From the NCBI RefSeq assembly GCF_050320075.1, contig NZ_CP190022.1: a stretch of DNA of 64,000 nt; one strand, written 5' to 3'. Positions 1 through 64,000 of the stretch are shown here, piece after piece. How positions within the stretch are numbered: position 1 is the stretch's first letter; the number at the start of each line of letters is the position of its first letter. Source of the stretch: Escherichia coli. Its GTDB lineage: Bacteria > Pseudomonadota > Gammaproteobacteria > Enterobacterales > Enterobacteriaceae. A program made the position numbers and the translations under genes. The notes under the pieces are model-generated. The model saw nothing but the letters and a program-made list of their open reading frames with translations, was not told the DNA's origin and searched no databases.

Positions 1-380
1 GCCGTGCCCTTCACCAGGATGAAACCGATCCGGAACTGATGTTTCAGGATTATGAGGGATTCCCGGGGAATATGGCCTCTGAATGTCATATCAACTGGGC
101 CTGGGTTGAAGGCTTCCGCCGGGCACGGGATGAAGGCTGCGAAGAGGCTTATCGTCTCTGGGTGGATGATACCGGTGAGACGGATTTTGACAGCTTCCGC
201 GATGCCTGGTGGGGCGAGGCTGACAGTGAGGAGGCTTTTGCGGTTGAGTTCGTCAGTGATACCGGCCTGCTGGCTGACGTGCCGGAGACGGTGGCGCTCT
301 ATTTTGACTATGAGGCGTATGCGCGGGATTTATTCCTGGACTCCTTCACCTTTATTGACGGTCATGTGTTCCGTCGGTGA
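1..380 (+). CDS. ardA: Antirestriction protein ArdA, C-terminal part (5-prime end lies outside the window)
   Basis: Reading frame is open from position 3; acidic C-terminus ...ELMFQDYEGFP...YFDYEAYARDLFLDSFTFIDGHVFRR resembles ArdA family proteins as I recall them; position ~5 kb from oriT fits an IncI leading region. Confidence 0.7.
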   Translation, partial: RALHQDETDPELMFQDYEGFPGNMASECHINWAWVEGFRRARDEGCEEAYRLWVDDTGETDFDSFRDAWWGEADSEEAFAVEFVSDTGLLADVPETVALYFDYEAYARDLFLDSFTFIDGHVFRR

Positions 381-734
381 TTTACTCCCCCGCTCCGGCG
401 GGGGTATGGCCTGCCGGGCCGCCGGAAAACCCTGGCAGGCTTACGCCTGCCTGAAATACAGGAGGGCCGCGCCTGCGGCGCTGCCCTTCCTGCCCGTCAT
501 GGTGTGAGGCATTTTTCTGTTTTGTCGTTTCTGTTGTTCTGATGCCCGGAGGCGGGGACACCCTTCGGCTCCCGGCTGCCTGGCGGCATCCGGTCGTCGG
601 CCCGACTCCGACAGGCAGCTGCTGGCGCACCCGCCAGTCTCCGCCGAACCCGCTGGCGCGGTTTCGGGCTGCCGCTACGGTCCGATGTCTGAAAAACCAG
701 GCCTGCAGCGACCGTTCCGGTCGCGCCGCCCCTG

Positions 735-1085
735 TCGCGCCGGAAACGGCGCTCCCTGCACACCTGACGGTGTGTAAGGCCACTGCGCCTGATGGCGCAG
801 TTGTCTGCCCTTCCGCCGCCACCCCTGCGGCCTGTTTCCCGCTGTGGACTTTCCGGGGGCTGAAGCGGCCACAACACGTCTCAGCCGTCCAGGGGAAGAT
901 GTACCAGCCACAAAACTTTTTGCCGCAGGCGTCAAAAACTTTTGCGTCTGCCCCCGGACAACTGCCCCGTGCCGTGGCAGTCGCTGCCCCATCGGAAAGG
1001 TCCACTGCGGGGAGAAACCCCGAAGAAGTGGACGGCAGAAGGGGCTTTCGCCCCTCCGGGGAATAACCGGTCGGCCCGGCGACCT
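735..1085. promoter_or_regulatory. Frpo/ssi-like leading-region repeat, copy 1 (putative single-strand promoter)
   Basis: About 350 bp, roughly 85 percent identical to 3632-3990; GC-rich, many short inverted repeats (e.g. acacctgacggtgtg, ctgcgcctgatggcgcag); ends just before the start codon at 1110. Confidence 0.5.
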
Positions 1086-1109
1086 GATTCAGCAGAAGGA
1101 GACGTTTTC

Positions 1110-1544
1110 ATGACAGTCAGCAGCACGATTTCCGTTTTTTGCCGAGACGGGGTGTTCCGTACCGTTTACTGCCACCTGCACGGTGAGCCGACCTGGAACG
1201 GTCGCATCCTGCATACCCACTATGCCACCGGTCAGCTGGCCGAAGCCCTGGTTGAACACGGAGATATCCGTTGCCTCGGTCCCCGTTGCGACAAACCCGC
1301 CGGGCATACGCTTCAGAACCCGGTGGACGGTGTGACGGCTTATTACGGACGTGACAGTGGTTTCCGGATGGACAGTGAAGCGCGTGAGTACCGCTCTTTC
1401 AGGGAGGCTATTGCCACTGAAAGCACAGAAGAGGTGCGCTTCCATTATGTGTTCATCGACGGCTACTGGAAGGTGATGTACCGCACGCCGGAAGGCTGGA
1501 AGATGAAAGCGCTCGCGCTGGCACTGCGTCGCTGTCCGGAATGA
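1110..1544 (+). CDS. Hypothetical leading-region protein, 144 aa, Cys/His-rich
   Basis: ATG at 1110 preceded by aggagacg RBS; ORF track frame 942-1544 trimmed to the RBS-supported start; directly downstream of Frpo-like repeat 1. Confidence 0.55.
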   Translation: MTVSSTISVFCRDGVFRTVYCHLHGEPTWNGRILHTHYATGQLAEALVEHGDIRCLGPRCDKPAGHTLQNPVDGVTAYYGRDSGFRMDSEAREYRSFREAIATESTEEVRFHYVFIDGYWKVMYRTPEGWKMKALALALRRCPE

Positions 1545-1636
1545 AAAAAAGCAGGGCGATAAACCCTGCCTTTCTCCGCCGGCGCTTCCCCGTACGGAAG
1601 TCCGGCATCTCATTCACTAACTATGGAGATTATGCT

Positions 1637-1903
1637 ATGAGGCCATCAATTATCTTCGCAACCGCCGAGTATGTAAAGCGTCTGCGTGAAGAGTGCCGGC
1701 GGGAGAACAAACCCCTGCACCGCCATACCCGCTTCAGACGCCAGGAACTGGCACCGGATGAGATTAACCCGGACGTCCTGGCGATGGGCGGTCATATCGC
1801 CAGACGCTGCAGTGAGCGGAAGCGGGTGCGTATCCCCGCCATGAAAGTCAGCGAATGGGGCCACCTGCTCCGCGCGCTTGAAATTGAGCGGGTCTGCCAC
1901 TGA
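1637..1903 (+). CDS. Hypothetical basic protein, 88 aa
   Basis: Internal ATG of ORF 1541-1903 with ggag 8 nt upstream; Arg-rich. Confidence 0.4.
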   Translation: MRPSIIFATAEYVKRLREECRRENKPLHRHTRFRRQELAPDEINPDVLAMGGHIARRCSERKRVRIPAMKVSEWGHLLRALEIERVCH

Positions 1904-1967
1904 TTAACCCTTGCCGTCTGCCTGTGCAGGCGGCAGGATACGTTCAGACATCTCACCAGGAGGAACC

Positions 1968-2906
1968 GTGAGTAAGAAGAAAACCACCACGACGCCCACG
2001 CCGCATGATGCCGCGTTCCGGTCGTTCCTGGCGAACCCCGACGTCGCCAGAGATTTTCTGGAACTGCATCTTCCGGCGGAGTACCGGCAGTTGTGCGACC
2101 TGTCCACGCTGAAGCTGGAACCCGCCACCTTTGTTGAGCCGGACCTGCATCAGTACGCCAGCGATATCCTCTGGAGTGTGAAAACCACCGGGGGTGAAGA
2201 CGGCTATATTTATACGCTCATCGAGCACCAGAGCACCGAAAATCTGTACATGCCTTTCCGCATGTTACGTTACAGTGTGGCGGCGATGCAGAGACATCTG
2301 GAGCAGCACAAAACATTGCCACTGGTGATTCCGGTGCTGTTCTATCATGGTGAGCGCAGCCCGTACCCGTACAGCATGAACTGGCTGGACTGTTTTGAGG
2401 ATCCGGCGCTTGCGGCTAAAATATACACAAAGCCGTTTCCGCTGGTTGATATCACTGTCGTTGATGACAATGAAATCATGAACCATCGCCGGATGGCCGC
2501 ACTGACGCTGCTGATGAAGCATATCCGCCATCGTGACATGATGGAGCTGCTGGACAAACTCCCGCAGGTCATGGTGGAAATTTCAGACGAGCAGGTGCGT
2601 GTTCTGATTCATTACATCGTTAACGCAGGGGACTCTGTATCACCGGAATTTATGCGGGCGCTGGCTGAGCGTCTGCCGCAGCATGAGGATAAACTGATGA
2701 CTATTGCCGAACGTCTTGAGCAGCAAGGAATACAGAAAGGAATACAGCAGGGAATACAGCAGGGAATACAGCAGGGAATACAGAAAGGCCGCATGGAGGA
2801 GAAGCAGGATATTGCGCGTCAGCTTCAGAAAACGGGAATGCCATCTGCACAAATCTGTCAGATCACCGGACTTTCCGAAGCTGAACTGAAGAACATCACT
2901 CACTGA
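1968..2906 (+). CDS. Rpn-family recombination-promoting nuclease (YhgA-like, PD-(D/E)XK) with C-terminal GIQQ repeats
   Basis: GTG at 1968 after aggagg RBS; N-terminal PHDAAF(R)SFL...DFLE...HLP and central IEHQS motifs typical of the YhgA/Rpn family; C-terminal QGIQKGIQQGIQQGIQQGIQKG repeat. Confidence 0.7.
   Translation: MSKKKTTTTPTPHDAAFRSFLANPDVARDFLELHLPAEYRQLCDLSTLKLEPATFVEPDLHQYASDILWSVKTTGGEDGYIYTLIEHQSTENLYMPFRMLRYSVAAMQRHLEQHKTLPLVIPVLFYHGERSPYPYSMNWLDCFEDPALAAKIYTKPFPLVDITVVDDNEIMNHRRMAALTLLMKHIRHRDMMELLDKLPQVMVEISDEQVRVLIHYIVNAGDSVSPEFMRALAERLPQHEDKLMTIAERLEQQGIQKGIQQGIQQGIQQGIQKGRMEEKQDIARQLQKTGMPSAQICQITGLSEAELKNITH
2727..2786 (+). repeat. Five tandem 12-bp units (ggaatacagcag / ggaatacagaaa) inside the Rpn gene
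   Basis: Directly visible tandem repeat; encodes (GIQQ/GIQK)x5. Confidence 0.85.
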
Positions 2907-2920
2907 TGAGAACCACAAAG

Positions 2921-2944
2921 CCCGGCAAAATGCCGGGTTTTTTT
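2921..2944 (+). terminator. Rho-independent terminator after the Rpn gene
   Basis: cccggcaaaatgccggg hairpin followed by ttttttt. Confidence 0.6.
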
Positions 2945-2968
2945 GTCAGCAGGAGCAGAGCAAACAGC

Positions 2969-3151
2969 ATGACGATTGCAGAACGTCTTATACAGAAAGG
3001 TTTCGACGAAGGTTTTAAGAAAGGTGCGCTTGAAGTGGCGCGGGAAATAGCCTGCCGGCTTCGGGATATAGGCTGGTCGCCGGAACGGATTCAGGAGGTC
3101 ACGGGACTTTCCGGTGAAGAACTGAAAAAACTGTTTCCTGATGAGCTGTAG
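2969..3151 (+). CDS. Small protein (60 aa) resembling the Rpn C-terminal domain (YpaA-like)
   Basis: ATG at 2969 after aggag; MTIAERLIQKG...EVTGLSGEELKKL parallels the C-terminus of the upstream Rpn protein (MTIAERLEQQG...QITGLSEAELKNI); the longer track ORF from 2906 reads through the terminator and is rejected. Confidence 0.5.
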   Translation: MTIAERLIQKGFDEGFKKGALEVAREIACRLRDIGWSPERIQEVTGLSGEELKKLFPDEL

Positions 3152-3181
3152 CCTGGCATTCTGCCAGGCTGTGAATCACGC

Positions 3182-3433
3182 TCACACATCCTCTGCCGTT
3201 TCCCCCAGTTCATTTTCCAGTCGCCTGATGATATCTGCCTTACGCATCCCCTGCATGTGAGGCAGCAGGTCACGGACTGAAAGAGCCTGGGTGGTCCTCC
3301 AGACGGTGACGTCCACCTGTTCCGCATTTTCCCAGGCGTGCCATGTTCTCTGCGTCACGCCAAATTCTCTGGCCGCTTTTTCGCGTGACCAGAGCATGCT
3401 TTTTCGCCAGATTCGCAGTTCCCAGCCGGTCAT
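3182..3433 (-). CDS. Helix-turn-helix DNA-binding protein (83 aa)
   Basis: EKAAREFGVTQRTWHAWE looks like a helix-turn-helix segment; aaaggtg RBS before the ATG at 3433. Confidence 0.55.
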   Translation of the reverse strand: MTGWELRIWRKSMLWSREKAAREFGVTQRTWHAWENAEQVDVTVWRTTQALSVRDLLPHMQGMRKADIIRRLENELGETAEDV

Positions 3434-3450
3434 AAAACACCTTTGAAAAA

Positions 3451-3532
3451 GTGAAAAAACTTCACTTTATTTTATCATCATAATCATCAAATCAGCGCGA
3501 TAAATAAGTGTGAAAAAGTGAAGAAATTTCAC
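3451..3532. promoter_or_regulatory. Two GTGAA-N5-TTCAC palindromes in the AT-rich promoter region of the HTH gene (putative operators)
   Basis: gtgaaaaaacttcac at 3451-3465 and gtgaagaaatttcac at 3518-3532, both with aaag/cttt flanks. Confidence 0.4.
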
Positions 3533-3631
3533 TTTTTTTTGATTGTGGGTGTCGTGCTGTTTTCTCTGTTTTCACCTGTGCGGGAGTGGTGTGCCAGTGA
3601 CCACCACATGCCATTGTTGTGCCGTCGTTTT

Positions 3632-3990
3632 TCTTCAGTCGCGCCGGATGCGGCGCTCCCTGCACACCTGACGGTGTGTAAGGCCACTGCGCCTGATGGC
3701 GCAGCTGTCTCTGCCTGTCTGCCGCCGCACTGCGGCCCGTTTTCCGCAGACGGACTTTCCGGGGGTACATACACGACCACATCCCGTTTCAGTCGTCCAG
3801 GGGAGAGATGTACCAGCCACAAAACTTTTTGCCGCAGGCGTCAAAAACTTTTGCGTCTGCCCCCGGACAACTGCCCCGTGACGTGGTGAGCGTCCCCCGT
3901 CGGAAAGGTCCACTGCGGGGAAATCCCCGAAGACCCGGACGGCAGAAGGAGCTTCGCTCCTCCGGGAAATGACCTGGCTGACCCGGCAGT
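3632..3990. promoter_or_regulatory. Frpo/ssi-like leading-region repeat, copy 2
   Basis: Imperfect direct repeat of 735-1085, ending just before the start at 4011. Confidence 0.5.
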
Positions 3991-4010
3991 CGTGACGATG
4001 AGGAGACAAT

Positions 4011-4862
4011 GTGATGAATCAGACTTTACCCACTGCTGACCTGAATACTGCCGGCACGACAGATGTTATTCCGTCTGTGGCTATCGACCGCATCATCGCG
4101 CAGCGTAACGAAGGTATTGCACTGTTCATGCAGGCGATGGAATGCCTGGCGACAGCGCGCAGGATTCTGCTCGATGCTTCCGGTGACATTTTTCTCTACG
4201 GGTTTGAAGACTGCGTGACTGATTCCGTTCGTCGCATGGATAAACCGGAAGAAGCGAAAAGGAATATCACCCGTCTTGCCGACCGGAAAATCTGGGACCG
4301 CCTGATGACAGATACGGGCATGTACACCTTCATGAGTTCATGCCAGCGTGATGAGTGGAACAGCCAGCTGATGAGCGACACCTGTCCTGAAATCATCCTG
4401 GACAATGTACTGGCAACATTCCGCCATCTGAATGCCAGCAAAATGCAGACATTTGAACAGGGACTGATTGATGTCTACCGGAAATTGTCATGGGATTACA
4501 GAACCAATAATCCCTGCCGTCTGGGCAAGAGAATCATTATTGAAAACCTGCTGTACCGCTGGAGTAACGGGCGTGTGACGCTGGACTGCAGCGGGCGGGA
4601 GGCACTGGATGACCTGGTACGTCCGTTTTATCTGCTGGATGGGCGCAACATTCCTGACTTCCGGAGCAGCATCGGGGCGCAGTATGGTGAATTTCTCGGG
4701 AACGGCGACAATGTCGGTAAGCTGTTAGAAGGGGAATATTTTACGGTGCGTGGCTACCAGAAAGGGACCGTACACATTGTCTTTAAGCGTTCTGACCTTG
4801 TTGAAAAACTGAATGATATTATTGCACGGCATTATCCTGGTGCATTGCCGCCACGAGTCTGA
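4011..4862 (+). CDS. Hypothetical leading-region protein, 283 aa (family not recognised with confidence)
   Basis: aggag RBS at 4001-4005, GTG 4011 / ATG 4014; preceded by Frpo-like repeat 2; followed by a hairpin with a T-run at 4875-4903. Confidence 0.55.
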   Translation: MMNQTLPTADLNTAGTTDVIPSVAIDRIIAQRNEGIALFMQAMECLATARRILLDASGDIFLYGFEDCVTDSVRRMDKPEEAKRNITRLADRKIWDRLMTDTGMYTFMSSCQRDEWNSQLMSDTCPEIILDNVLATFRHLNASKMQTFEQGLIDVYRKLSWDYRTNNPCRLGKRIIIENLLYRWSNGRVTLDCSGREALDDLVRPFYLLDGRNIPDFRSSIGAQYGEFLGNGDNVGKLLEGEYFTVRGYQKGTVHIVFKRSDLVEKLNDIIARHYPGALPPRV

Positions 4863-4947
4863 TTAAAAAGAAAAGCCCTGGTATTTATGCCGGGGCTTTT
4901 TTTTCTGTAATCATCATAATCTCAGAACATGATGTGACATTGTCACA

Positions 4948-5283
4948 TCAATTGTTGTTCATATCGATGCCATCTTTTCTGCCTGAATCTGTCTTTTTAG
5001 GTGCTGTTTTAGAGGAAGAACGGCGGGATGGTTTTTTCGATTCTGCTTCCCGAATAATGTCACGAAGTGCCTTCTCTCCTACTTCATACCCTGCATTTTT
5101 GAGCGTGTCACGAACATCTGCCAGTGTATAACCCTTTGTCCTTACCAGGACAATGATGTCATCACGAATGGCATCAAGAAAATCACGCAATGTTTTCCGT
5201 TGAGCGGTGAGGTCCGGCAATTCCGATAAGGCAGATTTTGCCAGCTGGATGTCATCATCTGAGTAAAATTTTTTAGAAGCCAT
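4948..5283 (-). CDS. Hypothetical protein (111 aa) with Lys/Ser/Pro-rich C-terminal tail, divergent from nikA
   Basis: ATG at 5283 with ggagag RBS; tail SKKPSRRSSSKTAPKKTDSGRK suggests nucleic-acid binding. Confidence 0.45.
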   Translation of the reverse strand: MASKKFYSDDDIQLAKSALSELPDLTAQRKTLRDFLDAIRDDIIVLVRTKGYTLADVRDTLKNAGYEVGEKALRDIIREAESKKPSRRSSSKTAPKKTDSGRKDGIDMNNN

Positions 5284-5329
5284 TAGCACTTTCTCTCCGT
5301 TTCATGTTGAAGTCTGATTTTATCATCAA

Positions 5330-5515
5330 AAACTGACTCCTGGCAGGGCTGCGCCCTGCCTCTGCCGTCTGCATAAGACTATGATGCACAAAAATAACAG
5401 GCTATAATGGCCTGAAAAACGGGACAGGATGTGGGAATGTCGGACCGCGCACGCGCACTCAGACATTCCCCACCTGGTCAGGGCTTTGCCCCGACACCCC
5501 GGTAAGGAGCAGACC
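5330..5515. other. Origin of transfer (oriT) region, approximate
   Basis: Immediately upstream of nikA; inverted repeats ggcagggc-tgc-gccctgcc (5343-5361) and gggaatgtc...gacattccc (about 5433-5471); nick site not identified. Confidence 0.45.
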
Positions 5516-5848
5516 ATGAGTGAGAAGAAAACCCGAACGGGCAGTGAGAACAGGAAGAGAATTGTAAAATTCACGGCGAGATTCACGGAGGATGAGGCTG
5601 AAATCGTAAGAGAAAAAGCGGAGTCAAGTGGACAGACGGTTTCAACATTTATACGAAGCTCTTCACTGGATAAGGTGGTTAACTGCCGTACTGACGACCG
5701 TATGATTGATGAGATTATGCGTCTTGGCCGCCTTCAGAAGCATCTGTTTGTGGAGGGAAAACGCACTGGTGATAAGGAGTATGCAGAGGTTCTTGTTGCC
5801 ATTACTGAATATGTCAATGCTCTGCGAAGAGACTTAATGGGACGCTGA
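5516..5848 (+). CDS. nikA: NikA relaxosome accessory protein (ribbon-helix-helix)
   Basis: aaggag RBS; MSEKKTRTGSENRKRIVKFTARFTEDEAEIVREKAE matches my memory of R64 NikA; about 110 aa; directly followed by the relaxase. Confidence 0.85.
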   Translation: MSEKKTRTGSENRKRIVKFTARFTEDEAEIVREKAESSGQTVSTFIRSSSLDKVVNCRTDDRMIDEIMRLGRLQKHLFVEGKRTGDKEYAEVLVAITEYVNALRRDLMGR

Positions 5849-5859
5849 GATAACTGCTG

Positions 5860-8580
5860 ATGAATGCCATTATTCCGCACAAAAGACGTGACGGCAGGTC
5901 TTCCTTTGAAGACCTGATTGCGTACACGTCTGTGCGGGATGATGTGCAGGAAAATGAGCTCACAGAAGACAGCGAAATCAAGAGTGATGTCCCTCACCGC
6001 AACCGTTTCAGACGGCTTGTTGATTATGCAACACGCCTGCGTAACGAAAAATTTGTCTCCCTGATTGATGTGATGAAAGACGGCAGTCAGTGGGTAAATT
6101 TCTATGGCGTAACCTGTTTCCATAACTGCAATTCACTGGAAACAGCTGCTGAAGAGATGCAGTACAAGGCGGACAAAGCTGTTTTTTCCCGTAATGATAC
6201 AGACCCCGTTTTCCACTACATTCTTTCCTGGCCTGCGCATGAAAGCCCGCGTCCTGAGCAGCTTTTTGACTGTGTGCGTCACACACTGAAATCTCTTGAA
6301 CTCTCAAAACATCAGTACGTGGCTGCCGTTCATACGGACACGGATAATCTGCATGTGCATGTTGCCGTGAATCGTGTACATCCTGAAACTGGTTATATTA
6401 ACTGGCTTTCCTGGAGCCAGGAAAAACTCAGTCGTGCATGCCGTGAACTTGAACTTAAGCACGGATTTGCGCCGGATAATGGCTGCTTTGTGCATGCACC
6501 CGGCAACCGTATTGTGCGCAAAACAGCGCTGGTACGTGAGCGCCGTAATGCCTGGCGACGCGGGAAAAAGCAGACGTTCAGGGAATATATTGCGCAGATG
6601 TCGATTGCCGGGCTGCGTGAAGAGCCCGCACAGGACTGGTTATCTTTGCATAAACGGCTGGCCAGTGATGGTCTGTATATCACGATGCAGGAAGGGGAAC
6701 TGGTGGTGAAGGATGGCTGGGACAGAGCGCGGGAAGGTGTTGCACTCAGTTCGTTCGGACCGTCATGGACAGCTGAAAAACTGGGGCGGAAACTGGGGGA
6801 ATATCAGCCTGTACCGACAGATATTTTCAGTCAGGTGGGGACACCCGGTCGTTATGATCCGGAAGCCATAAACGTGGATATCCGGCCGGAAAAAGTGGCA
6901 GAAACGGAGAGTCTGAAACAGTACGCCTGTCGTCACTTTGCTGAACGCTTACCGGAAATGGCGCGAAATGGTGAACTGAAAAGTTGCCTGGCTGTACACC
7001 GTACTCTGGCAGAGGCGGGATTATGGATGGGGATTCAGCACGGGCATCTGGTACTGCATGATGGATTTGATAAACAACAGACACCAGTACGTGCAGACAG
7101 TGTGTGGCCGTTAATGACGCTGGATTATATGCAGGATCTGGATGGTGGATGGCACTCTGTACCGAAGGATATTTTTACTCAGGTTATACCCGAAGAACGA
7201 TTCCGGGGACACAGTATTGGCACTCAGGCTGTCAGCGATTACGAATGGTATCGCATGAGGATGGGCACTGGTCCACAGGGTGCCATAAAGCGTGAACTGT
7301 TTTCCGATAAGGAAAGTCTGTGGGGATACGCTCTTATTCAGTGCAGGAGCCAGATTGAAGAGATGATAGCTGGCGGGGATTTCAGCTGGCAGGCATGTCA
7401 TGAGATGTTTGCGCGTAAAGGGCTTATGCTGCAGAAACAGCATCATGGTCTCGTGATTGTGGATGCGTTTAATCATGAACTGACACCGGTGAAGGCCAGC
7501 AGTATCCACCCGGATTTGACGTTATCCCGGGCCGAGCCTCAGGCCGGGCCATTTGAAATTGCGGCTGCAGATATTTTCGAACGGGTGAAGCCTGAATGTC
7601 GCTACAATCCGGAACTTGCTGCCAGTGATGAAGTGGAGCCCGGCTTCCGGCGCGATCCTGAGCTGCGTCGTGAGCGCCGTGAAGCCCGTGCAGCTGCGCG
7701 GGAAGATTTGCGTGCGCGTTATCTTGCATGGAAGGAACACTGGCGTAAACCCGATTTACGTTACGGCGAACGGTTGCGGGAAATTCATGCTGCCTGCCGT
7801 CGTCGCAAGGCTCATATCCGCGTGCAGTTCCGGGATCCACAATTGCGTAAACTGCATTACCATATTGCAGAAGTGCAACGTATGCAGGCGCTGATCAGAC
7901 TGAAGGAAAATGTCAGGGAAGAGCGACTGGCGCTGATGGCGGAGGGTAAGTGGTATCCGTTGTCCTACCGGCAGTGGGTGGAACAACAGGCGGCGCAAGG
8001 CGACAGAGCTGCAGTGTCACAGCTCCGAGGCTGGGATTATCGCGATCGTCGCTCGCGTAATAAGGATAAAAGACGCACAACTAATGCTGATCGTTGTGTC
8101 GTTCTCTGCGAACCCGGAGGAACGCCACTTTTTAATAATGTTGCAAAACTTGAAGCTCGTCTTCAGAAAAATGGAAGTGTTCATTTCAGGGATACGCGGA
8201 CAGGAAAAAATGTCTGTACGGATTACGGAGATCGGGTTGTGTTCTACCATCACACGGACCGAAATGAACTGGCAGAGAAGCTTGATTTAATTGCGCCAGT
8301 TCTGTTCAGCCGCAACGGAAAGCTTGGTTTTGAGCCGGAAGGTTCATACCAGCAGTTTAATGATGTGTTTGCAGAAATGGTGGCCTGGCACAATGCAGCG
8401 GGAATAACCGGAAACGGACACTTCACCATTACTCGTCCGGACGTGGATTTGCACCGTCAACGCAGTGAGCAGTATTACCGGGAATATATCAGACAGCAGA
8501 CCCGTTTATCGGAGAGCCATGATGATAATTATACGTTACGGCAGGAGAAAACATGGGAGCCACCATCACCTGGAATGTAA
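5860..8580 (+). CDS. nikB: NikB relaxase (MOBP family)
   Basis: 906 aa, start MNAIIPHKRRDG; relaxase His motif region HTDTDNLHVHVAVNRV; size and position as in R64. Confidence 0.85.
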   Translation: MNAIIPHKRRDGRSSFEDLIAYTSVRDDVQENELTEDSEIKSDVPHRNRFRRLVDYATRLRNEKFVSLIDVMKDGSQWVNFYGVTCFHNCNSLETAAEEMQYKADKAVFSRNDTDPVFHYILSWPAHESPRPEQLFDCVRHTLKSLELSKHQYVAAVHTDTDNLHVHVAVNRVHPETGYINWLSWSQEKLSRACRELELKHGFAPDNGCFVHAPGNRIVRKTALVRERRNAWRRGKKQTFREYIAQMSIAGLREEPAQDWLSLHKRLASDGLYITMQEGELVVKDGWDRAREGVALSSFGPSWTAEKLGRKLGEYQPVPTDIFSQVGTPGRYDPEAINVDIRPEKVAETESLKQYACRHFAERLPEMARNGELKSCLAVHRTLAEAGLWMGIQHGHLVLHDGFDKQQTPVRADSVWPLMTLDYMQDLDGGWHSVPKDIFTQVIPEERFRGHSIGTQAVSDYEWYRMRMGTGPQGAIKRELFSDKESLWGYALIQCRSQIEEMIAGGDFSWQACHEMFARKGLMLQKQHHGLVIVDAFNHELTPVKASSIHPDLTLSRAEPQAGPFEIAAADIFERVKPECRYNPELAASDEVEPGFRRDPELRRERREARAAAREDLRARYLAWKEHWRKPDLRYGERLREIHAACRRRKAHIRVQFRDPQLRKLHYHIAEVQRMQALIRLKENVREERLALMAEGKWYPLSYRQWVEQQAAQGDRAAVSQLRGWDYRDRRSRNKDKRRTTNADRCVVLCEPGGTPLFNNVAKLEARLQKNGSVHFRDTRTGKNVCTDYGDRVVFYHHTDRNELAEKLDLIAPVLFSRNGKLGFEPEGSYQQFNDVFAEMVAWHNAAGITGNGHFTITRPDVDLHRQRSEQYYREYIRQQTRLSESHDDNYTLRQEKTWEPPSPGM

Positions 8581-8799
8581 GCCCGGATAAGTGATGGTGC
8601 AAAGATTCAGCCCAAAAACGGCAGGAACCTTCGTCAATAAGGGCGGGAGTAGTCACTGAATTGAGTTTATACCCGGTTAACTCTGAATTAAGGGCCGTGT
8701 CTGCGGCCCTTATCCAGTGCGCCGTAAACCCCGGACTTAGTGAACAGGGTTTTACAGTCTGATTGACAGATATGGTCACCAGAAAATATTTGTATTCCT

Positions 8800-11100
8800 T
8801 CAGTATTTTTCGTCAGTTGTTGGTTGTGCTCCACATGATTTCTGGGGATGATCATTATTTATTGTCTGCGATTTATTATTTTCAGCGACCGGTAACAGTA
8901 TCTCCAGGGGGAGCAGGGTATTCAGAATCGCCTTCACTGAAGGTATATCTTCAGGACCGGAGTGTTCCTCTTCCGGACGATTCAGTGTGATATAACATAC
9001 CCGGCGTTCTTCCCTGGTTGTGTTATTGATAGTGTGCACAGCCTTTTTCCACAGTTCGTTTGCCCGGGATTCGATATCTGTATCATATTGCGGAAGCAGA
9101 TCCAGTGATGTCTGCGCTGTTGCCAACCGGCGCTGGAATGTATCAATGATACGGTAAGGCTCTGTACGGTTTTTACGACGTTTACGGGATGGTTTTGCTG
9201 TCAGTACACCAATAATGCTGCTGACATGCTCCGGTGTGGGAAAACGGCGCTGCACTGTCCTGGGGACAAGACGGCGGAGACGTTCCAGTCGGGGGGCTTC
9301 AACAGAGATATAACGGTTGATGACCACTGGATCACTGTCGCAACTTTTTTCGCTGTCCGGAATATACACAGAGGCTGACGGCACCACATCCCCCTGGAAA
9401 ACGGTAAAGAATTCACCGGCATTCAGTTTGATTAAATCCTGCACGTTGATTTTGCTTTCCATCTGGATTGTGATCTGGTTACCGTCCACCCAGGACTCTC
9501 CCATCACACCATCGTGGCGCTGCAGGCTGCCCATTCTGGCGCGGGCCTCTTCACCGGCGGCATTTTTCACCGTCCTTGCTGTTTTGTCGTCACTGACAAT
9601 GCGTCCGGCGAATTTGGTGCCGGCGTTCTGCATCAGCGTGGCGGTGTTGGTGGCAGAAGTCTGCCCTTCGATTCGCTCCTGATCCTGCGCCGTCATTATC
9701 AGGGAGAACTCCAGTGAACGTACCTGGGTGGCCTCCACTGCAATGCGGTCCGTGTAGTAGGCACCGACTTCGTCAAGGATACAGATATAGGGGAAGCGGC
9801 CTTTGTATTTTTTGACTTCCAGGGTCTGTGCATCTGTGCCTTCCAGGCGGTAGCCCAGGTCACGGGCGAGGATCATGCTCTGCTGGGTGATGAACATACG
9901 ACCGAGTGCCGACGTGGTATGGGCTGATGTGTCCAGTGCGGGGATCATCACAATCAGAATTCGGTCGCTGTGGATACTGTCGCGAATATCGATGTCGCCG
10001 GCATCTGCCGCAAAGACGTCCCCGAAGGTTTCGGCAAAGGTTGTGAACGTTTCCGAGAACTGACCGGAGAGATAAGCATGCTGTTTACGGGGCTCCTCAG
10101 TCCAGGCTGACGGCGTTCTCACCAGTGACATATCGAATCCCGGGACATCCTGCAGGTAGTTTCGCAGTGGTGCGATAGCTTCTTCCGGCCACTGGTCATC
10201 AAGGCCACGGCAATAGAGTTTTGCCATCCCTTCCAGCGTCATATGTTCCCGTAACATATGCAGGGACATGGTTTTACCTTCCCGGACGCACCAGAATTTT
10301 GTGCCAAAGACCAGGGCCTTGTTCATGGCTATCGCCCGTGACTGCCATTCTCCCCCCTGAACGTTCTGGGGCAGCATGGACTGCATGGTTTCGGCGGTGA
10401 AGGCTTCGGTGCTGAATGCGAACGGGTTCCAGGTGTTTGACTGTGGGCGGGATTTATCGCCACTCTGAATGACTTCACTGCGGGATTTTCCGCCGTTCAT
10501 GAAGTTGATGACCTCGATATCATCCTCCCGGCCAAAACGTCGGGAGAGATACCAGATTGTCCTCGTGGTATCGTTCTGTGCCTTTCCGTCAACAAAGGTA
10601 AAGCCTCTTCCCCAGCAGAGCGGGTTGAGCAGCCAGGCAAAGGTGGTTTCTGTTTTACCGCCACCGGTGGTGGAAAAAAATATGATATGCCGGGTGAGGT
10701 CATCCATGCTCAGCCAGAGCTCACGACCGATATCGTTGATACGGCGGTAACCGACATAAAAAATCCCCCGTGCGGGGGATGTTTCATCTGCTTCATACTG
10801 AAACAGGGTAGGCCAGAAGCTGAAGAGGCTTCGCCTGACCTTTCTGTCCTGGGAGGGGTCATCAAGGCTGAGCGTCATGGGCATACGCAGGGGGCATCGC
10901 CAGCGTTGCAGCGTGAATATCACGGAGGTGACCAGGGTGAACAGCAGACAGACAGGAAGGGCCAGTGGCCATATCAGGGCCGTAATGATACTGCCAGCCA
11001 GACACAGACCAATGATGTTCAGGTTGTGCAGTGCATTCCACAGCGGGTTTCCCCAGGCCGTGCGGTGTATGAGGTCAGGATTAACGTGATGCTGGCTCAT
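8800..11100 (-). CDS. trbC: TrbC, DotL/IcmO-like type IV coupling protein
   Basis: 766 aa; N-terminal TM helices; Walker A FSTTGGGKTE and Walker B ICILDEVG. Confidence 0.8.
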   Translation of the reverse strand: MSQHHVNPDLIHRTAWGNPLWNALHNLNIIGLCLAGSIITALIWPLALPVCLLFTLVTSVIFTLQRWRCPLRMPMTLSLDDPSQDRKVRRSLFSFWPTLFQYEADETSPARGIFYVGYRRINDIGRELWLSMDDLTRHIIFFSTTGGGKTETTFAWLLNPLCWGRGFTFVDGKAQNDTTRTIWYLSRRFGREDDIEVINFMNGGKSRSEVIQSGDKSRPQSNTWNPFAFSTEAFTAETMQSMLPQNVQGGEWQSRAIAMNKALVFGTKFWCVREGKTMSLHMLREHMTLEGMAKLYCRGLDDQWPEEAIAPLRNYLQDVPGFDMSLVRTPSAWTEEPRKQHAYLSGQFSETFTTFAETFGDVFAADAGDIDIRDSIHSDRILIVMIPALDTSAHTTSALGRMFITQQSMILARDLGYRLEGTDAQTLEVKKYKGRFPYICILDEVGAYYTDRIAVEATQVRSLEFSLIMTAQDQERIEGQTSATNTATLMQNAGTKFAGRIVSDDKTARTVKNAAGEEARARMGSLQRHDGVMGESWVDGNQITIQMESKINVQDLIKLNAGEFFTVFQGDVVPSASVYIPDSEKSCDSDPVVINRYISVEAPRLERLRRLVPRTVQRRFPTPEHVSSIIGVLTAKPSRKRRKNRTEPYRIIDTFQRRLATAQTSLDLLPQYDTDIESRANELWKKAVHTINNTTREERRVCYITLNRPEEEHSGPEDIPSVKAILNTLLPLEILLPVAENNKSQTINNDHPQKSCGAQPTTDEKY

Positions 11101-12205
11101 TGTGATTATCCTCGGTATCTGTGGCTTTCAGGAACAGGCTGACGGTAGTGGCGTCTTTCAGGATGCCGGACGGCAGGTGCCAGCCGGTATCGGATAACAC
11201 CCATGGGGTACCGCCAAAACCGAACTGGCGGAAAGCCTGGTTATTGACATCGATGGCAGCACGAGCAGCGGTCAGACACTTTTCATCCGGTGCAGCCGGT
11301 GCATCGACGGTGGGTGCCATACCACCGTCTGCGGAATACAGCTGATGCCATCCGGTCGCCCGTTTTTGTGCGTCCGGTTCACACAGCAGTGGCGCAGTCC
11401 GGTTTGTGCTGGCCTCTCCGCCGATTACGGAGACCGGATAAATCACCACGCTGAATTCCCGGGCCAGTTGCTTAAGCGCGGGCTCCAGAAGACGGCAGTT
11501 GATGCATGCGGGGTCAAGGAAGGCGTAGAGTGTGCGTTCATGACCAGTGGAGAGATTAATGGTGAACATACCCCGGTCCGCGTTGCGTTTAAGTACTGTG
11601 GACAGATTACGGCGGGCCTCAGCGGCCTGAACGTGTTGTTCTTCCGTCACTGCCGTCGGGGCGGGGGCAGAAGAAGGTTCCTGCTGTGTGGGAGCCGGGC
11701 GGGCCGGGATGCTGTTAACATGATGTTCCGTATGTGGGCGTGGTGTCTCTGTGTCGGTTACTGGTTCAGCTCTCCATTCCTGAGATGTAGGGTAAGCCAG
11801 CGTGGAAGGGGGCTCTGCCTTCATCCAGTGGTAACCTGCAACTGTCGCCGGCAGAGCAATTCCGGCGATAAAGCCACACATCAGTGTCCGCCAGAAGCCA
11901 TATTTCCGGGAGGGATGTTTTCCTTTTCCGGCATATTCGGCATCCAGGCAGGCATCAATCGCTGAGAGCATTCTGCCGATGTGATGTCCGGGACGTTCTG
12001 CATCAACGGTATCAACAAGCACCGTTTCGGTTATTTCGCGAAAAGGGGAACTGAAGGACAGGTGCATCAGCCTGTTATTACGGTTAATCAGTGCGCCCAG
12101 TTCTGTTACCGGCAGGATGGCAATCACCTCCCGATTACCGTCAGGGTACAGGGCGGTCAGGGACAGGTGTTTATTATTCAGGGTTGCAGTGTAGCGGATG
12201 GTCAT
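11081..12205 (-). CDS. trbB: TrbB, thioredoxin-fold protein with CxxC motif
   Basis: 374 aa; one TM segment; FLDPACINCRLLEP motif; sits between trbC and trbA. Confidence 0.6.
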   Translation of the reverse strand: MTIRYTATLNNKHLSLTALYPDGNREVIAILPVTELGALINRNNRLMHLSFSSPFREITETVLVDTVDAERPGHHIGRMLSAIDACLDAEYAGKGKHPSRKYGFWRTLMCGFIAGIALPATVAGYHWMKAEPPSTLAYPTSQEWRAEPVTDTETPRPHTEHHVNSIPARPAPTQQEPSSAPAPTAVTEEQHVQAAEARRNLSTVLKRNADRGMFTINLSTGHERTLYAFLDPACINCRLLEPALKQLAREFSVVIYPVSVIGGEASTNRTAPLLCEPDAQKRATGWHQLYSADGGMAPTVDAPAAPDEKCLTAARAAIDVNNQAFRQFGFGGTPWVLSDTGWHLPSGILKDATTVSLFLKATDTEDNHNEPASR

Positions 12206-13464
12206 TGTGCTTTTTCCTTGTCTGCGGGATGCCGGGTTTCGGTGGTTTCACCAGTGTCAGTGTCTTCGTCGTTATCATGGCGGCGGGGTATCACGTCATC
12301 CGTGAGTGACCAGCGGGTCCTGATCTGACGTTTACGATCGCGATCTGGCTGAGGTTCGTCCCATATCAGGCCCAGCCCCAGCATGTCCCGTCGAAGCCCT
12401 TCAATGGCCTCTTCCACACAGGGTTCCGGGCAGGGGAGGCCGAGACGGCTGGCTTCATTTTCTGCCCGGGCAACGGCCACCACGCCGGCCCCTTCGATGA
12501 AGCCTTTTGTGGTGTTTGCCCGGTGAAGGGCATAGAAGAGCGTCCGGTCAACGCCCTTGAGCCACAGCCAGTTCGGAGGCGTCAGGCGCAAATCATGTGC
12601 GTAAAGCCAGACCAGACCGCTGCGAACGTAACGGTGCTGCCTGAGCCACTTTTGTGCGCCTTCTGTTTTGATGACCCGGATAAAGGCGTTTCTGGCCAGT
12701 GAATACACCGGCGTGCTGAAACGCCCCTGGTCCCGTTTACTTTTGAGCCTGCAGGAGAGATTGAGGTTGTTCATCAGGGCTACCGCTGCTTTCCGGTCAC
12801 CGAGGAAGAACTGCAGGCCAAAGATGGCAAAGAGCGCTTTTTCATGTGGGGCCATGTCTTTCCAGCTGGTCAGTGGTTGCCCCAGTTGCGCCATGAAGCA
12901 CTGGCGTGTGGACGCAACATCGAGCTGCATGTTGCGGATAAGGTTGTTCTGCTCCACAAAGGCTTCGGGGGTTAGTGCGACACGGCGCTCGGGACGTTTT
13001 TGTCCGTGGAAGAGTCTGTTGTTGTCTCCATCAGCCAGAACGGGGGCGATCGCCGGTGACAGAGCTGAAAAAATATGGGGCAGTGTGTGGATATTCAGTG
13101 GCCTGCGGGTAAAACGGGGCTGGGCCGGATGGTGAAACCACATCCACAGAAAGCCGAATGTCATGGGAAGCAGAATCAACCAGAGGATCCCCACTGTCCG
13201 GGACATAACATCCAGCCACTGGCTGAAAGTGATGGTTGCCGCGTTGTTAGCAGTGATGGCCAGCAGGTTGTAACGGGGGGCGGCAAAGTTGTGAAAGGGC
13301 CCCCAGTCAATCATGCCCCACAGTGTGTGCAGGATCAGGCAGGAGGCGAAGACGATTTCAGGTAAAAAGCGCCAGATGATAATCGCAAAGAGCAGGCATA
13401 TGGCACCGACGATATACCATATAGCCATTGGATCTTCGGCGGCAGACGTCTGTTGGTAAGACAC
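12202..13464 (-). CDS. trbA: TrbA, DotM/IcmP-like inner membrane protein
   Basis: 420 aa; N-terminal TM helices; ATGA overlap with trbB; synteny with R64 trbABC. Confidence 0.65.
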   Translation of the reverse strand: MSYQQTSAAEDPMAIWYIVGAICLLFAIIIWRFLPEIVFASCLILHTLWGMIDWGPFHNFAAPRYNLLAITANNAATITFSQWLDVMSRTVGILWLILLPMTFGFLWMWFHHPAQPRFTRRPLNIHTLPHIFSALSPAIAPVLADGDNNRLFHGQKRPERRVALTPEAFVEQNNLIRNMQLDVASTRQCFMAQLGQPLTSWKDMAPHEKALFAIFGLQFFLGDRKAAVALMNNLNLSCRLKSKRDQGRFSTPVYSLARNAFIRVIKTEGAQKWLRQHRYVRSGLVWLYAHDLRLTPPNWLWLKGVDRTLFYALHRANTTKGFIEGAGVVAVARAENEASRLGLPCPEPCVEEAIEGLRRDMLGLGLIWDEPQPDRDRKRQIRTRWSLTDDVIPRRHDNDEDTDTGETTETRHPADKEKAQ

Positions 13465-13993
13465 GGGGATTCCTCCATAGATGAATGGATAAATTTCGGG
13501 ATTAAGTCGGGTGGCATGAATGCGAATCAGCGCCGGTAATAACCGGACAGGAATGAGTTCAACAGGACATTTTCACAGAGAAGAGCGTGGGAGACAGGTA
13601 CAAAAAAACCGACTGGTGAGGCCGGTTTTTTTGCGATTCCGGGGTGGAGTTGGTGGCTCTGACCGGAGGAAGTCTCTTTTCAACTAACGTTACCAGAATA
13701 GCGTTATATTCACCTGATCGCAATCTGTCAGTTACAATCTATTATTCTGGGAGTAGCGATATCGCCTGAAACAAGTATAATCAGTAAGTTAGCCTTGTCT
13801 GGAGACTTACCTTCGCATCAATCCATCGGGACTATGGATCTGTGCTATTCAAAGACCTGGCCGGACAAACAGGTGGTGCTGTGTCTGGTGCTCTGGCCGG
13901 AGGAAGTCTCTTTTCAGCTAACAATGAGAGAGCTGTTGTGACAGGCAATGTAAGAGTAAGCAGCAGTGATTTCCTCCATTGACGGAGAAACGG

Positions 13994-14089
13994 ATGATTA
14001 ACCTGTTAATCATCGTTCTCAGGGCAGTTGTTGCTGTGGTCAATGCAGTGATAGCAATCCTGGAACTGATCCGGGAGCTTATTGACTGA
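13994..14089 (+). CDS. Small hydrophobic peptide (31 aa), candidate type I toxin-like ORF
   Basis: ggag RBS 6 nt before ATG; MINLLIIVLRAVVAVVNAVIAILELIRELID; followed by hairpin at 14108-14136; below the 60-aa track cutoff. Confidence 0.3.
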   Translation: MINLLIIVLRAVVAVVNAVIAILELIRELID

Positions 14090-14107
14090 TAATCCCGGAA
14101 ACGTACT

Positions 14108-14136
14108 TAAGGGCAGCGGGTAACCGCCCTCTGCCC
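14108..14136 (+). terminator. Hairpin after the small ORF
   Basis: gggcagcgggtaaccgccctctgccc then ttta. Confidence 0.35.
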
Positions 14137-14151
14137 TTTAACAAAATATGC

Positions 14152-14328
14152 TCAGGTTAAAAATCGAAAACCTTCCTGCACTTCCTGCGCCTGTTCCCGT
14201 GAGTCAAACATGAGCCGGCTTTTCCCCGGAACTCCCCAGGAAATATATTCTACATCCACCCACCATTTTCCGTATTCTTCATACGGTCCGGATATCACTT
14301 TAGTGACAAATGCATCAACCAGGTTCAT
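14152..14328 (-). CDS. Small ORF (58 aa) downstream of nuc
   Basis: Hand translation: MNLVDAFVTKVISGPYEEYGKWWVDVEYISWGVPGKSRLMFDSREQAQEVQEGFRFLT; aaaggtg RBS-like sequence before ATG. Confidence 0.2.
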   Translation of the reverse strand: MNLVDAFVTKVISGPYEEYGKWWVDVEYISWGVPGKSRLMFDSREQAQEVQEGFRFLT

Positions 14329-14478
14329 TTTTACACCTTTCTGTTATTCTGCTTATTACGGCCAGCAAACAGCAAATATTAAAAATAACGCGGCGGTAAA
14401 AATGGCAATTTTTTCCCATACTGTATTTTTTCCATTTATTTGCTTTGAAATGTTTTTTTGCTTCATATCAGTAAATGA

Positions 14479-14946
14479 TTATTTTTTATTCTGTTTCCTC
14501 CAGGCCCATGGTGGCACCGGATTTTCATCTGCCCATAATCCCCGTTTAAGGGCACGGGCATCGCGCTGGAGAGCCGGGAGAGTATAGTCCTTGTTGTAGT
14601 CCGGGTATACCCAGGCCGCTCCCTTCCTGATTTGCTCACGATTCGCTTCAGTGCCGTCAGCGGTATAGACTCTGCCGAGAATACGGTTATATCTGTCGGT
14701 CTGTAAGTATTGTACGGTTACAGGCTTACCGGCCACCAGGTCTTTTAACTGAGAGGCAGACCAGCGTCCAAAGGGCTGTTTCTTTTCCGGTGCATCAATA
14801 TTTGCCAGGCGGACCCTGACAGTTTTTTTATCCTGTAATATTTCCAGTGTATCACCATCAAGAACGCGGATAACGTTTCCCTGAATCTGTGCAGCGCAGA
14901 GGGAACCTGAAAAAATAATAGCGAGAGAGAATATATATTTTATCAT
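14479..14946 (-). CDS. nuc: Secreted thermonuclease (staphylococcal nuclease family)
   Basis: Signal peptide MIKYIFSLAIIFSGSLCAAQ; motifs VLDGDTLE, RLANIDAPE, RYNRILGRVY. Confidence 0.8.
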   Translation of the reverse strand: MIKYIFSLAIIFSGSLCAAQIQGNVIRVLDGDTLEILQDKKTVRVRLANIDAPEKKQPFGRWSASQLKDLVAGKPVTVQYLQTDRYNRILGRVYTADGTEANREQIRKGAAWVYPDYNKDYTLPALQRDARALKRGLWADENPVPPWAWRKQNKK

Positions 14947-15109
14947 TTTATTACATCCTTTTTATTCATGAAAAACAGGCGGCGTTTATATTATGGAATA
15001 ATATCGTTAAGTTGAGTTTATGTTTCCGGTAATGTAATGCTTCACGCAGCGCATGAATTCCAGTAGGCTAATATTCATGATGATATAGTAACAGATATCC
15101 GGTGACAGT

Positions 15110-15733
15110 ATGCAGGAACATATTGATTATCAGATTGAGAAATATCAGTTCAGGGCCAGGAATGAGTCTCCGCGACTGATGCGCCAGTGGGCAGATGTCA
15201 TGCGTGAATGCCGTGATACCGGAGCAGGAGCCAGGGAGCGGCTGCGGATTGCCTTACTTAATGTTGATTATGTGACCAGTTTTGAGCTGCCGTTTCGTCT
15301 GCTGTTAACCCGGACACCGCAGATGATTGACAGCATGCGGCGGGAATGGCAGCTCAGCCAGAAAAAAGTCGTCTTCAATGAGCGGCAGCGGGGATGTGTA
15401 TACAGTCTGCAGAATGACTTATCCGGCGTGCCGGATAGCTTCAGTTACAGTCTTGCGACGCGAATACGGCGGATGGACTGCTATGGCATGACGACGCGTT
15501 GTTTTACTGATATCGCCGGGCAGGTTAAAGCCCCGACGGCACGGCTGAAACTAGCGCTGGAAAGCGGGTTGCTGGTAACGGCACTGGATGGCCTGTTCTG
15601 GCTGGGAACTCAGCGAATTGCAGCTGATGTGCAGAGACTGCGTCAGTCAGGTATGGTTATAGTCACCCGGGAAGTTGAGGTATCAGACTCCCTGACCGGA
15701 ACCACCAGACTGGTTTCTGCCTACACACTTTAA
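15110..15733 (+). CDS. Hypothetical protein (207 aa)
   Basis: Divergent from nuc across an AT-rich promoter region; no family recognised. Confidence 0.5.
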   Translation: MQEHIDYQIEKYQFRARNESPRLMRQWADVMRECRDTGAGARERLRIALLNVDYVTSFELPFRLLLTRTPQMIDSMRREWQLSQKKVVFNERQRGCVYSLQNDLSGVPDSFSYSLATRIRRMDCYGMTTRCFTDIAGQVKAPTARLKLALESGLLVTALDGLFWLGTQRIAADVQRLRQSGMVIVTREVEVSDSLTGTTRLVSAYTL

Positions 15734-15820
15734 AGCACAGGAGGAATCTTTGTTACCGTATTCGCACTGATTCTGAAATTTACCATTGTTTACCGGGACA
15801 GATTACAGACAGGATATTTT

Positions 15821-16276
15821 ATGCGAGATAAATCAGAAGTATTAACCGGAGCGCAGAAAAACAGATTTGGTCTGATTCTTTATATTATACTATTATCAGT
15901 TGTTTATATATTGATAACAAGACTTAATCTCACAACCACATATTATTCGCTGTATTCATCTCTGGATGAGAATTCACAGGTGACGGAGTATTTTATAATA
16001 TCCATAGCTACCTTTCTTTTTCTGGCGGCTTTATGTTTGTTCTTCATTTATTCTTTCTTTAAACGGAAAAGAGTTGTCGGGAAATTACTTCTGTGTATTT
16101 ATATTCTTTATATATCACACTATGCTATCACTTTTGTTTATTGTCTTTATGTTGTCGGTGCTGAGTGTATGGCAACCGGAAAGATTGAGCATATTTTGAT
16201 TGATATTATTATAGCCATGCTTTCTCTTTCGTATGTTTGCCTTTCCGGGAGGGCAAGACATATTTTTGTTAACTAA
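15821..16276 (+). CDS. Hypothetical polytopic membrane protein (151 aa), low GC
   Basis: Several hydrophobic helices; AT-rich codon usage unlike the backbone. Confidence 0.45.
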   Translation: MRDKSEVLTGAQKNRFGLILYIILLSVVYILITRLNLTTTYYSLYSSLDENSQVTEYFIISIATFLFLAALCLFFIYSFFKRKRVVGKLLLCIYILYISHYAITFVYCLYVVGAECMATGKIEHILIDIIIAMLSLSYVCLSGRARHIFVN

Positions 16277-16454
16277 ATGTATTCTGAGTGTTTTATGGTT
16301 ATGAGGCCTTCATCGGGTTATGCGAATAATCTGGTTCGGGGAGCAGTTGCTGTAAGCACAGAACCTGATAATATGTAAATCCTGCTGGACAGGGTAGGGT
16401 ATTTTTGTGAACTGTTTCATATAAATATCCATGCGTTGAAATGATCGTCTGTGT

Positions 16455-18011
16455 TTGTACAGGAAAATGACTGGCGTGTCTTGTATTAAAGAAAAATCAA
16501 AATATACTTTTGAGAGAGCAAAACAGTTTTATTTTATGTTGTGGTGTAAAGAGTCACTGATTTATCTGTTGTTTTCTGTGCTTGTTACATGGTGTTGCGG
16601 ATATACAGTGAAAAACACCCTGGGGAATGTGCTTATATTGTTCCTGATGTTGTTGTTGGGGCGGCAGAATGTTATTTCAGCAACGTGTGTCTGTATCTTT
16701 CTTTTGTTAAGTGCATTCTATGCTCCGGTTGGGATGATTTACGGAAAAATAAACAACAGTTTTATTGCGTCTGTAATGCAGACAAATCTAAATGAGGCAG
16801 GTGAATTTATCACAGGCATACCTGTTCTTTATTTTATTGTTTCACTGATTATTGCTGCTTTTACATTCTGGTTCTGGCGTAAGCGTGATAAAAGCCACCA
16901 GGGATTTATCTTTCTGTTGTTCTTTATCGTATTGTCAGTAAATGCATGGCCAAAACGTATGGTTACGAATGTAATGACAGGGATAGCTGAAACCAGAGAA
17001 GAAATGATGCGATATGAATCGCTGAAACACAATCAGAAAGATTCATGGGATATTGTGAATGTGGAGAAGAAATATAAAACCATAATTATCGTAATTGGTG
17101 AAAGTGTCAGACGGGATTATCTTTCTGTTTATGGGTATCCTTTGCCGACAACACCATGGTTGAATTCTGCTCCGGGTATATTTATTAATGGGTATTTCTC
17201 CGCAGCTCCGAATACGATAGGTTCACTCAGCAGAACACTGACTCTTGATTACACTGAAACAGGTAATCCGGGTAATAATATTGTTACGCTTGCCAGAAAA
17301 GCCGGATATGAGACGTGGTGGATATCAAATCAGGGCTCTTTAGGGCGACATGATACGCTGATTTCTGTCATCGCCGCCAATGCGGATAAGAAATATTTTC
17401 TTAAGGAAGGGAGCTCTTCTTCCCGTCGCATTGATGATGAAGATATGCTTCAGTATGTCAGGGAAGCTGTTAATTCGTCTTCTCCAAAAGTGATTTTCAT
17501 TCATATGCTGGGGTCCCATCCTAATCCCTGTGACAGACTTTTTAATGATGCACAGCCGTTCAGGGAATTATTCGGAAATAAAGTATCCTGTTATTTATCA
17601 ACATTGCTTAAGCTGGATCGGTTTCTTCAGGCAATTTATAACATGACGACAGAGCATGGCGATGATTTTGCCATGCTGTATTTTTCTGATCATGGGCAAT
17701 CCGTCACTTCAGACAGCACCCCTGTGCATCATGCGCCAGGTTTGCGTTCGGGATACGATGTACCTCTCATGATGATGGCCAGTGATATTACTGAGCACCA
17801 CCTCAATCATGTGCATATCAGTGCACGTCGTTTTCCCGAGATTTTTCAATGGATCACAGGGATACAAACCAAAAATCTGCCGTTAAGTTTTTCTTTGTTA
17901 CAGAATGATTTCGCTGAAAGTGTTTCTGTATTCAATGGTGAACGTGACGTTCCGGTAATGTCTTTGCCAGAAGAGCCGATACTGACCGGAAATGCTGAAT
18001 CAGAAAAATAA
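16455..18011 (+). CDS. Phosphoethanolamine-transferase-family (sulfatase-fold) inner membrane protein
   Basis: N-terminal TM helices, then IIIVIGESVRRDYLSVYGY, FIHMLGSHPNP and FSDHGQS motifs resembling EptA/LptA-type enzymes; low GC; exact start uncertain. Confidence 0.6.
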   Translation: MYRKMTGVSCIKEKSKYTFERAKQFYFMLWCKESLIYLLFSVLVTWCCGYTVKNTLGNVLILFLMLLLGRQNVISATCVCIFLLLSAFYAPVGMIYGKINNSFIASVMQTNLNEAGEFITGIPVLYFIVSLIIAAFTFWFWRKRDKSHQGFIFLLFFIVLSVNAWPKRMVTNVMTGIAETREEMMRYESLKHNQKDSWDIVNVEKKYKTIIIVIGESVRRDYLSVYGYPLPTTPWLNSAPGIFINGYFSAAPNTIGSLSRTLTLDYTETGNPGNNIVTLARKAGYETWWISNQGSLGRHDTLISVIAANADKKYFLKEGSSSSRRIDDEDMLQYVREAVNSSSPKVIFIHMLGSHPNPCDRLFNDAQPFRELFGNKVSCYLSTLLKLDRFLQAIYNMTTEHGDDFAMLYFSDHGQSVTSDSTPVHHAPGLRSGYDVPLMMMASDITEHHLNHVHISARRFPEIFQWITGIQTKNLPLSFSLLQNDFAESVSVFNGERDVPVMSLPEEPILTGNAESEK

Positions 18012-18103
18012 TAAAGATTATTTATGACCGAGCTCAATGCCTCATGTGTATGAGGCATTGAGCGTTTATTTCAGGCTGACACTGTTTTCAGCCCATACCT
18101 GGA

Positions 18104-18466
18104 TCAGTGAATATGCTGACCTGTTTTTTCGCGAATATCAGCCCCCTGTAATTGTATCAATATACCCTCTCCGTTGAGCATCAGGCTGTCCAGTGAATGG
18201 ATCCCACTCCTCCTCATCAGTTCGTAGCAGAGTGTACTCAGCATGGCAAGTGCAGCTTCTGATGATTTACAGTGTGTATTCAGGAGGGTAAAAAATTGTT
18301 CAAAAACATCCGGGTTTATACTGGTGCTTTGATATTCGTTACTCATAGTATTTCCTTCCAGGTCATTATTACTTCCAGATTTAACATGATGTCTGTAACC
18401 ATAAAATAATGAACGTGTTCCGGGAATCCTTGCCGTGTAGTTTCCCGTAAAAATACTGTTGTGCAT
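18104..18466 (-). CDS. Hypothetical protein (80-120 aa depending on start)
   Basis: ORF in the low-GC block; internal Met (MSNEYQST) may be the true start. Confidence 0.3.
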   Translation of the reverse strand: MHNSIFTGNYTARIPGTRSLFYGYRHHVKSGSNNDLEGNTMSNEYQSTSINPDVFEQFFTLLNTHCKSSEAALAMLSTLCYELMRRSGIHSLDSLMLNGEGILIQLQGADIREKTGQHIH

Positions 18467-18559
18467 TACATGTCATTAGGTGGAAACCGATTGTGGCAGA
18501 CTGAAAATCGATTAGAATAGCGGCGGGCGCTTGAGGCTGTATGCTGAAAGCGTTTTGTG

Positions 18560-18626
18560 GACGGCATGCAGCAGAAAGCCCCAGGCGATTTTTTTATCAA
18601 TCAACCCAGGGCCCACTGTAATGCCT
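18560..18626 (-). ncRNA. Putative Sok-like antisense RNA of the pnd locus (approximate)
   Basis: Perfect TATAAT on the minus strand (plus-strand coordinates 18633-18638) with upstream TTGCCT; would be antisense to the pndC start region; extent inferred. Confidence 0.25.
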
Positions 18627-18824
18627 CAACAACATTATAGTAGCCCGATGACGGCCGAAAGGCAATGGAGGGGCTGCGATGCCACAACGAACGTTTTTAA
18701 TAATGTTAATCGTCGTCTGTGTGACGATACTGTGTTTTGTCTGGATGGTGAGGGATTCGCTTTGCGGATTTCGTATCGAGCAGGGAAATACAGTGCTTGT
18801 GGCAACGTTAGCCTACGAAGTTAA
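18621..18824 (+). CDS. pndC: PndC (Mok-like frame overlapping pndA)
   Basis: Reading frame overlapping pndA in a different frame, as in hok/mok loci; start chosen at an internal Met. Confidence 0.35.
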   Translation: MPQQHYSSPMTAERQWRGCDATTNVFNNVNRRLCDDTVFCLDGEGFALRISYRAGKYSACGNVSLRS

Positions 18825-18831
18825 ACGTTAA
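18679..18831 (+). CDS. pndA: PndA, Hok-family type I toxin (50 aa)
   Basis: Hand translation MPQRTFLIMLIVVCVTILCFVWMVRDSLCGFRIEQGNTVLVATLAYEVKR; Hok signature SLC...R...G...V.A.LAYE; hairpin ggcggcaggaaatctgccgcc follows. Confidence 0.85.
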   Translation: MPQRTFLIMLIVVCVTILCFVWMVRDSLCGFRIEQGNTVLVATLAYEVKR

Positions 18832-19087
18832 CGGGCAACATGGCGGCAGGAAATCTGCCGCCGGATTGTTGCGAAAGCAAACCTCAATGCGCCCTTTTTT
18901 ACCTGGATTTCTGCAGCGCGTTTCAGCATAGCATGCAGTTCTGTGCTGATCCTTGCTTCCAGTCGGGCAGTTTGTGTTGCTGATGGCATGATTTGTACTT
19001 CCTGAATACACTGAACGTCAAATTGCCGTATTGTGCTAATTACAGTCTGATACAGGGACGGCAGACAGGCATTCTGCCTGAAAAGAA

Positions 19088-19112
19088 AAAGCCGGTTCAG
19101 AGAAAACCGGCT
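19088..19112 (-). terminator. Rho-independent terminator after excA
   Basis: On the minus strand: gccggttttctctgaaccggc followed by tttttctttt. Confidence 0.45.
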
Positions 19113-19144
19113 GACGGATTATCGTCTAACAGTTGGTCGCTACC

Positions 19145-19795
19145 TTAAAATACTTCTGCAACAGGAACACCGGCAACTTTTTCCCACTCTTTAACCCGAT
19201 ACCGAATCATCTGCGGGAAACGTTCCTTGTACTCATATCCACGTGCAGCCATGGTGTGCATGGTGTTGGCCAGCGTCCTTGATGAGATGCCGGAGATTTC
19301 CAGTGGGATCATCGGCAGACTCACATATGTAGTGTGGATTTCCAGCTTGCCGTCTTCAGCAACCGTGCGGGTAAAGTTGTGAATATCCAGACCAATCACA
19401 TCCATCACATTGTTTGGGTAAATGCGCACATACAGCATGGTGCCGTTTTTAATGTCGATCCCGAAATAACAACTCTTCGAGAATGACAGTTGCTCGTAAT
19501 CGCTGGTCGGCGCAAAGAGACAGCTTTCTTTTATCTGCTTAACAACCTGCTGGATTTTCTTTTTCTTCGCTCTGGTTCTCAGATATAGCCAGAGTGGGGG
19601 AATAAAAAGAAGAAAATAACATCCATATGCCAGAATAAAAAGGCTTGTTGAATTCGTTAGTTTATCATCTAATAAATATGATGTATAAGCTGTTGCGTAT
19701 AAAGCTAAGCACGGAATGCCTAATAAAAAATAAGCGTTGCGGGCCAAGTGGTAATATGCCCACCAGGAAGGATATCTGCTTTTTGTTTTGTTCAT
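19145..19795 (-). CDS. excA: ExcA entry-exclusion inner membrane protein
   Basis: 216 aa with TM helices, immediately downstream of traY as in R64. Confidence 0.6.
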   Translation of the reverse strand: MNKTKSRYPSWWAYYHLARNAYFLLGIPCLALYATAYTSYLLDDKLTNSTSLFILAYGCYFLLFIPPLWLYLRTRAKKKKIQQVVKQIKESCLFAPTSDYEQLSFSKSCYFGIDIKNGTMLYVRIYPNNVMDVIGLDIHNFTRTVAEDGKLEIHTTYVSLPMIPLEISGISSRTLANTMHTMAARGYEYKERFPQMIRYRVKEWEKVAGVPVAEVF

Positions 19796-19883
19796 AATAA
19801 ACCTCCATATTCACCTGAATATATTTTAAACTCTTCAGGTGAATATGGCAATGCTGTTTTATTGGTTTTTCTATGTTTTCATT

Positions 19884-22049
19884 TTATTGTTTTATTCCGT
19901 CTTTATCATCTCTATTAATATTTTTCAGTTTTTCTTCACGAACGCCAGGTGTTCTGCGCATATTGGTATTACCTCCGGCAATAATATCTTTGACTGAAGA
20001 AACCATATTCCCCAGCATATTAACACCGTCACGCCCGCCCAGAAAATTAATTACATGGTCAGGCAGATAAGCCTGAAGTGCAAAAATGGCCGCAACCAGC
20101 GTGGTACAGGCTCGGGCATAAATCATCAAAAATCCCGCCATGCTGAACACGCCCGTCACAGAATTTATCTGGACATTCATCAGCGCAGCAGCAAACAGCG
20201 CATTCAGGATTGTGCCGCCGGCCACGATGGCGACCGATGCAAAAAAGAATCCGAACACCATCAGCAGCGGTCTGATCATGCTGTCTATCAGGTAGATGTA
20301 ACCGTAAGCGGCCCGGCTTCCCCGGTCCTGACTTGTTCCCAGATGGGTGGCGGCCCACAGGGGGCCAGCAGCACATCCAATCAGTACGCTGAGTATCCAG
20401 TTGCCGATGCCGGTCATCCAGAAGATAAACGGAATAAACGGCAGGTAAATGGATAACGAAAAACCGGCACAGAACAGCAAAAACAGCAGGAAGTAGAGCG
20501 GTGGTGCGGATGCTTCCAGAAAAGCCTTTGCGGCGTCAGATAAGCCGCTGACGGCATTGACCAGTCGGCCAAAAACGGAGTTGCTGCCGGCAGTTGAAAG
20601 CACCCTGACGGTGGTATAACCCGCCCAGATGGTTTCGGTTGTGACCATGGTGTAATCACCAATGTTTTTCATTTTTATTAGCGGATTTAGTTGGTCCGAG
20701 GTGGTTCCAGTTCCTGAATGTATGGTTGCAATTTGATTGGTAAATAACGTCAGGTCATTCCCTAGGAGTTTTAACAGGGCTGATTGAGGATTCTGTGTAT
20801 TAGATGCCTGGTATTCACTGGCTGAGGTGGCTGTTCCCAGTGCAGGTGTATATGGTGAGTTTTGCAACTGTGCCTGGTAAGCCCCCTTGACTTCCTTCAG
20901 GAACTCCGTATCCCCGGCTTCGCCCAGTGACGAGACGCCACTCACAGTAGGAGCGCGGTTGGCCAGGTCTTCCAGTCGCTGGTTGGCGGTGGCAAAGGTC
21001 TGGTACCAGGCGCCCAGGGCAACCCAGCCGTAGGTGGTCAGGTAGGATTTCAGCTGCTCCCTGCGCTCAGTTTCTGCGTTATCTGCCGGCAACGCCTTCT
21101 GCACCGTTTCTTCATACCGGTTGGCAGCCTTCTGAATACGGCTTTCAATATCCGGCAGGTTGCCGTTACCCGTGTCGCGTCGGGTCCGGTACGCTGACAC
21201 AAATTCCTGCGCCGCGCTGTCCAGGTCACGGAGCATGGTATCCATGGCGGAGCGCTGTGCCGTCAGAACCCCCTGATATTCCGTTTCAATGAAGGGATTG
21301 AAAAAATGGGCCAGCGCGGACTGCTTGTTACTGCCGTTTCCTTTCACGGAGAGACTCACACTCCCGCAGGTGGCGCTGCCATTTGAGACGGTGACGGTAT
21401 ATCTGCCATTCTCTGTCCGTGAGGATTCGCTCATGGGCGGCGTTGATGAACGTGCGGTACGGTTAAAGTCATCGAGGCCCGTATTCATGGCGTGTTTGCA
21501 CAGTTCCATCTCCAGTATTCCCCGTGCTGCCGTGCGGGTGGAGACATGTACTGGCTGTACGGTCATTGAATAGCCTTCAGCGATGTTTTCTGCCGCTGTC
21601 TGAACCATGATATTGGCGGAACCGATGCCCATGATGGATGCGCCCCACAGCATGACCAGTTGTGCCAGACTCCAGCCGGAAGCGGTGGGCACAATCATCA
21701 TAAAACCGCTCACAATACTGAGCATTCCGACGACGTCCCGTCCGTTGTTAAAGACATTGCCCTGGTGTCCCGTGCGGACAGCATGACGGATACCAATAAA
21801 CAGAAACCAGACTATCCCCATCGTGGCGATAATTGCGTTAAACACCATGAACAGGTTGCCAATGATGGTGTTGCTGCTGGCTGTCAGGGGATTTGTGACC
21901 ACATCACCAAAAATGGTGACCAGTGCCTGGCGCGACAGGTCATCCGGATTGGTGGCGGCACTCACAATGTCCTGATAGGTGACGAAAGCCTGTGCAGGTA
22001 CGGCAGCCAGCGCCAGACCTGCACTCAGTGCTCTGGGTATGATTTTCAC
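19884..22049 (-). CDS. traY: TraY, DotA-like polytopic membrane protein
   Basis: 721 aa; signal peptide and many TM helices; last gene of the tra operon. Confidence 0.7.
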   Translation of the reverse strand: MKIIPRALSAGLALAAVPAQAFVTYQDIVSAATNPDDLSRQALVTIFGDVVTNPLTASSNTIIGNLFMVFNAIIATMGIVWFLFIGIRHAVRTGHQGNVFNNGRDVVGMLSIVSGFMMIVPTASGWSLAQLVMLWGASIMGIGSANIMVQTAAENIAEGYSMTVQPVHVSTRTAARGILEMELCKHAMNTGLDDFNRTARSSTPPMSESSRTENGRYTVTVSNGSATCGSVSLSVKGNGSNKQSALAHFFNPFIETEYQGVLTAQRSAMDTMLRDLDSAAQEFVSAYRTRRDTGNGNLPDIESRIQKAANRYEETVQKALPADNAETERREQLKSYLTTYGWVALGAWYQTFATANQRLEDLANRAPTVSGVSSLGEAGDTEFLKEVKGAYQAQLQNSPYTPALGTATSASEYQASNTQNPQSALLKLLGNDLTLFTNQIATIHSGTGTTSDQLNPLIKMKNIGDYTMVTTETIWAGYTTVRVLSTAGSNSVFGRLVNAVSGLSDAAKAFLEASAPPLYFLLFLLFCAGFSLSIYLPFIPFIFWMTGIGNWILSVLIGCAAGPLWAATHLGTSQDRGSRAAYGYIYLIDSMIRPLLMVFGFFFASVAIVAGGTILNALFAAALMNVQINSVTGVFSMAGFLMIYARACTTLVAAIFALQAYLPDHVINFLGGRDGVNMLGNMVSSVKDIIAGGNTNMRRTPGVREEKLKNINRDDKDGIKQ

Positions 22050-22121
22050 GATAACTCCGGAACCGAAGGGATGCAGGGCATCAGCCTCCGGAATGAGGAA
22101 AAGAAATTGCAGACCGGACGG

Positions 22122-22691
22122 TCAGTACTGCCGGTGGGTAATGGCCAGCCATGTGGCCTGTTTCCAGCCGTGCCGGGCCTGCAGGTAATCGGGGAAGGTG
22201 CCCTGTTCGTCCTCGCTGACCCGCCGTTCATTCAGTTGCCAGAGGCGGTATGACACAATCAGGGTTTTTGAGGCACACAGTGCTGCAATGGCACTCATCA
22301 GTAACAGGCAGGCCAGTATACGTATCAGGGTGATGGCCGGAAGCGCTGTGGCAGCAAGGGCCATGCCGCACAGCAGAAGTACCGGTATCATCATCAGCCA
22401 GAATCCTGTCCGCCAGAACATCCTGCGACGTCGCAGACGCCGATCCAGTTCGTTGACCGTAAGGCCGCTGGCCCTGACGGCTTCTTCCCAGGTCATACAG
22501 ACCGGAATCTCCGGTTGCCGGTCGGGCATGAGGCGCTTCAGGCGCGTTTTATGCTGGCCCAGCATATGGCGGCAGCTGCGCAGCATCCACCGGGTTTCGG
22601 CCAGTGGTGCGAACAGGTTTATCCCGATGTCACCGATGCGGCGGAGACGGGGGGCCGGTTTTTTTTTGTCGGTGCTGTTGTCGTCTTTCAT
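22122..22691 (-). CDS. traX: TraX membrane protein
   Basis: 189 aa with TM segments; ATGA overlap with traW. Confidence 0.5.
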   Translation of the reverse strand: MKDDNSTDKKKPAPRLRRIGDIGINLFAPLAETRWMLRSCRHMLGQHKTRLKRLMPDRQPEIPVCMTWEEAVRASGLTVNELDRRLRRRRMFWRTGFWLMMIPVLLLCGMALAATALPAITLIRILACLLLMSAIAALCASKTLIVSYRLWQLNERRVSEDEQGTFPDYLQARHGWKQATWLAITHRQY

Positions 22692-23893
22692 CTTACGCTC
22701 CCCTGGCTCATGGCCTGTGACAGTTCACCGAGACGCTGTCCGTAATACTGTCGTGCCGCCAGTGCCAGCTGCTGCCCGGCGATAACATTACCCTGGCGTA
22801 TCTGCTCTTTCAGGTCGTTCATCTGCCAGTTCAGCAGGGCGGTAGTGCGCAGCAGTTCACGGAGAAGGTTATCGCCTTCCATGCCCTGCAGATCCTGCTG
22901 CCAGTCGGTGTTTGCATAGCGTCTGCCGGCTTCAAAGGCCTCAAACTCCCGCTGGCTCATGTGACCACGGGTGCGGGCCTCTGATGATGCGGTCCGGTCA
23001 AAATATGCCGCAGCGGATGGTGACTGCAGGGCTTCAGTCAGTGCTCCACGGGTGGCCTCATTAGGGGTACTGTCAGCTATCAGTGACAGTTGCGGATGAG
23101 AGGCGGCATCGATGATGCCGTTGTATTCATTCTGCAGGCCCACATACGTGCGCCCGGTCTGTGTTCCCACTTCACCTTTCCCCGGGGCACGACCCGCTGA
23201 CGGTCTGGCGGTGTTTTTCATGTAAGCCGTGGCAGCATCAATCTGTTTCTGATCCCAGGTGAGGGCGGCAGGGGTATCAGCTGTGCCTGCACCCTGATAG
23301 AGCGATCGCACCTGGCTGTCTCCGCCCGGCAGCTCGCCCACGGCAGGGCAGACATCGGTTCCGCCAAAGCGGGCATATTCAGCTTCCGTGCAGTAACCGG
23401 CATGAATGCCTGCACTGTCATATGCCTCGCGGGTTGGTGAGTCTGCTGCCCGGGAGAGACGTTCACGGATGGGTTTACTGCTGACGCCTCCTCCCTGACT
23501 CAGACGTGCAGCCGCAGACGCTGCTGCACGGCGACTTTCAGCTGCAACTCCGGAGGCGGATTCACTGCAGATGGAGTCCGGCACGCTGAAGCTTTTCCTG
23601 GCCTCCTCAAGCCGGCGGGTTTCATTACTGAATATCATCTGCTGACGGGTGGCCTGCCCGTCCTGTGCGATGACAGAGGCCAGCTTCTCTGAACTCTGGT
23701 TGATGGCTGTGCCGGTGGCTGTCTGCATACGGACCATCTCTGCCATCACGCCCTGAATGGCGGCCAGCTCCGGCATGATTTGTGTGGTGACAGGCTGGCT
23801 GGCCACTACGGTCACAGAATAGGCATGGGTGGCAGGAATAACCGCACAGCCTATCAGGAGTGCAAGCAGTGTGGTTGCAGATTGTCTTTGCAT
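22688..23893 (-). CDS. traW: TraW lipoprotein
   Basis: Start moved to MQRQSATTLLALLIGCAV (ggag RBS, lipobox LIGC), giving 401 aa. Confidence 0.6.
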   Translation of the reverse strand: MQRQSATTLLALLIGCAVIPATHAYSVTVVASQPVTTQIMPELAAIQGVMAEMVRMQTATGTAINQSSEKLASVIAQDGQATRQQMIFSNETRRLEEARKSFSVPDSICSESASGVAAESRRAAASAAARLSQGGGVSSKPIRERLSRAADSPTREAYDSAGIHAGYCTEAEYARFGGTDVCPAVGELPGGDSQVRSLYQGAGTADTPAALTWDQKQIDAATAYMKNTARPSAGRAPGKGEVGTQTGRTYVGLQNEYNGIIDAASHPQLSLIADSTPNEATRGALTEALQSPSAAAYFDRTASSEARTRGHMSQREFEAFEAGRRYANTDWQQDLQGMEGDNLLRELLRTTALLNWQMNDLKEQIRQGNVIAGQQLALAARQYYGQRLGELSQAMSQGSVR

Positions 23894-24471
23894 TCTTTTT
23901 TCTCCGTTTTCGGGGGATACAGGATGTCTGGTACGCGATGACTGAGTGATTCCGGCAGCGGAGCCAGCGGGAAACACTGGAAGCGGCGCGTGATCCATCC
24001 CTGACGGTTACGGTTATCGATGAGCGTGAAGGTACGACGCTTCACGCGTTTCAGTGTCGGGGTGTCGCTTTCCATGACCGGCCAGTCTCCGGCTGTGAGT
24101 GCCGGTGTGCCGGGGACATCCGGCCACAGCCAGGTGTTGTCAGACATCAGCGCCGTGAGAGGCGAGGGCAGAAGCCAGTGAATGACATGCTGTATATCAA
24201 AAGGCGGTCGCTCCGGCACGTTAACCTGCCAGGTGGCCGTTGTTATCAGCGTGCCTGTCTCTCCGGGCAGGGCCAGGCGAATACCACTCATCTCCCCGTC
24301 AGCCCGTCTGTCACTGGCAAAAATGACCCGGGGATTGGGGGACGGTCGCAGTGTGAAGCAGGCGGACGGCAGGGTGAAGCTGAAACTGTCACCGTCCACG
24401 CGCAGCGTTTTCAGGAAGACCTGTCCCCGTGCAGGACGCCGGCAGCGGGGAGTGATGTGTATGCTGTACAT
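23854..24471 (-). CDS. traV: TraV
   Basis: 205 aa between traW and traU; named by synteny. Confidence 0.5.
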   Translation of the reverse strand: MYSIHITPRCRRPARGQVFLKTLRVDGDSFSFTLPSACFTLRPSPNPRVIFASDRRADGEMSGIRLALPGETGTLITTATWQVNVPERPPFDIQHVIHWLLPSPLTALMSDNTWLWPDVPGTPALTAGDWPVMESDTPTLKRVKRRTFTLIDNRNRQGWITRRFQCFPLAPLPESLSHRVPDILYPPKTEKKECKDNLQPHCLHS

Positions 24472-27400
24472 CAGAGGTGATATCCCTGCTTACGGATGAG
24501 TTCCGCAGCCAGATCATGGATGACGTTTTCACTGTCATGTGTACGGGCGCGGTGTTCTATCAGTGAGGTGGCTGAACCACGGGGAAAGTTTTCTGCCAGG
24601 ATCTGGCGTGCCCGCAGTGACCCGAGCTCCTGCGTCAGCGCACGTCTCAGGGCGCTGTCTTTGGGTGAGGAATTCAGAGCCCACAGCTCCAGTGGACCGA
24701 GAGTGAATTTCAGGATCCGGGCCAGCGTACCGTTTTTTACACGGAACACAGCCAGTACCGGGACACCGCTGCCATCCGGTGCAGCCCCTTCCGGCATTTT
24801 CAGAAAGCGCCGCAGGGTGACTTCAGGGACACCAAAATTATCCCGCAGAAACGGAATTTCGTCAGGGCGGTAACGCAGCAACCAGAGGGTGTTGGCGGAT
24901 TTGAGAACTGCCGGTGGATAGTCCTGCAGTAGCTGGGTGCTCAGCACTGTGCGTATCCCGAACTTACGCTGCTCCAGCTCCTGGGTGTCCAGGGCTTCCC
25001 AGATGAAGTTGATCCCTTTTGCATTGTGCAGTTCGTCATAGACTTTGGTCTTGACCTCCTGATCAAGCTGTTCAATGCGGCGGAAAATCACCTCATGGTA
25101 GCGTGGGTCGAGATTTTTCCGTATTTCCTCCTGATACTGCGGCAGGACAAAATCCCCGCCGGCGATTTGTCCTGCCAGCAGGTACATGATGCCGGTGCGC
25201 AGACGCCCGGCAGGTGTCTTGTCACCGGCCACATTGTTCAGATCAACGGCCACAACGCGGGTGTCGGGGCTGAGCATAAACCGGGTACAGCCGGACATCA
25301 TCGGGTAGTCACTGTGTCCCTGATCGAGGGCACGGCGGATGTAGTCCAGTAACAATTCTGCTGAGTTATCGCGCTGAACTGTGCCGAACACATCCCGGAT
25401 GGATGGCTGTCCCAGCAGGGCGGACATTTCAGCCAGCAGGGGCATGGCCTGGTAGTGTGCCCGCTGGGCTGCGGGGATATTGCCAGCCATATGCAGCATG
25501 TCCCTGATTTCAAACCAGGTGGCAGCATTCCACCATCCAGCGTCATGTTGTTCTGCGATGCCACTCTCTTCCAGGGCGAGATCCACAAGGGGCTCTGTTC
25601 CTGCACGGTACAGTCTGGGGTTGTTTTCGCCATACTCCCTGAAGGCCAGATCCACCAGGTTGCTTATGATTTGCCGGGTGTCACCGGGATTACAGGGCTG
25701 ACCGGTGCCGGTATCCACGCACAGTGCGCAGAGTACAGATACCATGAAGTTCTTTTCCGGGGTGGCGGGTTTTTTAGCACCGTACATCACATCAAACAGG
25801 TTACGGGTGTGTTCCGGATCATTGCTCAGAATGATCCCCACGGCTTCGTCCTTTCTCTGCTCCGGCAGGCTGTCACGGATAAGCTGTACCAGTCCCTGTG
25901 CACTGAATCCCTTGTCGATATAGGCAATGAAAGGCAGGTTCTTCTGGGCTGAGGCTATCTGGATCTCCGACAGTGCGTTGATGAGTACCGATTTGCCCAG
26001 ACCGGGTGCGCCGGGCGTCAGTTCCGTGTGCTTGTTCTGTTGTGACGATGCCAGTGCGACCTCCCATGCAGAGCCGTCCTCGGTGTGCATCATCAGATTT
26101 CCCTGTCCCCGCCAGACAGAGCCTGCCCTGTTCAGGGGAAACAGGGAAAGGGCGTGTGAAAGGGGCGGGTAAAGGGGGACTGGACCGGAACCGTGGGAGG
26201 CTGCCAGAACCGTGTTCACCCAGGCACGTCTCGGATCACCGAAGGTGGTGGTGGTGCCGCATACCCCCCAGCCTTCCAGCGCAGATTTCAGGAGAGCCTG
26301 GTTACGGGTACAGACTTCCCGGCTGTTTCCCCATGTGGTGGCAACAATGGTCATGATACAGACCGGATCATGTTTGTTGATGTCATTCAGCATCATCACC
26401 GAGTCATACATGGGCCGGAGAGGGGAAATAAAGCTGCTGTAGGTCAGCAGGGTTTTCTTGACCCCAAGCGCCTTCATGCCGCCGGGCATCAGATCCATCC
26501 GGATACGCCAGGGGATTGCGCGGGGCACATCCCTGACCAGCTGGTTGAATGTCCGCAGATTCTGGGGGGGCAGGGTAATGGCGACCATACCGTGCCAGAG
26601 GTCACCGGCCTTTATCAGGCTGCCGTGTGTTTCAGGCTGTGTGGTGAATAACTGCAGATTCAGCGACGGTGCGTGGAATACAGAGGTATCCTCGCCCTGT
26701 CGCCAGCCGGCAGGACGGGCATCTTCAGGCAGATGAGGCTGCCATACTGCAGGTGTGCTGTTGCGCTCCAGTTGACGGCGGATTTCCCGTCCCACTTCAT
26801 GAATATCTATCAGGCGAACCAGCAGACCATCAGAATCATGTGTCAGGGCCTGCTCCAGCGTGTCCAGAAAGGCGTCATGCCGTATTTTGAGTGCGGAAAG
26901 TGTCCAGCGCCATGGATCCTGCGCAAATCGGGCTGGCGGAGCGTGTTCAGCGAGTTTCCTGATACGGGTCTGGTGGTCCTTGCGATCGGTCCGGCTCAGC
27001 AGTTCTTCAGAGCTCCAGACGGTCAGCCAGCAGCGTTCCCGGACAAGCCAGGGGGTGAGCGTGGTGACTTTTTCATCCAGAACGTCCTGAAGCAGGATCC
27101 CCGTGCGTGCGATGGATTTTCGCTGGGGTAAGAGCATGGCTTCGATTTCATCCCTTCCACGCTCCGGATCGCGTTCGAAAACAAAACTGATTTTGTGACC
27201 GATGTTTTTCCAGGCAGTGTTCATTCGCTCTGCCAGCGCTGTAATCAGTGATTCCAGTGTGCCGGGGGCTGTCAGGTCCGGGTTTTCATCCATTTCTTTC
27301 AGGGCACCGCTGATTTCAAAGACGGAAAGGTAATACCCCTGTTTGGTGGTGGCAATGTAGGGGGCTTTCAGCCAGGGGCGGCGTTCGCGGTCCTGCTGGT

Positions 27401-27527
27401 CCAGACCGATGACGGTGTGCAGATCACAGTAATCGGGGAAGAATGCGGAAACGGAATACCGTGACAGGGTACTGATACAGTCTTCAATGGCAAAAATAAT
27501 GCGGTTGATATTCATGGCATGGAGCAC
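24471..27527 (-). CDS. traU: TraU, DotO/IcmB-like ATPase
   Basis: 1018 aa; Walker A LTPGAPGLGKSVLIN. Confidence 0.8.
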   Translation of the reverse strand: MLHAMNINRIIFAIEDCISTLSRYSVSAFFPDYCDLHTVIGLDQQDRERRPWLKAPYIATTKQGYYLSVFEISGALKEMDENPDLTAPGTLESLITALAERMNTAWKNIGHKISFVFERDPERGRDEIEAMLLPQRKSIARTGILLQDVLDEKVTTLTPWLVRERCWLTVWSSEELLSRTDRKDHQTRIRKLAEHAPPARFAQDPWRWTLSALKIRHDAFLDTLEQALTHDSDGLLVRLIDIHEVGREIRRQLERNSTPAVWQPHLPEDARPAGWRQGEDTSVFHAPSLNLQLFTTQPETHGSLIKAGDLWHGMVAITLPPQNLRTFNQLVRDVPRAIPWRIRMDLMPGGMKALGVKKTLLTYSSFISPLRPMYDSVMMLNDINKHDPVCIMTIVATTWGNSREVCTRNQALLKSALEGWGVCGTTTTFGDPRRAWVNTVLAASHGSGPVPLYPPLSHALSLFPLNRAGSVWRGQGNLMMHTEDGSAWEVALASSQQNKHTELTPGAPGLGKSVLINALSEIQIASAQKNLPFIAYIDKGFSAQGLVQLIRDSLPEQRKDEAVGIILSNDPEHTRNLFDVMYGAKKPATPEKNFMVSVLCALCVDTGTGQPCNPGDTRQIISNLVDLAFREYGENNPRLYRAGTEPLVDLALEESGIAEQHDAGWWNAATWFEIRDMLHMAGNIPAAQRAHYQAMPLLAEMSALLGQPSIRDVFGTVQRDNSAELLLDYIRRALDQGHSDYPMMSGCTRFMLSPDTRVVAVDLNNVAGDKTPAGRLRTGIMYLLAGQIAGGDFVLPQYQEEIRKNLDPRYHEVIFRRIEQLDQEVKTKVYDELHNAKGINFIWEALDTQELEQRKFGIRTVLSTQLLQDYPPAVLKSANTLWLLRYRPDEIPFLRDNFGVPEVTLRRFLKMPEGAAPDGSGVPVLAVFRVKNGTLARILKFTLGPLELWALNSSPKDSALRRALTQELGSLRARQILAENFPRGSATSLIEHRARTHDSENVIHDLAAELIRKQGYHL

Positions 27528-27690
27528 TCCGGTAAGGATGAATCATCACGGTCTGATATTTTTTGATGCCACAGCAGGGGATGTGGCATGAAAAAACAGC
27601 AGAGAAAATAAATAATCTGTTGAGGGGCAGGTGCGTATTTCTGTGTGATTACAGTAAATAATAAAAATGTAATAAGGTGGAAACACGCTG

Positions 27691-28074
27691 TCAGCGTAGT
27701 GAATTTACTGGCGGATAAGTGATTTTATTAATATGTACAACAATAGATTTTCTTCTTTTATTTTGTATAAATACCGGTGGGACATAAAAGAAACGGAGAC
27801 TGCAGAGACAGAGATGCAGTTGTTTTCCCCGTTTCCTTAATGAAAATTCAGTCAGGGGTGTGGCCGGATAATTATGCCGGGCGCTTAATTCCCTGTTGAA
27901 CTGAAGTATTCCGGCAATATTCAGCAGTATGCCGGCCAGCCTGCCGTCATCATCCCGAAGGAACCGACGGAGTAGCCGGTGCTCTTCTTTGGCGGTACTG
28001 TCAGCTTTTCCGGCCAGGTGTGCGAGGATGAGTGTTATAAGCGTCTCCGGGGATATGCGGTGAATTTTCATCAT
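27691..28074 (-). CDS. Hypothetical protein (127 aa) between traT and traU
   Basis: ATGA start/stop overlap with the upstream ORF and aggagaag RBS; C-terminal 40 codons run into an AT-rich stretch. Confidence 0.4.
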   Translation of the reverse strand: MMKIHRISPETLITLILAHLAGKADSTAKEEHRLLRRFLRDDDGRLAGILLNIAGILQFNRELSARHNYPATPLTEFSLRKRGKQLHLCLCSLRFFYVPPVFIQNKRRKSIVVHINKITYPPVNSLR

Positions 28075-28430
28075 TCTTCTCCTGATTTTGTCGGGGGTAC
28101 ACCCGGATAAATAAACTGCTGGCGGCGAATGAAAAAATCACAGAAGGGCATATCCGGTAATTCCGGGAGACCGGATACGGCAATATCCATCCATGAGAGA
28201 TAGTTATCGACACTCACTGTGACGGTGATGCTGTTATGGGTACGGGATCTTTCATGAATTTCTGCAGCCAGAAAGAGCAGCCAGCCGCCGTTAAATGCCG
28301 GGTGGCGGAGAATGAACCGGGCAATTTCTTTTTCATCTCCGTCAGGCGGAATATTGTCAGTCAGCGTCCGTATAATAAAACGCCGGAATGAATCTGCAGT
28401 GAACTGATATCCGGCAGAGTGTGTATCCAT
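28071..28430 (-). CDS. Hypothetical protein (119 aa) between traT and traU
   Basis: Translationally coupled to the next ORF; no family recognised. Confidence 0.45.
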   Translation of the reverse strand: MDTHSAGYQFTADSFRRFIIRTLTDNIPPDGDEKEIARFILRHPAFNGGWLLFLAAEIHERSRTHNSITVTVSVDNYLSWMDIAVSGLPELPDMPFCDFFIRRQQFIYPGVPPTKSGEE

Positions 28431-28497
28431 TTTTGTTCCTCTGTAAGTTGAATGTGTGCCGGCAGAATGTCATCGGTACCGGTGTGGGAGGGCTGCA

Positions 28498-29316
28498 TCA
28501 CCAGACGAACTCCCTGTCAGGAAACGAATCCGGCAGCAGAATGAGCGCCACCCCGTCCATTTTCTCCCTCAACGTTTTACGCTGTGCCGGCGGCCAGCGG
28601 CGCAGTGCATCAGCAAAATCCGCCGGACGCCAGGTGCGAAATTTCTCCTCAACGGCCAGGCGGTTCTGTACCAGGGCATTCAGTACGGCCCGTCCCTGTC
28701 TGACTCGCTTACGCTCATCGCTGAAAATTTCCTTCAGTGCCCGTGCATTGAGAGCAACTACCGAGGCCGGATGCAAATCAGGGAGCCAGACCATCACCCC
28801 CTGTGCGGCAGCGTAGCCGTTCAGGCAGTGCCAGGCGTGGCAGAAGACACAGAGATGAAAGGGCGGGCCTTCCGGCTGCAGCAGTTCACTTTCATTTTCG
28901 CTGAGTGCATCTGTTGTGACGATTTGTGACTTTTCCACATGACGCAGGGCCAGTCGCCTGGCCGACAGGCGGGCCTGTGCCAGGGACCGCTCCGCATCCT
29001 GCAGGGTTCGGGTGTGTTTCTTTTTTTCGTCAGCGTTTTCCGGTACCGGATGTTTTTTCAGGCGCATCACCCGGGTGAGGTTTTTTTCCAGCAGGACGAC
29101 CGTATCCCGGCAGGTGTCAGCCATCTGCTGTAATGGCCATGAATCCTCCAGAATGAAGCGGTGAGTGACGGTCCTGCGACAGCAGGGACAGCGTCCGGGT
29201 GTTGAGAGCACGGGTGGTGGCAGCAGGGATTCACCGCTGAATACCGTGTCCGGTTGCGGGAGCGGGAAAAGCCAGCGTTCCCGGGCCGGGGCGATGAGTG
29301 GCGGTGTTTTGTTCAT
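28498..29316 (-). CDS. traT: TraT, Cys-rich DotN/IcmJ-like protein
   Basis: 272 aa; Cys clusters PGRCPCCRR and HLCVFCHAWHC; position before traU matches icmJ-icmB order. Confidence 0.55.
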   Translation of the reverse strand: MNKTPPLIAPARERWLFPLPQPDTVFSGESLLPPPVLSTPGRCPCCRRTVTHRFILEDSWPLQQMADTCRDTVVLLEKNLTRVMRLKKHPVPENADEKKKHTRTLQDAERSLAQARLSARRLALRHVEKSQIVTTDALSENESELLQPEGPPFHLCVFCHAWHCLNGYAAAQGVMVWLPDLHPASVVALNARALKEIFSDERKRVRQGRAVLNALVQNRLAVEEKFRTWRPADFADALRRWPPAQRKTLREKMDGVALILLPDSFPDREFVW

Positions 29317-29482
29317 ACGTTTTTCTCTCTGTATACAGGGTGACGGCAGCCAGAATCAGTGCTGCGATGGCGGTGGAATAACATTCTGCAAACACAAACT
29401 CCTGATTATCCCGGTTGTCGCGGGCAATCACGTTGCCGTGCTCTGTTCTGAGCAGGGTGAAAGGGGGCAGCTCACAGGACAT
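29231..29482 (-). CDS. TraS-like small protein (83 aa)
   Basis: Internal Met MSCELPPF with gaagagga RBS; overlaps the traT start by about 85 nt. Confidence 0.3.
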   Translation of the reverse strand: MSCELPPFTLLRTEHGNVIARDNRDNQEFVFAECYSTAIAALILAAVTLYTERKTYEQNTATHRPGPGTLAFPAPATGHGIQR

Positions 29483-29538
29483 GGTCTGGTCCTCTTCATT
29501 GTGTGAAGACGGCACCGGGAAACCGGTGCCGTTGTGGA

Positions 29539-29937
29539 TTAACTGATGGAGACCGGAGAAAGACCGAGCGTTTTCTGTCCACTGCTCATCATTTCCGGTA
29601 CGACGGCAAGACAGGCACCGACCACAATGGACAGTATGCAGGCCACCCCTGCTCCGGGTTTTTTACCGATTTGTTTGAGGCCAAGCAGGCCGGCAATAAA
29701 GAGCACCAGACCAATAACCTGAGCGATGGTCACAAATGAACTGCTGGAGCCTTTTGCACCATCGCCAACGGTTTTGATCATATCGAATAGGGTGTTTGCC
29801 ATCGCTGTGTGGGGCAGCAGTATCACGGGAAGCAGAAGTAACAGGCGTATCAGCCGATCACGGCAGGCCACCAGGCATAACTGAACATAAATAAATGCAG
29901 CGCACAGACGCGCCGCCATGGCACGGAATCGTGACAT
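29539..29937 (-). CDS. traR: TraR, IcmD/DotP-like small membrane protein
   Basis: 132 aa, hydrophobic; named by synteny. Confidence 0.55.
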   Translation of the reverse strand: MSRFRAMAARLCAAFIYVQLCLVACRDRLIRLLLLLPVILLPHTAMANTLFDMIKTVGDGAKGSSSSFVTIAQVIGLVLFIAGLLGLKQIGKKPGAGVACILSIVVGACLAVVPEMMSSGQKTLGLSPVSIS

Positions 29938-29983
29938 ATAGTCTCCTTAACTAACAGACTGAATTACTGAAAATGAATGTGGA

Positions 29984-30514
29984 TCAGAAGGCGAGACCAA
30001 GACTCGCCAGAGAGGCATCGATGACGCGATCGATAAAAACCAGCAGAACGCCGGCAACAAACTTGACGTTTCCTTTGCTGATGGACTCACTGCTGCTCAG
30101 GGCGGTATGCCCGTCCAGCAGGGATTTACGCCAGATGGAAATGCCGTTCATGGCAAACCCCACTCCGGCCAGTTTTACCAGTGAGAGCATGGCATTGGCG
30201 GCACCGGCAGCGGCACCAAAGGTGGTTGGTTGTACATAAGCGATAGGGCCGAAGGAATCTGCCCTGAATCCCATCTGGGTACCCCCGGCATTGATGAAGG
30301 ATGGCAGGGCGACCAGCATGCCGCAGATGACGATACCGGCGATAAATTTTCCCGGTCCCATACTGTGACGCCCTTCAGCCCGGGCACGCATCAGATGACC
30401 AATCAGGCCGATAATCCCCAGCAGCTCTCCCCAGGTGAAGAGAAACTCCATGCCTGCACTGAATATACCGCTGGCAAAGTTCTCTATGGCTGTCAGGGCA
30501 TCAATGCTCATCAT
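29984..30514 (-). CDS. traQ: TraQ, IcmC/DotE-like membrane protein
   Basis: 176 aa, TM helices; matches the R64 TraQ size as I recall it. Confidence 0.6.
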   Translation of the reverse strand: MMSIDALTAIENFASGIFSAGMEFLFTWGELLGIIGLIGHLMRARAEGRHSMGPGKFIAGIVICGMLVALPSFINAGGTQMGFRADSFGPIAYVQPTTFGAAAGAANAMLSLVKLAGVGFAMNGISIWRKSLLDGHTALSSSESISKGNVKFVAGVLLVFIDRVIDASLASLGLAF

Positions 30515-31224
30515 CGTAATGTACCGGCAGAGGTGATGACTGAGCGGCTGGACGGTTCAATCCGGGTGATGGTGATATTCCCCAGCCTGTCACCTTCCCG
30601 TACTGCCCAGGCGCTACCCTGCCAGCGGATCCAGGCCATTCCTTTTTCCACCGACATGATTTGCATGCCCTGCAGGCGGGAAGGCGGGGTTTTCGTTGAC
30701 TGGCCGTTATTCCCGGTCGGGATTTGCAGTGGTCCCTGCATCTGCAGGGCATGCACCTGCTTACGGGTTTCATCAAGCAACTGACGGGTTTCCTGTGCCC
30801 AGGCCTCATCTTTCCGTATGGTGTCGCCAAGGGTTGTGATGCTCTCTTTCAGCATGGTCAGGGTACGTCGGATTTCCTCATCCCGCCTGTCCAGCTCTGC
30901 TTTCAGGTCACGGGCAAGCTGCTGCATGTCTGCCTGTGGGGTGACAGGAGGCGCGGACATGGTGTTTCCGCTCCCGGTCTCCGTTATGGGCATGGGCTCT
31001 GCCCAGCTTTCGGCTGCGGGCGGTGTGACATCGAAGCCTGCATCTGCAGGGGGCTCTGAGGGTGTCCGCAGAAACTTGTACCAGATGGCGGCCAGGATGA
31101 TGAGGGCACAGCCGGCCCAGACCGGCAGGCTGTATCCCATATACTGGCGTTTCAGGAAGGATTTGCCGGATGCCGGTGCCGGCGTTTCGCCAAAGCTGCC
31201 GGGATCTTCATGTTCGTTTTTCAT
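30511..31224 (-). CDS. traP: TraP, DotF/IcmG-like bitopic protein
   Basis: 237 aa; one TM helix and a coiled-coil-like region; ATGA overlap with traQ. Confidence 0.55.
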   Translation of the reverse strand: MKNEHEDPGSFGETPAPASGKSFLKRQYMGYSLPVWAGCALIILAAIWYKFLRTPSEPPADAGFDVTPPAAESWAEPMPITETGSGNTMSAPPVTPQADMQQLARDLKAELDRRDEEIRRTLTMLKESITTLGDTIRKDEAWAQETRQLLDETRKQVHALQMQGPLQIPTGNNGQSTKTPPSRLQGMQIMSVEKGMAWIRWQGSAWAVREGDRLGNITITRIEPSSRSVITSAGTLR

Positions 31225-32552
31225 GGATAACTTTCCTGTTGTATGCCGTAGCGTTGCCGCATTTCATTCTGTTTACGGAGGACAGCTGCCTGGATTCTGT
31301 CAGAGGCCTGGTGCTCGGCCTCCGCCTGGGTGAGCGGACGTCCTGAGGATGGTGGCACTGAAGGGATACTCCCGGAGGAGGTGGGACTGATATCGTTGCT
31401 CATGACCGGCTCAACAAACAGAATTGAGACGACCTCGCCCCGTGATACTGTCACCTGACGGTAAGGTTCGCTCTCCGCCTGGCGGGTCAGCAGCTCGCTG
31501 CCCCGTTCGGCCATGCCGCCTGCCATGACGCCGGCCAGCGCCCTGCCATCAGGCATTCCCACCCTGCCGGTAAGACTGCCGTAGTTTCCCTGAAGGATCT
31601 GTGTGTTGGCGTCTTTGTAAAGACTCCCTCCCTTTCCCGCACCGCCAAGTATGGACGGCAGAACAATGTGCTTAAACCAGCGGTGGTTCACGTCGCTGGC
31701 CACGGTTGACATTCCTGTTCGTTCATTCAGGGCATATGCATTGACCTTCAGAAACATGCCCCGCCACATCATCCGGTCAAAGTGGATATCCATTCCCTTG
31801 CCGGCGAGTCTGGCGTCCTGGCTGTAGAGAACGGCTCCGGCCCATGGCCCGGCAGGTACGGAGGCCACCACGCGGGAGACAGCATTGTCAGAGTCCACTT
31901 CCGTATCAATGAAGGCAGGTACGCGGGTCAGTGCCGGTATCAGCTGGATCCCCTGACGTGTAGCCGGTGTTGCCAGACTCGTCTCCTGCAGACGGGGATG
32001 CTGTGATGTAACGGTACCGGACGGTGACGCATGAGGGGCTGTCCCGGGCGCGCCGGTGGTGCTCCACATGGCAGCTGCCACTACCGGTGGCCGGGCATCC
32101 TGATGCTGTGTGTTGATACGGGCAAGCAGTTTCTGTAATGCCTCACGCCGTTTTTCCCGGGCCGTCTGATCTTCCTGAGGAGGGGATGCGTTTTGCCCGG
32201 AAGTGCCTGACTGATCATCGGGGGGATTATCCCTTTTCTGATCGTTTCCGGTATCGGTATCCAGTCCCCGGGGCAGACTGGCGATAAACGTCTCGTTATT
32301 ACGTAACGCTTCTGCAGCACCACGTTCATTGTCAGCCCGCAGTAAATCCCGGTAGTGCTGTGTCTCCATCACGGTCCGCCCGCTGCCTGTTGTCGTGCTG
32401 TTGATATTGACTGACGAGAGCGATGCGCTGTTTTCGGGGGAAAGCCAGGTGAGCAGCAGGTATCCGCCCCCGATGATAATCACGCCCCCGAGAACCAGCA
32501 GGGCTGACAGTTTTTTGCCGGACTTTGCGGCTGTGTCCTGTTCTGCGCTCAT
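31221..32552 (-). CDS. traO: TraO, DotG/IcmE-like (VirB10-like) protein
   Basis: 443 aa; N-terminal TM helix and Pro/Gln-rich linker. Confidence 0.6.
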   Translation of the reverse strand: MSAEQDTAAKSGKKLSALLVLGGVIIIGGGYLLLTWLSPENSASLSSVNINSTTTGSGRTVMETQHYRDLLRADNERGAAEALRNNETFIASLPRGLDTDTGNDQKRDNPPDDQSGTSGQNASPPQEDQTAREKRREALQKLLARINTQHQDARPPVVAAAMWSTTGAPGTAPHASPSGTVTSQHPRLQETSLATPATRQGIQLIPALTRVPAFIDTEVDSDNAVSRVVASVPAGPWAGAVLYSQDARLAGKGMDIHFDRMMWRGMFLKVNAYALNERTGMSTVASDVNHRWFKHIVLPSILGGAGKGGSLYKDANTQILQGNYGSLTGRVGMPDGRALAGVMAGGMAERGSELLTRQAESEPYRQVTVSRGEVVSILFVEPVMSNDISPTSSGSIPSVPPSSGRPLTQAEAEHQASDRIQAAVLRKQNEMRQRYGIQQESYP

Positions 32553-32555
32553 GAT

Positions 32556-33530
32556 TTACTCCAGTTCAGGGGTGACGTGAATGGACTGACCATTCACGGA
32601 GAAGGTGAGTAAGGGAGTCACCGGCAGTTTCCACAGACGCGTACCGTCAGCAGATGCCAGCGTCTGTTCAAATTCATCCCGCAGCATGGCCCGCGATCGC
32701 ACGAGCAGATCATCGCCGTGCTGCCAGATGGTGGTGTCCGGAACATTTCCGGAGAATTTCAGCCGACGCACGGTGGGATCATCGGGAGGAACACCGTCCA
32801 GAAAGGCCTGCAGGGTGGCATCATGCAGGGCAATCTTCTCTGATGGTACGGCTACCACAGGACTGGCAGGTCCCTGACGGGGAATGCGCAGATCCAGACG
32901 GCTGTCGATCTCCTGACTCAGGGTATTGGTGTCGGTTTCACCACTGGTGATATTCAGAATGACCGGTACAGACAGTCCTTTGAGGTAGACCGTTACATTC
33001 CCTGCAGCCCAGGCGCGCAGGGGGGTGACGGAGACCATATTGCCGTTGAACTGCACATCAAAGTGACCGGGTGCCGCGTTATAAGGCGGATCCGACTGAG
33101 GCCACGGGGAGCCGTTGATGTCCGTGAACGTTACCACGCTGACGTTATGCAGTGCGGTTCGGACAAGCGGCAGACTGGCCCCGGGTGACAGATTTACCGT
33201 GAGGGAGCTGATACGGGGCACCACACTGGTGACAGGTGCGCTGATGGCCCGTTCGTTATCGGCCATTCGTCCCCGCAGTTCCCGAATTTCACCTGCATTC
33301 AGGGGGGAATCCAGTGATGCGGCTTCCTGAACAAGAGGAGAGGCAGGTGGCGGCAGGGGGCCTGTGAGTTGTGTGGCTGGCGGGGGGCCGCCTGCGGGGG
33401 CGCTCCCGGGAGTCTGTCCTGTCTTTCCGCCAGCCTGTGGGGTTCGTGCGTTCTGCCAGCCCGGGTTATCTGCAGCCGTGACAGTGCCGCACACAATAAG
33501 CAGTGCGCCAAGAAGATGATGTATTTGCAT
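32556..33530 (-). CDS. traN: TraN, DotH/IcmK-like outer-membrane-associated protein
   Basis: Start moved to MQIHHLLGALLIVCGTVTAA signal peptide (324 aa). Confidence 0.6.
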   Translation of the reverse strand: MQIHHLLGALLIVCGTVTAADNPGWQNARTPQAGGKTGQTPGSAPAGGPPPATQLTGPLPPPASPLVQEAASLDSPLNAGEIRELRGRMADNERAISAPVTSVVPRISSLTVNLSPGASLPLVRTALHNVSVVTFTDINGSPWPQSDPPYNAAPGHFDVQFNGNMVSVTPLRAWAAGNVTVYLKGLSVPVILNITSGETDTNTLSQEIDSRLDLRIPRQGPASPVVAVPSEKIALHDATLQAFLDGVPPDDPTVRRLKFSGNVPDTTIWQHGDDLLVRSRAMLRDEFEQTLASADGTRLWKLPVTPLLTFSVNGQSIHVTPELE

Positions 33531-33540
33531 GATATGAGTC

Positions 33541-34236
33541 TCAGATTCCTGCTGCGGCGTTACGGGAAACCATCTGGCTGATTTCCATGCCGCCGGGTTT
33601 GATTCGTGGGTCCACGCGCCGGACAGTGATTTCAAAGGTGAAGGCCTGCTCGGGGCGGGTGCTGGTCTGACCGACCAGACGCATCCTGACCGGATACTGG
33701 AATTTCCAGAACCAGATGCCGTTTTCCATCTGCCCCTGATTCACCAGCGTGCCGGCCCCGATAGTGGTTGTGAGGTTAAATTTCTCCTTTTTAATGGTGT
33801 CCAGAATGTTGGAGGCCTGAAGAGCATTCACATAGCCGGCAAAACCGGCTTCGGAAAAGCGTGGAGCCAGTGTCGTGATTTGTTTCCTGTAGTGGACAAA
33901 ATCCAGATTAAAAGCTTCGCTCAGCGTCATGCTGCCAAACGTCATGACGTCGCTCTGACTCCAGGCTGGCTGACTGGTGGGGGCCAGGCGGACCAGCCGG
34001 CCATTGTCGGTGGCAAAGTATTCGCGCGTCACGTCGGTGGCATGCCAGTACTGTATGATATTGCCGGTCAGACTGATGACGAGAGCTGCGCTGCTACACA
34101 GCAAGGCCCTGACCAGTCCGGGAACCAGTGCGGCCCGTTGTTCTGACTGTGCGATGGTTCTGAGCACGGGGTTATAAATATCTCCGCTGTTATCCGCTTC
34201 CGGTGAGACAGGGGAGGTGGGTTGTGCTTCGCTCAT
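33541..34236 (-). CDS. traM: TraM, Dot/Icm core membrane component
   Basis: 231 aa with one TM helix; named by synteny. Confidence 0.55.
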   Translation of the reverse strand: MSEAQPTSPVSPEADNSGDIYNPVLRTIAQSEQRAALVPGLVRALLCSSAALVISLTGNIIQYWHATDVTREYFATDNGRLVRLAPTSQPAWSQSDVMTFGSMTLSEAFNLDFVHYRKQITTLAPRFSEAGFAGYVNALQASNILDTIKKEKFNLTTTIGAGTLVNQGQMENGIWFWKFQYPVRMRLVGQTSTRPEQAFTFEITVRRVDPRIKPGGMEISQMVSRNAAAGI

Positions 34237-34247
34237 GGTGCTCCTGT

Positions 34248-34598
34248 TCAGAGGTTATAGTCTTTCCAGGGGTCGATATTCCCCGGCAGATGTTCATTCA
34301 CCCGATCCACGACGGCATCACAGACCTGGTTTTCCAGGTCGCGGAGGAGTTTGTCCAGGCTGGGGAACTGCGGAAGAGTGATGCTGACGTCCTTGATGCG
34401 GGACAGGCAGGACTGCAGGGAAGAGGCGACGTCATTCTCCCGCTGTGACCATGCCTGGCTGGCTGTGCGCGCCCGCTCCCAGGCGGCTCTGCTGCCGGCT
34501 TCGGCAGCGGCCCCCGCCCGGCAGGTGGCGGCACCTGCCACCGGTGATGCCAGGGTGATGCCGGTCAGTATGACCAGCAGCGTTTTTTTCATGTTCAT
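34248..34598 (-). CDS. traL: TraL, secreted/periplasmic small protein
   Basis: Start moved to MNMKKTLLVILTGITLASPVAGAA signal peptide (116 aa); aggacgacc RBS right after the sog stop. Confidence 0.6.
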   Translation of the reverse strand: MNMKKTLLVILTGITLASPVAGAATCRAGAAAEAGSRAAWERARTASQAWSQRENDVASSLQSCLSRIKDVSITLPQFPSLDKLLRDLENQVCDAVVDRVNEHLPGNIDPWKDYNL

Positions 34599-34614
34599 GG
34601 TCGTCCTTACCGGC

Positions 34615-37600
34615 TCATCGGCCGGGGCTGTGAGATTGTGCCTGTTGCAGAGTTTTTTCCTGCCTGTCCTCCGCCTTTTGGCTGTCAGACCACTCTTTCC
34701 AGGTCTGCTCAAAACCCAGAGAGCGGAAAAGCTTGTCCGGCTGCTCTTCCGGTTTATGGATGGCGGCAAACAACGGCGTATCCTGTTGCTTCAGGTGAAA
34801 CTGCATCATTTGTGGGGCCGGACGCTGATGAGTATTCTCATCGTGGTTGACAGCTTCACCGTAGCCGGCAAACTGCAGACCGTTATCCGTCAGTGCATTG
34901 ATGACCAGCTGACGGTTGTTTGTTGTCGGGGTGGCCAGTGCCGGGTAGAGGGTGCCGTTCAGACGGACCACTCCCTGCAGATGCTCATCTGCGCTGTGGA
35001 CCAGCAGAAGATTCAACTGACGATTGTCCTTATCGGCGGAGGCGACGGCAGGAATCAGTTCATCGGGGGCTTTACCAGCGAGGGGGAGTCGCATTGATTG
35101 ATCCTGAGGTTCTGATGCCGGTTGTCTGTCCTCACCAATGTACAGATTATTGGGAGGATTTTTGGGGGAACGAACTTCCTGCATTATCTGTGGCCAGTGT
35201 TGCTGCATTTGTGACATTACCTGACTGAATGTTTTCATCGGAAATTCCAGGATATGCTGACCAGCATGAGGAAGGTCATTATCGACGGTAATGCCGTTAC
35301 TGACAGGAGTCATGGCCCAGATATTTCGCACCCATTCCGGTTTGCCCGGTGATGAAGGTAATCTCTCCCGGGCCTGCAATGTCAGCGTGACGGGGTCGCC
35401 TTTCTGGTGGTTTTTGACCAGTTCTTCCAGGCCTTTTCCCCAGTATTCCCGTTTGCCACTGCGGTTGGTGAGCTCCACAAAAAAGCAGCGCCCTTTTCCG
35501 GGCGCATACTCTTTTTCTCCGTAGTTTGTCAGGACGGCAGTCACACTTTCACCGGGGCTGAGCTTGCCGGGCGGCTCTTCCTCCGGTGTGTCGGGTTGCT
35601 GCGGCTGTGCACTGACAGGGGCTTTTTCTGGCGCTGACGACGGGGCGGCTGGTTGTTCCGGTCTGTCGGCCCGGGGGGCTTCAGCTTTTGCCGTGACCGG
35701 CGCTTCCGGATGCGGTGTTTCAGCCGTACTGCCTGCTGTTTGTTCAGCCTCTGCCTTCGGTGACACAGGGGGTTCCGGTTGTGCCATTGTTGTTTCTTCC
35801 GGTGACTGGCGGTTGAGTTCCGGCGTGGGTCTGTGGGTGACAATGGCATCATGCACCATCTCTTTTTCCTTGCGGAGTTTTTCCAGTGCTGCCCTCTGGG
35901 CCGGGAGTTTCATGCGAACCTTGATGTCGTATTCGACAATCAGCTGCATGGCTTTTTGTTTAAAGGCATCACTGCCGGTCAGCTCGATAACGCCGCCATA
36001 GAAGTTGGTGGCCACAGCAAGGGCAGCCAGAACCTTTTTGTCATCCGCGCTGGCACCATCCACCATTTCGAGACAATAGAGTCTGTCCAGGAAGGCTGGT
36101 TCGCCGTCAACACGGAAGAGCGCTGTCCTGTCGGGAAACTCTTCGTGCTCAAGATTTTTAATAATCTCGTCCAGGTTGTGCCGCTGCGGACTGTCGGGAC
36201 GGCGGGGCGCAAAGATAATCGTGTCCGGTTCCGCTGACGATGTGTCTTCCGGGCTGTTTTCCGGTGGTGATGGTGGTGCGACCTCCTCTGTTGCTGTTTC
36301 AGCCTCCGTGGGCTTTTTCTCCTGAATAACGGAAGGTTCTGAGGTACGTGATTTCCCACCGGTCAGAAAACGGCGCAGACGGCTGAAAAGCGATGGCGTT
36401 TCAGGGTGGGCTGCTTCATTCGCTGTGCTGGTCTCAGTGGCAGACACAGGACGCTCTTCCTGCAGTTTATCTTCAGCCGTCGGTTCAGCGGTGGCCTGCC
36501 GGACTGGCTGAGTTTCTGCAGGTTCAGAAGGTGAGGCTGTTTCTGCTGTGCCGGTGTTGTGAACAGCAACCGTGGCATCGGCATTGAGCTCCTCAGCGGG
36601 TGCGTTCCTGTTGTCATCGGTGATGTCAGAGGAGTTCTCTGCGCCGGTCTCAGCGGCAGACGCAACGCTCTTTTCCTGTGCTTTATCTTCTGCCGTCAGT
36701 TCAGTGGTCACCTGCTGAACTGGCCGCATCCCGGCCGGTTCAGAAACTGTGTTTGTCTCCGCGTTGTCGGTGTTGTGAACAGTGGGGGCCCCCGGAGTGT
36801 CAGCGTTGAGATCTTCCGCAAATGCGCTCCAGTCGTCAGCGGTGGCCATGGAGACCTGCACTTGTTCTTCAGACTGCGTTGTGGTGGAGTGCTGTATCCC
36901 GGCCGCGTCGGAGAGGGAGGTTTCCGGTGTGTCTTCACTCCGGGGATGTTCTTCTGCCTGCGTGCTCTGGTTGTCAGCGGTGGTGGCAGAGGCTTTTTCT
37001 TCACCGGTATCAGCGGTAGCCACAGAGGCATTTTCTTCCCTGGTATCGGCAGCGGAAACAACGTTCTCGTGTGGTTTATCTTCTGCGGTCGGTTCAGTGG
37101 TTGCCTGCTGCACGGACTGCATCCCGGCAGGTTCAGGAAGCGTTCCTGTTTCTGCTGTGTTGGTGTTGTGAGCGGTGTCTGTACCTGTGGCGTCTGTATT
37201 GAGGTCTTCCTGGTCGCCAGCGGTAGCCGCAGAGGTATTCTCTGTGCCGGTATCAGCGGCAGACGCAATATTCTCCAGTGGTTTATCCGGGGATAACGTC
37301 TCCGTAGTTACTGACTGCAGGGATGCATAGGCGGCATAGTCATCTTCATATGCCTGGTTTTCTGTCTCTTCAGTGTGGATGTCATAAGGCGTATCCGGTG
37401 TCGCCAGCACCGTTTCCGGGGCTGTGCTCTGTTTGTTTTCAGGGGACATTTGTGGCTTCTCATCTTTTACCGGTGTGAATATCAGGTTGCCGATCACGAC
37501 AGCTTCACGGTGGTCGGCAGTGTCACTGTTGGGTGTGGGGATACCGATATGTTTTAACTGTGCGTTCATGACATGCTGAAAGTCGTCCCGTCCCCGGCTG

Positions 37601-38676
37601 GCGTCCAGGTCATTGAAATCGGTCAGTCCCTGTGCTTTTTCCTCCTCCGTAAAGGCCGGAATAATGACTTCGCCATTCGTGACTTCTGCGGCTTTTGTTG
37701 CACTAAAAACCCCCTTGTTAATTTCCCGTTGATGATCGTTGTCGGCACAGAAGACAAAGGGGCTGTCAGTCCAGATTTGGCGGGCATTTTCTGCCACGGC
37801 AATCATATTGCCGGCATCAACTGTCATCAGAACCGGAAGGCCGGTGGCTTCGTGCAGGGAGGCGGCAGTAGCGTAACCTTCCGCAAATAACAGGGGACGG
37901 CCATTTTCCGGGGTTCCGAAGGTGAACCAGTTGCCGGTTTTCTCGGAGTCTTTCAGAATGCGGGCATCCTTCCCGCCGGTGACCGGAATACGCTGGTACG
38001 AACGTATTTCCCCCCGGCCGTTGCTGAAGGGAATAACCAGCTCATTTTTATTGTTCAGCCGCACGCCAGGCGCGGCCCGGATGCCCTTGCGCGTCAGGTA
38101 TTCATGTGCTGTTGCCTGTGGCAACCCGTTAATATAGGAGCGGGCATACCGGGCCTGTTTGTTGTACTGTTGCTGCAGTTTACGTGCGTTATCATCGCGC
38201 TGTTGCTGAGCGAATGCCCGCAGATGCAGTCTGGCCAGAGGATCGTGTTGTTCTCCGCCGGAAAATACCCAGTTTGTGGGACTGTCATCGGCGCTCCGGT
38301 AGTCGCGGTACCAGCCAGCGGGGCGCCCATCAAGATAGGCTTTGTATGCGCCACTTTTGGCCCCTTTTTTGTCATCCCGGGTGGCGACTCTGTGTATGGC
38401 GCCATCCATCTGTGGCAATCCCTGAATAACCAGCCCGGCGTTTTCCAGGACCTGAGCAAATTCGGTGACCGGATCGCCGGCATCCATCGACAGTTCCTGC
38501 GGCCGGGGTAACCAGCGCTCCAGCAGAGAAAGTTCGGTACCTGCCCGGGCATACCAGAGTTTTTTTTCTGGATCCCATGCGACAGCTTTGCGGCCATTTA
38601 ACGGGGGTACTGCATTTTTTACGGCTTCTGTCTCCTCAGGCGGGACAGCAAGCCAGGTACGATATCTGGACTTCAT
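34615..38676 (-). CDS. sogL: Sog DNA primase (SogL; SogS would arise from an internal in-frame start)
   Basis: 1353 aa; N-terminal DnaG-type TOPRIM motifs FAEGYATAASL and FCADNDHQ; long acidic repetitive middle region. Confidence 0.8.
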   Translation of the reverse strand: MKSRYRTWLAVPPEETEAVKNAVPPLNGRKAVAWDPEKKLWYARAGTELSLLERWLPRPQELSMDAGDPVTEFAQVLENAGLVIQGLPQMDGAIHRVATRDDKKGAKSGAYKAYLDGRPAGWYRDYRSADDSPTNWVFSGGEQHDPLARLHLRAFAQQQRDDNARKLQQQYNKQARYARSYINGLPQATAHEYLTRKGIRAAPGVRLNNKNELVIPFSNGRGEIRSYQRIPVTGGKDARILKDSEKTGNWFTFGTPENGRPLLFAEGYATAASLHEATGLPVLMTVDAGNMIAVAENARQIWTDSPFVFCADNDHQREINKGVFSATKAAEVTNGEVIIPAFTEEEKAQGLTDFNDLDASRGRDDFQHVMNAQLKHIGIPTPNSDTADHREAVVIGNLIFTPVKDEKPQMSPENKQSTAPETVLATPDTPYDIHTEETENQAYEDDYAAYASLQSVTTETLSPDKPLENIASAADTGTENTSAATAGDQEDLNTDATGTDTAHNTNTAETGTLPEPAGMQSVQQATTEPTAEDKPHENVVSAADTREENASVATADTGEEKASATTADNQSTQAEEHPRSEDTPETSLSDAAGIQHSTTTQSEEQVQVSMATADDWSAFAEDLNADTPGAPTVHNTDNAETNTVSEPAGMRPVQQVTTELTAEDKAQEKSVASAAETGAENSSDITDDNRNAPAEELNADATVAVHNTGTAETASPSEPAETQPVRQATAEPTAEDKLQEERPVSATETSTANEAAHPETPSLFSRLRRFLTGGKSRTSEPSVIQEKKPTEAETATEEVAPPSPPENSPEDTSSAEPDTIIFAPRRPDSPQRHNLDEIIKNLEHEEFPDRTALFRVDGEPAFLDRLYCLEMVDGASADDKKVLAALAVATNFYGGVIELTGSDAFKQKAMQLIVEYDIKVRMKLPAQRAALEKLRKEKEMVHDAIVTHRPTPELNRQSPEETTMAQPEPPVSPKAEAEQTAGSTAETPHPEAPVTAKAEAPRADRPEQPAAPSSAPEKAPVSAQPQQPDTPEEEPPGKLSPGESVTAVLTNYGEKEYAPGKGRCFFVELTNRSGKREYWGKGLEELVKNHQKGDPVTLTLQARERLPSSPGKPEWVRNIWAMTPVSNGITVDNDLPHAGQHILEFPMKTFSQVMSQMQQHWPQIMQEVRSPKNPPNNLYIGEDRQPASEPQDQSMRLPLAGKAPDELIPAVASADKDNRQLNLLLVHSADEHLQGVVRLNGTLYPALATPTTNNRQLVINALTDNGLQFAGYGEAVNHDENTHQRPAPQMMQFHLKQQDTPLFAAIHKPEEQPDKLFRSLGFEQTWKEWSDSQKAEDRQEKTLQQAQSHSPGR
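36400..37330. repeat. Three to four imperfect ~250-330 bp direct repeats inside sog
   Basis: Repeated DNA blocks (e.g. ...gcagacgcaacgctcttttcctgtgctttatcttctgccgtcagttcagtgg...) encoding ...EPAGM(Q/R)(S/P)VQQ(A/V)TTE(P/L)TAEDK... several times; coordinates approximate. Confidence 0.7.
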
Positions 38677-38739
38677 GTCGTTCTCCGGGGATTAAAGATG
38701 AGGGCGTTGTGATACGCCGGGATGATGGACAAAAGAGGG

Positions 38740-39030
38740 CTATTCTGGTCCGTGCCATTCACGGGGTAATTCTGTGCGGTGTCGGTACCACCAGGGACGT
38801 CCTGATGCCTGCTTACCCTGAAGCAGGCTGTACAGACGTATACAGAGGGTGCGGACTGTCCAGCCGGAATATCCCAGGAGCATAAAAAACAGCAGAATGC
38901 CGCTGCACACCCAGAATGTCGTTTTTGACGGATACGGAAACAACAGCAGGTAAATCATGGTAAACGGCAGGGGGACACCATAAATGTTGAGCGGTGGAGT
39001 TACATCCCGCCAGAAGCCTTCGCGTTTCAT
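38740..39030 (-). CDS. traK: TraK, IcmT-like small membrane protein
   Basis: 96 aa, two hydrophobic segments; ATGA overlap with traJ. Confidence 0.55.
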   Translation of the reverse strand: MKREGFWRDVTPPLNIYGVPLPFTMIYLLLFPYPSKTTFWVCSGILLFFMLLGYSGWTVRTLCIRLYSLLQGKQASGRPWWYRHRTELPREWHGPE

Positions 39031-40175
39031 CGGGGGAACTCTCCGGCCGGGATGAAGAGCGCTGCTTCTGATTTCTCAATGCGGTCGTTCTGATACATGG
39101 TCAGAACCTGATCCCTTATCCGCCGTTTTTCCTGACGAATGATTTCGTCAATGTAATGTCCCCATGTTGCATGGGATTGTCCGGAGAGCGTATTGCGCAG
39201 TTCGTCAGTCATGACGATGTATTCCCGGACAGCCTGCCTGCCGCCGTCATTTGTTCTGACCAGTACCTGCACCAGAATGAACTGTACGAGGGAAAGCGTG
39301 GCTGCAGCCATCGAATCCCTGATTTCAGGAGGAAACAATCCCAGCAGGCGGGCAAAGGTTTCTCCGGGTGATTTTGTGTGCATGGTGCCGATACAAAAGT
39401 GTCCGGTATTACCCGCCTGGACTGCGGCATCTGCTGTTTCATAATCCCTGATTTCACCGATACCAATGATGTCCGGATTACGGCGAACGGCAGAGCGAAG
39501 TCCTGCAGCAAAACTTTCCACATCGCGCCCGATTTCGGCCTGATGGGGAGGCAGAAGGTCATTCTCTCCGCCCAGAATGTATTCCACCGGATCTTCATAG
39601 GTCACTATTTTGCGATCGTGGAAATTTTTCAGAATGTGGCGATACAGTGCCGCCGCCAGTGTGGATTTCCCGGAGCCGGTTTCTCCGCAGATGAATCCCA
39701 GGCCGGTTTTTCTGAGCATGGCATCCAGCAGATCCGGTTCAATATTCATAGTGAGGATGTCCGGAATATCTGACGGGATCACCCGCATGGTGACGGAAAT
39801 GGCTTTTTCTTCTGTTGCCGATGTTCCCTGTATCAGGTGGCAGCGCAGGCGAACACGCTGACCTCGTTGCAGGCCATAGCGACCGGAGGCATCTCCGCTG
39901 ACCTGAATGGTACGATCCACGGGATGACCTGACAGAACCCGGGGAAGAACCTCCCGCCCAAACAGCTCATCACTCAGTGCCATCATGATGGAGGACGGAA
40001 GGGGATTTACGGATGAGCGAACCCGCCGTCCAAAGCGACTGACGGATACCGGTGAACCGCCGGTCAGATCAATATCACTGACGCGGTGGCGGGCACACCA
40101 GGCAAAAAAATGGCGAAACTCTTCTGCCGTAAAACGGGAGAAGGGGAAGGTACCGAAGTCATCTGGTGATATCAT
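39027..40175 (-). CDS. traJ: TraJ, DotB-like secretion ATPase
   Basis: Start moved to MISPDDFG (aaggag RBS), 382 aa; Walker A GETGSGKST. Confidence 0.8.
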   Translation of the reverse strand: MISPDDFGTFPFSRFTAEEFRHFFAWCARHRVSDIDLTGGSPVSVSRFGRRVRSSVNPLPSSIMMALSDELFGREVLPRVLSGHPVDRTIQVSGDASGRYGLQRGQRVRLRCHLIQGTSATEEKAISVTMRVIPSDIPDILTMNIEPDLLDAMLRKTGLGFICGETGSGKSTLAAALYRHILKNFHDRKIVTYEDPVEYILGGENDLLPPHQAEIGRDVESFAAGLRSAVRRNPDIIGIGEIRDYETADAAVQAGNTGHFCIGTMHTKSPGETFARLLGLFPPEIRDSMAAATLSLVQFILVQVLVRTNDGGRQAVREYIVMTDELRNTLSGQSHATWGHYIDEIIRQEKRRIRDQVLTMYQNDRIEKSEAALFIPAGEFPR

Positions 40176-40995
40176 TTTTCTCTCCTTCGGTGCTGACAAG
40201 AGGGCGCCAGCGCGATTTCTGCAGCGTAAATTCAGCATGTGTTTTCAGGCGGCGGACGCGATCGCCAGTGATGAGTTTTTGCCCGTTGCCGGTAACCGTC
40301 TGCATCTGCTCTGTGACATCTGGACGTGTGATCATGCCCTGACGCCACAGAAGGGCGTAAAGCATCATGCCCCGGTAATCACGGGTCAGGCGCTTCTGAT
40401 TAGCTTCCAGTGTGAGATCTGCGTTGAGGCGCCCTTCCTGCCATCCCTGACGTAAGGCGTTTTCCCATAGTCTGCGTTGTGCCCGGTCTTCCGGCACAAC
40501 CCGGCCTTCAGTGCCTGGTGTGGCGGTGGTTGAGAGTCCTTTCAGCAGCCAGTCACGCCATCCAGGAGGATTACTGACAAAGCGTTCCGGGCGGAGGATA
40601 GTCCAGACACGGGAGGCTGTTCTTATCTGGTCCGGTCTGATGTGTGCAACATCCTGCGCTTCATCGATAACAGGAGGCAGCCAGCCTTCCTTGCTGATGA
40701 GAGGCCGGAAATCATACAGGGCATTCAGGGTACTTTCCCGGGCATTCAGTGCCTGAATCAGTTCCCATGAGCGCTGTGCTTTTCCACCACGGAATCCCAG
40801 CGTTCTGCCGGCATCCGTGAGCATCTGACGACGGGTATCTGAAATACCATCATCCTGGTTGCCGGAGGGCGTCAGCCATGCACGGATATCCGGGGGCGGT
40901 GCGTTTTCTGTCATGACGGCAGAAGAACGGTGATGCTGTCCGGCACAGCCTGTAAGCAGGAGAGCAGACAGCAGGAGACACAGGTGTGTTTTCAT
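40159..40995 (-). CDS. traI: TraI lipoprotein (DotC-like)
   Basis: 278 aa; lipobox LLTGC. Confidence 0.6.
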   Translation of the reverse strand: MKTHLCLLLSALLLTGCAGQHHRSSAVMTENAPPPDIRAWLTPSGNQDDGISDTRRQMLTDAGRTLGFRGGKAQRSWELIQALNARESTLNALYDFRPLISKEGWLPPVIDEAQDVAHIRPDQIRTASRVWTILRPERFVSNPPGWRDWLLKGLSTTATPGTEGRVVPEDRAQRRLWENALRQGWQEGRLNADLTLEANQKRLTRDYRGMMLYALLWRQGMITRPDVTEQMQTVTGNGQKLITGDRVRRLKTHAEFTLQKSRWRPLVSTEGEKNDITR

Positions 40996-41444
40996 TTTTT
41001 CTCCGGCGTCATAAAAGACAGATGTAAACGCCCGGCTGACTGCGAGAGTGTTGCCCGCCAGGCAGTCTGGGCTTCAGTGAGACGAAGGACATCAGCAAAG
41101 GTCATGTCGCGGACGTGCAGTGAGACGGGTAAGGGGAGACGGACGCCGCTGTAGCTGAACTGCTGGCCGCGCAGACGGGCCAGTTCGTTGAGCAATTCCA
41201 GGGCATCGCCTTCCCAGTCAAAGGAAACACGGTCGCTGTGAGCCTTCAGACTGCCGCCGGACTGACGCTCCGGAAGGGCTGCAGAGTAAATTCCCTGCCC
41301 CCATAGCTGATACTGCGCATGCCGGGCGACGGCGACATCAGAGGCAGCACCATACTTTCTGGTCGGAGCTGTATTATCCGGGGGGAGATGGCAGCCGTTC
41401 AGGCAGAGTACGGCGAGACATCCCGCAGGTATCATACGGTTCAT
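40992..41444 (-). CDS. traH: TraH lipoprotein (DotD-like)
   Basis: 150 aa; lipobox CLNGC; lipoprotein-lipoprotein-ATPase order mirrors dotD-dotC-dotB. Confidence 0.55.
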   Translation of the reverse strand: MNRMIPAGCLAVLCLNGCHLPPDNTAPTRKYGAASDVAVARHAQYQLWGQGIYSAALPERQSGGSLKAHSDRVSFDWEGDALELLNELARLRGQQFSYSGVRLPLPVSLHVRDMTFADVLRLTEAQTAWRATLSQSAGRLHLSFMTPEKK

Positions 41445-41492
41445 GGTGTATTTTTCCTGAGCAGTGAAAGAAGAAAGCGTTGTGGGGAGGAT

Positions 41493-41663
41493 TTACTGGT
41501 TCGTGTTTTTGCTGAATGGCTGGAACACCTCAGAGGGTGACAGTGCTACCCGGATACAAATATCGTTTGCTATCACGATATTACATTCGTTAGCTGTCGG
41601 ATCCCGGAACGGTTCCACCATAAAGGCTTTGTTTTCGATATGCGTTTTATTTTTGTTAAACAT
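41493..41663 (-). CDS. Small hypothetical protein (about 56 aa)
   Basis: Short ORF between the FadL-like gene and traH. Confidence 0.25.
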   Translation of the reverse strand: MFNKNKTHIENKAFMVEPFRDPTANECNIVIANDICIRVALSPSEVFQPFSKNTNQ

Positions 41664-41802
41664 GCATTTCCTCATGCGAAAATGATATGTCAGATAACAG
41701 CCAGATCAGAGGCAGCACTACAGGTCTGGCTGTGTCGTTTGATGGTCGGAAAACGCGAGGATGCAGGTCTGGATACCCCGGTCAGTACCGGGGCAGAGAT
41801 GA

Positions 41803-43005
41803 TCAGAATGTGAACTGCAGTTGTGCAACGGCACCGTAGTTGTTGTCTGTGCCTGCTATACCCGCCACATCAATATGGACGACATCAAATGGTGAGATAC
41901 CCAGCCCGGCGGTGAACGCACTGTCATCATTGCTGGCCAGATTCTGGCGGTAGCCTGCACGTAACTGTGCCCATTTCCAGGCATTAAATTCAGCACCAAT
42001 GGCAGCAAACTGACGTTTACTGTCTGATGTGAAGCCACTGGCCGGGGTCAGGTCAACATCCAGTGCTGTAGTGAACATGTCGTTGTGCCAGGAGACACCG
42101 GCAGTCACCTGCGGGCGGATCCTGAAAGTTTCAGTGACACCATGTACCTCTTTGGTCTCAATGCTGCGTGGGATCAGGTTCTGTGCGACCAGACCCAGCG
42201 TCCAGTTGTCATCCAGGTCCATGCTGGCACCGATATCAGCGTTAATACCGTTTTGGGTGTTGTGGTAACGGTTACCTTTGAATGCGCTGCTGTCATAGTT
42301 TTTGATCAGCGTATTGTAGTTAAACAGGTCAACACGCTGGAATTTTGGTGTGAAGCCCAGTGACCATTTTTGTCCGGCCGTTTCCAGTTCAGTGGCCAGC
42401 GCAACGCCCACATCGGTGATCAGTGCGGCACGGGCAAAAGCCTGTGAGGTCAGTCTGTTTTTATCCACATCCTGGCTGCCACTGTCTGCAATGCTTTCCA
42501 GATAGTTCAGGTCGGCATCGCTGACTTTACCGTCGACGCTGACAGTCCCGAACGTTTTCAGCATCAGTGCAGCAGCGAGGGTATCACCGGGAAGGGCCGC
42601 CACAGCAGATGTTCCCACCTGTGCGTCAGCATGCGTGTGACGGAAGTCCTGAAGTCGCGTCTTCAGACGTGCAGCAGTCTGCGACACGTTGCTCTGACTG
42701 TCGATGGCACGATCAAAGGCTTTCCAGTCATCGCTGATTTTGTCGGCGTTGTCGGCGATATTACCCGGATCGGACAGCTGCGCACCCACGGACGGAAGCA
42801 GAAGACTGAAGTCATCTTTTGCACCGGATTTTGTCAGCAGTGCCGGGTTTGCCAGTGGGGCCACACCATAGTGAGAGGAGGCTACCCCGGTTCCCCCCAT
42901 TGCATCATTGCGGGCTTCAAAATATGAAGTTGCGGCTGTTGAATTAAAGGAAAATAAAACAGCAGATGCGATGAGAGTTCGGGTAATGTGCATATTCATC
43001 ATCAT
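41803..43005 (-). CDS. FadL/OmpP1-family outer membrane beta-barrel protein
   Basis: Signal peptide MMMNMHITRTLIASAVLFSFNSTAA; N-terminal NPALL motif; C-terminal ...AVAQLQFTF ending in Phe. Confidence 0.55.
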   Translation of the reverse strand: MMMNMHITRTLIASAVLFSFNSTAATSYFEARNDAMGGTGVASSHYGVAPLANPALLTKSGAKDDFSLLLPSVGAQLSDPGNIADNADKISDDWKAFDRAIDSQSNVSQTAARLKTRLQDFRHTHADAQVGTSAVAALPGDTLAAALMLKTFGTVSVDGKVSDADLNYLESIADSGSQDVDKNRLTSQAFARAALITDVGVALATELETAGQKWSLGFTPKFQRVDLFNYNTLIKNYDSSAFKGNRYHNTQNGINADIGASMDLDDNWTLGLVAQNLIPRSIETKEVHGVTETFRIRPQVTAGVSWHNDMFTTALDVDLTPASGFTSDSKRQFAAIGAEFNAWKWAQLRAGYRQNLASNDDSAFTAGLGISPFDVVHIDVAGIAGTDNNYGAVAQLQFTF

Positions 43006-43094
43006 TTCAGTTTCCTGGTTTGAGGTGTTTTGGGTACAGCAACGGTATGACACGACTGTGCCATTAAAAATTTACTGGTTTTTTCTCTGCGTTA

Positions 43095-43916
43095 TTACCA
43101 GGGTAATAACGGTATACTGAATAACTCAGCAGGTAATATTTTTCCTGTCATCAGATATTCTGCCTGTGCCGGACGAAGCGTTACGGTCCGGACGGATGTC
43201 TTTGCATATAAATTGCGGGCAGTGTGAAACCAGTTTTCTTTTTCCTTATTCATTCTTACAGGTGATAAAGAAAGTACAGGATAAATGATGGCTTTATTAA
43301 TTTCTTTTTTCTTGCGGAACAGTACACCGCAATATTCCTGTGAATGAACACCGGCAAAAGGAAAACTGTGCCAGATAATAATATCCACATTATCGCTGGC
43401 TGAAATAAGCTGGCAGAACGCATCCTGTGTTGCTGGCCACTCACCGGCACGGCTTAAAGGATAACGTACCCTGCCGTTCAGCCATTCCGGGTTGAGATAA
43501 AACCAGTCAGCCAGAGCAGTCAGAATCTCTCCTGTCAGATAATCTGCGAGTTTGTCCGGGTCACGGAAAACGGCAGGACGGATATTCCAGGGAGCCAGTA
43601 ACGTTGTCATCGTTGTTACGCAGACATCATGTGCCTGCATGATGTGTTCTGTCCGGCAGATAAGACGGTGAACGATGTTTTCAGCCGGGAGAAACATTTC
43701 AGTTAATGCATCTTCGACCAGGATACGCGTCAGGTCGGATACAGAAAGGGAGAGTTGCTCGCTCATTATTCCGAGTGCTTCTCTGACGCCCTGCGGATAA
43801 CGGATCTGCAGGGGAGTGGACTGCAACTGGCGGTTATTGAGCAGAGCTTCGCTAATCCGGGCCCTGTCAATGGAGAGCATCATGCGGGCAGCAATGCCTG
43901 TGCTGTTTGGTTTCAT
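43095..43916 (-). CDS. Hypothetical protein (273 aa), tra region
   Basis: ORF in the traE-traG position; no family recognised. Confidence 0.45.
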   Translation of the reverse strand: MKPNSTGIAARMMLSIDRARISEALLNNRQLQSTPLQIRYPQGVREALGIMSEQLSLSVSDLTRILVEDALTEMFLPAENIVHRLICRTEHIMQAHDVCVTTMTTLLAPWNIRPAVFRDPDKLADYLTGEILTALADWFYLNPEWLNGRVRYPLSRAGEWPATQDAFCQLISASDNVDIIIWHSFPFAGVHSQEYCGVLFRKKKEINKAIIYPVLSLSPVRMNKEKENWFHTARNLYAKTSVRTVTLRPAQAEYLMTGKILPAELFSIPLLPW

Positions 43917-44166
43917 TTCACCTCCGTGCGGTTCATATGTTAAGTCTAAAGAGCGTGTTTACTGAACGGAAACGAGTTATTTCGATCGTTATGATCGAGT
44001 GTGTTTCAAGAGTGCTTTTAACTCTGTTTTAAGCGTGAATGAAAAGGATTCGGACAGGACGTGATTTAGCATGCCGCTGGTCTGGCATTATGCTGCAGAG
44101 CAGACGGAGTCAGGAGATTGAAGGGCGGTACAGTCTGCGAAGACTGGACACGGGGTGTGTCGGGAA

Positions 44167-44712
44167 TTAACGCACGTGAGGCGTAATGAGAACGACGCGT
44201 TTTTCGCTAGCTCCACCTCCGGCGAATCCATTCATGACAAGGGACTGTTCCGGTCTGAGAGAAATGCTCTGCTCAACAGTCTGGTTTCGTTTCTGGTCTG
44301 TGGTCGAGAGTCGCAGAGTGATATTGCCCCCCTTAATATCCGGCGATATCTGCATTCTGACATCGGGGGATACATCAGCAGTAAAGGCATCCGGACCTAC
44401 GGATGTTACCTGTGATTCAACACAGGACGTATTCTGCATCATCCCGTGGAGCGTTTCAGGTGTCAGCGTCAGGCTGTCATTAAAAAAAGCACTGTGTGAA
44501 ATGACCCCCTGAGCATCGGCAAACAGGTCCGGATGGCGCTCATTAAGAAGGCTTCCGTATTTTTCCGCCAGGCAGATTGGGTTGCTGGCCGTTGTGTCTG
44601 TTCGCACGGTATCGACCGTGAATGTCACCTGCGGGTGATGTTCCCTGTGGCCTGTGCAGCCGGACAGCAGTGCGGCGGCTATCGTCATCCAGAGTAGTGG
44701 TTGTTTTTTCAT
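44167..44712 (-). CDS. Lipoprotein (181 aa)
   Basis: MKKQPLLWMTIAAALLSGCTGH signal peptide with lipobox LSGC. Confidence 0.5.
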   Translation of the reverse strand: MKKQPLLWMTIAAALLSGCTGHREHHPQVTFTVDTVRTDTTASNPICLAEKYGSLLNERHPDLFADAQGVISHSAFFNDSLTLTPETLHGMMQNTSCVESQVTSVGPDAFTADVSPDVRMQISPDIKGGNITLRLSTTDQKRNQTVEQSISLRPEQSLVMNGFAGGGASEKRVVLITPHVR

Positions 44713-44830
44713 GCTGTTAATTTCCTCTCAGGGTAAAAAGAAAGACTCGCACCGTCATGTCAATGGTAAGCGTACAGCCTGAACCGTCTGGTCAGAATCT
44801 GACGAATTAGACATAGGGGCAAATCCATGT

Positions 44831-45142
44831 TTATTTTGCATCCATCATCTCGCCCATCAGCAGTCGGATACGCTGCCAGGTGTCATGATCCAGTACAGGT
44901 GATGGTATTACCATGCAAGCACTGTGCCCGGTAGCGGCGGCAGAAAGCATGGCTTTAACTTCGTAGGCATTGCCAGTAAGGATAACCCTCCCCGTCAACC
45001 CCAACACTGAGTTGGCGTGAATTGGTGGTGTGAATTCGATTTCGTTAATGTCCCGGCCAGTTAGGATGCGATTATTATCCGCATTGGCAGCACGGGAGGA
45101 TACGTGTTTCATAAAGAACCTCATTGCGTTAATTTTGAACAA
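44831..45142 (-). CDS. Hypothetical protein (about 100 aa) downstream of rci
   Basis: ORF only; start ambiguous. Confidence 0.3.
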   Translation of the reverse strand: MFKINAMRFFMKHVSSRAANADNNRILTGRDINEIEFTPPIHANSVLGLTGRVILTGNAYEVKAMLSAAATGHSACMVIPSPVLDHDTWQRIRLLMGEMMDAK

Positions 45143-45152
45143 AATTGTTTGC

Positions 45153-46322
45153 TCAGCAAGGGGATGTGAGAATAGTGGTTGATTTTGTCATAAGCTGGTC
45201 GTTTGTTAACGGACAAATCATTACCCGTTCATCAATGTTTGTAGGAAGTTCGCCAGGAGTTGGGACACGCTCTCCTCGCTGGGCGGCTTGTGCCAGTGTT
45301 CGTAGCAGCAACACGCTGGCATGAAATATGGCCTGTTCTTTTGTGGCTGCGCTTGTTTCCAGGTCGAAATCACTCAGAGTCACAACGACTTGCCCGTTTC
45401 TGTTCTCGACCGTTGCCGGGTAGGGAACAAAATAGGGAGCGATTTTGCTGGTTTGCTTGCGTCGGGCATCGAGTTTACTGACAAGTTGATAAGCCCGAAG
45501 GTGTGTGTATCGTTTCAACATGTTCAGGGAGCGATGGCCTGAAATAGCGGCAACTTCAATGACGTTCAATGTACCAAGTTCGAAAAATCGGCTGATAGCC
45601 TCATGACGGAGGTCATGAAAATGCAAGTTTTCTATATTCAGTTCCTGAAGTGCTGTTCGCCAGGCACTTTTGAATCCCGAAGATGTATAAGAAAAAATAT
45701 TACCGTTAAGCTGTATTGGCAGCATTTGCAGGTAACTACGGGCTTTCCTGGATAGCGGAACATCGCGTGGAGCACCATTTTTGGTTGTTGGAAGATGAGC
45801 TACCCCATGTTGCAGATCGACGTGTTCCCAACGCAATGACAAGATTTCACCTTGTCGCATTGCTGTTTCCAGCGCCAGATGAAAAATGACGTAAAGAGCC
45901 TGATTTTTTTCTTTGAAATACCGCGAAAGTCGGCGTTCTTCTCCTGAAGTCAGGCGACGATCGCGCCCGCTACTGATTTTGGGTTTTCTGACCAGTTCGA
46001 CAGGATTCATACGGCATGTTCCCCATTCCACACGGGCGATATTGAATAATGATGATAAAAGGGCAAGTTCAAGACGGACGGTATTTCCGGTGATTTGACG
46101 CCCTGTTCGTGGGTTAATTTGAGCTAAACGCTGATCCCGGTAACCGGCGATATCAATGGTAGTGATTTCATCCATATAGCGCTCGGCCATAGGGTGACGT
46201 TTAATCACATTGACGCGATAAAACTCCTGCAGATGACCTTTTTTATGGACGGAAACGGTTTTCAGGTATTTGTCCAGCGCCCGGTTGAGAGTCATTTTGC
46301 GAATTTTGATTTTTCGAAACAT
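45153..46322 (-). CDS. rci: Rci shufflon-specific tyrosine recombinase
   Basis: Start chosen at [12 protein letters not shown] (389 aa); integrase-family motifs including HDLRHE; adjacent to 19-bp sfx repeats. Confidence 0.8.
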
Positions 46323-46384
46323 ATCTGCCTTCCACGATAAAAACGGGGAAGGTAGGAATAGTGAAACGGAAATGCAATATCGCC

Positions 46385-48758
46385 GTGCCAATCCGGTATC
46401 TGGACAACGACAAAAATGAACTTCACTACCAGTACATACAATATCGGGAAAAATACCGTAATCTGAGCATTGGCGTACATGCGTACTGCTCGTGGACATA
46501 CCTTAATGGCTCGCCTTTTGGTGGTTTTCAGCAGATATACGCCGACCAAAACAAGGTTTGGTATGTGAATAATTATGCGTGGGGAAATTATGAGTCCGGT
46601 GGCACAATTACAGTGACATGCCTCAACCTTCCTGGTGCCGGAATCTAACCAAAAGGGCAACAGTAAGCATCGACGTGCTCTTCATCAACACCATCTCCGA
46701 TGCCGTACATTCTTGTACCTGTCATGACGTACCCGGCAGGGCACTGAATCGGCTTGTAATAAATAGAACCTCCACTTCTGCCACCGATAAAATGTGCGGA
46801 GGTCGCTTCATACCATTTACAGGCAGAATAGTTCACTTTATTGCCTCCAAGCCACAAACCGGATTGGCACTGGCCTCCGTGCCAATCCGGTTCGTGGACA
46901 AGTAGCCAAAAGAAAGAACGTTTCACGGTATACGGAATAAGTGGATGTGGGCATACACCGTCCTATGCGGTATGTCCTGATGGCAGTGATTTAGTTTCTG
47001 GTGGGTATCAGTTAACGGCTTGGTCCCAGGATAACCGGAACCCGTTTAACTCACCAGACTCAAGTTACCCAGACTGGAATAATAAACGTTGGGTTGTCGG
47101 AGGTACCGGAACTATCACGAGCTGTTTCCGCTCAGTAGCTGTATGTGCCAGATAATGTGCGACAGAGCTTTCAACGGAAACAGTGAACAGTGATGTAATA
47201 GCTGCTATACAATGTGCCATTGTACGCACTCCAATTCATCTCGCCGTTTACATCTGGATTATCTGTCGGCCAGACTCTTGTCATTGCAGTTTCCTTTCCG
47301 TCTATACGATATGTATTAACGCAAAGTTTGAATTTTCCCAGAGCCTTCGTTGTGGTTGGGTACAAGGTGAAGGATGTTACTGATGTCCACGGCGCAGCAG
47401 AACCGATTGATTTCCACGAACCGGATTGGCACTGGCCTCCGTGCCAATCCGGTTCGTGGAAAAATGCAGGAAAAGGCGATATTGAAATCGTCAAAGTAAC
47501 AGCATCAAAACTCCGCTGGCCTGGTGCTACTGCCACCTGCCCAATGGGTAAGAAGGTGATCGGGGGTGGTGCAGAATGCAGCTCTGGAATTGGCTTTATC
47601 TGGCTTGTCCGTTCAATACCTGTAAACAATAATGCCTGGTATGGCTATTGCGATACGACAGAACACATCATTGGAAAAATAACTGTACATGCCATTTGCC
47701 AATGACAAAGTGATTTACTGGCAAACCACAATGTAACTACATTTCCCCGTCAGGTCGTTCCTGTTTGTACCGCCGTGAAAATTGTATTCATCGTAGTAAC
47801 CACACTTCACAATCCTGTTCGAATCATATGTCGCAACAGAACCTGCGAAGTAATTTGGCTTCCAGCCATGCGGGTTTTCAGCATTGCTGACGCTCCAGGT
47901 ACACTGGCTGGCAGAAAAACCAGACGGCAAAGGTAGTCGTTCTCCATTTGCGATTTTTCCTGTCAGAACAGTGCTACCTGATACCCTAATCCACGAACCG
48001 GATTGGCACTGGCCTCCGTGCCAATCCGGTGTGTGGGTTGGCTTTGAATCGGACCCTGTGGGAAGCCCTATCCCGTGGCCATCTGCCACTCCTCCACAAG
48101 GCTATCTGTTGATGAACGGCCAGTCGTTTTCCTGTTCCCGGTATCCTCAGCTTGCCCGTGCTTATCCTGGCTGTAAATTGCCCGATCTGCGCGGTGTTTT
48201 TATCCGTGGCTGGGATAACGGGAAGGGACTTGCATGGTGATCCACAGACAACTCCTGGTTATCAGGCCGATCAATCAGGCGTCTATCACGAACGTGGCGG
48301 ATGGCTGAAAGGGCATCATAGTTATGCCATACTGGGCACAGGGGAGTACCACATGTGAAATGCGTCCCAAAAATATTGCATTCAACTACATTGTTAAAGC
48401 CAGCTAGGGACTCACATCTGATAGGCATACACAGATAACACCGTTACCACAGGCGTAAATTTTGTGTTGGTCTGGAGATGATTTGATATGACGCTCCCAC
48501 TGGCACGGCAAATGAAATAAATGCTGTCTTTCCGTAGGAGGGGTTATTGCTGGCATTCATACCAATGAAAGCGCCGTTCACATAGCCCTGAAGATTTGAT
48601 GTGTTGGCGCAATCACCGCCACCGGCACCATTTCCACCGGAAGCGTACACAAACAAAGCCTGCCGTTATTTCTCCCGTTAAATGTTCCCCGGTGAGAACC
48701 CAGATTGCTGTAACTTCCGTCAGGTGCACCAATCGTTCGCCACACACCGGATTGGCAC
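46385..48758. mobile_element. Shufflon: four invertible segments bounded by 19-bp sfx repeats, carrying alternative PilV C-terminal ends on both strands
   Basis: sfx copies gtgccaatccgg(t/g)(a/t/g)(t/c)(c/g)tgg at about 46385, 46879, 47441, 48018 and inverted copies at about 46851, 47414, 47991, 48740; track ORFs on both strands begin with the repeat-encoded HEPDWHWPPCQSG / PDWHGGQCQSG. Confidence 0.8.
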
Positions 48759-49741
48759 GAAAGTATTGCCCCTTTACTGTCGCGGCCTACAAGTCCGTCC
48801 GGTGAGCAGGAAGTACCTGCGGTGGCTGTTTTTTCCAGCTGTAAATACTCACCTGTGGAAAGACGACCGTCAGACCGGACAGTTCCACCACTGACTTTTC
48901 CTCCTTTGAGCTCTCCTTCGGTTGTGATCCCTTTGTTGTTAACAGCACGTATCCATTCGCTGTCCGTCATGGTGAAACCGCCTCCGTGCGTCGTGTTCAT
49001 CCACCCCTTGTTGTTTCTGGTGATAAACCAGCCGTCTTCGCTGGTTATATCGCCTTTCACCGTGGCTTTCTGACCATTGAGGTTACCGGCGTTATTGATG
49101 TCATTTCCGCCCATGTTGATAGCTGTGTGCATCTGGTTCAGCTCTGGTCTCTCCGGGACCTGGAAACGATACAACCTGTCGCTTTCCTGCAGATCATCAC
49201 CCGTCATGACGACGGCAATGTGACCTGCCGAACAGGTGAGTCCGTAATCCCCCGGTTTGTCTGTCCAGGCGCCGAATGCGCCGGTTGCTGTTCCGTTTTT
49301 ACCAATATAACCACCCAGCCCGGGAAGCTGTCCTGCCACACTGCGCAGACCATCTTCTTTGATATTCTGCCCCCCTGTTGAGCAGGTCAGGGCTTCAAGA
49401 CGTCCTGTAGTCTGGTTACGGCGGATACCCGTGATATAACTCTGCCCAAACGGAGAATGATTAAATCCCTGTTTCAGGTATCCCTTGCGAATCAAATCAT
49501 CGGCTGTAAAGTTTGCCGGAAGGCTGCCGTTGTGCAGAGTGGCATTGTTATCGGCAATGTAATTTCTGGCTGCGGTATTGTAGGCATCTGCATGAGAAGC
49601 AGCACTCTGGTAAAGCTGTTCATTCAGCCAGTTTTCTATTTCGGAATAAATCAGCGGCGTGGCGATACCAATCACTATCAGTCCCGCCAGTATTTCAAGC
49701 AGAATAAAACCTTTGTCGTCATCGTGTCTGAACTTTTTCAC
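48578..49741 (-). CDS. pilV: PilV thin-pilus tip adhesin (prepilin-like) in its current shufflon configuration
   Basis: Prepilin-type N-terminus KGFILLEILAGLIVIGIA; constant region ends at the sfx at 48740 and continues into the adjacent segment; GTGA overlap with pilU. Confidence 0.75.
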   Translation of the reverse strand: MKKFRHDDDKGFILLEILAGLIVIGIATPLIYSEIENWLNEQLYQSAASHADAYNTAARNYIADNNATLHNGSLPANFTADDLIRKGYLKQGFNHSPFGQSYITGIRRNQTTGRLEALTCSTGGQNIKEDGLRSVAGQLPGLGGYIGKNGTATGAFGAWTDKPGDYGLTCSAGHIAVVMTGDDLQESDRLYRFQVPERPELNQMHTAINMGGNDINNAGNLNGQKATVKGDITSEDGWFITRNNKGWMNTTHGGGFTMTDSEWIRAVNNKGITTEGELKGGKVSGGTVRSDGRLSTGEYLQLEKTATAGTSCSPDGLVGRDSKGAILSCQSGVWRTIGAPDGSYSNLGSHRGTFNGRNNGRLCLCTLPVEMVPVAVIAPTHQIFRAM

Positions 49742-50445
49742 GTGAATATCTCCGAAGTGCGGAAAACGGAATCAGGGAGGAGGGTTAGTGCATACAGTGA
49801 TGCGCAGAGAAACGGGGCGAACGGCAGTGCCTGCTGATGTCTGTGACGGCAGAAGAGGAGGATAAACAGAAATGCCCCGGAAGCTGCGGCGGTGATTAGC
49901 AGCGGCGTGTGTTGTGGCTGTGTCCACATTGCAATTCCTGCTATCAGGAATACATCACCAAGGCCGAGTGCTTCTGTTCCTTTTGCCGTTATGAAAAACT
50001 GCCGTAGCAGGTATGTCATGCCGAACCAGAGTGATGCGTTGAGGAGGCTGTATGTGAGCTCCTCCAGGCTGTACCTGAACGCTGCCCCCAGAACAATCAG
50101 TGAAAGCGTGAATATCCGGGGAAGCCGACAGACGGCGATGTCCGTCAGCGTCATTACAGTTAATAATCCCGTCAGAATGGAAAGGAATAACAGCCCCGTG
50201 GCTTCAACACCATATGCGCCGTTGAGGCTGACACTCACTATGGCCAGAAGGCAACACACGTACACCACCGGCCTGGGCGGCCGGGTGTCGTGTACTGCTG
50301 ACAGGTAGAGAGCGGCGGTGATGTATGCAAGATAAAGAATAACCGCCAGGATGATGATTATTATTGTCATGCTCAGTAATGCGCTCACCGTCACCTCGTA
50401 TTTATTAATATTGTCTGAAATACCGGTTGTGGATTTTTCGGGCAT
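49738..50445 (-). CDS. pilU: PilU prepilin peptidase
   Basis: Polytopic membrane protein with ALGLGDVFLIAGIAMW motif. Confidence 0.65.
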   Translation of the reverse strand: MPEKSTTGISDNINKYEVTVSALLSMTIIIIILAVILYLAYITAALYLSAVHDTRPPRPVVYVCCLLAIVSVSLNGAYGVEATGLLFLSILTGLLTVMTLTDIAVCRLPRIFTLSLIVLGAAFRYSLEELTYSLLNASLWFGMTYLLRQFFITAKGTEALGLGDVFLIAGIAMWTQPQHTPLLITAAASGAFLFILLFCRHRHQQALPFAPFLCASLYALTLLPDSVFRTSEIFT

Positions 50446-50881
50446 ATATCATGCGCCGGGCTGTGTTATTTTTGCTGAAACCGGCGTTATAGCTGCCCAG
50501 GCATTCCCAGTTAACGCCGCAGCGTTGAAAATGGCGGGCCAGTATCCAGGCACCGGTATGAATATTCAGGCAGGGCTTTTTAAGCAGTTCATCCTTGTTT
50601 TTAATGACGCCCAGTTTTTTCAGTTCAGGAATATGCACTGAATTAATCTGCATTATTCCGTAATCCGTACTGATGATTTTTCCGGATTTGTTTTTATTGT
50701 GATTTATCGCAGTGGCGACCAGGCCGCTTTCCTGCTGTGCAATGGTTTTCAGAAGCTCAGGGGCAATCAGGTAACGTTTTCCGGCCTGAATAAAACAGGA
50801 ATCGAGATGATTATTATTCATCACAGATGCGATTGATGTGTTACTGAATAAAAGCAGGACAGAGAGATATAACCATTTCAT
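50405..50881 (-). CDS. pilT: PilT lytic transglycosylase
   Basis: Signal peptide; SLT-domain motifs AQQESGL and DYGIMQIN. Confidence 0.65.
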   Translation of the reverse strand: MKWLYLSVLLLFSNTSIASVMNNNHLDSCFIQAGKRYLIAPELLKTIAQQESGLVATAINHNKNKSGKIISTDYGIMQINSVHIPELKKLGVIKNKDELLKKPCLNIHTGAWILARHFQRCGVNWECLGSYNAGFSKNNTARRMIYARKIHNRYFRQY

Positions 50882-50939
50882 TATGATAATCCCGGCAGTG
50901 ACAGCATCCTCTGGTATTTAAGGATGCTGTCCGGAAACA

Positions 50940-51476
50940 TTAGCTGTTTGTTTCAAGGGTGATGTTATTTTTGTCGTTACTACATACTGTTACGGGATCC
51001 ACAGTAGCCGGGGCGGTATTCATGATTTTGGTAAACATGGATGAACTGCGCAGGCTGTTAATGAGTTCCACGCAATTTTCTTTCGGTACATTATTGCTGG
51101 TAATCGTATAACCATACTTGTCTGCCGTTGCCTTAATGGTGACATCACCGCCCCAGGCATTTTTGGCCTTGTTACCACCGGCGATCATATCAGCCGGCAG
51201 GGAACCACTCTGCGTCAGCGTTTTGATATAATCACTGCTGGTATATTGTCCCTGGAACTTGTACTGCTTCATTTTGGTTGCAATGGTCTGCAGGTTTTTC
51301 ACTTCGCGCTGGTTATCACTGGATGACATGGTACTGGACATCTGACTCATTGCGAGAACAACCACAATACCGATAATAATCAGTGCGCCGGCAACTTCCA
51401 GTAAGGTTAAACCTTTATCCTCCTCTTTCTCTTTTTTTAAAGCAAAATAAGAATAAAGACATGATCTGAAGTTCAT
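50940..51476 (-). CDS. pilS: PilS type IVb prepilin
   Basis: Long leader, then GLTLLEVAGALIIIGIVVVLAM prepilin motif. Confidence 0.7.
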   Translation of the reverse strand: MNFRSCLYSYFALKKEKEEDKGLTLLEVAGALIIIGIVVVLAMSQMSSTMSSSDNQREVKNLQTIATKMKQYKFQGQYTSSDYIKTLTQSGSLPADMIAGGNKAKNAWGGDVTIKATADKYGYTITSNNVPKENCVELINSLRSSSMFTKIMNTAPATVDPVTVCSNDKNNITLETNS

Positions 51477-51525
51477 ATATCACTCCTGGTTTATGGGATG
51501 TTTCAGAAATATTCTGTATGCGGGA

Positions 51526-52626
51526 TTATTGTTTCAGCATGTCGCTGATACTGTAGATGGCAGATATCATGTTAAGAATAAAAAAGAAGACAAAAACTCC
51601 TGATATACCGGTAATAATTAATCCAATTCGTTTTACCCGTTTTTTTGCTTCCTCCAGCCACTGATCGGCATAGAGTGCCATGGTTGCCACACTGTCCTCC
51701 CTTTCGGAGTTCAGGAGCAGTTTATTGATGCATATTCTGGACGGAAAATCGTAACCGGAATTTCGCATTGCTGTGGCCAGATTCTGACCGGATAATACAT
51801 GTTTTCGTATTGCCTGAATTCTCTCCTTTAACCATTTATTCTTTTCTGCACCTTTTTCCATTCGGAGCAGCGCCTGCGAAAGAGGAATATTAATCTGCAG
51901 CATGGATGAAATACTGAACAGATAATTCACCCCGTGTAAGGTCTGATACAGTGACCAGGGGGGAGCCTTGTCCAGCATCCTCCGGCCGGGGCCGGTATAC
52001 CGGCTGAATGAAAAACGGATCAGAAGCGTCAGGGCGAAAATGGTCCCACAGAGCCAGAATCCGTACCCGATGAAAAATTCCGACATGCCGGCAAGCAATT
52101 TCATCTGGAATGACCATTTATCTTCTGAAGCAAACGCACTGACGATGGGGATGATACGGGTATGGGCGTTGTACATATTCACCACACAGAGCGAAAGCAG
52201 CAGAAGGGGGTAGAGGCAGACGGCAATGAGGCTGGATGTCATTTCCCGCCGGGCTTTAACGGTTCTGGCCACCTGGAAAAGGGCGTCGGCAATATTCCCG
52301 CGCTCTTCCCCGTTTCTGATTAACGTGGCTTCCTCCGGTGGCACCCAGGTGAACAGGGCACCGGATAACATGCCGCTGGCTTTGATGGACGCGATGCATT
52401 CTTTTGCCAGAAAATACATGCCGGATGTGCCTTTCTTTTCACCAAAATCGGTTTCGATCTCGCAGAGAAATTCGAGGGCACGCAGGGACGGCGTTCCGTC
52501 ACGTATCATGCCGCCCAGGGCTTCGTAGAACTCCACCCGGTTCAGGGCAAAGGTTTTTCTGGCCATCCAGATGGTCAGCGCTGTCAGCTCAATGTCGGTG
52601 CTGTTGAGTTTTTCCAGAAATTTCAT
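51526..52626 (-). CDS. pilR: PilR inner-membrane platform protein (GspF/PilC-like)
   Basis: Start moved to MKFLEKL, 1 nt after the pilQ stop (366 aa); polytopic. Confidence 0.65.
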   Translation of the reverse strand: MKFLEKLNSTDIELTALTIWMARKTFALNRVEFYEALGGMIRDGTPSLRALEFLCEIETDFGEKKGTSGMYFLAKECIASIKASGMLSGALFTWVPPEEATLIRNGEERGNIADALFQVARTVKARREMTSSLIAVCLYPLLLLSLCVVNMYNAHTRIIPIVSAFASEDKWSFQMKLLAGMSEFFIGYGFWLCGTIFALTLLIRFSFSRYTGPGRRMLDKAPPWSLYQTLHGVNYLFSISSMLQINIPLSQALLRMEKGAEKNKWLKERIQAIRKHVLSGQNLATAMRNSGYDFPSRICINKLLLNSEREDSVATMALYADQWLEEAKKRVKRIGLIITGISGVFVFFFILNMISAIYSISDMLKQ

Positions 52627-52627
52627 A

Positions 52628-54136
52628 TCAGTGCAGCAGCGTATAGCTGTCCTCATCGACGGGAGAGATGTAATGGGCCGCCAGCGGATCAACCTGTCCG
52701 CTGTTGATTTTTCCCAGCAGATGCTGATTACGGGTCATTCCGCCCAGTTCCCGGTGCCAGTAGGTTCTGGCCTCGATACGCCCCTTTTCCCGGTACAACT
52801 GGAAAAAACGCGCATCCGGGGAGATAACTTCTGCGATCACCGTTCGCCCCGTCACGCCACGCCAGCAGTGCGGGCAGCCGTCATGGTTTCGCAGATATAC
52901 CTGGTCCGGGTTACAGACGCTTTCCACCAGGCGCCGTTCATCATCCGTGCGCTCGGTAGCCACCTCATGCCAGGGGCGACGGCAGTGCGGACATATCAGC
53001 TGAACCAGACGCTGGCTCAGCAGGCCAATGAACAGTTGCGGGTCGGCAATCATCCTGGCCTGTACCCCCTCCATCTCAAGACGTTCGAGGATGTTAATCG
53101 GGTCGTTCGCATGAATGGTGGTCAGCATCAGATGGCCGGTCATGGCGGCTTTTATTGCCGTAATGGCGGAATCGTGGTCGCGGATTTCACCGTTCAGGAT
53201 CCCGTCGGGGTCAAGACGCAGTGCCGATTTGATGGAGTCCACCCAGCCCTGCGCGGTATCCATGACGGCGGTCTGAATGGCACCGGGTATACGGCCCTCT
53301 GGCGGGGATTCAATGGTGAACAGCCTGCGACGGGGCAGAAGAATACCGCCGGTATTGTTGAAGCCGTACTGTTCAAGGTACGCCGCAGAGGCGGTTCTCA
53401 GCGTGGTGGATTTTCCTGAGCCGGTGGGGCCTGAGAGCGTGATAATGCCTTCAGGGCGCTGCAGAATGCGGCGAAGAGTGCGCTCCTGGTCAGGGTGATA
53501 GCCCAGCATACTGAAGGTCGGGATTTGCTGACTGTCATCCTTGATCAGACGGAGCACAGCATAGAGGCCGCCCACACAGGGGTAGTGGGAGTAGCGTGCA
53601 CCAAACAGACCGGCCAGTTTCAGATACTGCTCTGAAAGACGTGCATCCTGAGGCACCCCGGGATCAAACTGTGTGCCCTTGATAACATCGGTCATGCCGG
53701 AATAGGTGGCCCCCAGTAATTCGAGGCCTTCTTCTTTCCGGAGGATATCGAGCACTTCCAGTTCGCCGTGAACCCGGGCTTCCACATAGGTGAAGTCCGT
53801 GTTGTCTCGTCCCGGGGTCATATGAAGGTCTGAGGCACCAAGAGAGGCAGAATGGCGGATATAGCCGAGCATTTTTTGCTGTACCGGGTTAATGACGCTT
53901 TCATCACCGGCGGTTGTGGTGTCCTGTCTGAGGCGGGCTATCACATCCAGGGTGGTGAATTCAAAGTCTCCCACACGCCCCTGATGACGTGCGCGCAGGC
54001 GGGTCAGATATTCCTGGACGGCACGCAGATGTTTTTTTCCCTCCACGACCCTGACCCGCAGATGACCGGTTTTATCTGTGTCGATAGCCACATAATCCAG
54101 AATGTCATCCGGTGGCAGGTCTGCAGGATCCAACAT
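52628..54136 (-). CDS. pilQ: PilQ pilus assembly ATPase (GspE/PilB family)
   Basis: aaggagg RBS; Walker A SGPTGSGKSTTL; Cys tetrad CPHC...CPHC. Confidence 0.85.
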   Translation of the reverse strand: MLDPADLPPDDILDYVAIDTDKTGHLRVRVVEGKKHLRAVQEYLTRLRARHQGRVGDFEFTTLDVIARLRQDTTTAGDESVINPVQQKMLGYIRHSASLGASDLHMTPGRDNTDFTYVEARVHGELEVLDILRKEEGLELLGATYSGMTDVIKGTQFDPGVPQDARLSEQYLKLAGLFGARYSHYPCVGGLYAVLRLIKDDSQQIPTFSMLGYHPDQERTLRRILQRPEGIITLSGPTGSGKSTTLRTASAAYLEQYGFNNTGGILLPRRRLFTIESPPEGRIPGAIQTAVMDTAQGWVDSIKSALRLDPDGILNGEIRDHDSAITAIKAAMTGHLMLTTIHANDPINILERLEMEGVQARMIADPQLFIGLLSQRLVQLICPHCRRPWHEVATERTDDERRLVESVCNPDQVYLRNHDGCPHCWRGVTGRTVIAEVISPDARFFQLYREKGRIEARTYWHRELGGMTRNQHLLGKINSGQVDPLAAHYISPVDEDSYTLLH

Positions 54137-54232
54137 AAGGCCTCCTTACGGGCAGCGGCGCCCGGAAAATATGTTTTCTGTTATTAAGCGAGGGAAATAA
54201 TCAGTTCTTCTGCGGAGAGAATCTGGACATTT

Positions 54233-54907
54233 TCAGCACAGGCTTAACAGTGTAAAAATGATTACGCCTCCAAAAGCGAATAACAGGGGAATGTTTTTCT
54301 CCGGCTGTGTTGATCTCAGCGTTAATACCGGTGTGGCGAGAGCGTAAAAAATAATACCTGCGGTATAAATAAAATAAGGTGTGATGCCGGACAGATTACA
54401 TACACTGGCGAATATCATAAGCATGACGGCAACTACCGATAAAATAATGGAAGTATTCTTCCATTCACCAGATGGTGTAAGTGAAATGATATCGCCATCC
54501 TGTTTATAGTTCGTGTTCAGCTTCAGGAAATGACGGATATCTTTCAGCGTGTTCAGTTTCTGCTGGATCTCTTCCACAAGTTCCTGTCTGTCGGTTTTTT
54601 CACGGAGCAGCTGGAATTTTGTCTCCCTCAGTACAGATATAATACGGTCCACCTGGCCGGGGGAGGGATAGTAATGATGTTCGAGCATCCACCGGATATC
54701 GGCGATTAACCGGTCAGTTACCGGTGTATTACCGTTGTTAATGAGAGGTGTTTCGTGCATCCACTGAAATATGCGGTAGATATGTTGCTTAACAAAAATA
54801 AAATCATCGGTGGTTTTATTCTCCAGCATGAGATATATCCCGTCGAGTGTTAATAATAAAACGTCCCGGGTGTGAGGTGATTTGTGATGTATTGTACGGA
54901 ATATCAT
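54233..54907 (-). CDS. Hypothetical membrane protein (224 aa) between pilP and pilQ
   Basis: Soluble N-terminal ~140 aa then three hydrophobic helices; lower GC than flanking pil genes. Confidence 0.45.
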   Translation of the reverse strand: MIFRTIHHKSPHTRDVLLLTLDGIYLMLENKTTDDFIFVKQHIYRIFQWMHETPLINNGNTPVTDRLIADIRWMLEHHYYPSPGQVDRIISVLRETKFQLLREKTDRQELVEEIQQKLNTLKDIRHFLKLNTNYKQDGDIISLTPSGEWKNTSIILSVVAVMLMIFASVCNLSGITPYFIYTAGIIFYALATPVLTLRSTQPEKNIPLLFAFGGVIIFTLLSLC

Positions 54908-54924
54908 TTCTGCACTGTAATCGT

Positions 54925-55479
54925 TTACGCAGGTGATATATCACACCAGAGTAAATACAGCGGAATGAAGCTGTAGAGTGACCAGAAAAGCCCGACGGGA
55001 TCTTTTGCCCACAGGCATAAGAATGTCAGTCCGGTGCACCATGCGCCGGCAAGTGCCGCGCATAATTCAGCGCCTCCGGAATTGCCGCTCTTCATCATAT
55101 AACAGAGCGCGATCAGCAGTGGGATAATGAAGACGAGCGGCAGGACAAAGGATTCGGCTGCGGATATCCATTCCCGGTAACGCCAGCGGTCGTTTAATCT
55201 GTCGGCATCATATTTCAGACAGTTGCTCAGGAACGCCAGATCGTTCATGAGGGGGGCGTCCTGGCCATACTGCGCCGCGAGGCGCATTCTGGCACCCCAC
55301 AACCGGGCACTCAGGGCACGGAGTTGTGCCGGGGTGACCTGTTTTCCCCGACAAAGTTGTACCTGTAATTGTGTTGCCTCGTGGACAATATCTGTGTGGT
55401 TCACCCCATATTCTGCAGCGGCTGTTTCCAGGTCACGGATGATCAGGCTGAGCCAGGATATCAGTTCACTGATGTTCAT
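54925..55479 (-). CDS. Hypothetical membrane protein (184 aa) between pilP and pilQ
   Basis: Soluble N-terminal ~100 aa then hydrophobic helices; same architecture as its neighbour. Confidence 0.45.
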   Translation of the reverse strand: MNISELISWLSLIIRDLETAAAEYGVNHTDIVHEATQLQVQLCRGKQVTPAQLRALSARLWGARMRLAAQYGQDAPLMNDLAFLSNCLKYDADRLNDRWRYREWISAAESFVLPLVFIIPLLIALCYMMKSGNSGGAELCAALAGAWCTGLTFLCLWAKDPVGLFWSLYSFIPLYLLWCDISPA

Positions 55480-55527
55480 TGTCGTTCATCCTTTTGTACG
55501 GACAGCCGCCTGTACTGGCGGCCGGTT

Positions 55528-55980
55528 TCATGGTCGCAGGGTTTTTCTGATGCCGGACTGCTCCAGTACCACACTGTCCGGTGTGATTTTCTCCACGAGA
55601 TAAGGGGTTCCGGGGATGTTCTGGCCCGTCTTCACATCGGTGATGTGTCCACCCGAAAGTTCTATCCGGGCGCTCAGCTGAGGCTGTACACCAAATATTT
55701 CTGTCAGACGGGGGGATGTCGCCGTCGACGGGGCAGTCGGGATGGCGGACGTGCTTTCCTGCGGACGACCGGGCTCTGCGGGAATACCCTGCTCCAGCAT
55801 GCGCAGTTCATGACGGATTTTCTCTCTCGCCAGCATGGCTTCATACAGGGCTGTTTCGTCCTGTATCCGCTCAATCTGCAGTTGCCGGGGACTCTGTTCC
55901 TCTGCGTTTCCGGTTGTGGCCATTGCCGTTGCCGGTAACAGCAGCGCTGAAACCAGAAGGGCTTTTGTTTTAGCGTGCAT
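55528..55980 (-). CDS. pilP: PilP periplasmic pilus biogenesis protein
   Basis: 150 aa with signal peptide MHAKTKALLVSALLLPATAMA. Confidence 0.55.
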   Translation of the reverse strand: MHAKTKALLVSALLLPATAMATTGNAEEQSPRQLQIERIQDETALYEAMLAREKIRHELRMLEQGIPAEPGRPQESTSAIPTAPSTATSPRLTEIFGVQPQLSARIELSGGHITDVKTGQNIPGTPYLVEKITPDSVVLEQSGIRKTLRP

Positions 55981-57265
55981 AATATTTACCTGTAAATTGA
56001 TAGTGGAAACGACCGTTCTCCAGTTGTCGTGTGACAGAGATAAAACGGACAGAAGGCGCCTTCAGACGTTCAACCAGCTGGTATGCCGGGAGTAGCGTCT
56101 GTATCTGAAGGTCATACTCTTTCCACGGAGGCTGGATAATATTTCCGTTTTCATCGGTGACGCTGTTACTGACCTCCTGCCAGTCCAGCGTCAGTGGCAT
56201 TGACTGAGCAAGCGTGGTCAGTTGTTCTTGCAGGACAGAGCTTTCCGGCAGAGCATCAACGTCGACGGGATGTTCAGGCAGGCGGAAGCTGACTGGCAGG
56301 CCAATGCCGCCGGTCTTTCCTTCCGGCATCACAATAAAGGGGCGGGTGCCCGTCATATCACTGATGCGCCGGATGAAGTCAGTCACTGTCGCGCCAGCTG
56401 TATTAGTGTACGAGGCGCGAAGATTGCCGTTGCCGCCGTCAGTTGAACATTCAGCCAGCGAATAACGCCATCCGGCGGCAGACAATGGCAGTGACGTCCA
56501 TATGTCAGCACATCCCTGGATAAAGGCGTCGGTTTCGGGGAGTCCGGGCCAGGGGGGACTGATTCGTTCCTCTGTGGCCTGTCGGGCAACCGCTGCCTGC
56601 GCGGCTTGTTCAGTCTTCCACCGTTCATAATACTGCCAGCCGTACCATGCAGCGCCGAGAAGGGCGATGATCAGCGAGACAGTGATGAACTGCGCTCCCC
56701 GGGATACCGGATTCAGGCGCGCGGCAGCCGGATGTTTACCAGAGCCGGTCAGGGTGGACAGCGGCAGGGCCTGATTCTGAGCGCCTGCTGAAAATGCCAC
56801 CGGTTCATAGCGTGTCCAGCCCTGCTCCGGTTCGGTGTTGATGGAAAGAAAGGTATCCCGGGCTTCACGGACCTCTTCCCCGCTTCCCACCAGGTCACTG
56901 ACGAGAACACCGTCGACAACGGAAACAAAGCTGTAGCGCGGTGTTTCTCCGGGTAACGTCAGTTCCGTGATGGCATAGCCGCCATGTTCAAGTAGTGGCA
57001 GGATCAGCAGGGCGAGGGAGAAGCACTGACGGGGTTTTCCGGGCAGTATGCGGCGACTGACAGTGGCCACCATGGTGTGGGTATCGGCATCTTCATTACT
57101 GAGATACTGACAGGCCAGGAAAAGGTCGGCTTTCTGTGCCCGGGCAAAGTCGCGGGCATGCCGGTACTGTGAGGGCAGTGTTTTCCATTCCAGACCGGCC
57201 AGAAACATATTCCGTCCTGCCGTCAGCGGAAATACCTGCCGCTCTGTCGGTGAAATATCCGTCAC
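55970..57265 (-). CDS. pilO: PilO pilus biogenesis protein
   Basis: 431 aa with central TM helix; synteny. Confidence 0.6.
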   Translation of the reverse strand: MTDISPTERQVFPLTAGRNMFLAGLEWKTLPSQYRHARDFARAQKADLFLACQYLSNEDADTHTMVATVSRRILPGKPRQCFSLALLILPLLEHGGYAITELTLPGETPRYSFVSVVDGVLVSDLVGSGEEVREARDTFLSINTEPEQGWTRYEPVAFSAGAQNQALPLSTLTGSGKHPAAARLNPVSRGAQFITVSLIIALLGAAWYGWQYYERWKTEQAAQAAVARQATEERISPPWPGLPETDAFIQGCADIWTSLPLSAAGWRYSLAECSTDGGNGNLRASYTNTAGATVTDFIRRISDMTGTRPFIVMPEGKTGGIGLPVSFRLPEHPVDVDALPESSVLQEQLTTLAQSMPLTLDWQEVSNSVTDENGNIIQPPWKEYDLQIQTLLPAYQLVERLKAPSVRFISVTRQLENGRFHYQFTGKYYAR

Positions 57266-57285
57266 GATCGTCCTCCTTGTGAAAA

Positions 57286-58905
57286 TCAGATGATATTGGG
57301 CGTGATCAGCACCACGAGAATGGTGTCGTGGTTTTCACTGTTGATCCCACCGCCAAGACCGAAGAATCCCGGCGTGCCTACACCCTGTTTTCCGCTGCGA
57401 CGTCCTGACTGCTGGAAGCCACTGATAATGACCGTCTGCCCGGATTTCAGATCCACGGTCTGATTGATGGTTTTCAGATCCACATTCGGCAGCTGGGCTT
57501 TACTTCCACCGCTTTCATAATTCTCAATAACCGGTTTGTCGGAGAGACTCATGGAATAGAGCAACTGCAGTGTCTGTGAGTCCGGGAGAATGAACGGCAG
57601 AAGGGTCATGTTAAAACCGGTGGTGATGGTGGCCGCATTCAGGGAGGTGGATGAGCCGACATTGGCAGTGGTATCCGTCGTCACACTCTCGATGTAACTC
57701 TGCTGATTGGCGATCTGCATTGGCACCGGCGTCAGGTTTTTGGTGACGGCAGAGTTCTGGGTCACCACACTGACATACCCCTGGGAAGACAATGCTTTCA
57801 GGAAGGCTTTTGAACCGGTGAGTTTACCGTCCACAATGGAAACACCACCTGTGATGGCATCACTGGCTGCTCTGGTGAATGTGCTGCCGAGACTCAGTCC
57901 CAGCGTTCTGTCGCTGAAGACTGCGTTCCAGTCGATACCGGCCTGCTCATTGCGGGTTTTCCGGATACTCAGAATTTCCACATTCAGCACCACCTGACGT
58001 TTCATCTCTTCATTGCGTTTTTCAATGAATGCCCGGACCGTTTCCAGAACCTGTGGATTATCTGTGACGGTGATAAAGCCCGTGGACATGAACATGCGTC
58101 CGATACCCGGGGTCAGCATTGATGTGACCGCATTTTTCACATCCTGATACAGCGCAGACTTCATATCCACGGTGGTGGTCTGGGTATTGCTGGCATCACC
58201 GGAAATGGCATCTGATGCACTGCCTCCTGATGAGCCGTTTGAGGACATGGTGCCGCTGACCACAGTGGCGTTATAGGTCACCTGACTGTCCATATAGGTG
58301 ATGGGGAAGGTCTGTGTCTCGAGATAATAGAAGATGATATGCGAGCCGTCATAGCGCCAGGATATACCGAGACGGGAGGAGACCGCATTCAGCAGGGTCG
58401 TCAGGCCGGAGGCATTCAGTTCAGACAGTGCTGCGGTATTTCCCGGCAGACGGGATGCTGGCGTGTCAGATGCGCCAATGGCGGCAAGGGGAACCATGCC
58501 GCTTGCATCCGGTGGGGGTAACGCGCCCTGGATTTGTTGTGTGCTGCCGGTTGTGGATGTATTCAGGAATGTCAGTACATCAGGTGTGATCCGTACAGGA
58601 ATATGGCAGCTTTCCGTGATCCGCTGAACCACCTGCTGAAGGGTGATGCTCTGACGGGTATGAATGACAATGGGACAACCGGGAACGGTTTTGCCGGTGT
58701 TTTTATCCATGACCGGACGGGGATTGATCCATTGTCGTGATGATTCCTTAACAACCGGCGTCCGGGTTCGCAGATCAGACATCATTTCCCGTGCCCGTTG
58801 TTGTTCCGCAACGGCTTCCTTTCTTGTGCTCTCAAGCTCTCTGTAACTGGCACAGCCCTGTAACAGAGCGGCGGCAATCATAATGGCAAGAATTTTTTTA
58901 TTCAT
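57286..58905 (-). CDS. pilN: PilN secretin-family outer membrane lipoprotein
   Basis: 539 aa; lipobox LLQGC; C-terminal secretin-like region. Confidence 0.75.
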   Translation of the reverse strand: MNKKILAIMIAAALLQGCASYRELESTRKEAVAEQQRAREMMSDLRTRTPVVKESSRQWINPRPVMDKNTGKTVPGCPIVIHTRQSITLQQVVQRITESCHIPVRITPDVLTFLNTSTTGSTQQIQGALPPPDASGMVPLAAIGASDTPASRLPGNTAALSELNASGLTTLLNAVSSRLGISWRYDGSHIIFYYLETQTFPITYMDSQVTYNATVVSGTMSSNGSSGGSASDAISGDASNTQTTTVDMKSALYQDVKNAVTSMLTPGIGRMFMSTGFITVTDNPQVLETVRAFIEKRNEEMKRQVVLNVEILSIRKTRNEQAGIDWNAVFSDRTLGLSLGSTFTRAASDAITGGVSIVDGKLTGSKAFLKALSSQGYVSVVTQNSAVTKNLTPVPMQIANQQSYIESVTTDTTANVGSSTSLNAATITTGFNMTLLPFILPDSQTLQLLYSMSLSDKPVIENYESGGSKAQLPNVDLKTINQTVDLKSGQTVIISGFQQSGRRSGKQGVGTPGFFGLGGGINSENHDTILVVLITPNII

Positions 58906-58935
58906 GGGAGATCCGTGATTTATTCAGATTCGTGA

Positions 58936-59373
58936 CTAATTCATCCAGAGGATGACGTGATCGGGGATCACTGACGGAAGTGTGATGGAAAGCGCTCTGC
59001 CGGCAGTGTCCAGCAGTCGGCCGTTTTCCACCCTGCCGAGCAGAGCAGAGTCATTACTCTGTTCCCTGAGCGCGGCCATCAGGCCCGGGGTTTCTGTGGC
59101 CCAGACAAAAACATGTTGCTGGCTGATGATATGACTGACGGTATCCGTCCCGGGAAGCCCGAGCTGAGCGGATGTCAGCCGACCGCCGGCAGTCCGTCGT
59201 TCCGGATGCAGGTACAGGTAATCATTGATGGCATTCATATAACGAATGAACGTTGCAGCCTGTTGTGAGGTTTCTGCTGCCTGATGACGGTGTTCGCTGC
59301 GGGAGAGCTGACTGGTGAACCAGAAATTGCCTGTGGTCGTGATGACCATGATGAACACGATGAACCAGCCCAT
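58936..59373 (-). CDS. pilM: PilM
   Basis: 145 aa with N-terminal TM helix; synteny. Confidence 0.55.
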   Translation of the reverse strand: MGWFIVFIMVITTTGNFWFTSQLSRSEHRHQAAETSQQAATFIRYMNAINDYLYLHPERRTAGGRLTSAQLGLPGTDTVSHIISQQHVFVWATETPGLMAALREQSNDSALLGRVENGRLLDTAGRALSITLPSVIPDHVILWMN

Positions 59374-59377
59374 AAGG

Positions 59378-60448
59378 TTATTCCTGCGGACGGTCTGTCA
59401 CCCGCAGCAGACATTGTGCTGTACTGGTCCGGGCATACAGCGGTTTTTCTGCCGGGGTGTAGAGTGCGAAGAGCTGCTCCAGCGCCTGGCGGAAACTGCC
59501 GGTGAAAACCAGAGGAGCATCGATGCTGTAGTTGACAGGTGTTTCCCAGCGCAGTGTCCATGTGCCGTGCGGGCATTTTTCGGATGATGTCCAGCGGGCC
59601 AGTCCGTCTTTCAGGGTGGTCCCCTTTTCCATTTTCCATTGCCGTGGCGGTATGACCTTCTGCGGTGGTGGCACTACCGGTTTCGTGGCCACCGGGGCTG
59701 GCGTGGTTGTTCTGCTCTCTGGTGTTCCGGATGCCCCGGTGGTGGTCTGAGCCCGGGATACGCTGACGGCAGGTGTCACTGGTGTCGGGCCTGCCGGCGT
59801 TGCGGTGCTGCCCCTGAACGGATTACGCGGTGTATCAGCAGCTTTCTGTGAACCCTGCGGTGCCGTGACGTCGACCGGCGGTGTTGCAGAGGTCGTGACA
59901 GTCAGTATTTTCCTGTTCCAGTCCATATGTCCGTAAAGCTGCTGGCCGGCCAGCAGCGCATTCAGTGCCCGGTGCCACTGGTCATTAACGGACCAGGAAG
60001 GGAGGCGTTTGTTCAGTGCCGGTGTGGCGGCATTCTGCTGGCGGAACTGCCAGCCGGTTGGCAGCAGCTGGCGTATCCAGTCACTGACGGTGCGCTGACG
60101 TGCTTCACGTAAATAAACGACGGATGAGGGACCGGGCTTACCGGTCATAACCAGTGCAGACAGCGGTGTGGCCTGAAGAAGCGGGCGGGGAGGCAGTGCG
60201 GTACTCTGGCTGCTGACAGTGGTTGAGGGTGTCGCCGTTGTTGTCGGACGGGGCGGTGTCACAGGGCGGGTCACCGGTGGCGGAAGCAGACGTTTTTGCG
60301 TATGGGTGATAATGGCAGCACTTTCGCGAATTTGTCCGTCGACGAACACCAGAGCCGGAGGCGTGGTGTCAGGAACAGGCGTGGCATTAAATGCCGTACA
60401 GCCGCTGAGTAATGACGGCAGAAGGAGTGTCAGTGATTTCTTTTGCAT
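59378..60448 (-). CDS. pilL: PilL lipoprotein
   Basis: 356 aa; lipobox LLSGC; Pro/Thr-rich linkers. Confidence 0.6.
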   Translation of the reverse strand: MQKKSLTLLLPSLLSGCTAFNATPVPDTTPPALVFVDGQIRESAAIITHTQKRLLPPPVTRPVTPPRPTTTATPSTTVSSQSTALPPRPLLQATPLSALVMTGKPGPSSVVYLREARQRTVSDWIRQLLPTGWQFRQQNAATPALNKRLPSWSVNDQWHRALNALLAGQQLYGHMDWNRKILTVTTSATPPVDVTAPQGSQKAADTPRNPFRGSTATPAGPTPVTPAVSVSRAQTTTGASGTPESRTTTPAPVATKPVVPPPQKVIPPRQWKMEKGTTLKDGLARWTSSEKCPHGTWTLRWETPVNYSIDAPLVFTGSFRQALEQLFALYTPAEKPLYARTSTAQCLLRVTDRPQE

Positions 60449-60510
60449 AGAATATAATCCGGTATATTACGGGTTACGGTATAAGACAGGTGGCGGGTAA
60501 CTGGCCTTAA

Positions 60511-60828
60511 GTGGAACTGCTCAGGAAAATGATGACAGATTCATTATTAGGGTGCTCAGTAGGATATGTGTTTTCGAAAATACTGAAGATATCCTTTCTG
60601 CGTTTTATTCAGTCTGAGGGGGGATGGGATATTATTACTTACTTTTTGTGGATGCTGGGAATGCTTATTGTCATGGCCGTGCTGTTTATCTGGATGTGCG
60701 CCGCTGTATGCTATGAGCTTCGGATGTATAAAATAAAAACAGGAAGGGAGAACGATATATTATTCTGGGTGTGGATTCTTCTTTTTGATGTCGCGGTTGT
60801 ATTTTCGCTGGGTAATGTTATCTGGTGA
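60511..60828 (+). CDS. Hypothetical small membrane protein (105 aa), low GC
   Basis: Two hydrophobic helices; stop codon directly abuts the stop of the convergent minus-strand ORF. Confidence 0.35.
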   Translation: MELLRKMMTDSLLGCSVGYVFSKILKISFLRFIQSEGGWDIITYFLWMLGMLIVMAVLFIWMCAAVCYELRMYKIKTGRENDILFWVWILLFDVAVVFSLGNVIW

Positions 60829-61260
60829 TTATGGGTTCAGTGACATATGGAAAAAGATAAGTGCGAACATTGATACTGAAGAATAATATATCCACGAATA
60901 GAAAAACATGAATTTCGGAGATGGTTTCTTCTGTCTCCTGTTTTTCAGGGGAGTCTGTGGGTCAAATGTTATCAGCGTCATTAAAGGATACCCTTTCATA
61001 AGAATAAAAATATAGACGCATAAATGAACGTAAAGAGGTAACCTGTCCTGCCAGAACAGAATCATCATGATGACGGCAAGATGAAATGTCGTTACATTGA
61101 TATAATAAAACCAGCTGTATTTACGCAGATACTGTTGGATATTCACGCTGTCAGCATGCGGTTCTGGTGAACAATTTATGCAAAAACAGAAGAAAGAAAT
61201 GATGATGAACACGGTCAGAGTGACCGGTAATACAGTCACAAGCAGAAAGAGTATGGACAT
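60829..61260 (-). CDS. Hypothetical polytopic membrane protein (143 aa), low GC
   Basis: Four hydrophobic segments; occupies the position upstream of pilL. Confidence 0.4.
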   Translation of the reverse strand: MSILFLLVTVLPVTLTVFIIISFFCFCINCSPEPHADSVNIQQYLRKYSWFYYINVTTFHLAVIMMILFWQDRLPLYVHLCVYIFILMKGYPLMTLITFDPQTPLKNRRQKKPSPKFMFFYSWIYYSSVSMFALIFFHMSLNP

Positions 61261-61332
61261 AAAAATATCTCCGTCAGGATAGTGTGATTATTCCTTTATG
61301 GTTCCATAACCCGGCGTAGCTCCGTCGACTGG

Positions 61333-61713
61333 TTATAATTTTATCCGGGACCTGGCTTTAAGGGGTAATGCCACCTCTTTCCATTCACTACAGCTTCCGG
61401 GAATACGTTCTGTGCGTCGTATTATTCGTGTGTTCTGGCATACAATAATCAGGGCATTGTCTGCCGTCTGAAAAGGCATAATCGCAATGTTAATATCTTC
61501 TGTTGCCGGGATACAGATGACTTTCTTTTCACATGTATTGGTGTATATGACAACTCTGAATTTTTCTGCGGACATTTTCAATCCTCTTTTAAACCAGAAT
61601 ATCCCGTGAGGGCATTCTTTGTGAAAAAGTTCTGTGGACTTCTCTATGACGGCAGGTAATGCATCCAGCAGGGCAAGACGGAAGCGGAGGCTGGTCTGCT
61701 CATCCGAAAGCAC
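61333..61713 (-). CDS. Hypothetical protein (126 aa)
   Basis: ORF between the regulator genes and the pil operon. Confidence 0.35.
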   Translation of the reverse strand: MLSDEQTSLRFRLALLDALPAVIEKSTELFHKECPHGIFWFKRGLKMSAEKFRVVIYTNTCEKKVICIPATEDINIAIMPFQTADNALIIVCQNTRIIRRTERIPGSCSEWKEVALPLKARSRIKL

Positions 61714-61851
61714 GTTAATGGCATCGTTCAGTGCGCGCTGTGCTTCTGCTTCTGCCAGACCTTTCTGACGGGTGGCCTCCGCCAGTTCAATAATTGCTGC
61801 TGCCTGGAGAAGTCAGCGGAGAGTGGCTGCTGTTGTGGCTGTCCCGGTATT

Positions 61852-62517
61852 TCAGTGTAACAGGTGATTGCTGTGATCTATGCCCCATTCGGCTTTCGGT
61901 AAACCTGAATGCCCCACATGAAGAATGCGTGACAGCATGTTTCTGCCGCTGCCGTTCAGGCTGCATTCGCGTCCGTGCGCGAGTATAAAACCTTCATCCC
62001 GGAATATCTCTTCCACTTCTGAAGATTCGAGGGATGCCGGATGAATTAATGAAAATGCCACCGGTCTGAGCATTCTGCCCGTGGTGGAAAAGGTGTCTCT
62101 GGTACTGTTCAGCTGCAGGATATGACGTTTACCTGTTTGCGCACGGGAAAGTGTCTCACTCAGCAGCTGGTCGTTCCATGCGCACGTGCCAATCTGCCAT
62201 CCCAGACTTCGGCACGCGGAAAGAGCCGAGCGGAAGCGGTACAGGTCGTATAATGCTGCGTTATTGCCACTTTCCAGCAGTGATTTCAGCGTATTTGCTA
62301 CCGGTATGTCCGTATTAGTGGCCAGCAGTTTTCGCAGAGTCGTAAACTCTTCTGCCATTCCTCTGAACTCGCGCATCTGACGGGCAGTGTCAAGCCAGTT
62401 CAGCAGGTAACGCCGGCGACGCCGTTCGTTGTTTATGTTGTCCGGGGCGGTGGAGAGTGCTTCGAGCATATTCTCCAGTAACAGAATGACAGGGTTTTCC
62501 TGGGATAGAATGGTCAT
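61852..62517 (-). CDS. Hypothetical protein (221 aa), possible transfer regulator (TraC position)
   Basis: ORF downstream of the NusG-like gene; named by position only. Confidence 0.45.
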   Translation of the reverse strand: MTILSQENPVILLLENMLEALSTAPDNINNERRRRRYLLNWLDTARQMREFRGMAEEFTTLRKLLATNTDIPVANTLKSLLESGNNAALYDLYRFRSALSACRSLGWQIGTCAWNDQLLSETLSRAQTGKRHILQLNSTRDTFSTTGRMLRPVAFSLIHPASLESSEVEEIFRDEGFILAHGRECSLNGSGRNMLSRILHVGHSGLPKAEWGIDHSNHLLH

Positions 62518-62657
62518 AAAGGCGTCCTGAAAAAATGCCCGACAGCCGCTCTCCGTACACCCTCAGGTGTCACCGGTGCCGGGCATTGTGGAAACAGAAG
62601 GGAAAAAAATCCCGGCCATAAAGGCCGGGAAAAGTCGTCAAATTAAGACAGCAATTT

Positions 62658-63299
62658 TCATGTCAACGCTCCGTCATCAGATACCAGGTGCAGGAGCAGG
62701 GCGATCCTCGACTCCGGCAGAGGCTGTGCATCAAGCCGGAGGAGGTACTGGTAACGCGCTTTTGTCAGCCAGAGGGTGGAGGCAGCATCCAGCTCCTCCC
62801 TGGCTGCCGGATTGAGCGCAGGATCCGGGTACACTTTCATTAAAGACTGAACGATATCCTCCCTGACGGTTTTGATTTCACCGGCCATTTTCACGAAGCC
62901 CAGAAAGGCACTGTGACGGCGCAGGTGAGTGAAAGCGTGGCGTTCGGGGTCTGCTTTCAGGAAGAAGTAACCGGGAAACACGGCGTGTATATGTCGACGG
63001 TAACCACAGACTTTATCCGTGCGGCGGACTTTTTTCAGTATCAGGGGTGTCCAGGGAAGGACGTGTTGTTCGGAAAGCCAGGAAAAGAGATGTTCGCGGT
63101 TTTTGCCGGCAGGGATGTACTGAGCCAGATACCAGTTGCGTTGATGTAATTCACTGATATTCAAAATCCGGAACGCTCCGCGAAAATCGATCCCCGCAGG
63201 GGGGCTTCGATGTTGTTGTGAACGGCGAATACATAAAGCATGTGTCGGAAACAGCGGCTGACCCACGTTCAGCCCGGCCTGCAGTTCTGACAGGCACAT
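62658..63299 (-). CDS. traB: NusG/RfaH-like transcription antiterminator (TraB-like)
   Basis: NWYLAQYIPAGKNREHLFSWL...HAVFPGYFFLKAD resembles the NusG N-terminal domain; true start probably internal. Confidence 0.55.
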   Translation of the reverse strand: MCLSELQAGLNVGQPLFPTHALCIRRSQQHRSPPAGIDFRGAFRILNISELHQRNWYLAQYIPAGKNREHLFSWLSEQHVLPWTPLILKKVRRTDKVCGYRRHIHAVFPGYFFLKADPERHAFTHLRRHSAFLGFVKMAGEIKTVREDIVQSLMKVYPDPALNPAAREELDAASTLWLTKARYQYLLRLDAQPLPESRIALLLHLVSDDGALT

Positions 63300-63846
63300 G
63301 ATTTACGCACTCTTGTAAGCCTTGTGGACGGTTTCGAGGCGGGCGAAAACCGACAACTCCTGCAAACAGGATTAATGGCTGGAAAATATATTACATAAGG
63401 ATGTATCTGTGGCAAGAGTTAATATAAGTAGTTGAATAGATCGTTATATTTGATAAATCAGCATATCATGCTGATTTGTGTGCAGTGTCTGGAGGATTAG
63501 ATCGTTTAAAAATTTTAGGCGATCTCTTCTACTAAAAATGATGAAAAATACAGCATAAAAGATCGTTTGTGAAATTGTTCATTTTTTGACACAGTTCAAA
63601 AAAACGACGCTTTTTCGGGGAGTTAAAGAGGGCCACTGTAACCCTGAGAAATCATGTCGGCTTTTCAAAGCGGTGGAAAAGGGGTATATTGCGGATCGTT
63701 ATGCAGTGGCTTTTGGGATCGTCAGGATCCGGGAAGTCAGAAAACGGCAGGATGCGCCATAAGGCATTCAGGACGTATGGCAGAAACGACGGCAGTTTGC
63801 CGGTGCCGGAAGGCTGAAAAAAGTTTCAGAAGGCCATAAAGGAAAA

Positions 63847-63897
63847 CCCCCACTATCTTTCGTCGAACTTTGGCGGGATCGTGAAAGATAGTGGGGG
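63847..63897. promoter_or_regulatory. Stem-loop with TTGGCG loop motif: candidate structure I / Inc RNA control element of an I-complex replicon
   Basis: Perfect 15-bp stem cccccactatctttc / gaaagatagtggggg around a 21-nt loop containing ttggcg. Confidence 0.5.
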
Positions 63898-64000
63898 CCT
63901 CACAGAATACGGGATAAGTATATATGAAACCGTGTCAGAGATTCAACCCTTTGCAGTGCATTAACGCACGGCAATTTGTTCCCGCCATAAGCGACAGCTT

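Follow-up and report, generated by a model that had tools for sequence, protein, structure and literature searches.

Does the interval between rci and traH in this I-type transfer region harbor a foreign outer membrane channel, or does its β-barrel gene belong to the conjugative backbone? The DNA analyzed here (the window) comprises 64,000 nt of Escherichia coli (GCF_050320075.1, contig NZ_CP190022.1), and the locus studied occupies positions 41493 to 45142. According to the R64 map, only traE, traF, and traG lie between rci and traH in that plasmid, against five ORFs in the window. All five were confirmed in the ORF list, and all are read from the minus strand. The count given by the first-pass annotation was therefore correct, as was its report of a lipoprotein gene (44167 to 44712) and two small ORFs (44831 to 45142 and 41493 to 41675), all on the minus strand. 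Its description of extra ORFs in a traE-traG block holds in that such ORFs exist, but the interval consists of traE, traF, and three ORFs without an R64 counterpart, and traG is absent. Likewise, the comparison with R64 that it proposed recovers TraE (57% identity) and TraF (294/400 identical residues) but no TraG homologue in the window.

At the DNA level, the region from 41400 to 45200 matches two plasmids typed as IncK2/Z at 100%. The upstream neighbor is rci (45153 to 46322, minus strand), the shufflon tyrosine recombinase gene, for which the 100%-identical records give "site-specific integrase." It shares 72% DNA identity with R64 rci over 45460 to 46304, and blastn found no DNA homology to R64 in its last ~100 codons. 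The downstream neighbor is traH (40992 to 41444, minus strand), the first gene of the essential traH-trbC block, encoding a DotD-like lipoprotein. Its product is 65% identical to R64 TraH and is annotated in the records as a DotD/TraH family lipoprotein; it matches the NCBIfam DotD model weakly (E value, 8.2e-5; 22.9 bits, under the 140-bit cut-off). When the window was aligned to R64 DNA by blastn, only rci, traE-traF, and traH aligned (68 to 72%). The nearest relative, CP071713, is 97.5% identical over 44122 to 40901, and the segment from 44123 to 44826 is replaced. No Rfam match (E ≤ 0.1) was obtained over 41300 to 46600, and a scan for promoters and terminators returned none beyond the shuffled expectation. 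In addition, none of the five ORFs matched PADLOC, which makes a defense system unlikely. The five-ORF arrangement is already known: public records show it, with annotation, for dozens to hundreds of plasmids. Very probably, the window, read on its minus strand, represents the transfer region of an I-complex plasmid of IncK2/Z type, in which the rci-traH block consists of an ordinary traE-traF pair surrounded by lineage-specific accessory genes.

The barrel gene was listed as an ORF at 41803 to 43053 starting from GTG (416 aa). The ATG at 43005, preceded by AGGA, yields a product of 400 aa (41803 to 43005, minus strand), predicted to be a Sec-exported outer membrane β-barrel. The first-pass annotation regarded this protein as an unusual, possibly foreign component unless R64 TraF turned out to be the same protein. 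It is the same: the two align without gaps, and the NPALL motif and the LQFTF end are common to both. The gene follows rci and traE and precedes traH, which agrees with the R64 map and with the relatives. The HMM search suggested for the FadL/OMPP1 family gave no Toluene_X match; instead, TraF matched Pfam TraF_2 (PF13729) with an i-Evalue of 1.9e-67 over model positions 1 to 264 of 264, and R64-type TraF is the founding member type of that family. "Conjugal transfer protein TraF" is the annotation in 1,936 plasmid records, and PHROGs assigns the protein only to a family of unknown function. On sequence grounds, the barrel protein is thus an orthologue of R64 TraF, whose gene has long been catalogued in conjugative plasmids of the IncI type. 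Protein databases name it TraF, and "PorP/SprF" stands as a wrong label in some records. Relative to R64, traF has a pN of 0.16, a pS of 0.70, and a dN/dS of 0.09, and the dN/dS of traH is 0.16. Since traF has diverged in step with traE and traH (~69% DNA identity), it belongs to the ancestral I-complex backbone and was not inserted there.

The sequence features that had drawn attention to the protein were all seen, namely, a signal peptide (residues 1 to 24 in the 400-aa numbering; model pLDDT of <50 there), NPALL at residues 53 to 57, and the C-terminal LQFTF. The C terminus is a typical β-signal, so Sec export and BAM insertion are expected. The structure model has a mean pLDDT of 91.6 and shows 14 long strands by our reading, a barrel plugged by an N-terminal hatch carrying NPA, and two long helices in the first extracellular loop. 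Across 72 sequences with 28 to 74% identity, no variation occurs at N53 and P54 and almost none at A55 and L56. TraF is therefore predicted with confidence to be a FadL-type outer membrane barrel with an invariant NPA hatch. The hatch of FadL has its NPA at residues 33 to 35 (titles of PDB entries 2r4o, 2r4n, and 2r4l). The resemblance to FadL/OmpP1 thus stands for the modeled fold and hatch but not for the sequence family. Membership in FadL/OMPP1 by sequence was rejected, as Toluene_X (PF03349) was not matched in Pfam even at E ≤ 10 and hhalign of the 72-sequence profile against E. coli FadL gave a probability of 3.7%, a weak test given its single-sequence template. A sequence search of the PDB gave no match, and the PorV/PorQ model (NCBIfam NF033709) scored 46.5 bits, under its curated cut-off of 90. 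Because the FadL profile comparison was nonsignificant and Toluene_X was not matched, a FadL-like transport mechanism cannot be assumed for TraF.

Two transposon screens bear on what the barrel does for the plasmid. In Tn-seq of pESBL (PMC4288162, Table 2), TraE, TraF, and TraG had probabilities of 0.93, 1.00, and 0.79, respectively, of being nonessential and of 0.00 each of being required for transfer. TraDIS of pMS7163B, which has an IncB/O backbone, identified traBC, traH-Y, sogLS, trbAC, nikAB, and a few others as conjugation genes; traE and traF were not included, and liquid mating could not be screened (PMC10286972). Both screens covered surface mating with laboratory E. coli only, so "dispensable" is bound to those conditions. 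Mating on surfaces in the laboratory proceeds without TraF, and strong purifying selection keeps traF. No assigned function for TraF was found. Most likely, TraF is an accessory protein of the donor envelope, outside the core type IVB secretion machine. By analogy of the modeled fold, it may gate a hydrophobic or amphipathic ligand at the outer membrane, as in FadL and TodX, or it may give a second envelope component a place to dock, as this fold does in PorV and BamG.

These data allow the possible origins and roles of TraF to be weighed. Insertion of a foreign FadL-family hydrophobic-compound channel into the traE-traG block of the I-type (Dot/Icm-like) backbone would fit the FadL-type fold, the NPA motif, and the distant TraF_2 members found on chromosomes without T4SS genes. 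It is nevertheless highly improbable, as the same gene occupies the same position in R64 and is present in 1,936 plasmids, with a divergence that keeps pace with that of traE and traH. The chromosomal members do imply that TraF_2 is not intrinsically a conjugation family and that TraF could be cargo benefiting the host. In that case it would contribute to host or plasmid fitness independently of DNA transfer, for instance through uptake of a hydrophobic nutrient or through changed envelope permeability or resistance, and would merely be cotranscribed with the tra genes. A fold nearest to FadL, homologues in nonconjugative contexts, and dispensability for mating speak for such a role. We consider it rather doubtful, as the place of traF inside the transfer operon is kept across lineages with wholly different cargo regions and no sequence-level link connects TraF to characterized transporters.

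Tentatively, TraF could also have a structural or mating-pair function in I-type conjugation, for instance as an outer membrane anchor or partner of the T4BSS or thin pilus, and its loss would matter only in liquid mating, with particular recipients or LPS types, or in the gut. The synteny of traF beside the shufflon/rci and traH is fixed in all I-complex lineages and purifying selection on it is very strong, both of which are consistent with this role, as are the docking roles that this fold fills in the T9SS (PorV) and BAM (BamG) and the restriction of the screens to surface mating. The absence of a traF phenotype in two independent transposon screens counts against it, together with the family members that have no T4SS nearby. 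TraF is also not known to have a Dot/Icm counterpart.

The remaining backbone gene in the interval is traE (43095 to 43916, minus strand), whose 273-aa product aligns with its R64 orthologue over the full length and has a dN/dS of 0.19. TraE had no Pfam, NCBIfam, or PDB sequence match. R64 TraG gave no tblastn match (E ≤ 1e-3) anywhere in the window. Homologues were found in 1,441 plasmids, of which ~1,371 carry them at ≥95% identity, the IncI1 type; traG is probably an IncI1-lineage gene missing from the IncK2 lineage. Some annotations name the R64 traG product "LPS core heptose(II)-phosphate phosphatase."

The transfer region of R64 contains no homologue of the three extra ORFs. Immediately following rci, both here and in CP071713, is orfX (44831 to 45112, minus strand), a PGAP-annotated hypothetical gene encoding a cytoplasmic-looking protein of 93 aa from an ATG with a good Shine-Dalgarno sequence; a longer option from TTG (44831 to 45142) would encode 103 aa. 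The other small ORF (41493 to 41663, minus strand; 56 aa, with GAGGAA upstream) sits in the traF-traH interval immediately upstream of traH and could alternatively span 41493 to 41675 (60 aa). Both are probably common to IncB/O/K/Z relatives. tblastn found orfX homologues in 200 plasmids (58 at ≥95% and ~140 at ~60% identity), and the 56-aa ORF is present in 176. Neither has a Pfam, NCBIfam, PHROG, or PADLOC match, which would suit chance ORFs in intergenic DNA, as would the promoter and terminator scan that was no better than chance. In addition, orfX has a dN/dS of 0.87 against its CP071713 homologue, the ends being conserved and the center divergent, which makes its coding status insecure; orfX may be noncoding. 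Still, that one or both ORFs arose by chance is unlikely overall, since both reading frames are preserved in divergent plasmids, where indels are in frame, both are preceded by a Shine-Dalgarno sequence, and orfX is retained at ~60% identity in so many plasmids. Moreover, the 56-aa ORF has a dN/dS of 0.50 and a homologue of 87 aa in pAVS0968-C that is 41% identical, carries a 27-codon insertion, and occupies the same position upstream of traH.

The third extra ORF encodes a predicted outer membrane lipoprotein of 181 aa (44167 to 44712, minus strand) with a lipobox LLSG/C, Thr at +2, and a C-terminal segment that weakly resembles secretins. Its signal peptide ends in a lipobox of the form L-[AS]-[GA]-C, read directly as MKKQPLLWMTIAAALLSG/C, and L16, S17, G18, and C19 are nearly invariant in the family alignment. 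The gene lies on a cassette of ~650 bp (44120 to 44766, minus strand; blastn boundaries) that is 93% identical at the DNA level to pEc98_1 and is shared at this identity with the traC-pilI slot of IncI1-like plasmids. The last 50 nt of the cassette (44120 to 44169) are the start of a 108-nt element that flanks the lipoprotein gene as a direct repeat in pEc98_1 and is found once in R64, upstream of pilI; the window retains the 50-nt remnant. At the cassette site, CP071713 has a different segment of 461 bp. In ~470 IncI1/Iγ-typed plasmids, a lipoprotein homologue (~91% identity) fills the slot of R64 traD between traC and pilI; the window has nothing in that slot and carries the lipoprotein gene between rci/orfX and traE instead. 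We propose that an IncI1-like plasmid supplied this ~650-bp cassette from its traC-pilI slot and that the gene thereby reached the IncK2 rci-traE gap. The two gaps behave as exchangeable accessory slots in I-complex plasmids.

Several relationships for the lipoprotein were tried and rejected. Despite the shared slot in IncI1 plasmids, it is unrelated to R64 TraD (E value, 66), of which the whole window contains no homologue; nor is there a second lipoprotein or traD-like gene in the empty slot between traC and pilI. A two-gene module was dismissed as well, as orfX shows no similarity to the 92-aa ORF that lies ahead of the lipoprotein homologue in CP123263. A profile search for longer or annotated relatives found none, and the family is closed (41 clusters, all on Enterobacteriaceae plasmids). 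The lipoprotein had no significant match to Pfam Secretin (PF00263), with an E value of ~0.05 in only 2 of 13 members, its profile had no match in the PDB, and its structure model has a pLDDT of 61.

The lipoprotein and TraF can be combined in one broader and rather improbable reading, in which the former is a minimal secretin-domain protein ("mini-PilN") on the ~650-bp cassette and the latter performs an unrecognized envelope step of I-type conjugation. Among IncI1, IncK2, and IncI2 plasmids, the cassette may move between slots that border thin-pilus genes, and its product could coassemble with or modulate the PilN secretin. TraF, for its part, whose gene is under stronger purifying selection than traH but can be spared in laboratory matings, may handle a lipid- or LPS-related ligand or dock a surface component, a step relevant only in natural settings.

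As a discovery, the barrel gene carries little weight, being R64 traF. Its FadL fold and invariant NPA hatch do provide a concrete hypothesis for a conserved gene, and among the cargo of the accessory slots is an orphan lipoprotein whose likeness to secretins is weak. Both in poultry and in humans, I-complex plasmids rank among the main vehicles of ESBL and AmpC genes. If accessory envelope genes do tune transfer in the gut, this would be of practical interest.

Compared with known systems, the lipoprotein differs from the type IVb pilus secretin lipoproteins PilN/BfpB in size (181 versus 539 aa) and in having neither their N domains nor the stretch that links GF to VVLITP. FadL is the closest fold to TraF, but the FadL/TodX/TbuX channels (Toluene_X, OMPP1) share only 10 to 19% identity with it. 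PorV, the T9SS shuttle, and BamG, a BAM subunit of Bacteroidota, have the same fold, whereas the window offers no T9SS or Bacteroidota-type BAM context. The nearest counterpart is TraF of the IncI1 plasmid R64 (WP_000976351), which has the same length of 400 aa, 74% identity, and the same place between traE and traH. In R64, the traF-traH interval is filled by traG, of the histidine phosphatase family, and in the window by the unrelated 56-aa ORF; apart from this change downstream of traF, the two differ only by lineage-level divergence.

The ORF list for 39500-47500 shows a run of co-oriented minus-strand genes. Between rci (45153-46322) and traH (40992-41444), the latter followed by traI and traJ, lie orfX (44831-45142; 93 to 103 aa), a 181-aa lipoprotein ORF (44167-44712) whose product begins with the lipoprotein signal MKKQPLLWMTIAAALLSG followed by C, a 273-aa ORF (43095-43916), a 400-aa ORF (41803-43005; 416 aa from an upstream GTG) and a small ORF of 56 to 60 aa (41493-41675). 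ATG codons at 45112, 44712, 43916, 43005 and 41663 are each preceded by a Shine-Dalgarno sequence. The 400-aa protein carries a signal peptide, an NPALL motif at residues 53 to 57 and a C-terminal LQFTF. Together, the ORF list, protein features and start sites therefore confirm the first-pass annotation of five ORFs, one encoding a FadL-like barrel, as it was written.

The reference IncI1 plasmid R64 has the order rci, traE (274 aa), traF (400 aa), a 194-aa histidine-phosphatase family gene (traG) and traH. The window's 400-aa protein and R64 TraF align over their full length without gaps, at 74% identity, and share the NPALL motif and the LQFTF terminus; the 273-aa protein matches R64 TraE at 57% identity. 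Hence the proposal that the barrel is unusual for this transfer backbone does not hold, as R64 TraF is the same protein. The gene count does differ from that of R64, as proposed, although the tally of five ORFs overlooked the absence of traG. Homologues of R64 TraG and TraD were found nowhere in the 64-kb window, and a homologue of any of the three extra ORFs is likewise missing from the R64 transfer region. Only rci (46304-45460), traE-traF (43926-41802) and traH (41475-40945) align to R64 DNA, at 68 to 72% identity. The last ~100 codons of rci (45153-45460, minus strand) lack DNA homology to R64 rci, the remainder being 72% identical. The recombinase hence has a lineage-specific C-terminal part. 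The block is the usual traE-traF pair of the I-complex, accompanied by accessory genes that are specific to the lineage.

Public plasmids already contain the whole arrangement, with annotation. By megablast, two plasmids are 100% identical across 41400-45200, and ~60 records, mostly from poultry E. coli, span the full stretch. Both identical records are of the IncK2/Z type, with a MOBP relaxase and MPF_I mating-pair formation; in both, the 273-aa and 400-aa proteins bear the names TraE and TraF, and the remaining three ORFs are labelled hypothetical. The best PLSDB records for window positions 1-25000 reach only ~95% identity, in several pieces, compared with the 100% matches at 41400-45200. 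The plasmid of origin is probably a mosaic absent from PLSDB.

Of the three extra ORFs, most is learned from the lipoprotein gene, which is found in 953 plasmids. Plasmids typed as IncI1/Igamma carry a 91%-identical copy between traC and pilI, a slot that in R64 holds the unrelated traD, and IncI2 plasmids carry a 44%-identical copy near the pilL/pilM genes. At the DNA level, 44120-44766 shares 93% identity with the IncI1-type copy, against only ~70% identity to IncI1 for the backbone on either side. In the IncI1-like plasmid pEc98_1 (NZ_CP024093.1), a 108-nt element that begins at a TAA stop codon lies on both sides of the gene as a direct repeat, with 93% identity between copies (L005 4336-4443 and 5050-5157). 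R64 has a single copy of this element upstream of pilI (L008 7139-7246), and the window retains only its first 50 nt, after the lipoprotein gene (44120-44169). This suggests that genes in the slot are gained and lost via recombination at the 108-nt element. Most simply, the IncK2 lineage would have acquired the cassette recently, by transfer from the traC-pilI slot of an IncI1-like plasmid into its own rci-traE gap. The nearest relative, CP071713, matches at 97.5% identity from 44122 on, and a different 461-bp segment replaces the lipoprotein cassette. Its rci-traE gap (L009, NZ_CP071713.1, 4354-4674, plus strand) contains an opposite-strand 106-aa ORF for a very hydrophobic small protein without a family match, another sign that this gap is an exchangeable slot.

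The lipoprotein has no Pfam domain and belongs to a closed family of 41 clusters, all from enterobacterial plasmids, with a dN/dS of 0.33 to 0.38. Pfam Secretin is touched by 2 of 13 family members (E of ~0.05). The C-terminal motifs are colinear with the end of PilN from the same plasmid (BLASTP E of 0.004; hhalign E of 8.8e-5 over 19 columns, probability 60%), and PilN is a BfpB homologue (E of 3e-38). This possible likeness to secretins is a lead, not a finding. The 56-aa ORF, present in 176 plasmids with a dN/dS of 0.50, has an 87-aa homologue (41% identical) in a divergent plasmid, in the same position upstream of traH, and is probably a real small gene. orfX lies 3' of rci in ~200 plasmids (58 at ≥95% identity and ~140 at ~60%), including CP071713. 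Compared to the CP071713 homologue, it is almost unchanged at both termini, but ~40 residues in the centre have diverged strongly and include a 3-codon indel; the overall dN/dS is 0.87. No family match was obtained in Pfam, NCBIfam, PHROG or PADLOC. The putative gene orfX (44831-45112, minus strand) may encode a rapidly evolving protein or no protein.

Elsewhere in the window, 16455-18011 (plus strand) encodes a 518-aa protein, a distant phosphoethanolamine-transferase family member. Its best match is the CptA subfamily (6e-31; 107 bits against a 404-bit cutoff), with much weaker MCR and EptA matches. IncI1 plasmids have traG instead, which some records name LPS core heptose(II)-phosphate phosphatase. 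Both products would act on the phosphate decoration of the LPS inner core. The LPS core is the receptor region of the PilV adhesin.

The resemblance of TraF to FadL, as first noticed, is correct at the level of the fold but does not extend to the sequence family. Pfam assigns TraF to TraF_2 (1.9e-67) and not to Toluene_X, the only NCBIfam match is a subthreshold one to PorV/PorQ, and a 72-sequence TraF profile gave no significant alignment to E. coli FadL (probability 3.7%). A PDB search with the TraF sequence found no chain. The AlphaFold2 model from the 72-sequence alignment has a pLDDT of 91.6 and a pTM of 0.86. Among sequences with as little as 28% identity, N53 and P54 never vary and A55 and L56 hardly do; this NPA matches the FadL NPA hatch motif, which is mutated in FadL PDB entries. 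The most fitting description places TraF in the FadL structural superfamily, with a separate sequence family of its own (1,233 clusters at 50% identity, E ≤ 0.001). Because distant members occur on chromosomes, away from any T4SS genes, TraF_2 is a general outer-membrane barrel family. Several Salmonella records call TraF "type IX secretion system membrane protein PorP/SprF", a carry-over from weak barrel-family similarity that is misleading in Enterobacteriaceae.

Based on the fold, the best inference is that TraF would be an accessory donor-envelope protein outside the T4BSS core, and would either gate the passage of a hydrophobic ligand or provide a barrel for docking. Compared to R64, traF has a dN/dS of 0.09 (pN 0.16, pS 0.70), next to 0.16 for traH and 0.19 for traE. 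These ratios indicate strong purifying selection on traF despite its dispensability in transposon screens. In the IncI1 plasmid pESBL, transposon sequencing gave non-essential probabilities of 0.93, 1.00 and 0.79 for TraE, TraF and TraG, with a probability of requirement for transfer of 0.00 for all three, and the required tra block was described as running from traH to trbC (PMC4288162). Similarly, TraDIS of pMS7163B with surface mating (liquid mating could not be screened) identified traBC, traH-Y, sogLS, trbAC, nikAB and a few new genes as required, a set without traE and traF (PMC10286972). pMS7163B has an IncB/O backbone and belongs to the same broad cluster as the window plasmid.

Follow-up and report, generated by a model that had tools for sequence, protein, structure and literature searches.

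Shufflons of the R64 type are DNA inversion systems in which the recombinase Rci recombines inverted pairs of sfx repeats, inverting one or several segments, and the PilV protein is the tip adhesin of the thin pilus, which recognises the lipopolysaccharide of the recipient in liquid mating (PMC5350095, PMC5430464). According to literature cited in PMC5350095, the selected tail is known to set recipient specificity in liquid mating for R64 and pCT; the R64 Rci/sfx system itself was reviewed by Komano in 1999, as cited in the same source. In IncK2 plasmids, the number of repeats described per shufflon ranges from two to eight, the repeats being of types e, f, g and h, and eight-repeat forms are among those described (Seiffert et al. 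2017, PMC5350095). A shufflon is also heterogeneous even in a single clone; long-read assemblers are documented to assemble such loci wrongly, and polishing tools are disturbed by them (PMC5430464). Sekizuka et al. (2017, PMC5430464) found mis-assembled shufflons in IncI2 plasmids assembled from long reads, and Brouwer et al. (2015), as cited in PMC5350095 and PMC5430464, in IncI1 plasmids assembled from NGS data.

The window analysed here, a stretch of 64,000 nt from an Escherichia coli contig (NZ_CP190022.1), contained eight 19-bp sfx repeats with a common GTGCCAATCCGGTnnnTGG between positions 46385 and 48758, four in each orientation. They bounded four segments of 486, 554, 569 and 741 bp (Table 1), and three junctions consisted of back-to-back inverted sfx pairs with the 8-bp spacer TGGCCTCC. 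A preliminary description of this DNA had placed the eight repeats and the four invertible segments correctly; its spacer of 9 bp was one nucleotide too long because the first G of the following repeat had been counted. When read in the TGC CAA TCC GGT frame, all eight sfx encoded CQSGxW, each opening a reading frame into its segment. The repeats belonged to types e (tcg), f (atc), g (gtg) and h (ttg), with segment pairings e/e, e/e, g/g and h/f, and their order from rci to pilV was f-h-e-e-e-e-g-g, with a PilVA-type tail joined to pilV. Inverted sfx repeats, an adjacent rci and a pilV constant region ending at an sfx were all present, as in R64-type Rci/sfx systems, and the locus is a standard Rci/sfx shufflon of an IncK2/Z (I-complex) conjugative plasmid. 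Since the repeat order and types fitted published IncK2 shufflons, the eight-repeat, four-segment layout was already known.

Table 1. Positions of the shufflon features and of the sequence differences in the window
Feature	Position	Strand	Remarks
sfx repeats, starts	46385, 46879, 47441, 48018	+	
sfx repeats, inverted copies, ends	46870, 47432, 48009, 48758		
sfx type f	46385..46403	+	GTGCCAATCCGGTATCTGG; rci-proximal shufflon end; repeat naming per PMC5350095
sfx type h	46852..46870	-	
sfx type g	48740..48758	-	Junction of the pilV constant region and segment 4
Segment 1	46385..46870		486 bp (487 in relatives); homologous to R64 segment L007 3741-4233 (NC_005014)
Segment 2	46879..47432		554 bp; e/e repeats; both tails intact; 100% identical to p1106
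Segment 3	47441..48009		569 bp; e/e repeats; both tails intact; 100% identical to p1106
Segment 4	48018..48758		741 bp (747 in relatives); g/g repeats; joined to pilV at present
rci	45153..46322	-	Shufflon-specific tyrosine recombinase, 389 aa, intact; Pfam Phage_integrase PF00589, E=1e-24
pilV as readable	48578..49741	-	387 aa; ends ...LCLCTLPVEMVPVAVIAPTHQIFRAM
pilV constant region	49741-48759	-	Shufflon_N, Pfam PF04917, E=1e-108
Alternative-frame ORF	48656..48444	-	FVYASGG...TQNLRLW
1-nt deletion, segment 1	46456/46457		Relatives AAAAATAC[T]CGTAATC; frameshifts the plus-strand tail, 26 residues instead of the normal 87
Seven-indel cluster, segment 4	48233..48457		+C 48233, -GG 48242, -A 48257, -GG 48322, +TGT 48354, -AG 48432, +A 48457
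4-nt deletion and C/T change, segment 4	48658/48659		Intact relatives AAAGTTCCTCTGCC, window AAAGCCTGCC
Substitutions, segment 4	48051-48052; 48233..48457; 48658/48659		GG/CT (separate); C/A and T/A (within the cluster); C/T

The region matched IncK2/Z plasmids of E. coli. The closest of them, p1106-IncFII (NZ_MG825371.1; p1106), was ~99.95% identical over the part of the window from ~33 kb to 64 kb and showed the same pil/tra gene order; pil and tra genes flank the shufflon, as seen in this collinear relative. The eight-repeat shufflon of the IncK2 plasmids pDV10, pDV45 and pTMSA1088, and that of p1106, shared with the window the segments, repeat types, spacers, rci and pilV. The published order of pDV10 is g-g-e-e-e-e-h-f, and that of the window is its whole-shufflon inversion; the reading direction of PMC5350095, from rci to pilV, was checked against pTMSA1088 and pDV45. 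In comparison with p1106, segments 2 and 3 were inverted as a block yet unchanged in sequence and segment 1 was inverted too, which is the expected footprint of Rci activity. These near-identical plasmids differing in segment order and orientation, with breakpoints at sfx, indicate that the segments of this lineage invert. The rci gene was collinear with a CDS of p1106 annotated as 'site-specific integrase', within an 11.4-kb stretch that presented one mismatch and no gaps, and a CDS of this name adjoins the shufflon in both p1106 and R64. In the program-made ORF list, rci appeared as a 448-aa frame (45153-46499, minus strand) running upstream into segment 1, while the start matching the relatives lies at 46322 and gives 389 aa; the additional residues arise from the way segment 1 is oriented at present and do not belong to the gene. 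In the backbone, a 518-aa ORF at 16455-18011 (plus strand) was collinear with a p1106 CDS annotated as 'phosphoethanolamine transferase'.

Rci would be expected to act on any two inverted 19-bp sfx sites, so that the four segments would invert singly or in blocks. Each inversion would join one of the eight C-terminal tails in frame to the constant region of PilV, at the sfx-encoded CQSGxW, and by analogy the exchange of tails may change recipient specificity in liquid mating. We named the tails by alignment to those extracted from the R64 record, together with PGAP product names, whereas an NCBIfam scan of the eight tails produced no match to any model. For this comparison, the seven R64 tails were taken from NC_005014 (region compared, L007 3208-5144), and the intact p1106 versions were used where the window tail was broken. 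Six tails had an R64 homologue, as measured by identical positions after CQSGxW: the plus- and minus-strand tails of segment 1 corresponded to R4 (66/81) and R3 (57/70), the minus-strand tail of segment 2 to R1 (46/80), those of segment 3 to R2 (plus strand, 44/81) and R5 (minus strand, 73/93) and the minus-strand tail of segment 4 to R7, the 117-aa PilVA-type tail (77/111). The R64 counterpart of segment 1 carries the PGAP name shufflon protein C, and the minus-strand tail of this segment was intact here (74 aa). In segment 2 the R1-like tail measured 86 aa, and in segment 3 the plus-strand tail (87 aa) was B-like and the minus-strand tail (97 aa) D'-like. The plus-strand tails of segment 2 (91 aa) and segment 4 (129 aa) had no counterpart among the seven R64 tails. 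The first of these is cysteine-rich (CQSGSWTSSQKKERFTVYGISGCGH...).

Besides these six homologous tails, the locus had in common with R64 (IncI1) the 7-bp core and 12-bp arm of the sfx, the CQSGxW junction, the Rci tyrosine recombinase, the Shufflon_N constant region of PilV and the thin-pilus operon context. It differed from R64, which has seven repeats and seven tails, by carrying eight of each. Moreover, the B-like and D'-like tails lay on one segment and the R1-like and 91-aa tails on another, while R64 pairs its tails otherwise, and therefore segments have been reassorted between IncI1 and IncK2 shufflons. The R64 tail R6 (+1571 in the R64 shufflon; presumably A') was absent, and a phage-tail-collar tail was found in its place. 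This tail occupies the plus strand of segment 4, opposite to the PilVA-type tail on the minus strand, and both were broken by indels in the window. In the relatives, the opposite-strand tail measures 129 aa and matched the phage tail collar family (PF07484, E=2e-13), but in the window it stopped after 73 residues. The intact 129-aa tail (48018-48407 in the window, plus strand) was 42-47% identical to the C-terminal ends of phage tail fibres, the phages concerned having Aeromonas, Klebsiella, Vibrio and E. coli as hosts. One other locus is reported to encode a PilV-tail-collar fusion (Milman et al. 2023, PMC9881135).

In the arrangement deposited, the constant region of pilV was followed by an aberrant 59-aa tail. 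For its first 33 residues, up to ...GRNNGR (27 of them after CQSGVW), this tail did not differ from that of intact IncK2 relatives; beyond them it diverged. Alignment with pEGY2, pNDM-T2 and p1106 placed the break at the 4-nt deletion (Table 1). Only the first 33 residues aligned with functional PilVA-type C-termini (117 aa in R64, 116 aa in IncK2), and the positions shared with the R64 tail after CQSGxW fell from 77/111 for the intact IncK2 tail to 25/111 for that of the window. Because the in-frame tail matched no functional C-terminus beyond these 33 residues, the claim of the preliminary description that the joined pilV tail is frameshifted stands, and the ORF 49741..48578 does end as quoted there. 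The frameshift, which had been located near 48650, is real in the deposited sequence; its position is 48658/48659 and it is not the sole one. Similarly, the alternative frame that had been proposed as a PilV-like end did encode the continuation of the intact tail (GTLFVYASGGNGAGGGDCANTS...) and aligned with a known functional tail, but ...TQNLRLW is not the natural end, since an insertion of one nucleotide at 48457 and a deletion of two at 48432 shift this frame twice before the true end ...YACGNGVFSVYAYQM. The earlier interpretation was thus supported but incomplete, as nine indels in two segments were found rather than one, so that the ORF would not be regained by repairing one site alone. 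The out-of-frame pieces together cover the homologous tail, which is all that speaks for its expression through programmed ribosomal frameshifting or another form of recoding. Such recoding would require three successive shifts (-4, +1 and -2 nt) at sites without a slippery sequence, and these sites are absent from all relatives, whose tail lies in a single frame; we regard it as extremely improbable.

Segment 4 differed from its relatives by eight indels and four substitution events. Its PilVA-type ORF was hit by three indels, those just mentioned, and its opposite-strand ORF was broken by five. Together with the single-nucleotide deletion in segment 1, these nine indels account for the lower lengths of both segments (741 vs 747 bp and 486 vs 487 bp) and broke three of the eight tails in the record, all three intact in the IncK2 plasmids and p1106; full-length tails thus numbered 5/8 in the window and 8/8 in p1106. 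The rci gene, the eight sfx sites, the pilV constant region and five tails were intact as read, and all eight tails would be usable if the indels were errors. In contrast to segments 1 and 4, the 28.6 kb of flanking backbone nearest the shufflon presented nine substitutions and no indels relative to p1106, and segments 2 and 3 (1.1 kb) showed no differences at all. Nine indels in 1,227 bp (segments 1 and 4) versus none in 29.8 kb was highly significant (Fisher p=2e-13), and the 12 differences observed in segment 4 compared with 0.23 expected at the backbone rate (Poisson P=4e-17). Poor sequence quality throughout the window was rejected as a cause, the ~28.6 kb nearest the shufflon being free of indels. 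Elsewhere in the window, indels were located in naturally divergent stretches (30-120 substitutions per kb) or at a few isolated sites. One such stretch at ~19000-21900, together with smaller patches around 23000 and 28000, carried ~50-120 substitutions per kb relative to p1106, with compensating indels, the surrounding backbone being nearly identical. Judged from collinearity, the surface-exclusion gene excA and a part of traY lie in this divergent DNA, and the pattern suggests allelic replacement by recombination.

Database comparisons gave a similar picture of the two affected segments. For segment 4, 303 records in PLSDB and 209 among the RefSeq complete E. coli genomes matched at 95-99%, and none in either collection at 99% or more. 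The 52 matches listed for this segment were all 97.1-97.2% identical and 709 bp long, compared with 703 bp in the window; the 40 of them that came from PLSDB had almost identical scores. Segment 1 matched 97 PLSDB records at 99% or more, and the 12 records listed all had the extra base (449 vs 448 bp), none being identical to the window. Metagenome contigs were scanned with a pattern that accepted either version of the 48658 site, and 17 out of 17 carried the intact TTCCT, their whole segment showing 0-4 substitutions and no gaps relative to p1106. Natural variation of segment 4 is very small and consists of substitutions only. At the protein level, the exact 387-aa PilV was found on one 77-kb contig (WP_427880809.1 / XTM19495.1), while one intact 444-aa form was found on 156 contigs. 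These data bear on the idea of a naturally inactive segment, raised in the preliminary description, under which the lack of activity of segment 4 as now oriented would be a feature of the lineage. A precedent exists in the D segment of R64, which has an ORF in one direction only (seven tails from four segments). However, every IncK2 relative examined encodes both the PilVA-type tail (116 aa) and the opposite-strand tail (129 aa) in full, and PilV fused to the segment 4 tail, a 444-aa protein by annotation, occurs on more than 150 contigs. We therefore rejected natural inactivity, to which we give almost no credence.

Of the causes put forward in the preliminary description, a sequencing error was best supported, the indels being unique, localised and several per ORF. 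On these sequence comparisons, the nine indels are probably consensus or assembly errors that originated from mixed shufflon orientations in the sequenced culture. If the culture contained mixed arrangements, reads from other isoforms would disturb consensus calling or polishing, and the resulting errors would be limited to the invertible segments; that they are errors, and how they arose, is what we infer rather than read from the data. In the IncI1 and IncI2 mis-assemblies, as here, the defects were confined to the shufflon and the rest of the plasmid assembly was clean, and they were attributed to mixed arrangements within one clone (PMC5430464, and Brouwer et al. 2015 as cited). Those reports concern segments that were missing or replaced, whereas here all segments were present and carried small scattered indels of presumed origin. 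The indels themselves lay mostly outside homopolymers and bore no recognisable platform signature, and inspection by eye for a methylation-motif or homopolymer error signature revealed no consistent pattern. When the intact segment 4 was aligned with its own reverse complement using long-read-like scoring, the gaps showed no clear correspondence to the indel sites, nor were these sites arranged in a convincing mirror symmetry. Segments 2 and 3 are error-free though equally invertible, which the mixture model alone does not explain.

The indels could instead be real mutations, which would make true pseudogenes of segment 4, with both its tails, and of one segment 1 tail. The cell would then produce a PilV with an aberrant 59-aa tail, without adhesin function until another segment was switched in. 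The deposited sequence does read so, and the 387-aa product was accepted by PGAP. IncK2 and IncI2 plasmids also commonly lose shufflon segments (PMC5350095, PMC5430464), so that tails are dispensable, and as five other tails are intact the cost of a real loss would be small. Against this, 12 changes accumulated in 741 bp compared with nine substitutions and no indels in 28.6 kb (P ~4e-17), and they were dominated by indels (eight, with four substitution events) where natural variants of segment 4 carry substitutions only. The indels were shared by no record among the matches listed, nor by any of the 17 metagenome contigs. Furthermore, each ORF received three to five hits where one would suffice; three and five hits per ORF are unlike selection, for which one is enough, and unlike neutral decay, whose rate is far too low. 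Real mutation of this kind is accordingly unlikely. A localised, indel-biased process, such as error-prone processing of failed Rci recombination intermediates, would also make the indels real and would mean that three adhesin tails had been silenced with the rest of the plasmid unchanged; we consider it more doubtful still.

The biological weight of the finding is small, the locus being a multiple-inversion switch of the textbook kind on a plasmid of a well-studied group. The truncated 387-aa PilV nevertheless holds its own RefSeq accession, WP_427880809.1, under a normal product name, so that protein databases now list a probable artefact as a sequence in its own right. Altogether, frameshifts inside the shufflon segments of deposited IncI-complex plasmids should be treated as suspect until the reads have been checked, a caution that concerns comparisons of PilV repertoires, pseudogene counts and the inference of host range.

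What the first reader, a model, noticed from the sequence alone, without database searches (positions are those of the whole stretch)
54233..55479. Two membrane proteins apparently inserted between pilP and pilQ
The ORFs from pilL to pilV follow the R64 thin-pilus order and sizes as I recall them, except for two extra same-strand ORFs (184 and 224 aa) between pilP and pilQ. Both have a soluble N-terminal domain followed by 2-3 C-terminal TM helices, and the 224-aa gene is visibly lower in GC than its neighbours. A paired-membrane-protein module inside a pilus operon could be an exclusion, immunity or abortive-type function. A 12-bp palindrome gtgatatatcac sits at the 3-prime end of the 184-aa ORF.
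Basis: partly seen in the sequence, partly recalled or inferred. Interest (0 to 1): 0.65.

Follow-up and report, generated by a model that had tools for sequence, protein, structure and literature searches.

The report
Portable membrane-protein pair inside pilus operon
Two real but uncharacterised, related inner-membrane protein genes were inserted between pilP and pilQ of this IncK2 plasmid; they are the core of a small gene cassette that turns up only inside conjugation-machinery operons of enterobacterial plasmids and chromosomal islands, and nothing is known about what it does.

Summary
The window is an IncK2 plasmid. Its thin-pilus operon follows the R64 order except for about 1.3 kb (about 54172-55479, minus strand) between pilP and pilQ. 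That stretch carries ORF-A (184 aa) and ORF-C (the 224 aa listed is the longest ORF; the likely product is 198 aa). In R64 and in related IncZ-type plasmids pilP and pilQ are adjacent.

- **Genes:** both are under purifying selection (dN/dS 0.58 and 0.25) and are distant paralogs (hhalign 97%). Each has a four-helix N-terminal domain and three transmembrane helices.
- **Known families:** there are no matches in Pfam, NCBIfam, PADLOC, PHROGs, PDB or by fold search. Only 29 clusters match among 1.84 billion representatives.
- **Wider cassette:** the pair is the core of a cassette A-[B]-C, where B is an opposite-strand membrane protein that is often lost and is absent here. The cassette sits between traU and trbC in some F-type plasmids, in an I-type tra operon, and in the pil operon of chromosomal ICE-like islands.
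- **Dispensability:** F and R64 lack it, so it is not needed for conjugation.
- **Function:** unknown. My best guess, at low confidence, is a conflict or protection role at the inner membrane, expressed together with the pilus.
the 12-bp palindrome is chance. The low GC of ORF-C is a family trait.

The parts
54925..55479 (-). ORF-A, 184 aa. N-terminal four-helix bundle (residues 3-99), inferred cytoplasmic, plus three TM helices (105-130, 134-157, 161-181). Conserved motifs are GKxVTPAQLR, RWxYREW and KDPVGLFWSLYSFIPLY.
   Evidence: ORF and RefSeq CDS WP_062894345. An AAGGA ribosome-binding site lies 9 nt upstream. Family alignment A2. AF2 model pLDDT 77.5. dN/dS 0.58, bootstrap range 0.37-0.84, against the other B-less copy L026.
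54233..54829 (-). ORF-C, 198 aa (the ORF stays open upstream to 54907, which gives 224 aa). It is a distant paralog of A. It has a helical N-terminal domain with the motifs WMLxHHYYPSPGQVD and LKDIRxFL, plus three TM helices.
   Evidence: hhalign of A2 against A3 gives probability 97.4%, E 1.3e-11 over 132 columns. Reciprocal HMM cross-hits. dN/dS 0.25, range 0.16-0.41. GC 43.0%.
54830..54924 (-). A-C spacer (95 nt). This is the position where the opposite-strand gene B sits in other copies of the cassette. No B remnant is recognisable here.
   Evidence: Alignment to the B-containing ICE copy L006 shows about 700 nt missing. The spacer is homologous to that of the B-less ICE copy L026.
55480..55527 (-). 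pilP-to-A junction. It holds the native intergenic hairpin GCCGCC-N6-GGCGGC (55505-55522) and the sequence AAAAGGATGAACGACA. Both are shared with empty sites, so the inserted DNA begins at or next to the ATG of A.
   Evidence: Alignment with the empty sites L003 and L004 and with L002 and L006; sequence.
54137..54232 (-). C-to-pilQ junction. Homology with empty sites resumes at TATTTTCCGGGC (from 54171) and includes the pilQ ribosome-binding site GTAAGGAGG. About 54172-54232 belongs to the insert.
   Evidence: The ICE copies carry this pilQ leader, with a mutated pilQ start, as a flank. This shows they derive from a copy located between pilP and pilQ.
54933..54944 (.). The 12-bp palindrome GTGATATATCAC inside the 3' end of ORF-A. 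It is not part of any functional feature.
   Evidence: 13 such palindromes in the window against 15.6 expected. It is not conserved in L006.
55528..55980 (-). pilP, the upstream neighbour.
   Evidence: TIGR03021 E 5e-31.
52628..54136 (-). pilQ, the pilus ATPase and downstream neighbour. Unless it has a promoter of its own, it must be transcribed through the insert.
   Evidence: GspE/PilB-type ATPase hits. IncK2 plasmids mate in liquid (PMC6803427).

Best explanation
SHOWN.
- ORF-A and ORF-C are genuine genes under purifying selection. They encode two paralogous membrane proteins.
- They are the core of a small accessory cassette, A-[B]-C. B is a membrane protein with about four predicted TM helices and an alpha/beta C-terminal domain, encoded on the opposite strand.
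- In every context long enough to read, the cassette lies inside a conjugation-machinery operon of Enterobacterales. These are F-type tra operons (always between traU and trbC), I-type (Dot/Icm-like) tra operons, and type IVb pil operons of ICE-like islands and IncK2 plasmids.
- In the IncK2 lineage a B-less copy of about 1.3 kb was inserted into the pilP-pilQ spacer and became fixed.
- The cassette is absent from F, R64 and most I-complex plasmids, so it is not a pilus or T4SS assembly component.

INFERRED.
- The N-terminal domains are cytoplasmic, because there is no signal peptide.
- A and C are read as part of the pil transcript. They have the same orientation and short gaps, and pilQ lies downstream. 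They are therefore made when the pilus is made.
- As an always-paired paralog set they probably form a hetero-oligomer in the inner membrane.

MY COMMITMENT ON MECHANISM (about 0.3 on its own). The pair does not depend on a particular machine and has a conflict or protection role. It would guard the inner membrane of piliated donor cells against invaders that exploit conjugative pili, such as pilus-specific phages or incoming DNA. B would be an optional antagonist or regulator expressed against the operon's direction.
For: - Insertion: empty sites in R64, L003 and L004, and junction alignments.
- Fixation in IncK2: 113 plasmids have PilP at >=95% identity and 113 have A at >=95%. The cassette matches in 96 of 5426 complete E. 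coli genomes, counting IncK2 copies, chromosomal copies and short remnants.
- Real genes: homologs at 24-91% identity with conserved motifs; dN/dS below 1, also between the two B-less copies.
- Paralogy.
- Cassette and contexts: ICE-like pil operon; F-type traU-trbC slot in E. coli, Salmonella, Klebsiella and Enterobacter; I-type operons. In plasmids, 164 of 165 A-positive and 82 of 85 B-positive records are typed conjugative.
- Dispensable: F has traU and trbC 8 nt apart, and R64 lacks A and C.
- Liquid mating of IncK2 plasmids works (PMC6803427), so the insert does not block the downstream pil genes.
- Points that favour a conflict-type role: portability between three unrelated machines; patchy gain, loss and replacement, including a RelE/ParE cassette in the same slot with a remnant of A beside it; and fast evolution of A's soluble domain (dN/dS 0.74).
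Against: - No homology of any kind to known defence, exclusion, toxin-antitoxin or immunity proteins.
- Co-transcription, membrane topology and A-C interaction are not demonstrated.
- The promoter and terminator scans are uninformative.
- Two contexts (L020, L025) are contigs too short to judge.
- Defence genes are not usually embedded in transfer operons.
- A dN/dS of 0.58 for A could equally mean relaxed constraint.
Confidence: 0.6

Rival explanations
1. Orphan immunity or antitoxin pair. B would be a membrane toxin or addiction factor, and A and C its neutralisers. The window would then carry what is left after the toxin gene was lost.
For: - B is the part that is repeatedly lost or broken while A and C stay intact. 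It is absent in IncK2, L014 and L026, frameshifted in L008, and matched in two or three separate pieces, consistent with frameshifts, in several E. coli F-type plasmids.
- B is on the opposite strand, so its expression is uncoupled from, or opposed to, that of A and C.
- A bona fide RelE/ParE cassette occupies the same slot in sister plasmids.
Against: - A and C stay under purifying selection over dS of about 0.4-0.5 in lineages that share the B-less spacer. A pure antitoxin should decay after the toxin is lost.
- In L016, C is truncated while B is intact.
- B resembles no known toxin.
- B has no signal peptide, so immunity against B made by other cells is not needed.
Confidence: 0.13
2. Accessory assembly or stress-buffering factor for the transfer apparatus. 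It could act as a membrane chaperone for the pilin pool, or as a modulator of the envelope-stress (Cpx/sigma-32) response triggered by pilus or T4SS assembly.
For: - It is strictly located inside pilus and T4SS operons, in the operon's orientation.
- It is an inner-membrane protein pair.
- IncK2 plasmids, the only I-complex lineage with the pair fixed, raise sigma-32 more than IncK1 plasmids do, and this depends on a functional transfer system. They also keep transferring better at 42 C (PMC6803427).
Against: - The same cassette serves three mechanistically different machines (F-type T4SS, I-type T4SS, type IVb pilus). That argues against a specific partner.
- It is absent from the well-functioning F and R64 systems.
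- It is frequently degraded or replaced.
- The sigma-32 link is only a correlation at lineage level.
Confidence: 0.15
3. Functionless or purely selfish passenger DNA. The ORFs would persist only because they are linked to a successful plasmid lineage.
For: - No known domain.
- The family is tiny: 29 clusters among 1.84 billion representatives.
- IncK2 copies are 98-100% identical, so their conservation within the lineage says little.
Against: - dN/dS is below 1 for both genes across lineages.
- Motifs and three-gene synteny are kept down to 24-35% amino-acid identity across genera and machine types.
- The reading frames are intact in nearly all copies.
Confidence: 0.07

Closest known systems
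Non-essential passenger genes of the F tra operon (trbA, artA, trbE, trbJ and similar), especially the antisense gene artA
   Same: They are small, mostly membrane-associated, dispensable genes interspersed among essential transfer genes. artA, like B, is encoded on the opposite strand inside the operon.
   Different: HMM searches of A, B and C against the F tra region found nothing, including ArtA. The cassette is absent from F, and it moves between different kinds of machine.
R64 (IncI1) TraD, a small membrane protein of unknown function encoded next to the pil operon
   Same: There is weak similarity to the central cytoplasmic part of B, including B's invariant SHLL motif. Both have N-terminal TM helices followed by a soluble domain.
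   Different: The signal is only 13-14 bits and hhalign probability 67% over 68 columns. The conserved C-terminal YGGKTRYRLFS...HPNGF motif of B is missing. TraD relates to B, which the window lacks. This is a lead, not a membership.
Entry-exclusion proteins of conjugative elements (F TraS, SXT/R391 Eex, IncI ExcA)
   Same: They are small inner-membrane proteins encoded within transfer regions, dispensable for transfer, variable between relatives, and protective for the donor.
   Different: There is no sequence or profile similarity. Exclusion proteins are tied to one cognate T4SS component and have a fixed locus. This cassette hops between F-type, I-type and type IVb pilus operons.
RelE/ParE toxin-antitoxin cassette in the same pilP-pilQ slot of sister IncK2/Z-typed plasmids (for example NZ_CP075699.1)
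   Same: It has the same insertion slot. It is flanked by a 5' remnant of A and by about 25 nt of the shared right flank. It is an accessory two-gene module unrelated to pilus assembly.
   Different: The proteins are unrelated and soluble, and they lie on the opposite strand. It replaced most of A and C rather than being homologous to them.

Membership tests
R64-type thin-pilus (pilI-pilV) biogenesis genes | A homolog is present in the R64 pil operon, or the protein matches a Pil family profile. | tested here: not met
   R64 pilP and pilQ are adjacent. HMMs of A and C find nothing in the R64 tra/pil region. There are no NCBIfam or Pfam Pil hits.
R64-type thin-pilus (pilI-pilV) biogenesis genes | The gene is required for thin-pilus formation or liquid mating. 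| not testable with these tools
   There is only indirect evidence. R64 and IncZ-type relatives lack the genes, so the pair cannot be a general requirement of the machine.
Known anti-phage defence systems (PADLOC-DB 2.0) | A profile match to any defence-system protein. | tested here: not met
   Zero families at E up to 0.5-1 for A, B, C and their F-type homologs.
Toxin-antitoxin or abortive-infection families (Pfam/NCBIfam) | A profile match to a toxin, antitoxin or Abi domain. | tested here: not met
   nothing below E = 0.01.
Toxin-antitoxin or abortive-infection families (Pfam/NCBIfam) | One partner is toxic and the other neutralises it. | not testable with these tools
   This needs expression experiments.
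Entry/surface-exclusion proteins (TraS, TraT, ExcA, Eex) | Sequence or profile similarity, and a position at the exclusion locus of the transfer region. | tested here: not met
   No Pfam or NCBIfam hit. No HMM similarity to F TraS/TraT or R64 ExcA. The position is different.
A-[B]-C conjugation-operon cassette (family defined here) | Two paralogous proteins, each with a four-helix domain plus three TM helices, in the operon's orientation. | tested here: met
A-[B]-C conjugation-operon cassette (family defined here) | Location inside a conjugative pilus or T4SS operon. | tested here: met
   The window's pil operon.
A-[B]-C conjugation-operon cassette (family defined here) | An opposite-strand gene B lies between A and C. 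| tested here: not met
   B is absent from the window. The same B-less form occurs in L014 and L026.

The most novel reading that the evidence does not exclude
A-[B]-C is a previously unrecognised, self-contained inner-membrane system. It is plugged into whatever conjugative pilus or T4SS operon it lands in, so that it is expressed only in transfer-competent cells. There it protects or modulates the donor, for example by blocking entry of pilus-dependent phages or by tuning the envelope-stress response. The antisense gene B would act as its built-in antagonist or switch. The IncK2-specific copy could contribute to this lineage's distinctive stress and transfer behaviour at 42 C.
Probability: 0.3. 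Interest if true: 0.75.

Novelty: categorically new. Interest (0 to 1): 0.55.

Why it matters
IncK2 plasmids are major carriers of blaCMY-2 in poultry and humans. The pair is fixed in that lineage and absent from IncK1, IncI1 and most other I-complex plasmids, so it is a candidate for lineage-specific behaviour. One example is the transfer-dependent rise in sigma-32 and the better transfer at 42 C reported in PMC6803427.

More generally, the same cassette has been captured by three different kinds of conjugation machinery in E. coli, Salmonella, Klebsiella, Enterobacter and an unidentified genome (GCA_008011745.1). That points to a function tied to being a piliated donor, not to any one machine. 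No such portable module has been described. Its proteins have no Pfam or NCBIfam family and no structural relatives.

A defined function, whether phage protection, stress control or addiction, would add a new accessory layer to conjugation biology. The hypotheses can be tested directly with simple deletions.

Tried and rejected
Searches that found nothing useful:
- Pfam, NCBIfam, PADLOC and PHROGs scans of A, B, C and their F-type homologs gave nothing significant.
- PDB profile searches gave only noise.
- Foldseek of the A model against AFDB50 returned only uncharacterised family members.
- An Rfam scan of the interval found no RNA family.
- Promoter and terminator scans gave counts near the shuffle expectation. 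They neither show nor exclude co-transcription.
- The literature search turned up no paper mentioning these ORFs or their accessions. It covered IncK2 genomics, the TraDIS study of I-complex plasmids and the comparative studies of F-like plasmids.

Ideas rejected:
- The palindrome as a functional site. It is chance and is not conserved.
- Low GC of ORF-C as evidence of separate acquisition. It is a family trait, and pilS and pilT are equally low.
- The 224-aa start.
- A mobile-element mechanism. There is no IS, integrase or clear target duplication at the junctions, only possible 7-8 nt microhomology.

Not attempted: a genome-wide or metagenome-wide locus scan. I judged it not worth its cost given the contexts already in hand.

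Full report
**1. What is there**

The window matches the IncK2/Z-typed E. coli plasmid pLH50-c-A (NZ_CP100501.1) at 100% identity over the tested stretch.

On the minus strand the thin-pilus operon runs in this order:
- pilL (59378-60448), pilM, pilN and pilO
- pilP (55528-55980)
- ORF-A (54925-55479, 184 aa)
- ORF-C (54233-54829, 198 aa; open upstream to 54907, which gives 224 aa)
- pilQ (52628-54136), pilR, pilS, pilT, pilU, and pilV with its shufflon

The 198-aa start for ORF-C is the one used by RefSeq and by every homolog.

Both proteins have a helical N-terminal domain of about 100-125 residues followed by three hydrophobic helices. The evidence is hydropathy scans and an AlphaFold model of A with pLDDT 77.5. 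That model has four N-terminal helices (residues 3-99) and TM helices at 105-130, 134-157 and 161-181. Neither protein has a signal peptide, so I infer that the N-terminal domains are cytoplasmic.

**2. It is an insertion**

In R64, pilP and pilQ are 10 nt apart. In IncZ-type relatives (L003, L004) they are 84 nt apart with nothing between them.

Aligning the junctions shows two things:
- The native spacer, a hairpin GCCGCC-N6-GGCGGC followed by AAAAGGATGAA(A/C)GACA, runs up to the ATG of A.
- Homology resumes at TATTTTCCGGGC, ahead of the pilQ ribosome-binding site.

The insert is therefore about 1.3 kb (about 54172-55479). There is no IS, recombinase or clear target duplication, only a possible 7-8 nt microhomology.

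A search with PilP finds 977 plasmids. Exactly 113 of them have the IncK2-type PilP (>=95% identity), and exactly 113 have A at >=95%. So the pair appears fixed in that lineage and absent from the rest of the I-complex. One sister group is the exception. There a RelE/ParE cassette sits in the same slot, next to a 5' remnant of A and a shared right flank.

Among complete E. coli genomes, 96 of 5426 have a match to the cassette, counting IncK2 copies, chromosomal copies and short remnants. These give 99 places on plasmids and 11 on chromosomes.

**3. The genes are real and related to each other**

Homologs exist only in Enterobacterales:
- 17 clusters for A and 5 for C in the 5.8-billion-protein set.
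- 29 clusters among 1.84 billion representatives when searching with an A profile.

Motifs are conserved down to about 24% identity. A profile-profile comparison shows that A and C are distant paralogs: probability 97.4%, E 1.3e-11, 132 columns. Reciprocal HMM hits confirm this.

dN/dS values:

| Gene | Against the ICE copies | Comment |
|---|---|---|
| A | 0.58-0.60 (bootstrap 0.37-0.84) | soluble domain 0.74 |
| C | 0.24-0.25 (bootstrap 0.16-0.41) | comparable to pilP, pilO and pilQ (0.16-0.27) |

**4. The pair is the core of a wider cassette**

*ICE-like islands.* In E. coli chromosomal ICE-like islands (integrase, TraI_2 relaxase, pil operon with shufflon), the pair lies between pilO and pilP. 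It is flanked there by a duplicated pilO-3'/pilP-5' segment. It still carries the pilP-pilQ hairpin on one side and the pilQ leader, with a mutated start, on the other. These copies therefore descend from a copy located between pilP and pilQ, like the one in the window.

Most ICE copies have a third gene, B, between A and C on the opposite strand. B is about 235-276 aa, with several TM helices followed by a soluble domain. That domain carries the invariant motifs SHLL and LN(L)RYGGKTRYRLFS..HPNGF.

*F-type plasmids.* The same trio A -> B <- C, at 24-45% identity, sits between traU and trbC in F-type plasmids of E. coli, Salmonella, Klebsiella and Enterobacter. In F itself traU and trbC are 8 nt apart.

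*I-type operons.* More distant members of the A/C superfamily occur in two I-type settings. One lies between pilV and traH of an I-type element. Another lies inside a Dot/Icm-like I-type tra operon, next to a divergent B homolog (E 1e-20) and a second A/C paralog.

*Association with conjugation.* Of the plasmids that hold A, 164 of 165 are typed conjugative. Of those that hold B, 82 of 85 are.

*Loss of B.* B is polymorphic:
- absent in IncK2, in one F-type locus (L014) and in one ICE (L026);
- frameshifted in L008, and matched in two or three separate pieces, consistent with frameshifts, in several E. coli F-type plasmids.

The B-less spacers of the window and of L026 are homologous. The purifying selection measured between these two copies therefore operated without B. 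A and C have a function that does not require B.

**5. What it is not**

There is no significant hit in Pfam, NCBIfam, PADLOC or PHROGs or in the PDB by sequence. Fold searches gave only generic helix bundles or uncharacterised relatives. No Rfam family matches the interval. A, B and C have no counterpart in the tra/pil regions of F or R64, apart from a weak B-TraD resemblance.

The cassette is missing from the fully functional F and R64 systems, and IncK2 plasmids mate in liquid (PMC6803427). So it is neither required for pilus function nor disruptive to it.

I found no paper that mentions these genes.

**6. How it most likely works**

Shown: a portable, dispensable, selected membrane-protein pair (plus an optional antisense partner) that lies inside a transfer operon in every context long enough to read.

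Inferred:
- co-transcription with the pilus genes;
- an A-C hetero-oligomer in the inner membrane;
- cytoplasmic N-terminal domains.

The cassette works in the context of three unrelated machines, is patchily gained, lost and replaced, and has a fast-evolving soluble domain in A. I therefore favour a conflict or protection function that does not depend on a particular machine and is coupled to piliation, for example against pilus-dependent phages or incoming DNA at the inner-membrane step. I put this mechanism at only about 0.3.

The rivals are:
- an orphan immunity pair left after loss of a toxic B;
- an envelope-stress or assembly modulator. This is interesting because of the IncK2-specific, transfer-dependent sigma-32 increase reported in PMC6803427;
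- a functionless passenger.

Each has a simple experimental test, listed under next steps.

**7. Verdict**

The feature is a real, uncharacterised family with no detectable relative among known systems. I rate it categorically new in the sense of distance from known kinds. Interest is moderate (0.55) because the function is still unknown.

Noticed in passing
L002 (NZ_CP075699.1) 4428-5207; the same slot as window 54172-55479: In sister IncK2/Z-typed plasmids the pilP-pilQ slot holds a RelE/ParE toxin-antitoxin pair on the opposite strand. Next to it is a 72-92 aa remnant of ORF-A. The slot behaves as a cargo hot spot inside the pil operon.
   Followed up: partly
L005-L008, L015, L026 (E. coli chromosomal ICE-like islands), e.g. 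L006 9620-12060: The cassette sits between pilO and pilP, flanked by a duplicated pilO-3'/pilP-5' segment (a truncated 34-codon pilP' upstream and an intact pilP downstream). It also carries relic flanks from a pilP-pilQ spacer. This is a footprint of illegitimate or homologous recombination between pil operons.
   Followed up: partly
L023 (R64) 46350-46916: R64 TraD is a small membrane protein of unknown function. It shows weak similarity to the central part of B, including the SHLL motif (14 bits; hhalign probability 67%). The window has no traD: pilI directly follows the traC-like gene.
   Followed up: partly
L009 11963-12253, L014 9325-9627, L016 4167-4499: A fourth conserved small membrane ORF ('D', 96-110 aa, 34-73% identity between loci) follows C in the E. 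coli and Salmonella F-type copies. It is absent from the pil-operon copies.
   Followed up: partly
window 60449-61470: R64 has pilJ and pilK between pilL and pilI. This plasmid instead has a 1.0-kb low-GC (40.6%) stretch there. It holds unrelated hydrophobic ORFs: 60511-60828 on the plus strand (105 aa) and 60829-61260 on the minus strand (143 aa). RefSeq annotates only one plus-strand hypothetical protein here.
   Followed up: no
window 46841-48430: Several overlapping ORFs on both strands share the peptide HxPDWHWPPCQSGSW. These are the expected shufflon segments that supply alternative PilV C-termini, next to the rci recombinase.
   Followed up: no
L024 (GCA_008011745.1) 7280-10181: In a Dot/Icm-like I-type tra operon, a divergent B homolog lies head-to-head with an A/C-family gene. 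It is followed by a 272-aa second paralog and possibly a third (9849-10181, E 1e-4). The family may have expanded there.
   Followed up: partly
L020 (GCA_009115805.1) 428-2533: A divergent A-like and C-like pair lies on a 2.9-kb contig. It is preceded by a 174-aa protein that looks to me, from its sequence alone, like a PD-(D/E)xK nuclease. The context is too short to tell whether this is a conjugation locus.
   Followed up: no

Follow-up and report, generated by a model that had tools for sequence, protein, structure and literature searches.

A convergent pair of small membrane-protein genes in the pilI-pilL slot of I-complex plasmids, apparently ancestral and repeatedly lost

What has taken the place of pilJ and pilK in the thin-pilus operon of an IncK2 plasmid, and what might it do there? 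In R64 the interval reads pilI, pilJ (150 aa), pilK (196 aa), pilL, whereas in the Escherichia coli plasmid sequence studied here (64,000 nucleotides of NZ_CP190022.1, hereafter the window) two small open reading frames (ORFs) meet tail to tail in the same interval, one of them on the strand opposite to the operon. Among the major vehicles of ESBL and AmpC genes in poultry and humans are the I-complex plasmids (IncI1, K, B/O, Z), for which the thin pilus is the driver of transfer both in liquid and in the gut. A sequence-only reading had taken the two ORFs for low-GC membrane-protein genes, perhaps an acquired module, standing where R64 has pilI-pilJ-pilK, with the plus-strand gene transcribed against the pil operon.

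The window belongs to an IncK2/Z plasmid of the I-complex: a 3.3-kb piece around the locus is 100% identical to the E. coli plasmid p1106 (NZ_MG825371), whose record is typed as IncK2/Z, MOBP and MPF_I, and 99% identical to poultry-associated IncK2 plasmids. Among 5426 complete E. coli genomes all matches to the locus were plasmid-borne and none was chromosomal. On the minus strand the genes run traB, which encodes an RfaH/NusG-like protein, traC, a flotillin remnant, pilI, the two ORFs, pilL, pilM, pilN and onward. The variable slot is bordered upstream by pilI (61333..61575, minus strand; Pfam PF10623 PilI at E = 6.2e-32, and RefSeq) and downstream by pilL (59378..60448, minus strand), a gene for a TcpQ-family lipoprotein according to RefSeq and to Pfam TcpQ matches on homologues. 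Since pilI is kept, the equation of the ORF pair with the R64 genes holds for pilJ-pilK only.

The ORFs themselves are as first described. The minus-strand frame (60829..61260) encodes 143 aa from an ATG and the plus-strand frame (60511..60828) 105 aa from a GTG, and their stop codons touch, the tga at 60826-60828 abutting the tta at 60829-60831. Both are AT-rich, with 40.6% GC in the plus-strand and 37.7% in the minus-strand ORF against 59.9% in pilL and 52.4% in the whole window; the GC profile lies at 0.36-0.42 over 60400-61300 and at 0.51-0.62 in the pil genes leftward. Membrane proteins are predicted in both cases by hydropathy and AlphaFold secondary structure, which give the plus-strand product a long N-terminal helix and another two hydrophobic helices. 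We refer to the plus-strand ORF family as family A and to the minus-strand ORF family as family B, and to the versions in the window as A1 and B1. A perfect 13-nt inverted repeat, found in a repeat search (60754-60766 and 60880-60892; 4592-4604 and 4718-4730 of the record L002), brackets the stop-stop junction.

Several lines of evidence indicate that A and B are real protein families, confined to I-complex plasmids. In a tblastn search of 72,556 plasmids, A and B each turned up in ~149 plasmids of the conjugative MPF_I type, and the counts per genus agree between the two. Besides the A1 and B1 of IncK2 there is a second form, in which A2 (141-146 aa, 33-37% identical to A1) accompanies B2 (295 aa). 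Composition-corrected BLASTP connects A1 with A2 at E = 2e-16 and B1 with the two halves of B2 at E = 1e-13 and 5e-9, while at the nucleotide level only short, weak matches are left between A1 and A2 or B1 and B2. A six-frame tblastx control placed the strongest cross-type matches in the proposed frames, and one antisense-frame match fell over the nucleotide-conserved 5' part of A. The open frame is kept in 7 of 7 sampled copies each of B1, B2 and A2, and none of the pairs compared has a dN/dS of 1 or more (B1 0.39-0.63, B2 0.15-0.9, A2 0.16-0.66), the corresponding values for the flanking genes being 0.06-0.48 for pilI and 0.11-0.59 for pilL. For B1, a binomial test of whether synonymous changes are in excess gave p = 0.04 and 0.21 in two pairs. 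Selection on B1 is weak (dN/dS 0.4-0.6), and the deep conservation at the protein level is the stronger argument for the gene. When the interval in its full-length version, with the 131-aa gene described below, was subjected to 2000 dinucleotide-preserving shuffles, an ORF of at least 143 aa arose in 14, and ORFs of at least 143 and at least 131 aa together in 0. The plus-strand ORF, for which a want of conservation had been envisaged as refutation, is conserved as a protein both in the tblastn survey and in the A1/A2 alignment.

Beyond these plasmids the two families have a very narrow sequence neighbourhood. Scans of A1, B1, A2, B2 and the neighbouring slot ORFs against Pfam, NCBIfam, PADLOC and PHROGs yielded only noise (0 matches in PHROGs and PADLOC), PDB sequence searches with the A and B profiles zero matches, and an Rfam scan over 59800-62000 zero families. 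The family B profile, run with HMMER against 1.84 billion representative proteins, recovered 6 entries, all of them B1, B2 or fragments thereof, and word-index homologue searches, whether started from B1, from A1 or from the A profile, turned up relatives on E. coli plasmids alone. Confidence in the AlphaFold models is low (pLDDT 52.8 and 60.9), and fold searches with them led to generic helical bundles; they were used for secondary structure only. Literature searches on the pair found no describing paper. The A proteins and B2 are deposited as RefSeq hypothetical proteins (WP_172693624 and WP_029391920 for A1, WP_016237239 for A2, WP_032181980 for B2), and B1, called by some GenBank submitters, is without annotation in the RefSeq records examined.

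The plus-strand ORF of the window is genuine as a frame and incomplete as a gene. Most sister IncK2 plasmids carry at its place a RefSeq gene of 131 aa with an ATG start (full-length A1, 4271-4666 of L002), and in alignment with pGF60-A the window lacks 137 bp, with the junction between 60508 and 60509. The missing segment comprises 59 nt upstream of the ATG, a GAGG ribosome-binding site and codons 1-26 of A1; the GTG at 60511 is codon 27 of the full-length gene, and 60511..60828 is accordingly a remnant holding its 3' 105 codons, or four-fifths of it. The same 137-bp deletion occurs in MW800640, the sole other record that matches as a single ungapped piece. The backbone spacer upstream of pilL (60449..60510) has outlasted the deletion, as the pGF60-A alignment shows, and is 87-97% conserved among I-complex plasmids with the cassette present or absent.

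What the deletion removed can be gauged from the family as a whole. We define family A by a length of 131-146 aa, the N-terminal motif LLQ..S...V.LLR..MTDSLL.CS.G.VF, a loop containing EGG and another two hydrophobic helices. The alignment of A1 with its A2 relatives (33-37% identity) leaves 36-40 positions invariant, and many of these fall within the deleted N-terminal part or next to it, clustering in the above motif. Full-length A1 of the sister plasmids fits the definition; the window copy has lost part of the motif and is without residues 1-26, including the invariant L17, L18, Q19 and S23. In outline, hydropathy and AlphaFold give A1 a basic N-terminal helix of ~36 residues followed by three hydrophobic helices, from which we infer an N-in/C-out topology with the N-terminal helix in the cytoplasm. 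As the deletion took the 59 upstream nucleotides, the ribosome-binding site and 26 codons with conserved residues, the A1 copy in the window has most likely been reduced to a pseudogene or to a crippled form. An internal AGGA-ATG at A1 codons 33/34 could give rise to a 98-aa product if the region is transcribed. Hence the claim that the plus-strand gene is transcribed against the pil operon stands as regards orientation, and is doubtful as regards transcription in the window, where the native start, the ribosome-binding site and 59 upstream bases are gone.

Two further features of the A1 region deserve mention. A terminator-like hairpin with a T-run (60917..60948, plus strand; consensus scan, L002 4755-4776, offset +56162) lies ~90 nt beyond the A1 stop, within the loop-3 codons of B1; it might possibly end A1 transcripts, its count of 1 standing against 1.3 expected from shuffles. 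Inside A1 there is a run of six G (G6; 60618..60623, plus strand), in the codons E-G-G, at which database variants of A1 shift frame (products P0016, P0020, P0022, P0023 and P0025). The tract was considered as a conserved phase-variation site and rejected, as the A2 genes are without it, reading GAGGGTGGT.

B1, by contrast with the opposite-strand A1, is co-directional with its neighbours (61260 to 60829, between pilI and pilL), and its ORF, its variants and its similarity to B2 mark it as a gene for a predicted polytopic inner-membrane protein. Between pilI and the ATG of B1 lie 72 nt, with a GGAG 8 nt ahead of the ATG, and the protein measures 143 aa in 7 of 7 sequenced variants (89-99% amino acid identity); frameshifted variants are also on record (P0008, P0009). 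AlphaFold secondary structure assigns four long helices to residues 3-30, 49-72, 76-97 and 115-141, i.e. ~4 transmembrane segments, and the loop KNRRQKKPSPK is strongly basic; the positive-inside rule would give a four-helix, N-out/C-out topology. Residues 1-128 of the 295-aa B2 align with B1 at 29% identity and residues 153-282 at 26%, which indicates that B2 is a head-to-tail tandem fusion of two B1-like units. Family B can accordingly be defined by a unit of ~145 aa with 4 hydrophobic helices, in which helix 1 contains LP, helix 2 is preceded by YL..x.WF..N and the C-terminus bears NP, and 17-19 columns are invariant over B1 and both halves of B2. An N-out/C-out unit permits the direct head-to-tail fusion found in B2, and this fusion in turn suggests that B1 probably acts as a parallel dimer in the inner membrane.

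In every locus examined A and B lie tail to tail between pilI and pilL, with stop codons that abut or overlap by 8-11 nt, and around this constant theme the content of the slot varies. Read in the direction of the pil operon, the order is pilI, B1, A1 (reversed), pilL in IncK2, including the window; pilI, B1, B2, A2 (reversed), pilL in L010, L013 and L014; and pilI, B2, A2 (reversed), pilL in L007. More elaborate versions are pilI, ORF111, a 94-aa membrane ORF, B2, A2 (reversed), pilL in L006; pilI, B1, a 133-aa membrane ORF, B2, A2 (reversed), pilL in L008; and pilI, ORF122, a B1 remnant, B2, A2 (reversed), pilL in L003. According to the BLASTN breakpoints the DNA unique to IncK2 is exactly the A1 gene with 21 nt upstream (417 nt, L002 4250-4666), so that only this A1 allele is IncK2-specific; pilI and B1 are common to IncK2 and the non-IncK2 L010 at 88% nucleotide identity, and the ~100 nt upstream of pilL are common backbone. 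The occurrence of B1 without A1, beside B2 and A2 in L010, L013 and L014, makes a strict A1-B1 partnership doubtful. Among IncI1 plasmids, too, pilI/pilJ/pilK alleles differ, and the set of small genes in this interval changes from plasmid to plasmid (PMC8004404). The gene orders point to A/B as a positional replacement of pilJ/pilK in a slot that holds interchangeable, non-homologous membrane-protein cassettes. What is new here is a non-homologous variant of a known variable slot, unusual in having an opposite-strand gene and an internally duplicated partner.

The apparently simpler plasmids, which seem to have only ORF111 between pilI and pilL, turn out to bear deletion scars. L005 has kept the 5' end of A2, from its ribosome-binding site and ATG to codon 29, joined to the ORF111 flank; in L004 the ribosome-binding site and a mutated start are kept, with a different endpoint. 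The L005-type junction is found in ~245 plasmid records and the L004-type in ~69, together ~314, as against ~149 records with A and B, i.e. about two-thirds of the related plasmids have deleted the cassette. Because the cassette-less plasmids carry a stub of gene A in their scars, we conclude from these comparisons that the cassette is an old component of the B/O/K/Z/I-gamma backbone with a history of repeated loss. IncK2 plasmids show three independent kinds of damage to A1, namely the 137-bp deletion, an internal deletion of ~298 bp that leaves a 29-codon mini-ORF in pMbl488, and frameshifts at the G6 run. In the window plasmid and pMbl488 a wrecked A1 stands beside an intact B1, and in L017, a single draft assembly, a frameshifted B1 stands beside an intact A1. 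The independent damage to A1, the B1 frameshift and the scars imply that the pair is dispensable. The suggestion of an acquired module largely gives way, on this evidence, to that of an ancestral, decaying accessory cassette: low GC is usual for the slot (35.5% in R64 pilJ, 36.9% in pilK), B1 with pilI is shared outside IncK2, and the scars speak against a recent arrival.

The explanation that in our view best accounts for the locus, and that seems on balance probable, is that A/B form a dispensable, ancestral inner-membrane accessory pair of I-complex plasmids, with B1 belonging to the pil operon and A1 crippled in this plasmid. On such a model B1 would probably be transcribed with the thin-pilus operon, under TraB and TraC. 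Consensus scans predicted no terminator in the operon direction between B1 and pilL, and the spacer from A to pilL yielded no sigma-70 promoter that could serve A; RfaH ops-like sites are not enriched and none lies at the locus. B would probably dimerise in the inner membrane, and, as A always occurs with some B gene in the same tail-to-tail geometry, A would probably be its functional partner. Read-through of the operon would be antisense to A, so that transcription of A and read-through would oppose each other; if so, A should reach its peak expression while the pil operon is silent. We would guess that A and B make up an inner-membrane complex, linked as an accessory to the conjugative envelope or the thin pilus and not essential as a part of the pilus. 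Most successful relatives are without A/B, an observation that weighs against a functional tie to the pilus.

The main rival is a specificity-type role, so ranked because of the extreme divergence of the alleles in an otherwise conserved backbone, although we regard it as improbable. According to it, A/B would be inner-membrane markers of self and non-self at mating, or guards against a membrane-acting factor, with alleles that differ by plasmid type. The identities of 33-37% between A1 and A2 and 26-29% between B1 and B2, next to a flanking pilL with dN of 0.02-0.06, and the exchange of the A1 allele as a precise 417-nt block speak for such a role. Entry-exclusion proteins such as TraS of F and Eex of SXT/R391 are small hydrophobic inner-membrane proteins encoded in transfer regions with highly divergent alleles, and A/B resemble them in size, polytopic nature and low GC. 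Immunity proteins for pore-forming colicins (Ia, Ib, E1, A) are likewise inner-membrane proteins, of ~110-180 aa with 3-4 transmembrane helices, and their genes, carried by I-complex and other plasmids, lie on the strand opposite to the neighbouring gene, in which the convergence of A and B resembles them. However, an exclusion pair of the canonical IncI type, ExcA/TraY, is already present on the plasmid, with ExcA at 19145-19795 of the window (NCBIfam). B has no similarity to ExcA: hhalign of the B profile against the plasmid's own ExcA gave a probability of 0.1%, and in NCBIfam, where ExcA is NF033891, neither A nor B had a match. Unlike ExcA, TraS or Eex, A/B form a two-gene convergent arrangement, and one that is lost in most relatives (about two-thirds). 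As to colicin immunity, no Pfam immunity family matched at E < 1, and the neighbours are pilI and pilL, with no toxin or colicin gene adjacent; the convergent neighbour of each gene is instead another small membrane protein.

Somewhat less probable still is the idea that A/B are functional analogues of R64 PilJ/PilK, with B, alone or together with A, doing the thin-pilus job of PilK after divergence beyond recognition or independent recruitment. PilK is reportedly required for R64 thin-pilus formation or liquid mating (Yoshida et al. 1999 are said to have described this), and the window ORF list contains no other PilK candidate. The likenesses are those of place and character: the same slot with the same flanking genes, GC contents close to the 37.7% of B1, and small proteins with N-terminal transmembrane helices, B1 being nearly the size of PilJ and in the same orientation. 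The sequences, however, show no detectable homology, with best BLASTP E values of 0.44 and 2.2 for A/B against R64 PilJ/PilK and an hhalign probability of at most 5% for either profile, so that alignment of the minus-strand ORF to PilK or PilJ, which would have undone the sequence-only reading, was not observed. The two genes of R64 point the same way, with none on the opposite strand, searches of R64 and pESBL found no convergent A-like gene, and PilK has a sizeable non-membrane C-terminal part where B1 is almost all membrane. In ~314 related plasmids the other pil genes are in place and the slot is devoid of any membrane-protein gene, which speaks indirectly against a pilJ/pilK-like requirement for the pilus. 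Moreover, the IncI2 plasmid TP114 has a working type IV pilus without pilI/J/K (PMC9045228).

We give similarly little credence to a more ambitious version of the mechanism, in which A/B would be a hitherto unrecognised conjugation-linked membrane system of I-complex plasmids, mutual repression of A and the operon read-through through convergent transcription would toggle the locus between 'pilus on' and 'A on', and the pair would serve plasmid-type-specific exclusion, immunity or defence against pilus phages. Were it true, the repeated loss of the cassette would reflect a trade-off of transfer efficiency against protection.

A toxin-antitoxin, addiction or abortive-infection module, in which one membrane protein would be toxic and the other would neutralise it, or the convergence would supply an antisense antidote, ranks low and is quite unlikely. 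It could appeal to a tightly linked plasmid pair with overlapping 3' ends, to the smallness and hydrophobicity of both proteins, and to the fact that in the tblastn survey of plasmids A was not seen without some B gene. But either gene can be damaged beside an intact partner, as in the window plasmid and pMbl488 for A1 and in the one draft assembly for B1; neither thus strictly needs the other, which argues against a toxin and its antidote. In addition, the whole cassette has been cleanly lost in hundreds of plasmids, PADLOC, PHROGs and Pfam gave zero matches, and at 131-295 aa the proteins far exceed the size of type I toxins. Finally, the notion of chance ORFs in a non-coding, AT-rich spacer in which T-rich codons would give the semblance of hydrophobic proteins, to which the base composition, the absence of B1 from RefSeq annotation and the want of a family match in any library searched might lend colour, is effectively refuted by similarity to relatives at 26-37% identity that lies mainly at the protein level and is strongest in the proposed frames, by frames kept in all variants with dN/dS below 1, by the 0 of 2000 shuffles with both ORFs, and by good Shine-Dalgarno sequences for both genes (for A1 in its full-length form).

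For the annotation of IncK2 plasmids, the reading of A/B as an ancestral accessory pair brings in B1 as a gene missing from the annotation and calls A1 of this plasmid a pseudogene. If the pair does nothing measurable, the result would be a cleaner annotation of a decaying accessory locus. The locus also raises the question of how pilL-pilV are transcribed across an opposing gene, and whether that gene modulates expression of the pilus. For the I-complex as a whole, the slot between pilI and pilL is a site of interchangeable cassettes, pilJ/pilK in R64 and A/B here, and its common 'empty' state a deletion derivative.

The pilI-ORF111-pilL layout, which is common in IncI-gamma/K1 and B/O/Z plasmids, is a deletion derivative. 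In plasmids with this layout the ribosome-binding site and up to 29 codons of A2, the diverged relative of the IncK2 plus-strand membrane gene A1, persist between pilI and pilL (approximately 3600-3710 in L005 and 3600-3640 in L004), and the scar was found in about 245 PLSDB records in its L005-type form and in about 69 in its L004-type form. ORF111/ORF122 itself, a minus-strand slot occupant in many plasmids (L004 3657-3992; L003 3330-3698; L006 5422-5778), encodes a soluble, cysteine-rich product with a CPVCF...H..H motif, whose only hits, both weak, were to PDC-M07B, a candidate defence gene in PADLOC (E = 0.009), and to the GAGA zinc finger. Some plasmids additionally carry a third family of small membrane proteins, situated immediately upstream of B2, the tandem-fused relative of the minus-strand partner B1, and represented by proteins of 94 residues (L006 4870-5154, minus strand) and 133 residues (L008 3904-4305, plus strand) that share 68% identity; a family search with these proteins returned no match.

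Within the IncK2 pair, A1 contains a run of six G residues (60618-60623), which was not present in the A2 genes. Several database versions of A1 (P0016, P0020, P0022, P0023 and P0025) shift frame at this run, and these shifts could represent either real slippage or sequencing error. The two genes also share a perfect 13-nt inverted repeat, whose arms (60754-60766 and 60880-60892) flank the stop-stop junction, such that GATATATTATTCT occurs in the sense strand of both A1 and B1, approximately 50-75 nt ahead of the respective stop; by a rough estimate, the chance expectation for such a repeat in the interval is well below 1.

The transfer activator TraB (62658-63299, minus strand) scored as an RfaH-like NusG paralogue (E = 4e-9, under the curated cut-off). 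Ops-like sites (GGCGGTAGnnTG) showed no enrichment across the window, and none was detected near pilI or pilL. Upstream of traB lies a second low-GC stretch (0.36-0.41; 63250-63700), presumably corresponding to the traA/Hft-type regulatory region described in pESBL (PMC5801416).

Between pilI and traC the window retains a minus-strand remnant of a flotillin gene (61630-61809), and at the same place the relatives L003, L004, L010 and L017 possess an intact flotillin (564 residues) along with a gene for an NfeD/YqiJ-like OB-fold protein. A GTG-initiated ORF of 126 codons (61333-61713), which is pilI extended upstream, reaches the edge of this remnant, and IncK2 thus bears a second deletion, adjoining the slot. 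JML285_P3 carries cargo other than flotillin and NfeD from traC to pilI (L008 1481-2900), namely a fragment resembling traC and two ORFs, one for a lipoprotein-like product of 196 residues and one for a membrane protein of 121 residues, which makes the traC-pilI gap a second variable spot.
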